A DNA stretch of 24,083 nt from a virus. Lineage: Duplodnaviria; Caudoviricetes. The position numbers were made by a program, and so were the translations under genes. Of this stretch, positions 1 to 24,083 are shown in pieces. Numbering within the stretch: the first letter of the stretch is position 1; every line of letters begins with the position of its first letter. The stretch covers positions 1 to 24,083 of IMG/VR virus record IMGVR_UViG_3300038674_000234, one strand, 5' to 3'. The notes beneath the pieces were generated by a model. That model had not been told where the DNA came from. It saw only the letters and a program-made list of their open reading frames with translations, and ran no database searches.

Positions 1-2
1 AC

Positions 3-188
3 TGGCAAGACCAGTGCGAAGAAACGTTAACTGAACAAGAAAGATGTGATATAGAAATGAATAATTTTAGTTGTAGTGATTTTGATCCGTTGGACATTGA
101 TATTGATTACATAATTGAACAAAATAGATATGAATTCAGGAAAGAGTATTTTGATTCGTATAATGAATTTATTAAGGAGTGGAATTAA
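3..188 (+). CDS. 3' part of a small acidic hypothetical phage protein (partial)
   Basis: Open frame WQDQCEETLTEQERCDIEM...EFIKEWN ends at TAA 186-188. The start lies outside the window. Confidence 0.6.
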   Translation, partial: WQDQCEETLTEQERCDIEMNNFSCSDFDPLDIDIDYIIEQNRYEFRKEYFDSYNEFIKEWN

Positions 189-218
189 AAATGTATAATT
201 TTATTATAATAAAGGTGG

Positions 219-248
219 TTGACATCAATAGCTAACAAAACTTATGAT
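219..248 (+). promoter_or_regulatory. Candidate sigma-A promoter TTGACA-N18-TATGAT
   Basis: TTGACA at 219-224 and TATGAT at 243-248. AT-rich context makes a chance match possible. Confidence 0.35.
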
Positions 249-1241
249 CACAAGTGGTTCAAAAACAAAGTATATGAATATCATGGAAATAAAGTTGATC
301 TATTAAGTGAATACAACGGCGGAAATAAACAAATTAATATAGTATATCACTGTGAATTTCATGGAGACACATATAAGACAATTAATGCAAAAAATATTTG
401 TAAACCATATTTTTTACCGTGTAAAGAGTGCCAGAGTATCAATAAAAGAAAAAGTAGCGCGGCAAAAGAAAATAAAGGTAAAGAATACTATTATCAAAGA
501 CTAAAAGATTATTGTGAGTCCAGAGGTGGCACATTATTAAATAGTGAGTGGACTACAGCAAAGGATACATATCAGTTTAAATGTGCAAACATAGACCATC
601 CTGTTTTTTATAGTACAGCGGATTCTCTATATAGTGGTTCTCATTGGTGTCCATATTGCTGCGGTAGAAAGGGTAATTTTGAAGATGAAATAGTAGAAAT
701 TATTAAATCAAAAAAAGGAGAACTACTTAGTACATATATAAGTCAGGATAAATATGTTAAAGTTCTCTGTAAAGAACATAATTATGTTTGGGACATATTA
801 CCTTTTAATATTAAAAAGGGCAGGTGGTGTCCGGTATGCAATCTACCTTTTAGTGAGAAAACTGTTTTTGATTATTTAACCAATCATAATATTAGTTTTG
901 ATATTCAATATAAATTTGATAATTTATATGGTGAAAATAATGAATTGCTTAGATTTGATTTTGCTATATTTAAAAATAATAATAATAAAGAACTTTATTG
1001 TTTATTTGAAATTGATGATTGTGAACATTGGTATAATCATAAACAGGAACGTAGGGTTAAGGCAAGAGAAAGGGATATTCTTAAAAATCAATATTGTTTA
1101 AAAAACAATATAACATTTTATAGAATACCATATATATTTAGTAAAAAAGCAGTATCATACGTTGAATATTACGAATACTTAGATAGCCAATTAGGAAATA
1201 TTATAAAACCTCTATTAAATAAATGTGAGGGGGTTGTATAA
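228..1241 (+). CDS. Free-standing homing-endonuclease-like protein: Cys/His zinc-ribbon repeats plus C-terminal PD-(D/E)XK (DUF559/Vsr-like) nuclease
   Basis: CEFHG, CKEC, WCPYC and WCPVC motifs; C-terminal LRFDFAI...EIDDCEHW...DILKNQYC...FYRIPY. The track start TTG 219 abuts SD AAAGGTGG (211-218); ATA 228 is 9 nt from it. Confidence 0.8.
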   Translation: MANKTYDHKWFKNKVYEYHGNKVDLLSEYNGGNKQINIVYHCEFHGDTYKTINAKNICKPYFLPCKECQSINKRKSSAAKENKGKEYYYQRLKDYCESRGGTLLNSEWTTAKDTYQFKCANIDHPVFYSTADSLYSGSHWCPYCCGRKGNFEDEIVEIIKSKKGELLSTYISQDKYVKVLCKEHNYVWDILPFNIKKGRWCPVCNLPFSEKTVFDYLTNHNISFDIQYKFDNLYGENNELLRFDFAIFKNNNNKELYCLFEIDDCEHWYNHKQERRVKARERDILKNQYCLKNNITFYRIPYIFSKKAVSYVEYYEYLDSQLGNIIKPLLNKCEGVV

Positions 1242-1242
1242 T

Positions 1243-3918
1243 ATAGCTCTCGACAAGCAAGTACATATATACAGTTTAGATACAACAGCTTTCTTTACTG
1301 AAGAAGAATTGAGTTTACACAAACAAATAATTGAAATAAACAAAGAAAAGGAGATTTATCTTAACGGTAGAAAATATAAAGAATTAGTTGGTGCGGATAA
1401 AAATGGCTATCTTCAAATTTGTAGACGAAAAACAGAAGTAAAAAATAAATTATATGAATTATTCAAGGCGAATACATCTATTAGAGTTCTAAATCCTAAA
1501 TATATATCTAAATATAATGTGATATCTGTATTTGAGTCAACTCTAACAAGAACACTAAATATTGATACTAACCAACTTTCTGATGAAATAATAGTTGTAA
1601 GAGCTTATTATTATGATGTTCTTCACGATATGATTTGCAATGGATTTGCTTATAACGGAGAAAAATATAAATATTTTACTAGTTCTGCCGGACAAATACG
1701 TACAAAAAAAGCTGTATTCATTAAGGAGTCACTATGGGAAAAACACTGTAAAACATTAATGTGTGGACTGACATATGAGAGGATTAATGAGTGTGGAGGC
1801 GTTAATGTAAACAAATTTATGGCATATCTTGCTTTGCTTAACAGTGCCACAGACGTATTTGAAGGTTTTGATATCAATAAATGTATTGTTGTAGATGATC
1901 TTGAAACAACCATTAATAGCACTGTTGATTTCATTGATGATATTACATATGAAATAACTAGAAAAAATATGGATATTCCAATTGTTCATACAGATGGATG
2001 TGGTTTATGTCTTCCAAGTGTAAGTAAAAAGAATTTTATGATTAGGCTTCCTTGGATTAAAGGACTATTAGCAGTATGTGATTTTCGCAAATTTATTAAA
2101 AAGAAAAACGGAAATAAAATTATTAAAGACATTTATGGTAAAGCACATGACATAATTGAAGAAGATATTCAAATTATCTTTACTAAAAGTCAATTTAAAA
2201 TGTATAAATATTATAAGTCTTGGGACGAATATAAGAAATGTTTCACTAAATATAGGTGTCAGGCTGGATATTGTAATGTTGAGGATAATTATATAAAAAA
2301 TGCTTCCATTAATTATCAGATGCTCCAAACGTTAAATACAATGACTAATGAGGAATTACTTAAAATATCTGAATATTCTATAAATAAGATAAGCAATTTA
2401 TGTACATCATTAGATTCTATGTTGAGCGTATTTGGTATTAATGATGAATGTGAACAAAAGACGCCTCTTCAGGAATCGCTTAAATTATATCCAGAGTTGT
2501 TTACTGATTCATACATAAAAGATGTATTAAAGAAAATAAAAGCAAGCATTATAAAGAAATATAGGTCAGGTAAACTTGATATTAAAGGCAAATATACATT
2601 TATAATTCCTGATATATATGCAATTTGTGAGTATTTATTTTTAGACAAGAAGAATCCAGATGGACTAATAAGCAACGGTGAAGTATCATGTAGGCTATAT
2701 CCAACTGTTGATAAACTTGATTGTCTTCGTGCGCCTCATTTGATGACGGAACATGTTATTAGAAAAAATAAAATTACAAAAGAAATATCGGAATGGTTTT
2801 GCACAGATGCGCTTTATGTTGGTTGTCACGACATTATGAGTAAAATAATGATGTTTGATTGTGATGGAGATAAAAGCCTTGTTGTCGCTGATGAGACATT
2901 AATCAGAGTTGCGGATAGACACATAAAAATGTATGATATTGTTCCGTTATGTTATGACATGAAGAAATCAAATCCAGTAATCTTTAACGATGAAGAATTA
3001 TATAATGGTTTATATGCTGCGTATACTGGTGGTAATATAGGAGAAATCAGCAATACAATTACTAAAATATGGAATAAAGATGATTTTTGTATTGATGATT
3101 TAAGTATAATTAAAATACTTTGCATGGAAAATAATTATGTTATTGATTATGCAAAAACATTATATAAGCCTAAAAGACCAGAACATATAGACTCAATAAT
3201 CAAAGAGTACCAAAATCTAAAACTGCCACACTTTTTTAAATATGCGAAAGATAAGAAATCAACGGCAGTAAATAAGTTAAATAGAAAAGATGATTACAAT
3301 ACTGTAGTAAACAGACTTTTCTATTTGTTTAAAGATTTTAGGTTAAAATTCAATCTTTCTAACTTTGGTAGAATAGATTACAAACTTTTAATGTCAAATC
3401 CAGAAATTAAAATTGACAGCAATGTGATTGATAAATATTATGAATTTAATAAAGTTTATTGTTATAAATTAAGTATAAGCGATTCAAAATACGATGTTCA
3501 TAAATACTTAATTAAGGTTTTAAAGGATACTCTAAGTGAATTTAAGTATTCTGACGTTGAAATATGCGATATGCTTGTCAAAGAATTATTTCATGAAAAC
3601 AAAAATAAGGCAAAAGAGTCATTATGGTATTGTTATGGAGATATTATTTTAGATAACTTAAAAACAAACATAGTAGGATTAGATAAAATATGCAAAAAAT
3701 GTGGTAGTAGGTTTAAATCAAATTCAAAGGAAACACCATATTGTGATGTTTGTATTAAAAGGAAGAAAATTAAAGTAAAAATAATATTATGTGTTGATTG
3801 CTTCAAAGAAGTTGAAGTTGACGCTCGTAATATGACAAAGACCAGATGCAATGAATGTCAACATGTTAAAGATAAAGAGTTATCAAGAATTAGAGTTCAG
3901 AAATTTAGAAATAAATGA
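1243..3918 (+). CDS. yonO: YonO-like single-subunit (two-barrel) DNA-dependent RNA polymerase
   Basis: Catalytic MFDCDGD (DxDGD) motif, SSAGQIRTKK, TDGCG, RLPWIKG and LRAPH motifs, ~890 aa, four C-terminal CxxC pairs, position upstream of virion genes. Track start is 1225; ATA 1243 follows SD GAGGGGG. Confidence 0.9.
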   Translation: MALDKQVHIYSLDTTAFFTEEELSLHKQIIEINKEKEIYLNGRKYKELVGADKNGYLQICRRKTEVKNKLYELFKANTSIRVLNPKYISKYNVISVFESTLTRTLNIDTNQLSDEIIVVRAYYYDVLHDMICNGFAYNGEKYKYFTSSAGQIRTKKAVFIKESLWEKHCKTLMCGLTYERINECGGVNVNKFMAYLALLNSATDVFEGFDINKCIVVDDLETTINSTVDFIDDITYEITRKNMDIPIVHTDGCGLCLPSVSKKNFMIRLPWIKGLLAVCDFRKFIKKKNGNKIIKDIYGKAHDIIEEDIQIIFTKSQFKMYKYYKSWDEYKKCFTKYRCQAGYCNVEDNYIKNASINYQMLQTLNTMTNEELLKISEYSINKISNLCTSLDSMLSVFGINDECEQKTPLQESLKLYPELFTDSYIKDVLKKIKASIIKKYRSGKLDIKGKYTFIIPDIYAICEYLFLDKKNPDGLISNGEVSCRLYPTVDKLDCLRAPHLMTEHVIRKNKITKEISEWFCTDALYVGCHDIMSKIMMFDCDGDKSLVVADETLIRVADRHIKMYDIVPLCYDMKKSNPVIFNDEELYNGLYAAYTGGNIGEISNTITKIWNKDDFCIDDLSIIKILCMENNYVIDYAKTLYKPKRPEHIDSIIKEYQNLKLPHFFKYAKDKKSTAVNKLNRKDDYNTVVNRLFYLFKDFRLKFNLSNFGRIDYKLLMSNPEIKIDSNVIDKYYEFNKVYCYKLSISDSKYDVHKYLIKVLKDTLSEFKYSDVEICDMLVKELFHENKNKAKESLWYCYGDIILDNLKTNIVGLDKICKKCGSRFKSNSKETPYCDVCIKRKKIKVKIILCVDCFKEVEVDARNMTKTRCNECQHVKDKELSRIRVQKFRNK

Positions 3919-4020
3919 CTATGTAACGCTATGTTTTTAAAAGGCAAAACCATTTAAGTCATTGTGCCACAACGGGTTTAATATAAATCATTCTGTTTTT
4001 TACTAAATTTAGCAGACAAT

Positions 4021-4076
4021 TATGGAGAGCAAGTAACCAAATCTACAAAAATATAGGTTAAACTGCTCACTTCATA
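4021..4076 (+). promoter_or_regulatory. Long interrupted stem-loop in the post-RNAP intergenic region
   Basis: TATGGA/TTCATA, GAGCA/TGCTC and TAACC/GGTTA pair in nested order. Confidence 0.45.
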
Positions 4077-4112
4077 TTACAGAATTATAATAGTAAAGGA
4101 CTGAAGAAATAC

Positions 4113-4310
4113 ATAATACAGATATCGCAAGCTGAAGCCAATTTTATAAGAGAACATACAACTAGTAAAGATCAGCAAATACATATGGCTTCACGCAGAA
4201 AGAAAAGCCGGGGTGTCGGCAATGGGAAAACCTATTATATGATTGAATCAAAAAGTAACTTAGCACTACTCAAGCAATTTAGAGACAAATTAAGTTTAAA
4301 TAAACAATGA
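4113..4310 (+). CDS. Small basic hypothetical protein, 65 aa, missing from the ORF track
   Basis: (M)IQISQAEANFIREH...SRRKKSRG...KTYYMIES...LNKQ*. SD AAAGGA at 4095-4100, ATA start, stop overlaps the next gene's SD. Confidence 0.65.
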   Translation: MIQISQAEANFIREHTTSKDQQIHMASRRKKSRGVGNGKTYYMIESKSNLALLKQFRDKLSLNKQ

Positions 4311-4328
4311 GGGGAATGAAATAAGAAC

Positions 4329-5498
4329 ACGAATAGAGACGAGTTTCTTAAACGACAATTAGACCTACTCAAAGAAAAACAAATTAATTCAGATATAGAG
4401 TGGCAGGACGTAGCAGAATTCAGGGGACTAGGAGAACATAGAGATACCGTGTCTAAAGGGTCTAAAATCCTCTACGAATATCTTGATGCTGGTTGGAATT
4501 TAGTTCCTCCTTCAGAACCAATTACTGCAAGCGATCAGTTAAGGGCTATTCAAAAAGAAAGATATAAAATTCAAGCTGAGAAACTTGAAAATAATAGATG
4601 GCTTAGAGAGAACGCTAGAGATGAACTGATTCTTGAAAAAATAATTGAGGCTGTCAATAATCTTAAACAGCTTGACATACCCGATGTAATTCCGGTCATA
4701 CATAACAAACGCGAATATTCACTTCTCTTCGGTGATGCTCATTTTGGTGTTGATTTTGAAATTAAAGGATTATTTGGAGAAACATTAAGTAAATATAATC
4801 CAGAAATATTTGAATCTCGTATGTGGGATTTACTTAATAAAGTTGTGGATTATATAAGACAGTTTCAAATAACTCACCTTAATGTTTTTGAATTTGGGGA
4901 TTTCAGCGATGGAATCTTACGTGTATCTCAATTAATGAAACTTAGATACGGAGTAATTGAAGGTACAATTTACTTTGCTAATTTTATCAGTAATTGGCTA
5001 AACAAGTTATCTGAATATACTGCTATTGAATATCAAATGGTTGAAGATGCTAATCATACTCAACTGCGCTTACTTGACCAGCCTAAAGGTACTTTTGAAA
5101 AAGAAAATACAAGTTTGTTTGTGAAAGAACTTATTCAAGCAAGACTACAAAATAATCCTAATTTTAAATTTGTATGCAATCCTACTGGTATGATTTTTAA
5201 AAATATATGCGGTTTTAATTTCTTAGGTTTTCACGGAGAAATAAAAAATCTTGAGCAAGCAATAAAGGATTTTACAAAGAAATATAATACCACAATACAT
5301 ATATTATCGGCTGGTCATTTGCATCATTCAAAATCTGAGGCAGTTGGATTATGTAGTGATACTGTCAATGTACCTAGTATAGTAGGTGTTGATCCTTTCT
5401 CGTTTTCAATTTCAAAACTGTCTAATGCAGGAGCTACTATTCTTGGTATTGAAGAAGGTAAAGGCAAGGTATCGGAAGAAAATTTGAAACTTAATTAA
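4329..5498 (+). CDS. Calcineurin-like metallophosphoesterase (YonJ-like) with N-terminal helical region
   Basis: GDAHFG, GDFSDG, ANH, HGE and GHLH motifs. The frame is open upstream of GTG 4449 back to 4320; proposed start ACG 4329. Confidence 0.85.
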   Translation, partial: TNRDEFLKRQLDLLKEKQINSDIEWQDVAEFRGLGEHRDTVSKGSKILYEYLDAGWNLVPPSEPITASDQLRAIQKERYKIQAEKLENNRWLRENARDELILEKIIEAVNNLKQLDIPDVIPVIHNKREYSLLFGDAHFGVDFEIKGLFGETLSKYNPEIFESRMWDLLNKVVDYIRQFQITHLNVFEFGDFSDGILRVSQLMKLRYGVIEGTIYFANFISNWLNKLSEYTAIEYQMVEDANHTQLRLLDQPKGTFEKENTSLFVKELIQARLQNNPNFKFVCNPTGMIFKNICGFNFLGFHGEIKNLEQAIKDFTKKYNTTIHILSAGHLHHSKSEAVGLCSDTVNVPSIVGVDPFSFSISKLSNAGATILGIEEGKGKVSEENLKLN

Positions 5499-5516
5499 AT
5501 AGGAGAACAATAATAT

Positions 5517-5819
5517 ATGAATTATCCAAAAGTAATTTTTACATATGTAGATACCGAAGGAAAAGAAACCAGCCTGTCCTCAGAAAACATCTTAGGTTGT
5601 TGTGCCGAGTGTGAACTTCAAAAAATCGTTAGTGTCTTTGATGATTTTATCGGTTGTATTATTAATACTGTAGCAGCGAAGTACCCAGAAGAGGAAGAGA
5701 AAGACGATGATGAGGACGATGAAGAAACTAAAGTAAATAAGGCTAATTTTGATCGTAGATTCTTTGGCAACCATGATGATGATGACAAAGATGATAATTG
5801 GGTTGGTTTAACCGACTAA
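5517..5819 (+). CDS. Hypothetical protein with acidic C-terminal tracts
   Basis: SD AGGAGA, ATG start, EEEEKDDDEDDEE and DDDDKDD runs. Confidence 0.7.
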   Translation: MNYPKVIFTYVDTEGKETSLSSENILGCCAECELQKIVSVFDDFIGCIINTVAAKYPEEEEKDDDEDDEETKVNKANFDRRFFGNHDDDDKDDNWVGLTD

Positions 5820-5830
5820 CACAAATCTAT

Positions 5831-5962
5831 ATTGGTGCTTCTCCACCTAAATTATAAAAAAGCGAGACTTATAGAAGTAGCATGGGATGGGAAGATAACT
5901 ACTTCCCTTCCCTGCTGAATATGTATCATTGGTGTTTAATTAATTTTAATTATTTAGGAGGT
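5831..5962 (+). promoter_or_regulatory. Structured 5' leader of the Hsp20-like gene
   Basis: Hairpin 5879-5916, small stem GGTG/CACC (5834-5847), and CCACCTAAAT (5843-5852) complementary to ATTTAGGAGG (5952-5961). Confidence 0.5.
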
Positions 5963-5970
5963 TTTATTTT

Positions 5971-6348
5971 ATGAGCGATTTATTTGAAACATTTTTTGAT
6001 GAATTTTCACTTTTTGGAAAACCATATGTTATTTACAACACAAATGGTATTCGTGATTTAATGCCTACATTTTGGCGAGAAAAAGACTATGGATATCGTT
6101 GTACAGCTAAGACGCTTGGTGTGGACGAAAAAGACGTTTGTGTTGAACTAACTGACTATGGTATTAAACTTTTTGGTAAATCTGAACTTGAGGGACAGTG
6201 GTATGACACGACTCTAAAATTACCAATTGCTAAAACGGTCATGAACGATATTAAAGAAATCAAAACGTTTACGAAGAACGGGATAACATTTGTTGACTTG
6301 TATTTAGACAAACCGGAAAAGAAAAAGATTCTTATTAATGGTAAATAA
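5971..6348 (+). CDS. Small heat-shock protein (Hsp20/alpha-crystallin-like)
   Basis: 125 aa; Phe-rich N-terminus (DLFETFFDEF), LGVDEKDVCV, IKTFTKNGITFVDL and C-terminal ILI (IxI) motif; SD AGGAGG. Confidence 0.7.
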   Translation: MSDLFETFFDEFSLFGKPYVIYNTNGIRDLMPTFWREKDYGYRCTAKTLGVDEKDVCVELTDYGIKLFGKSELEGQWYDTTLKLPIAKTVMNDIKEIKTFTKNGITFVDLYLDKPEKKKILINGK

Positions 6349-6356
6349 ACTAGCGT

Positions 6357-6394
6357 GGGCAGGGGCAATTACATCTCCCCTGCCCTATTTAATT
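6357..6394 (+). terminator. GC-rich hairpin after the Hsp20 gene (terminator or stabiliser)
   Basis: GGGCAGGGG-N11-CCCCTGCCC followed by a weak T tract (TATTTAATT). Confidence 0.55.
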
Positions 6395-6417
6395 AACCAG
6401 TGAAAGGAGTGCTATTT

Positions 6418-7557
6418 ATAGCCGGAAGACCAAAAGGTTCTACAAATAAGCCAAAACCTAAATCACCAAACAGCAAACGCCAACAGGATATAAATAGTGA
6501 AAATCCTGCTGTTTATAAATGTACCAGATGCGGTAAAACAAAGAGTGACCCAAAAGGGTTTTTCTTTATGTCTAAAACTAGCCCGTTGTTTGTGTCAAAT
6601 GAACTTTTCGCTTGCATTTGCAGTGACTGTTCTAATGAATTATTTGAGAATTACAAAGTTAAATACAAAGACGAAAAACTTGCTCTGATGCTTATTTGTT
6701 GCCATTTGGATGTATTTTTTTCTGAAGAACTATATGAACAAGTTAAGGATAATGCAAATTTCTCACTTGGTAATTATTTGAAGCACATAAATCTGTCACA
6801 ATATAAAGCGAAAAATTTCATTACATATTTAATAAATGTCAATCAGCTAAACGGCTGGTTAAAAGACACCACTGAAATAAGAGATGACAAGGAAGCAAAT
6901 TGGAAGGCTTCTGATTATAAGAATAAAAGATATGTATTAGAATCAATTGGATATGATTGTTTTGATGATGAGTCGTATACAGATGAAAACAGAAAGTTCC
7001 TTTATAATACGCTTGCTGATTATTTAACAGACGATATTATAGAAGATCAGCATAAAATACAAAACGTCATATTAATGGTAAAAACAATACTTCAAGTTGA
7101 GAACACAGACAAATTAATTAACGCAGAATTTAAGAAAAAAATTATAGATAAAGACATTATAAAACCATTAACTGAAATAAAAAACAACCTCACTAATACT
7201 ATAACAAAGATTGCAAACGAAAATGGCATTGCGGCTAAGACAAGCGGTAAATCAGGCAAGGGTGCAAATACATTAACTAACATTATGAAGGAAATGGCTG
7301 AAAATGGTTTTGAAGAAATTAAAACAAACATATTTAACATAAAGATGTGCGAAACATTTAAAAACATTTCAGATATTAGCAATAAAAGTTTATTTGAACA
7401 GCTAAACTATCAAACAGACGATTATGCTAGAATGGTAGCCAAACAAAGAGAAGAACTGCAATTGTTATTTAAAGAAAAAGAAAAACTAGAAGAATCTTTA
7501 AGATTAATAAAGATAGAAAACAAAGAACTAAAGCAACAAATAGAAGGTGATAAATAG
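6418..7557 (+). CDS. YonG-like protein, candidate small terminase/DNA-packaging accessory with zinc finger
   Basis: Directly upstream of TerL; GRPKG AT-hook-like motif, CTRC...CSDC, C-terminal coiled coil. Track start is 6400; ATA 6418 lies 6 nt after SD AAAGGAGTG. Confidence 0.65.
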   Translation: MAGRPKGSTNKPKPKSPNSKRQQDINSENPAVYKCTRCGKTKSDPKGFFFMSKTSPLFVSNELFACICSDCSNELFENYKVKYKDEKLALMLICCHLDVFFSEELYEQVKDNANFSLGNYLKHINLSQYKAKNFITYLINVNQLNGWLKDTTEIRDDKEANWKASDYKNKRYVLESIGYDCFDDESYTDENRKFLYNTLADYLTDDIIEDQHKIQNVILMVKTILQVENTDKLINAEFKKKIIDKDIIKPLTEIKNNLTNTITKIANENGIAAKTSGKSGKGANTLTNIMKEMAENGFEEIKTNIFNIKMCETFKNISDISNKSLFEQLNYQTDDYARMVAKQREELQLLFKEKEKLEESLRLIKIENKELKQQIEGDK

Positions 7558-7559
7558 GA

Positions 7560-9392
7560 ATGATTACTATTTATAATAAGCCTTCTCAAAAAGAAATATC
7601 ACAGCGCAAACTTGAGACTTACGACAAATATTGTAAAGTAATTCAGTGGGGCAGAAGTGATCCAATAAAGTTTATTTCTAGATTTATGGGGATTGAATTA
7701 CTAGATATTCAGAAATATGCTATATACAATTCTTGGACAAGAGATTTTAATCTATGGCTAGAAAGTCGTAACGCTGGGAAATCTACAAAATTAGCAATAT
7801 ACCCAATGGCTAGAAGTTTGCTTATTCCTTATCACGTTACATACTATATTGGTAACAGCGGTGATCAAGCAAAAGAATCCTTTAAGAAGATGGAGAAGAT
7901 TGCTAAAAGAGAAATTGAGTCTTTTGTTGGAAGTACTGATGTTTTCTTTAATGAATTAAGGATAAATAGCCCGACTTCCGATGGGTTTATTCATAATCCA
8001 GCATCATTTAAGTGTGAGTTGTTTAATAACTCAGAAATATATACTTTAAATAGTGACATCATTAATATTAAAGGTAAGAGAGCATCACTTGTATGTTATG
8101 ATGAGGCGGGTTGGTTCTCAGATGAGTTATTTATTCAGACCGAACAGTTTGTCAACCAAGACGAAAACTTTAAACTTGGCGGAGGCATTGATATAGGGAT
8201 TGAACCAAAGGGATTTCCACGACAATTATTATATGCTTCTTCTGCGTCTGATACTGATTCTGGGTTTTACAAGAAATACAGACAATTTTCCGAAAGAATG
8301 TTGATGGGTGATCCAAAATATTTTGTTTGCGATTTTAACGTAGATGTTGTAATGAATGCAACTTATAATGGTGATCCTTATCCTCCACTCATAAGTAAAG
8401 ACAAAGTTGATAAAGCTATGGAAGATAATAGAGATAAGGCGCTTAGAGAGTTGTATAATAAGTTTTCAGCAGATAGTCATGAAGGCCAGATATTAACACG
8501 CAGGGAGATAATGCAACACGAAATTAAATGTCCACCACTCCTATGTAATGATACTGGTAATAAATTGTTTTTGATAGTTTGGGACTGTGCTAGAATAAAT
8601 GACAATAGTGTAATAGGCATTGCTGAGTTGCAAGACGATCCAGAACGCGGTTGGATAATGCATATATGTAATATAATTAGTCTTGTTGATATTAGATCAA
8701 AGAAAAAAATACAGATGATAATGCCAGAACAGGTGAAACAATTTAAGTCAATATTACTTGATTATAATGCAAGCGAAAAAAAGAAACTTGATTATGAAAA
8801 TATAAAGCGAATTGTTGCCGATGCAGGAGCTGGCGGTCAAATGATTGGTGGTGTTTCAGACTACTTACTAGAAGAATGGAATGGTAAAGATGGGAAAACA
8901 CATAAGGGAATTATTGATAGGTCGCATAAGGCCAATGAAGTTTCATCTAAAACATTTCCAAATGCATTAGATATTATGACCTTAGTTGATCCAAAGAGTA
9001 ATAGAAATGATATTTTTGATGCTGCTGAAAAGATGACAAAGTTAGGAGTAGTAACATTTCCGGCAGATATTGATGGTAAAGACTATATTATAACAATAGA
9101 TAATGAAGGCAATGAAAATACTTATCAGTTAACAGATGATGAACAAAACGCTTTATTACAAATAGAGTTGATGAAAAGTGAAATAATAACAATGTGTAAA
9201 TATACGGATAAGGGAAATGTCTCTTATAATTTCCCTCCAGATAAAAGAAATATAATGTTTGATGACCGTGCCTTTGTGTACGGTCTTCTTTGTTGGTATT
9301 TAGCTATTTTACGAAGAAATCAAGTAATTGATAAACCAAAAGATAAACTTAGTGATTTCGATTTTCAGTTTCGTCAACCAAAAATTAGATAA
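7560..9392 (+). CDS. terL: Terminase large subunit (YonF-like)
   Basis: Walker A SRNAGKS, Walker B LVCYDEAG, motif III ASSAS, RNase H-like acidic motifs VWDCAR, DAGAGG and DDRAF. Confidence 0.9.
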   Translation: MITIYNKPSQKEISQRKLETYDKYCKVIQWGRSDPIKFISRFMGIELLDIQKYAIYNSWTRDFNLWLESRNAGKSTKLAIYPMARSLLIPYHVTYYIGNSGDQAKESFKKMEKIAKREIESFVGSTDVFFNELRINSPTSDGFIHNPASFKCELFNNSEIYTLNSDIINIKGKRASLVCYDEAGWFSDELFIQTEQFVNQDENFKLGGGIDIGIEPKGFPRQLLYASSASDTDSGFYKKYRQFSERMLMGDPKYFVCDFNVDVVMNATYNGDPYPPLISKDKVDKAMEDNRDKALRELYNKFSADSHEGQILTRREIMQHEIKCPPLLCNDTGNKLFLIVWDCARINDNSVIGIAELQDDPERGWIMHICNIISLVDIRSKKKIQMIMPEQVKQFKSILLDYNASEKKKLDYENIKRIVADAGAGGQMIGGVSDYLLEEWNGKDGKTHKGIIDRSHKANEVSSKTFPNALDIMTLVDPKSNRNDIFDAAEKMTKLGVVTFPADIDGKDYIITIDNEGNENTYQLTDDEQNALLQIELMKSEIITMCKYTDKGNVSYNFPPDKRNIMFDDRAFVYGLLCWYLAILRRNQVIDKPKDKLSDFDFQFRQPKIR

Positions 9393-9411
9393 ATGAGGGG
9401 TGGTGAAAATA

Positions 9412-10890
9412 TTGCCAGATGAAGAAACAAAAGTAGCACCAAAACAGTATGATTTTTCTCATCTCAATAATTTTGCACAACTAGCAAAATTAACTTTACA
9501 AGATTTAAGAAAAAATAATAAAGACACACTATTCTTTAAGAAATTCACTAAAGAAAATATTATTGATTATCTTGAATCACCGGATAAGAATGAGAAAAAT
9601 TTAAGAAATGCATGTATATTCCTATACAATGCATCTAGTCATTTTAAACGTTTAGTTCAGTATTTTGCACGATTATACTTGTTGCAATATATTATTATTC
9701 CTCTTCAATTTGATAAAGTTAACGAAAAAACATTTTTAATACAATATAAAAAAGTTTTAAACATGGTTGAAAATATGAACTTGAAACATGAAATGGTTAA
9801 AGTTCTGAATACTGTTTATCGTGAAGATGTTTTTTACGGATATGAATACTCAACTGAAGAATCATATTATATTCGCAAATTGAATCCAGATTATTGCCAA
9901 ATATCCAGCGTTGAAGATGGATGTTATAATTTTGCATTTGATTTTTCTTATTTTAATTTAAAAAAAGATAAACTTGAATCTTATGGTGAAGAGTTTATAG
10001 AAAAATATCGACTGTATGCTGGACATAACGGTACAAAGGGAAATTCAGAATTAAAATGGCAAGAACTAGATAGTAAAAAAACTATATGTATTAAGGCAAA
10101 TGAAGATTTAGATTATCTTATACCACCTTTTGTTGGCGTACTTGAAGCAATATATGATCTTCAGGATTATAAATTACTTAAAAAAGTTGAAAACCAAAAT
10201 GACAATTACAAAATTTTGAATTGTATTATTCCTACAAATCCAGAAGGAGAATTATTATTAGAAGAGCCATTAGCTTTAAAATATTATCATCTTTTAGAAA
10301 AAGCTGTGCCAGATGGCATTGGATTATCACTCAGCCCGATGAAAATAGAGGCGTTCACATTTGCAAATACTTCTGCCGCTGAAAAAGATGCTGTAGCACA
10401 GGCTACCGCTGAAGTTTGGAATAGTGCTGGGGTGTCATCTCTTATCTTTAATAATACATCTGCTGGTTCAACTGGTTTGGTACAGTCAATACGGGCAGAT
10501 ATAGATGTTTCTAGTGCTGTTATCCGACAAATAGAAAGATGGATTAATAGAAAACTTAAAAATCTAGATGCTAAGTACAAATTTAAAATACAAATTTTAG
10601 ATGTAACAAGATTTAATCAGACAGAAATGTTTGATATGTACTTAAAAGGTGGAAATAGTGGATTACCAGTAAAAACTGCTTTAAATGCAATTCTTGGATA
10701 TAGCCCACAAGACATGTTGGCAATGGGCATGTTAGAAAATGATATCTTGAAAATGAGAGATACTATTTGCGGTCAGCCACTATTGTCATCTAGTACAATG
10801 TCTCCAGATAATGAAGGCGGAAGACCACAACAAGAAACCGTTGATGATAAGGGGCAAATTACAAGAGATACCAATGGAAACGATAGATAG
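9412..10890 (+). CDS. Portal protein (YonE-like)
   Basis: Follows TerL, ~490 aa, C-terminal GGRP tail typical of portals. TTG 9412 follows SD GGTGGTGA (track start 9400). Confidence 0.8.
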   Translation: MPDEETKVAPKQYDFSHLNNFAQLAKLTLQDLRKNNKDTLFFKKFTKENIIDYLESPDKNEKNLRNACIFLYNASSHFKRLVQYFARLYLLQYIIIPLQFDKVNEKTFLIQYKKVLNMVENMNLKHEMVKVLNTVYREDVFYGYEYSTEESYYIRKLNPDYCQISSVEDGCYNFAFDFSYFNLKKDKLESYGEEFIEKYRLYAGHNGTKGNSELKWQELDSKKTICIKANEDLDYLIPPFVGVLEAIYDLQDYKLLKKVENQNDNYKILNCIIPTNPEGELLLEEPLALKYYHLLEKAVPDGIGLSLSPMKIEAFTFANTSAAEKDAVAQATAEVWNSAGVSSLIFNNTSAGSTGLVQSIRADIDVSSAVIRQIERWINRKLKNLDAKYKFKIQILDVTRFNQTEMFDMYLKGGNSGLPVKTALNAILGYSPQDMLAMGMLENDILKMRDTICGQPLLSSSTMSPDNEGGRPQQETVDDKGQITRDTNGNDR

Positions 10891-10907
10891 AAGGAGTTGT
10901 ATAATAT

Positions 10908-11087
10908 TTGTTTGTCTGTAAAGGCAAAAGATTAGCAAATTATTTAATTGAGCATGGTTCTAAAATAGTAAGAATTGATTGTGACCAGAAAGCTAAAGGT
11001 TTTCTGGTCTTCATATTTGAACGAGATGAAACAATTGATAGAAACTTAAAACAGTGGGAAACCGACAAAGTTACTTATCTGTTTTGA
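10908..11087 (+). CDS. Small DUF5659-like protein, 59 aa, missing from the ORF track
   Basis: MFVCKGKRLANYLIEHGSKIVRIDCDQKAKGFLVFIFERDETIDRNLKQWETDKVTYLF*; SD AAGGAG, TTG start. Confidence 0.7.
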   Translation: MFVCKGKRLANYLIEHGSKIVRIDCDQKAKGFLVFIFERDETIDRNLKQWETDKVTYLF

Positions 11088-11112
11088 TATTTTGCAGAAG
11101 GAGTTGTATTCA

Positions 11113-12072
11113 ATGAGTTATAATAAAGAAACTGGTATGTATGAGGGTTATATATATTGTATTACCAATAAAGTGAATGGAAAGCAGTATATAGGACAAA
11201 CAATTAGAGATATTCAAACAAGATTTGAAGAGCATTTATATACTAAAAATAGAAAAGATAAAAAACATATCGTTTTATATAAAGCTATAAATAAATATGG
11301 AAAAGTAAATTTTTCTATTTCAGAGGTGTGTAAATATGAATCAGAATCACTAGATCGTATGGTAGAAGAAATTAATAATTATGAAATTAAATATATTAAT
11401 ATCTATAATTCTATAGTGCCTAATGGTTACAATATGACGTTCGGTGGTGATTCATCTAAACATAGAGAACGTAAAGTTTGTCAATATACTTTGATGGGAA
11501 AATTAGTAAATACATATGATTCGATAAATCAGGCATCATTTACTACTAATGTGGAAAGAAGCAATATAACCGCAAATTGTGCTGGAAGACTTCAAAGTGC
11601 AGGTGGATACATATGGAGTTATTATGGGAATATTCCTAATACATATAAGCCTGCGTTTAAGGCAGTAAAACAATATAATTTAGATGGAATATTATTAAAT
11701 ACATTTAGTTCAATTAAAGAAGCAGGAATTACTAATAATATTTGCCCTTCTTTAATTTCGAGTGTCTGTAATGGAAAATTAAATCAAACTCACGGATTTT
11801 TGTGGTCATATATTGATTGTATCCCAACTAATTATATTAATGCAAAAGTTTATATGTATGATTTGAATGGAAATTATTTAAGAGAATTTTCTACTGCCAG
11901 CGAAGCTTGTAATGAATTAAATATTGCTAGTAGCAATCTCTCTGCTTGTTTAAATAACAGAAAGAAAAGTGTTAAGGGATATCTTTGGAGTAGAATAAAA
12001 CTAGATAATATACGTCCATATAATGGCTGGAAAAGAATAGTAGAAAAAGAAGGTGATAAACTTGCAGGATAA
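11113..12072 (+). CDS. GIY-YIG homing endonuclease with three NUMOD1-like repeats
   Basis: YIYCITN...QYIGQT...RFEEH...E...NGYN, then three VxxYxLxG...S...A...C...G(Y/F)xWS repeats. ATG 11113 follows SD AAGGAG. Confidence 0.9.
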   Translation: MSYNKETGMYEGYIYCITNKVNGKQYIGQTIRDIQTRFEEHLYTKNRKDKKHIVLYKAINKYGKVNFSISEVCKYESESLDRMVEEINNYEIKYINIYNSIVPNGYNMTFGGDSSKHRERKVCQYTLMGKLVNTYDSINQASFTTNVERSNITANCAGRLQSAGGYIWSYYGNIPNTYKPAFKAVKQYNLDGILLNTFSSIKEAGITNNICPSLISSVCNGKLNQTHGFLWSYIDCIPTNYINAKVYMYDLNGNYLREFSTASEACNELNIASSNLSACLNNRKKSVKGYLWSRIKLDNIRPYNGWKRIVEKEGDKLAG

Positions 12073-12235
12073 ATTTATATACGTCCAAGACGAGTGTGAA
12101 GTAGACAAACTAATTAAAGCTGGTTATCGCCTTATTGAGAAAAATAATAATGGAATGTATGTATTTGAAAATAATAAAACACCTAATTTTGAATTATGTA
12201 AAAAGTGTGTTTTGACAAATACATTAATTTTGTAA
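12062..12235 (+). CDS. Small hypothetical protein upstream of the prohead protease
   Basis: MQDKFIYV...KLIKAGYRLI...YVFEN...TNTLIL; SD GAAGGTGA, TTG start. Pattern loosely resembles the DUF5659-like proteins. Confidence 0.7.
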   Translation: MQDKFIYVQDECEVDKLIKAGYRLIEKNNNGMYVFENNKTPNFELCKKCVLTNTLIL

Positions 12236-12262
12236 AGACTGAAAACAAGGTCTTTTTATTTT
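12234..12262 (+). terminator. Putative intrinsic terminator before the head genes
   Basis: AAAGACT-N8-GGTCTTT followed by TTATTTT. Confidence 0.5.
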
Positions 12263-12285
12263 GTCTTGAAAGGCGGTGATAAAAG

Positions 12286-13827
12286 ATGGCAGAAGAATTA
12301 AAAAATATTTCTTTAGCAACTACGTATGAGATTGATACTTCTTTTGATTCAGAACGTTTTATAAAGTTACGTTTACGTGTGTGTCATGATGGTACGAACC
12401 CAAATGGTAGTTCATTTACAGTTGATGACATGAATAAAGCAAAAGATAGCATTAAAAATATACCTTTGTTAGCCCATGTTATTGTGGATGAAAACGGTGA
12501 ACCGCAGTTTGGATCACATGATATGCATATTGAGGAAGACAAATTTAATGATGGAGAGTATCGAATAATTTACGACGAGCAACCAATCGGTGTGATTCCA
12601 GAGAGCAATGCGTATGAAGTGGCTGAGTTTGACGGGCGCAATTATGTTTTTACTGATTGTTATGTGTGGCGTGAATATTCAAACTATGCTGAACAAATTA
12701 TTGAACGAGACGAAAAAATAAAACTTAGCATGGAGATAATCGTTGACAGTTTTTCTTATGATGGAAAAAATAAAGTTTATAAGATAACTGATTATAGATA
12801 CAAAGGTATTACATTGTTAGGTAATAATATCGGCACTGGAATGTTAAATGCATTAGCAACTACTGATTCGTTTACAAACAGTAAAGATAAATTATTAGCC
12901 TTGATGTCTGAATTACAAGAAGAATTAATAAAAAATCAATTCTCAAATGAAAAGGAGGTAAAGAAGAATTTGGATGAGAAGTTAGAATTAATAGCTAAAT
13001 ATGGTCTAACGGTTGAACAACTTAGTTTTAGTATTGAAGAATTGTCATTGGAAGAACTAGAAGCAAAATTGAATGAGTTTGATAATAATGATTCTGATTC
13101 TGATACTGACAATAACAATGATGATGATAACAATGCAAAAGATTTGAGTTTTTCAGCTACATATAGACAAAAGCGAGAAGCACTTAGTAATGTATTAGAT
13201 TCAGAAATTACCAGAGATGCTGAAGGGAACATTGTTGATGAGATTTATTACTGGATCGAAGATTTTAATGACACATATGTATACGTCCAGCGTTCTCATT
13301 GGTCTGCAAATGGTGATTATGAATCGAATTATGGACGCTTTTCCTATTCTTTTGATGAAAAAAATTTAACCGCAACTCTTACTAGTGAATTTGAAGAAAT
13401 GTTTATTATGTGGCTAACAAAGGAAGAAAAGGATGCATTAGAAGCAGAACGCGGAGATTACGCCCAACTCAAATCAGACTTTGAAGCATACAAAGAGAAA
13501 TATCCAGAAGATGAGTTTAAATCTCTCCGTAAGTTCAAATCTGATAAGATTGAAGCGGAAAGAAAAGAAGCAGAGGAAGAAATCTTTAGTGAATTTGATA
13601 AGAAATTAAGCGGAAACGAAGAATACGAAACACTCAAGACTAATTCAAAAGAATATGACTTAGATGAATTACAGGAGAAATGTTTCACTATTCTTGGTAA
13701 AACACAAATAAATTTCAGTTTCAACGCAAAAAAGCAAAATACAATTAAAATAAATATTGATAGTACACCGACATCTAGCGATCCATATGGTGGTCTAATT
13801 GAAAAAGTTATCCAAAAACAAAACTAA
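12286..13827 (+). CDS. Prohead protease/scaffold protein (YonD-like)
   Basis: CHDGTNPNGS, FGSHD, LSMEI and GITLLG motifs in the N-terminal protease part; acidic coiled-coil C-terminus; lies between portal and capsid. Confidence 0.8.
   Translation: MAEELKNISLATTYEIDTSFDSERFIKLRLRVCHDGTNPNGSSFTVDDMNKAKDSIKNIPLLAHVIVDENGEPQFGSHDMHIEEDKFNDGEYRIIYDEQPIGVIPESNAYEVAEFDGRNYVFTDCYVWREYSNYAEQIIERDEKIKLSMEIIVDSFSYDGKNKVYKITDYRYKGITLLGNNIGTGMLNALATTDSFTNSKDKLLALMSELQEELIKNQFSNEKEVKKNLDEKLELIAKYGLTVEQLSFSIEELSLEELEAKLNEFDNNDSDSDTDNNNDDDNNAKDLSFSATYRQKREALSNVLDSEITRDAEGNIVDEIYYWIEDFNDTYVYVQRSHWSANGDYESNYGRFSYSFDEKNLTATLTSEFEEMFIMWLTKEEKDALEAERGDYAQLKSDFEAYKEKYPEDEFKSLRKFKSDKIEAERKEAEEEIFSEFDKKLSGNEEYETLKTNSKEYDLDELQEKCFTILGKTQINFSFNAKKQNTIKINIDSTPTSSDPYGGLIEKVIQKQN
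12970..13827 (+). CDS. Nested in-frame scaffolding protein (internal start)
   Basis: SD AAAGGAGGT at 12951-12959 and in-frame TTG 12970 giving MDEKLELIAKYGL... Confidence 0.6.
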   Translation: MDEKLELIAKYGLTVEQLSFSIEELSLEELEAKLNEFDNNDSDSDTDNNNDDDNNAKDLSFSATYRQKREALSNVLDSEITRDAEGNIVDEIYYWIEDFNDTYVYVQRSHWSANGDYESNYGRFSYSFDEKNLTATLTSEFEEMFIMWLTKEEKDALEAERGDYAQLKSDFEAYKEKYPEDEFKSLRKFKSDKIEAERKEAEEEIFSEFDKKLSGNEEYETLKTNSKEYDLDELQEKCFTILGKTQINFSFNAKKQNTIKINIDSTPTSSDPYGGLIEKVIQKQN

Positions 13828-13867
13828 AACTAAAACTAAATTTATAAAGGAAAGAGGTAATACATAG

Positions 13868-14362
13868 ATGGCATATGCAATTTTTCGCTCGGATTTAATG
13901 TGGGCTACAAAGAATCCGGCTGGTATTGTTAACTTAAAATACTCCCCTTCTGGCACTGATACTCCTATTGAGAATGGCAATGTAGTTCTTCTCGGCGATC
14001 TTGACACCAATGAAAGAGATGTTTTTATTGCTGGTACTCCTGCCGCAAATAGTGCGATTGGCTCAATTGCTATTGTTGCAGAACCCGAAGTTATGGCCGA
14101 TGAGAGAATGAAGAATCTGAATGAATTCCGTAATCCTGCTGGTGCTGTTGTTCGTGGCTACAAGCTACATTCTGGGGATATGTTCTCTGTTACTTCGGAT
14201 GCAGTTACTCCTGTTACTGGTACTGCTCCTGCCGCTGATCAGATTGTTGAACTTCAGCAGGACACAAAACTCAAACTGGTTACTACTCCTACGAGCCAGT
14301 CTACTCAGATTGGTACTGTTATCCGCATCGAAGGCGACTACATTGTTATTCAGGTTGTCTAA
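13868..14362 (+). CDS. Head decoration/capsid cement protein (YonC-like)
   Basis: 164 aa beta-rich protein with IENGNVV motif, immediately before the capsid gene; higher GC than its neighbours. Confidence 0.7.
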   Translation: MAYAIFRSDLMWATKNPAGIVNLKYSPSGTDTPIENGNVVLLGDLDTNERDVFIAGTPAANSAIGSIAIVAEPEVMADERMKNLNEFRNPAGAVVRGYKLHSGDMFSVTSDAVTPVTGTAPAADQIVELQQDTKLKLVTTPTSQSTQIGTVIRIEGDYIVIQVV

Positions 14363-14398
14363 TAACAATTTAATAAAGAAAGGAGAGATAATATAATT

Positions 14399-15391
14399 AT
14401 GGATAAAGCAAATGTTATCAAGTTAGCTATTGATGCTACAAGAAATAGAGTCCTTGGCAATTATTCTAAGGGCGACACCTCAGAAGCTCTTCGTCAGGCT
14501 TTTATAGAAGCCAATAATGGTTCTACTGAAATTTCTGTTAAGTCTTTCCGTAGACATCCTGAACTCTATGATATTATTGAGGAAATCGTCCCTGTTATCA
14601 TTCAGGAGGGTCTTAATGGTGACGAGTTTTTCATGAATTTTGTCGATTATCGCAATGAAGCCCTCGGTGATGATACCCGCTTCTGGACAGAAGACAATTC
14701 ACTGTTCCTTGTCTCTGAAATTGGGCATGGTAATATGTCGGTTCGTAGGCAGAGATTGAATGTCGGCGGGTACGTAACTGTCCCGAAGAGTCTTAAGGCA
14801 ATCAAAGTGTTTGAGGAACTGAATCGTCTTCTCACTGGTAGGGTTGACTTTAATACATTTGTTGATCGCGTTGGTAAGTCTATGATTAATAGGGTTTACA
14901 CCGACATTTATAATGCTTTTAATGGTATTACGGTTTCTACCTCTGGTATGAACTCTACATATTACAAGAGTGGTTCTTATGCAGAAGATACTTTAATCAC
15001 TCTTATCGATCACGTTGAGGCCGCTATGGGTGCGAAAGCCACTATTCTTGGCACAAGGGCTGCTCTTCGTAACGTTACTTCTGCCGTTATTTCTGATTCT
15101 GCTAAAGAAGATATGTATAACATGGGTTATTATGGCAAGTTTAACGGCACACCCATGATTGTTGCTCGTCAGAGGCACAATGTAGGTTTAGATACCTTTA
15201 TTCTCGATGATACCAAGCTCTATGTTATTGCTGGAAATGAAAAATTCGTGAAGATGGTCGATGTTGGTGAAGGCATGCTGTATGATGGTAATCCTACCGA
15301 CAATGCTGACTTGACTAAGGAATATTTTTATGGGCAGGAGTACGGAGTTGGTATTCAAATTTTGGGTAGGATCGGAATTCTCGATCTGTAA
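14399..15391 (+). CDS. Major capsid protein (YonB-like)
   Basis: 330 aa, strong SD GAAAGGAGA, position after decoration gene, ILGTRAAL...GYYGKFNGTPM P-domain-like segment, downstream hairpin. Confidence 0.85.
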   Translation: MDKANVIKLAIDATRNRVLGNYSKGDTSEALRQAFIEANNGSTEISVKSFRRHPELYDIIEEIVPVIIQEGLNGDEFFMNFVDYRNEALGDDTRFWTEDNSLFLVSEIGHGNMSVRRQRLNVGGYVTVPKSLKAIKVFEELNRLLTGRVDFNTFVDRVGKSMINRVYTDIYNAFNGITVSTSGMNSTYYKSGSYAEDTLITLIDHVEAAMGAKATILGTRAALRNVTSAVISDSAKEDMYNMGYYGKFNGTPMIVARQRHNVGLDTFILDDTKLYVIAGNEKFVKMVDVGEGMLYDGNPTDNADLTKEYFYGQEYGVGIQILGRIGILDL

Positions 15392-15407
15392 TATAACATT
15401 ATTGTAA

Positions 15408-15446
15408 ATGTGGGGAGAGGCATCTGTTTCTCCCCACGTATTTATT
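15408..15446 (+). terminator. Hairpin/terminator after the major capsid gene
   Basis: ATGTGGGGAGAGGC-ATCT-GTTTCTCCCCACGT followed by ATTTATT. Confidence 0.65.
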
Positions 15447-15472
15447 GATTGAAAGGACGAAACATACTTAAC

Positions 15473-16117
15473 ATGGGATATACAAAGGCGCAAAGGGAAG
15501 CTAATGCTAAAAAGAATACTGAAACAGTAAATCAGAATATTGAAAAAGAAAAAATCTTAAACTCAGAGCAATCTACTAGCCAAAACGATATTGTTTCTAT
15601 TCTTGAAAAAAAGAAAAAAGAGGTTTCGGTAAGAAATCTTCCGTTATCTACAGAAGTTCTAGTAGCGAATAATTGTCACAACGAATTAAATTACATTTCT
15701 AGAAATACTGGATTCCGTACAACTTGGGATAATTATGGAAATCCAATTCCGATGTCTTTAGAAGAATTACTTATCATGCGAAATTCACAAAGAAAGTTTT
15801 TTGAAAGACCTTGGGTTAGAATTGTTGGGTTTACCGATCCTACATATGACGAGATATTTTCAGTTGAAGATATCTTGGATTTCTTACAGGTAAAACAATA
15901 TTATAAAAATTCATTGTGTCCAGACAATCTTGATGACCTTTTTAAACTCCCTACAGATGAGTTAGAAAAGAGAATTCCTAATATGTCATTAGGTACTAAG
16001 TCTAATATTGTAGTAAGAGCAAATGACTTAATTGAAAAAGGACAGTTAGATTCGCTGAGTGTTATTATGACGCTTGAAAAACTTCTTAATTGTGAATTAA
16101 GTAGACCAAACATTTAA
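15473..16117 (+). CDS. YonA-like virion morphogenesis protein
   Basis: ATG 15473 after SD GAAAGGA; follows the capsid gene; ELLIMRNSQRKFF and LDSLSVIMTLEKLL motifs. Confidence 0.65.
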   Translation: MGYTKAQREANAKKNTETVNQNIEKEKILNSEQSTSQNDIVSILEKKKKEVSVRNLPLSTEVLVANNCHNELNYISRNTGFRTTWDNYGNPIPMSLEELLIMRNSQRKFFERPWVRIVGFTDPTYDEIFSVEDILDFLQVKQYYKNSLCPDNLDDLFKLPTDELEKRIPNMSLGTKSNIVVRANDLIEKGQLDSLSVIMTLEKLLNCELSRPNI

Positions 16118-16146
16118 TATGAAAAGGAGTTGAACAATACTAAATT

Positions 16147-16584
16147 ATGGCTACTCCTTATTCAGATATATATAATCAATTTCTTGAACAAATTACGGAT
16201 ACGGATTTACTTGCTCTCACTCAATCAAACAGAGAATCATTATTGTTTGGCTTACTAAAAAGAGCATGTAATAGATTTCTAAGAATTTGCAAATATGATT
16301 TATCAGATAAGAATGACACACTTAAAACGTTTAATTTTGATTTACCAGACGAAGAAAGTAGCATTATTGTTCACGGAATGATAGCAGAGTGGTATAAACC
16401 AAAATATAATTTTAACGAGAATCTAAAAAATGTTTTAAATACAAAAGATTATAATCAATATTCTCCTGCCAATCTACTTAAAGAAACTAGAGAATCTTAT
16501 AAAAACGCAAATAGAGAATTTGAATCGATGATGAACAAATACTCTTATGTGCATGGAAGTATAGAGGACTTAACTACATCATGA
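16147..16584 (+). CDS. Head-tail adaptor (YomZ-like)
   Basis: MATPYSDIY...FNFDL...KDYNQYSPANLL; size and synteny. Confidence 0.65.
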   Translation: MATPYSDIYNQFLEQITDTDLLALTQSNRESLLFGLLKRACNRFLRICKYDLSDKNDTLKTFNFDLPDEESSIIVHGMIAEWYKPKYNFNENLKNVLNTKDYNQYSPANLLKETRESYKNANREFESMMNKYSYVHGSIEDLTTS

Positions 16585-16919
16585 TTAATGTAGAACATGG
16601 TAAAATTTCAGATGTAATGTTTTATAACTATCTTTCGTTACTGATAGACAAAATATATAAGATTCTTCCTATGAAAGAAAATAATGTAAGCACAATCACT
16701 GTATATCTCGATAGTTTGCAAGTTGAGATAATTGGTTGTATGAGTTTAATTAAAGAATTTGAGACTGATCCAAGTTTTATTTCATTACTTGGAATTATAC
16801 AATATTTAAGAGACAACGAATTTGACGATGTTAAAACATTCAAAAGAGAAGTGTTTAAATTAATTAAGATAATAAATAAATTACAAGGGAAATATTTTAT
16901 AAAGGAGTGTGAAGAATAA
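16581..16919 (+). CDS. Hypothetical head-tail region protein (YomY-like)
   Basis: ATGA overlap with the previous gene; KIYKILP and KREVF motifs. Confidence 0.6.
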   Translation: MINVEHGKISDVMFYNYLSLLIDKIYKILPMKENNVSTITVYLDSLQVEIIGCMSLIKEFETDPSFISLLGIIQYLRDNEFDDVKTFKREVFKLIKIINKLQGKYFIKECEE

Positions 16920-16920
16920 A

Positions 16921-17424
16921 TTGGAACTCCAAACAAAATGGTTTGCTGAAGAAACTCCTGTAAACGCTGTTAAAGCATCCGCAGAGATTGGGTCTGGAGA
17001 CAACGGGAAGGTGACAATAACATACGATAGCGTAGGTACAGAAGCAAACGAATATGAAGTAGCTGTTGTAATTGCAGAAGGGGCAAATAAAGCAATGTCT
17101 GCCGCATTCGCAAATGGTGTCATCACAGTTACTTTAGGCACGGATGCAGACAGTAATGTTGCAGCCGCTAAAAATACTGCTAAATTAATTGCTGAAAAAA
17201 TTTCAACACTTGATGGGTTTACGGCAACCCACAGCGGCGAAGGAACTAGTTCAATAAGTGACGCAACAACTGAAAATGTAGCGTTTGAAGGTGGGTTGTA
17301 TGCCACAGTTTGTCCTATTGGTGATGTGTGGCTTTATATTGGCACAACCTATTACTACTGTTCTAAACCGTGTAGTAAACATACTACAGACGCTTGGCAT
17401 ACTGTTGTATTTACAGCTATATAG
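16921..17424 (+). CDS. Ala/Thr/Gly-rich putative virion accessory protein
   Basis: TTG 16921 after SD AAGGAGTG; beta-rich ITVTLGTDADSNVAAAKNTA segment. Confidence 0.55.
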   Translation: MELQTKWFAEETPVNAVKASAEIGSGDNGKVTITYDSVGTEANEYEVAVVIAEGANKAMSAAFANGVITVTLGTDADSNVAAAKNTAKLIAEKISTLDGFTATHSGEGTSSISDATTENVAFEGGLYATVCPIGDVWLYIGTTYYYCSKPCSKHTTDAWHTVVFTAI

Positions 17425-17476
17425 CACTAAATTAACACAAAATTTATTTAGAAAGGAGGATTAATAATAATTAATT

Positions 17477-18538
17477 ATGGCAGATACAGAGTTAGATGTA
17501 AGTGGTATTGATTGGACATTTTATGAAACTAGATTAAATATTAACGGATCAACTCAGAGAGATAGAAATATCAATAATACAAAAAACGCTATAAAAAACA
17601 AGGTTATTAATTCTCCTTCTTGTGAAACAGTCACCGTCAATGGTGCTTCAAAGTCATTAATCATAATTGATACATCTAAAGATAATGTAAAAGATATTTC
17701 TTCAATTCCAGACGAAACATTCAGTGCCGGGGATGTCGTAGTTAGAGGTAGTTTAACTTGGTTAGTTACTGAAAGTGGAACAAACAGCATTGATCAGTGT
17801 ATAGGAAAAATGACACAATGCAACTACACCTTAAAATTTCAAGACGAAACAACAGGAGAAATCTTATCCTATCCAGCCATATTCTCAACAATTGGTCTTA
17901 CCAATACTGGTAATATTGATTACAGCAAACTTCTTCCAACACTTGAAGGTAAAATATCACTTAGGATAACCTTTGACGAATATACCAGCAAGTTAAGAGA
18001 AGGACGTAGGCTAATAATCGACAACCGTAGTAATATAGAACTTCCTAATACATATGTGATCAGCAATATGGATGTTGTTGAATATTATGGTGGAATTATA
18101 TTTATGACACTTGAAAGAGATGAGTACAGGCCAGATAATGATAGAAAAGACTTAGGCGTATGTGATTACTTTACACTACCTGTTATTCATACTGGCGAAG
18201 CTAGAATAACCTATACTGGTACGCTTGGAATAACAGTTGGATATAGTAAGACGTTTATAGGCAGATTCTATGAAATTGACGAAGATGGGATTGAGACTGA
18301 ACTTACCAATATAGTACCTGTGTGGTCACTTAATCATAGTTCAGGCTCAACTAGTAAGTTTACTACAATAATAGATAATCAAAACAAAACAATTAAGATT
18401 ACTGCGGCTGATGATGATTTGCTTATTAACACAACGCTTATATTAACACTGACTGAGTATGTTGATCCAGAAGACCCAGAGCCGCCTGATACTCCATTGA
18501 CAAATAGCATTACTATACCAATTAAAGCATTATACTAA
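17477..18538 (+). CDS. Head-closure/connector protein (YomX-like) with probable C-terminal Ig-like domain
   Basis: GDVV...WLV...MTQCNYTLKF motif, beta-rich C-terminus, SD GAAAGGAGG. Confidence 0.6.
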   Translation: MADTELDVSGIDWTFYETRLNINGSTQRDRNINNTKNAIKNKVINSPSCETVTVNGASKSLIIIDTSKDNVKDISSIPDETFSAGDVVVRGSLTWLVTESGTNSIDQCIGKMTQCNYTLKFQDETTGEILSYPAIFSTIGLTNTGNIDYSKLLPTLEGKISLRITFDEYTSKLREGRRLIIDNRSNIELPNTYVISNMDVVEYYGGIIFMTLERDEYRPDNDRKDLGVCDYFTLPVIHTGEARITYTGTLGITVGYSKTFIGRFYEIDEDGIETELTNIVPVWSLNHSSGSTSKFTTIIDNQNKTIKITAADDDLLINTTLILTLTEYVDPEDPEPPDTPLTNSITIPIKALY

Positions 18539-18567
18539 ATAGACTTAGGTGAGGTGAAATATATAGA

Positions 18568-19035
18568 TTGAAAACATTTCTTAAACAGTTTATGCCTTAC
18601 AAAAAAAAGATAATGCAGCTTCTTATTGGTAATTCTAATATAGTAAATGCTATTGATTCAACTAAGTCTGATGATCCGTATGAATTAATCTGGAATAACA
18701 TCTTCCCTACTCATAACGTTACAAATATAAATGATGGGGTAACGAGAGTTTATATTACTATTGATGTGTTTTCACCAAAAGTATATGACAAGACTTATAA
18801 AGATGTTTATGTTGTATTTAATGTATTTGCACATGATAGTAAACAACAAACTGGCGATGGTTATTGCGTGGTGGATTATATTCAGGGTGAGATTGATGAG
18901 ATGTTCAATGGTAATGAAAGCTTCGGGATAGGATATCTTGAATTAAAGAGTAATAATTTAATTAAGGTTAATGATCACTATAACGGTACATCAACTGCAT
19001 TTGTTGTGACTAATTTCAATAGATTAGAGTTATGA
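18568..19035 (+). CDS. Tail completion/terminator-like protein (YomW-like)
   Basis: 155 aa, IDEMFNG...GIGYL motif, synteny. Confidence 0.55.
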   Translation: MKTFLKQFMPYKKKIMQLLIGNSNIVNAIDSTKSDDPYELIWNNIFPTHNVTNINDGVTRVYITIDVFSPKVYDKTYKDVYVVFNVFAHDSKQQTGDGYCVVDYIQGEIDEMFNGNESFGIGYLELKSNNLIKVNDHYNGTSTAFVVTNFNRLEL

Positions 19036-19886
19036 ATATCAAGAATAATAAAAGTAAAATAATTTTTAATAAAGGTTTTCTATCTAGTGGCAAAGACTTA
19101 AAATTATCTGACAATGTGTATGTTCATCATCCTACAGTTGAAGATTATTGGTCACTTGGTAATGGGTTTGACTGCGAAGAAACGTATTGGAGTTATGTAA
19201 GCACTATTATGTGCGATCCGTATCAGAGCATGGTTGAACTAGATGATATGGGGCTGAATTATCAAGATTTATGTGCGTTTGATGTGTTTGTTATAAAGTG
19301 GCAAAATGTTATCAAAGTATATAATGAAAATAAAGAAGCGTTTGATGCTATTGGTTATGATCCGCTTACTAATATTAAGAATGCATTAAAGTTTTTTTTA
19401 GTTGGCAATCATGATTTTAATTTGGTTTATTTTAGTCAAGATGAACAGTATGTGTTGTTAGATGAGAATTCATATAATAGTGATACTGGTTATTATGAAT
19501 ATTATTTGACTAAAGATATGTTTAACAGAATGTCAGAATTCATAAAGCAAATTAATATGATTGACGAATCTTATAAGATTCGTCCCGCAAATGAGATGTT
19601 TAGAAAAATGCTCATTGAGGACACTAGAGAGGAATTAGAAAGACGTAGTAAGTATAAGAAAGATGATGAAGAATATAATTATATATCAACTTCTATTGAT
19701 ATAGTATGTTGTATTGGTAGTTCAGTAAATTATATAACTATTGGTCAATATCACATGTATCAATTACTAAAAACTAGCAAAGTTAAAATAAAGAAAATAC
19801 ATTATGATCAACTTATGTCTGGAGCATATGCTGGAACAGTTGATATAAAAAAAGTTAATAAGAAGGAACTAACTTGGATCGAATAG
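19032..19886 (+). CDS. Hypothetical tail-region protein (YomV-like)
   Basis: HHPTV...DPYQSMVELDDMG and C-terminal GAYAGTVD...LTW motifs; ATGA overlap; precedes the tail tube gene. Confidence 0.6.
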   Translation: MNIKNNKSKIIFNKGFLSSGKDLKLSDNVYVHHPTVEDYWSLGNGFDCEETYWSYVSTIMCDPYQSMVELDDMGLNYQDLCAFDVFVIKWQNVIKVYNENKEAFDAIGYDPLTNIKNALKFFLVGNHDFNLVYFSQDEQYVLLDENSYNSDTGYYEYYLTKDMFNRMSEFIKQINMIDESYKIRPANEMFRKMLIEDTREELERRSKYKKDDEEYNYISTSIDIVCCIGSSVNYITIGQYHMYQLLKTSKVKIKKIHYDQLMSGAYAGTVDIKKVNKKELTWIE

Positions 19887-19905
19887 ATTCAAGTTTTATT
19901 TTTTT
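19871..19905 (+). terminator. Putative intrinsic terminator immediately upstream of the major tail gene
   Basis: AACTTGGATC-GAATA-GATTCAAGTT followed by TTATTTTTTT. Confidence 0.6.
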
Positions 19906-19926
19906 GTAATAGGAGGCTACATTCTT

Positions 19927-20742
19927 ATGAAATATGGTCTAAAGAAAATCAAACGAGTTATTATTAATGATATCAAAACCAAGAAACATAAATGTACCAT
20001 AGTTGAAATTAAGTCAGGTTCTCTTGCTCAAGGGCAAGAAATTGTCTGGCTTGAAGGGCAGGACGGCTCCAGATTGGCCGGTTATGATACTACTAAAACA
20101 TCAACCTTAAATTTTGAGAGTGGTGTTATTAGTGTTGGTGTGTTGGAAACACAGACTGGAGGTACACTCAAAGCGGTTACAAATGGAACTAGTATTAAAC
20201 TCCGTGAATATCTTACGGCGGGTACTGGAGGCACAAGTTGTACAACTACATACCTCGCAAGTGGTGAAACTGGTAAAGAAATTCTTTGGATTTATCCAGA
20301 AGATGACACTGGTGATCCCGACAATGCTAATGCATACGCTCAAGCTGGAACAGCTTCTGCAACAGAGTTTTCATATGCAGCCGCAACAGGCGTGATCACT
20401 CTACCTACCGGAAAATTCGCTGAGGGTGACACGGTTATTGTTGATTACTATCCGACATTTGAGAGTTACAAAGAATTAGAGAATAATAATAGTAATTTCT
20501 CATTTACTGGCGAAGTTTTTGTGGACTGCTATATGACCGATCTTAGTACCCAAGCCGATGTTCCTGCGCAGATTTATTGTCCTGCCGGGAGAATCGGGGG
20601 AGCCTTCGATTTCAGCTTCGGTGACACTCCTGCGGTTCAGAGCGTTAGTATCGAGGCACTGGCGTCACAAGCCGCTGGTAAAGTGGGTCAAATGTGGGTA
20701 TTGCGTCTGTATGATTTGACAGAGGCGGATACTGCGTCCTAA
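19927..20742 (+). CDS. Major tail (tube) protein (YomU-like)
   Basis: 271 aa, T/G/A-rich, FDFSFGDTPAVQSVSIEAL C-terminal motif, SD AGGAGG, downstream hairpin. Confidence 0.75.
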   Translation: MKYGLKKIKRVIINDIKTKKHKCTIVEIKSGSLAQGQEIVWLEGQDGSRLAGYDTTKTSTLNFESGVISVGVLETQTGGTLKAVTNGTSIKLREYLTAGTGGTSCTTTYLASGETGKEILWIYPEDDTGDPDNANAYAQAGTASATEFSYAAATGVITLPTGKFAEGDTVIVDYYPTFESYKELENNNSNFSFTGEVFVDCYMTDLSTQADVPAQIYCPAGRIGGAFDFSFGDTPAVQSVSIEALASQAAGKVGQMWVLRLYDLTEADTAS

Positions 20743-20754
20743 TCTAGTTTAAAC

Positions 20755-20792
20755 AAAAAAAGAGAGTGGTGAAATATCCACTCTCTAATTTT
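20755..20792. terminator. Hairpin after the major tail gene, possibly bidirectional terminator
   Basis: AAAAAA-AGAGAGTGG-N8-CCACTCTCT-AATTTT. Confidence 0.6.
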
Positions 20793-20811
20793 ATAAAGTG
20801 AGATGTATCAA

Positions 20812-20976
20812 ATGTATGTAATTAGAAATCAAATAATGGCAACTTTCTTAATGAGTAAAGGATTTAGATTAATCAAATTAGATGTGGATAAATATAACCC
20901 AAATCGTAATGTATATTTATTTAATGACACACCTCAATTAAGAAATGCTATGAATGAATATATAAAAATAAAGTAA
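20812..20976 (+). CDS. Small DUF5659-like protein, 54 aa, missing from the ORF track
   Basis: MYVIRNQIMATFLMSKGFRLIKLDVDKYNPNRNVYLFNDTPQLRNAMNEYIKIK*; an alternative in-frame ATG lies at 20803. Confidence 0.75.
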   Translation: MYVIRNQIMATFLMSKGFRLIKLDVDKYNPNRNVYLFNDTPQLRNAMNEYIKIK

Positions 20977-20992
20977 CAAATGGAGGTATCAA

Positions 20993-22282
20993 ATGAAAGT
21001 TGTAAAAAGTTTTTATGCCTGGTGCATAGAAAATAATAGAGAAGATTTGTTAGATAGGTTTGACTATGAATTAAATAATGTTGATCCTAGTTTTATATCA
21101 TATGGATCAAATACAGGATACTATTTTAAATGCCCGAGAGGTATCCATGAGAGTGAAAATATAATAATAAATAAAATTACTTTATCTAATTCGCCAAGGG
21201 ATTTTTGTAGTAAATGCAGATCATTCTATCAGTGGTGCATTGATCATAATAGGAATGATTTGTTAGTCAGATGGGATTATAATAAAAATAAGTGTACGCC
21301 TTGGGACATTAAATATGCAACTAATAAAAAGTATTATTTCAAATGTCCAAGAAATATTCATCCATCTGAGCTTAAACAAATAAGCAAAATTACAACTAGA
21401 AATACCCCTTTAGATAAATGTAATATGTGCGGTTCAATCGCACAATGGGGAATAGACAATTTAGGCGATGATTTTTTAACGAAATATTGGTCTGAAAAGA
21501 ATGGGAATATTGATCCATGGTTTGTGCGATATGGTGAGAAAAAGTCATATTGGATTCAATGCCAAGAAAAATCATACCATGTTTATAAAATACCATTATG
21601 TAATTTTGTGAGAGGGGTAAGATGTAACTACTGCAATAGCAGGGGGTTTACTGTACATCCTTTTGATAGCTTGGGTGCAAAATACCCAGAGGTTAGTGAG
21701 CTTTGGAGCGAAAAAAACTTACATACTCCGTTTGAATTTACATTTAAGAGCAAGGAACAGGTTTACTGGAAGTGCGAAGCTGGGAAACATAAGGATTATT
21801 ATAGAGAAATAGCCAATTCAACTAAATATGAATTCAGATGTCCGGAATGTAGTTATGAAAGAAATATATCTTTCTTGCAGGAAAAAGTAAGCAACTATAT
21901 TTTAGATAACTATAATTATACCCTTCTTCATGAACACCACTGCACATTAGTTCCAAAGAATCCTAAAGACAACAGTAAAAATAACACATTACCTTTTGAT
22001 AATGAAGTCATAATAAATGACAAACATCACTTAATTATTGAAGTAATGGGAACTCAACATTATTTTTTGTCTGATTATACTGGTGGATGGGGTAACAAAT
22101 ATCTAACGCCAGAACAACAACTACATAAACGCAAGCTCTATGACCGCTATAAAAAATACATAGCTTGGGTAAACAAATATGAATATCTTGAAATTCCACA
22201 CTGGACAGAACGCGACGAATCCTACAAAACCCTAATAGACAACAAAATAGCCGAAATCTTATCAAAACAAAAATCAGCATAA
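20993..22282 (+). CDS. Free-standing homing-endonuclease-like protein: repeated zinc-ribbon (DUF4379-like) domains plus C-terminal PD-(D/E)XK nuclease
   Basis: Two SFYxWCIxxNRxDLLxRxDY...YYFKCPRxIHxSE repeats and two WSEKN...W.C...H...CxxC repeats; LPFDNEV...IIEVMGTQHY...DRYKK...YLEIP. Confidence 0.8.
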   Translation: MKVVKSFYAWCIENNREDLLDRFDYELNNVDPSFISYGSNTGYYFKCPRGIHESENIIINKITLSNSPRDFCSKCRSFYQWCIDHNRNDLLVRWDYNKNKCTPWDIKYATNKKYYFKCPRNIHPSELKQISKITTRNTPLDKCNMCGSIAQWGIDNLGDDFLTKYWSEKNGNIDPWFVRYGEKKSYWIQCQEKSYHVYKIPLCNFVRGVRCNYCNSRGFTVHPFDSLGAKYPEVSELWSEKNLHTPFEFTFKSKEQVYWKCEAGKHKDYYREIANSTKYEFRCPECSYERNISFLQEKVSNYILDNYNYTLLHEHHCTLVPKNPKDNSKNNTLPFDNEVIINDKHHLIIEVMGTQHYFLSDYTGGWGNKYLTPEQQLHKRKLYDRYKKYIAWVNKYEYLEIPHWTERDESYKTLIDNKIAEILSKQKSA

Positions 22283-22307
22283 TATAATTTTAATAAATCT
22301 AATTATA

Positions 22308-22388
22308 GGAGAGTAAAGACAAAAGAATAAATGTGGCTTGCAATAGTAAGACATACACAAAAAAATATGTCTTACTCTCCATTTTTTT
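22308..22388 (+). terminator. Terminator/attenuator-like structure with two alternative 5' arms
   Basis: TATGTCTTACTCTCC followed by ATTTTTTT can pair with AGTAAGACATA (22345-22355) or GGAGAGTAAAGACA (22308-22321). Confidence 0.55.
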
Positions 22389-22436
22389 ACGGCAAAACAT
22401 AAATAATCCAATAGAATGAAGGTTTGATTAACTAAC

Positions 22437-22571
22437 ATGAACCAAATAAAAGTAGGTACAAAAATTAATCATCTTACACCTGATGAACTAAAGAAAATTA
22501 GATTATCAGTAGACCCAGATGAAATGGGTTTTGAAGATGACAATGAAACAGAAGGTGTTGAGTCAGAGTGA
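22437..22571 (+). CDS. Small protein with acidic tail, 44 aa, coupled to the endolysin and missing from the ORF track
   Basis: MNQIKVGTKINHLTPDELKKIRLSVDPDEMGFEDDNETEGVESE*; GAAGG upstream; GTGA overlap with the amidase start. Confidence 0.55.
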   Translation: MNQIKVGTKINHLTPDELKKIRLSVDPDEMGFEDDNETEGVESE

Positions 22572-23377
22572 ATATTAACATTAAAAAGAAGATTTCACTT
22601 GTCAACTTTACAGATAAAAATGATATAAAACGCATTAAATATATCGTAATACATTATTTTGGTGGTTTAACTACGGCGGAAAACATTTCAGATTATTGGT
22701 ATGATACTTATGCTGGACAGTCTGCACATTACGCTGTTGATGAAAAAGGTATTATTCAAATTGTTGAAGACGAGGACATTAGTTGGCATTGTGGCGGAGG
22801 TGGAGTAGGTACGCTTAAAGGTATCTGCACCAATAGTAATAGTATTGGTATCGAGGTAAGGCCAAATAAAATAGATAAATCTACTGCTAAAGATGCTAGT
22901 AAAAAAGATTGGTATTTTGAAGAAGCAACAATGAAAAATCTAGTTGAACTTACAATATATCTAATGAAGAAATATAATATTGATATTAATCATGTTGTTA
23001 GGCATTTTGATATATCGGCAAAATGGTGTCCCAGACCATTCATGGGGGATGACACTAATACATATTATAATAAGTCTGGAAATCAGATGTGGAGTGAATT
23101 TAAAGTAAAGTTAATAAATATACCAGAAAGTGATGATGAAGACTTGAACATAGACAAACTAACAGAAGACCAAATATCTCAGCTCTGGGCAAAGCTATTA
23201 AAACCGCTTCAAGACAATGACAGTTCAACTTGGAGTGAAGTAAGCAGACAGTGGGCAATTCAAAATGGAATATTTAAAGGTGATGGTACTGGTAATTACC
23301 AATGGGAAACTCCCATGACAAGAGAAATGATGGCTGTGCTATTACATAATTTTGCAAAGTTTTTAGGGAAAGCATAA
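22568..23377 (+). CDS. Endolysin: N-acetylmuramoyl-L-alanine amidase (Amidase_2) with C-terminal SLH-like domain
   Basis: IVIHY, SAHYAVD, SWHCG, NSNSIGIE and RHFD...KWCP zinc-amidase motifs; WAIQNGIFKGDG...TREMMAVLLH. Confidence 0.9.
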   Translation: MNINIKKKISLVNFTDKNDIKRIKYIVIHYFGGLTTAENISDYWYDTYAGQSAHYAVDEKGIIQIVEDEDISWHCGGGGVGTLKGICTNSNSIGIEVRPNKIDKSTAKDASKKDWYFEEATMKNLVELTIYLMKKYNIDINHVVRHFDISAKWCPRPFMGDDTNTYYNKSGNQMWSEFKVKLINIPESDDEDLNIDKLTEDQISQLWAKLLKPLQDNDSSTWSEVSRQWAIQNGIFKGDGTGNYQWETPMTREMMAVLLHNFAKFLGKA

Positions 23378-23667
23378 TGTGTGAATCTTGCGAAAAGAAA
23401 AAGTTAGAGTTTTCTAAGAAGTTAATAAAAGATATACGTGCATTGCTTTGGATTGTAACAATAGGAGGCATTGGACTGGCTGTTCTCTGCATTTTTAAGG
23501 ATTATACTGCTGGGCTACCTTGGATCAGTGCGATGGTGGGTCTTCCTTGGAGCGCACATGGCGTTGTATGTTCTTTTTACTTAAATATGAGTAAAAGTGA
23601 TCATCGCGAAGGCGGTATAACATTTGAATCTGCTAAAGCAAATGATTTTATAGAACGAGATTGTTAA
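23377..23667 (+). CDS. Small two-TM membrane protein, holin-like
   Basis: LEFSKK followed by two hydrophobic segments; coupled to the amidase stop codon. Confidence 0.6.
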   Translation: MCESCEKKKLEFSKKLIKDIRALLWIVTIGGIGLAVLCIFKDYTAGLPWISAMVGLPWSAHGVVCSFYLNMSKSDHREGGITFESAKANDFIERDC

Positions 23668-23706
23668 ATTTTATAATTATAATAAATGAAAGGAATATCA
23701 AATTAA

Positions 23707-24024
23707 ATGACTATATTGGAAATTATTATTTCTATTCTTACTGGAATTGCAACGTGCATACCTCTCGTTATTAAATTAGTTCAGTACGTCCAAGTTGCAA
23801 CAAAGGAAAAAAATTGGATTAATCTACTTAAACTTCTTAATGATTTAATGGCTGAAGCAGAAACATTATATGAAACTGGAGCAGAAAGAAAGGTTTGGGT
23901 TTTAAGTATGATAAAAGCTTCTGCTAAATCAATTAATTATGATATTGATATTGATGTCATTAGTAAATTAATTGATGATATTATTGCGCTTACTAAGGTA
24001 GTTAATGTGCCTGAATCTAAATAA
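23707..24024 (+). CDS. Holin (LL-H-like, single N-terminal TM)
   Basis: N-terminal hydrophobic helix followed by AE...GAERKVWV...ISKLIDDII; lysis-cassette context. Confidence 0.7.
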   Translation: MTILEIIISILTGIATCIPLVIKLVQYVQVATKEKNWINLLKLLNDLMAEAETLYETGAERKVWVLSMIKASAKSINYDIDIDVISKLIDDIIALTKVVNVPESK

Positions 24025-24083
24025 ATGAAATACAAATACAACGATTACACAACAATAGTTAAATTAGAACATACTCTTTTTGA

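Follow-up and report, generated by a model that had tools for sequence, protein, structure and literature searches.

Probable ATA and ACG start codons on the RNA polymerase and neighbouring genes of an SPbeta-like phage

Known near-cognate starts and the SPbeta-like window

To our knowledge, near-cognate start codons have usually been counted as rare exceptions, a few to each bacterial chromosome. A Ribo-RET study of S. aureus describes four AUA/AUU starts (infC, ccpN, cvfC1 and citZ) behind strong, extended SDs, with reporter yields of ∼10% of AUG; ccpN reaches 30% in rich medium, an effect of the medium that is gene-specific, being modest for citZ and nil for cvfC1 (PMC13009471). The ccpN near-cognate start is present in B. 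subtilis too (Kohl et al., 2026; PMC13009471). Initiation at AUA in E. coli extracts can be on a par with that at AUG and is hardly lowered by a tenfold amount of IF3, and the AUA and AUU mRNAs are those most inhibited by ppGpp and in poor-medium extracts (PMC5499595). The gene for IF3, infC, is autoregulated in translation via its AUU/AUA start (cited in PMC13009471 and PMC5499595). The mechanism is already known, and the SPbeta annotation already contains ATT and CTG starts. The Perkons paper reports one CTG start among 217 ORFs (PMC13245101), a preprint comparing SPbeta phages (10.1101/2021.11.22.469490) holds no passage on start codons, and a search conducted largely outside subscription journals turned up no publication that describes a phage-wide use of ATA/ATT starts.

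The sequence analysed here, referred to as the window, is a virus record of 24,083 bases. It comes from an SPbeta-like (YonO-type) Firmicute phage and spans the arm that runs from the polymerase to the lysis genes; relatives were found in genomes of Clostridia and Bacilli. Its plus strand encodes an HNH-type endonuclease, a YonO-like RNA polymerase (RNAP), YonJ-like and YonG-like proteins, the terminase large subunit (TerL), a portal, structural proteins and an endolysin, in a gene order that matches that of SPbeta (Table 1). The polymerase is 45.5% identical to SPbeta YonO over 93% of length and retains the invariant DxDGD motif at residues 539–543, so that both full-length YonO homology and the catalytic motif that define YonO-type enzymes are present; as expected of this type, it heads a yonJ–yonG–TerL–portal–structural arm. 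The YonG-like protein carries an N-terminal CxxC and, by its position before TerL alone, is a putative terminase small subunit. The 125-residue product of the gene at 5971 gave a faint match to Hsp20, below the cut-off.

Table 1. Coordinates of the near-cognate sites and of the genes around them in the window.
Feature	Position	Strand	Remarks
SD (211–219) and ATA start (228) of HNH-type endonuclease gene	211..230	+	homologue starts ATG/TTG/ATA
HNH/homing-type endonuclease, 337 aa from ATA	228..1241	+	phrog_559, E 1e-34
SD (1227–1233) and ATA start (1243) of RNA polymerase	1227..1245	+	
YonO-type single-chain DNA-dependent RNA polymerase, 891 aa from ATA	1243..3918	+	PF05183
Small gene, 65 aa; weak SD (4095–4100), ATA 4113	4095..4310	+	weak homologues
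YonJ-like exonuclease-family gene, 389 aa; SD (4309–4319), ACG 4329	4309..5498	+	phrog_284
Acidic 100-aa gene within cluster, ordinary ATG start	5517..5819	+	
125-aa gene within cluster, ordinary ATG start, strong SD	5971..6348	+	
YonG-like gene, 379 aa; SD (6403–6411), ATA 6418	6403..7557	+	phrog_3314; PF27269 YonG_N
Terminase large subunit; ATG7560 likely, ATA7554 competing	7554..9392	+	
Portal; start TTG9412 or ATA9409	9409..10890	+	

The yonO–yonJ–yonG–yonF–yonE module of SPbeta has the same order and families (Forrest et al., 2017; PMC5467207). In SPbeta, TTG opens yonO and ATG opens both yonJ and yonG, whereas the window counterparts have ATA, ACG and ATA, respectively; unlike in SPbeta, an HNH gene abuts the polymerase start, its stop lying 1 nt upstream. 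The SD of the YonJ-like gene overlaps the stop of the gene before it. Transcription of the SPbeta late operon by YonO begins upstream of yonK, a gene situated beyond yonO in the downstream direction (PMC5467207), so the polymerase would be an activator of the late genes and not itself late.

The sites in the window resemble those of S. aureus in the Firmicute ribosome concerned, the strong SD, the near-cognate AUA/AUU and the conserved position. They differ in that S. aureus has four such sites per chromosome, whereas about 3% of the phage genes and a quarter of the RNAP homologues are affected here, and in the additional use of ATC and ACG. The window SDs, although strong, mostly lack the GGAGGUGAU extension seen at the S. 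aureus sites. The codons are also those of infC, and discrimination by IF3 is possible in principle, but there is no feedback loop, as initiation factors are absent from the products and five phage genomes yielded no IF3 gene.

The five sites and their counterparts in relatives

An earlier note on this DNA had described five genes with an SD at normal spacing only from an ATA or ACG codon, and all five combinations of motif, spacer and codon are present in the sequence. SD strength is given here as an anti-SD pairing energy score, and spacings start after the final G of the GGAGG register. The ATA at 228 scores −12.9 at spacing 12 (rival TTG219 only −2.4 at spacings of at least 4), that at 1243 −14.8 at spacing 9 (TTG1234 −6.2, GTG1225 −1.4) and that at 6418 −14.1 at spacing 7 (GTG6409 −6.2), so that the neighbouring TTG and GTG codons have −6.2 or weaker at usable spacing. 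The ACG at 4329 scores −10.8 at spacing 11, with the first canonical codon, GTG4449, 40 codons in. The ATA at 4113, with −8.6 at spacing 10, is the weakest of the five. As a measure of chance, an SD scoring −10 or better at spacing 6–12 precedes 59 of all 2345 ATA/ATT/ATC/ACG triplets of the window; four of the five sites reach this score, 4113 being the exception, and combine a near-cognate codon with a strong SD, normal spacing and no usable canonical codon.

Contigs of run X1, which may be the source sample, are identical to the window at 228, 1243, 4113, 4329 and 6418, which rules out sequencing error. Strain contigs from other studies display no change at the five codons among the differences listed (40 of 57), and in those of X2 and X4 a GTA stands in place of GTG4449, with which the canonical codons of the YonJ frame begin.

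The alignment of homologues proposed in the earlier note confirmed that these positions coincide with the start codons of relatives, in which the same column holds ATG, TTG, GTG, ATA, ATT, ATC or ACG. The gene at 4113 is the least secure case, since its homologues are weak (E 0.006–0.6), with TTG, ATA or ATT at the same column; one relative (L388) has an ATG-started look-alike of this gene preceding its YonJ gene. Four of nine HNH-family members start at ATA. In the column of ACG4329, two relatives have ATA (L388 and L089) and two TTG (L381 and L386); the YonJ family as a whole (n = 52) gave 12 non-canonical, 37 canonical and three uncalled starts. The corresponding numbers for the YonG family (n = 44) are ten, 31 and three, and nine of the ten members of the window's own clade are non-canonical (five ATA, two ACG, one ATC and one ATT, next to a single ATG). 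Judged by sequence, the five ATA/ACG codons are likely to be genuine start codons.

The polymerases were represented by 99 sequences below 90% identity, 92 of which could be anchored on a conserved N-terminal motif; six without the anchor were left out of the start column, as was SPbeta, whose TTG start lies further upstream. The column contains 42 ATG, 24 TTG, three GTG, 13 ATT, eight ATA and two ATC, so that 23 of 92 relatives have an ATH (ATA/ATT/ATC) start. All 23 stand at spacing 7–9, the rule having allowed 6–12. In one (L095) a stop codon immediately precedes the ATA, leaving no alternative start, while three of the 23 (L042, L092 and L131) offer a TTG two codons further on as a possible start, the one that GenBank gives for the D-1873 polymerase; a stricter caller gives 19 ATH polymerases. 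A parsimony tree requires at least 11 changes between ATH and canonical starts against a mean of 20.8 for shuffled states, indicating that the ATH state is passed on by descent and has also arisen or disappeared on repeated occasions. Two clades are entirely ATH (seven proteins at 72–86% identity and three at 60–66%) and swap ATA, ATT and ATC with no ATG among them, an exchange of weak codons within deep clades without return to ATG that suggests selection for low output.

Stronger SDs do not compensate for the weak codons within the RNAP family (median −13.6 for ATH versus −12.95 for ATG, p = 0.94), and the genome-wide difference in SD strength is biased by the thresholds used. A predicted local hairpin covering the SD and start of the window RNAP, with the HNH stop in its loop, has −11 kcal/mol (z −1.55) and is not significant, as 16 of 200 shuffles were as good; a conserved hairpin was also rejected, own and swapped halves behaving alike in the 23 ATH polymerases (40/200). 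The ATA-GCN shared by three of the window sites, as the earlier note had pointed out, is not special: among genes with canonical starts, 122 of 1119 have Ala as their second residue, a frequency exceeded by one other amino acid.

The further claim that genes from TerL onward use canonical codons is compatible with the sequence and is not certain. Better-spaced competitors stand beside the canonical codons of TerL (ATA7554 at spacing 6 versus ATG7560 at 12), the portal (ATA9409 at 8 versus TTG9412 at 11) and the gene that synteny predicts to encode the major capsid protein (ATT14396 at 9 versus ATG14399 at 12), so that the border at TerL is not sharp. The portal gene of G006 begins with ATA, and that of the G003 prophage with ATC.

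Distribution across genes and genomes

Starts were called by one homology-free rule in ORFs of 120 or more codons, both in phages and in samples of host chromosomes, the latter not being the true hosts of these phages. Six YonO phages with an ATH polymerase gave 28 non-canonical and 571 canonical calls among 727 ORFs, and six with a canonical polymerase, SPbeta included, gave 16 and 548 among 646. Six other Firmicute phages, with phiCD211 covered for 60 of 132 kb, had five and 358 among 405, samples of three low-GC host chromosomes one and 470 among 524, and two high-GC hosts 11 and 393 among 681; the high-GC samples contain many spurious SDs and show no in-frame excess. With the polymerases removed, 39 of 1152 starts in the YonO phages are non-canonical versus one of 471 in the low-GC hosts, an approximately 16-fold excess (p = 2.5e-5); the comparison with the other Firmicute phages gave p = 0.049.

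ATH codons behind an otherwise orphan SD were in frame in 25 of 88 cases and out of frame in 12 of 180 in the six genomes with an ATH polymerase (p = 1.6e-5), and in 13 of 48 versus two of 96 in the six with a canonical one (p = 3e-5). The other Firmicute phages gave four of 24 versus two of 48 (p = 0.10), and the excess is absent from the host chromosomes sampled. The rule recovers the RefSeq starts of SPbeta youA at ATT (record position 45295) and yomF at CTG (26974), and it places those of yoqJ and yoqL at ATA (88434 and 89353, respectively); it erred in calling ACG for SPP1 TerL, the annotated start of which lies upstream, and in missing the D-1873 polymerase.

The earlier note had linked the unusual starts to the late RNAP and packaging genes, but a restriction to late or packaging genes did not hold in the 12 genomes: 11 of 350 genes in the late arm are non-canonical versus 28 of 802 elsewhere (p = 0.86). 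The survey by gene class that it proposed gave a divided answer, with an even spread between late and other regions and an enrichment in certain families. RNAP, YonJ-like, YonG-like and HNH genes together have 45 non-canonical starts among 192 called versus 35 of 504 in other families, a comparison of related members in families chosen after the fact because of the window. Eleven packaging or structural families have five of 108. PHROGs names among the 44 proteins called with such starts include five DNA methyltransferases, three HNH/endonucleases, three resolvase-type nucleases, an exonuclease, a primase, an integrase, a peptidase, two YpsA-like proteins and two portals, and the rest are five polymerases, one YonG, one head-region protein and unknowns; the lean to DNA-acting enzymes is descriptive, the 44 calls having been classed after the fact against an incompletely classified background. 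The non-canonical habit spans early and late genes of the phage family and is not a late-gene switch.

Possible roles of the weak codons

We consider it on balance probable that the weak codons act as a constant throttle, selected on some enzymes needed at low dose and tolerated elsewhere. A strong, well-spaced SD would let the ribosome of the Firmicute host pair its initiator tRNA with a near-cognate codon such as AUA or ACG, with a predicted constant output of about a tenth to a third of that of an AUG start. The effect would be fixed and would fall on proteins needed sparingly or harmful in excess, among which may be counted the RNAP, the YonJ-like nuclease, YonG, homing endonucleases, methylases and resolvases, whereas across a background of about 3% of genes near-cognate starts would merely be tolerated. 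Neither a timed gate on late genes nor a phage factor would be required; since initiation at AUA and AUU has been shown in S. aureus and in E. coli extracts, host ribosomes suffice. Initiation at the phage codons, its level and selection for low dose are what we infer from these patterns. AUA can match AUG in E. coli extracts (PMC5499595), so that output may not be low, and the canonical codons of three quarters of the polymerases, like the lack of SD compensation among them, also speak against a throttle.

Tolerated drift alone, in which AT-biased mutation turns ATG into ATA, ATT or ACG, strong SDs sustain the genes and purging is weak in temperate phages, is an unlikely account, for all that a number of observations agree with it. 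The calls are even across late and other regions, ATA, the product of a G-to-A transition, is the commonest non-canonical call, other Firmicute phages have some such starts (5/363), the RNAP family lacks SD compensation and relaxed initiation features have been proposed for temperate phages (10.1101/2021.04.21.440840). Against drift stands the strong bias between families, with 23 of 92 polymerases affected versus none of 23 called TerL, none of 15 in family 23 (virion structural) and none of 17 HU genes. Deep clades, moreover, move among weak codons when a single step would restore ATG, and ATG begins only 42 of 92 polymerases versus 828 of 1163 genes genome-wide.

A dependence on the state of the host has been considered in two forms. 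In the broader, selection in SPbeta-like phages would favour Ile-type starts on the RNAP and on further enzymes that act on DNA because such starts sense the translation state of the host, initiation at AUA, AUU and AUC rising in well-fed cells or with slackened fidelity at induction and thus tuning the late programme without a phage factor; this we regard as a speculative and rather doubtful extension. The narrower form, in which AUA/AUU starts scale the enzymes with host nutrient state through ppGpp and initiator tRNA supply, so that late transcription would rise in well-fed hosts, seems less probable still. It draws on the increase of S. aureus ccpN in rich medium (PMC13009471), on the sensitivity of AUA/AUU mRNAs to ppGpp and poor medium (PMC5499595) and on the control of the whole late operon (PMC5467207) by a polymerase strongly enriched for such starts, but the medium effect in S. 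aureus is specific to certain genes (PMC13009471) and canonical codons serve most RNAP relatives.

The earlier note had instead proposed a gate by IF3, under which output of the late RNAP and packaging genes would stay low for as long as initiation fidelity is not relaxed, and this we now hold to be very unlikely. The IF3 check exists in these hosts, as an SD-led ATT stands in frame at infC in the genomes of four relatives, and the sole enriched stretch, the first 12 kb after the RNAP, has six of 66 non-canonical starts versus 33 of 1086 (p = 0.02). Against a gate, early enzymes carry the same starts as late genes, AUA is barely sensitive to IF3 in vitro (PMC5499595), and the SPbeta late operon begins downstream of yonO and is under transcriptional control (PMC5467207). 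Nor would a gate be family-wide, 69 of 92 RNAP relatives and SPbeta yonO using ATG, TTG or GTG. For a relaxation of fidelity by the phage no agent was found: IF3_C, IF1, S21 and SUI1 had no match in five of five phage genomes, two of them complete, in a search that detected its controls. A phage-encoded relaxer of this kind was rejected, although a small anti-IF3 protein of an unfamiliar type may exist. A phage initiator tRNA with an Ile anticodon was likewise rejected, as the initiator stem of three GC pairs occurs in no Ile(TAT/GAT/AAT) tRNA among those listed with a resolved anticodon arm, a set that comprises all but one each of the Ile(TAT) and Ile(AAT) entries and all but several of those for Met. 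The window contains no tRNA gene, and none lies near the RNAP in several relatives with ATH starts.

That the calls are an artefact and the true starts are nearby or internal ATG, GTG or TTG codons is most improbable, for although in-frame NTG codons lie near four sites and are used by public gene calls (one of which, P0001, makes the window's YonG six residues longer), these codons lie in or against the SD, are unconserved or would remove conserved residues, some strain contigs no longer have GTG4449, the L095 polymerase has no alternative and the in-frame excess is significant.

With near-cognate starts on about 3% of genes and on a quarter of the late RNAPs, and with signs of upkeep by selection, this large phage family may make start-codon choice a routine means of dose control in temperate Firmicute phages if the constant throttle proposed above is correct. 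New here are the controls from hosts and unrelated phages, the even spread over late and early genes, and the finding that the YonO polymerase and YonG retain weak codons throughout deep clades. SPbeta itself, in B. subtilis 168, adds four native sites (youA, yomF, yoqJ and yoqL) at which a direct test can be made. Near-cognate starts would also explain mis-annotation. Among database YonG relatives, 59 of 120 are without the N-terminal CxxC region and 44 of these 59 begin at an internal Met-Ser-Lys. In SPbeta, the rule lengthens yoqL by five residues and yoqJ by 52, and the yoqJ annotation appears to be too short by that amount.

Start codons in the window, SPbeta and other phages

As judged from their sequences, the yoqJ and yoqL genes of SPbeta look longer than annotated, each apparently beginning at an ATA codon led by a Shine-Dalgarno (SD) site; the profile match of yoqJ has its first matched position already within the proposed N-terminal extension. 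Candidate SD-led ATA, ATC or ATT starts are also present in unrelated Firmicute phages, namely phi3626 (L370; a 958-aa protein, SD -20.8), phage K (L368) and phiCD211 (L375, L376). The starts of three structural genes of the window are uncertain, since a strong SD lies 13-17 bases from the canonical codon and an ATT or ATA codon is nearer. The HU-like genes following the RNA polymerase (RNAP) gene in Lachnospiraceae relatives (family 3) mostly begin with TTG (34/50), with ATA or ACG in five of the 50, unlike the other HU family, in which ATG is used in 15 of 17.

Features located in the window and in relatives
Feature	Sequence	Position	Remark
Predicted stem, 10 bp, 3-nt loop	Window	1209-1252	RNAP SD paired with ATA start region
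G+C-rich hairpin, -19.2 kcal/mol	Window	6357-6385	Between 125-aa gene and YonG SD
Strong SD, distant from canonical codon	Window	16144-16147	Structural gene
Strong SD, distant from canonical codon	Window	17474-17477	Structural gene
Strong SD, distant from canonical codon	Window	18559-18568	Structural gene
yoqJ from SD-led ATA (proposed)	SPbeta NC_001884 (L319)	88434-89105	Extended past annotation
yoqL from SD-led ATA (proposed)	SPbeta NC_001884 (L319)	89353-90060	Extended past annotation
Long Ile(TAT) tRNA	L007	20169-20260	
Long Ile(TAT) tRNA	L013	10813-10904	
Long Ile(TAT) tRNA	L033	19969-20062	
Long Ile(TAT) tRNA	L100	20242-20334	

N-terminus of YonG

The N-terminal CxxC region is missing from 59 of the 120 database relatives of YonG (P0001-P0120), 44 of which begin at an internal Met-Ser-Lys. 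The basic peptide behind the ATA codon of the window YonG (6418), I-A-G-R-P-K-G-S-T-N-K-P-K, is nearly identical to that behind the ATA of the unrelated portal gene (L185) of genome G006, I-G-R-P-K-G-T-T-N-K-P-K; we take this shared module to be AT-hook-like.

Predicted hairpins and unusual tRNAs

The stem at the RNAP start holds the stop codon of the upstream HNH-type endonuclease gene in its loop, and this predicted fold could couple RNAP translation to that gene; comparison with shuffled sequences gave no significance and no conservation of the stem was found in relatives. The hairpin preceding YonG, inside the late arm, resembles a terminator or processing site. Strain contigs carry insertions of 15 and 24 bases directly behind it.

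Four relatives encode tRNAs called as Ile(TAT) of unusual length (92-94 nt), located in large tRNA clusters; some of these tRNAs show odd bases on the 3' side of the anticodon. In relative L050, one Met-like tRNA bears the anticodon AAT.
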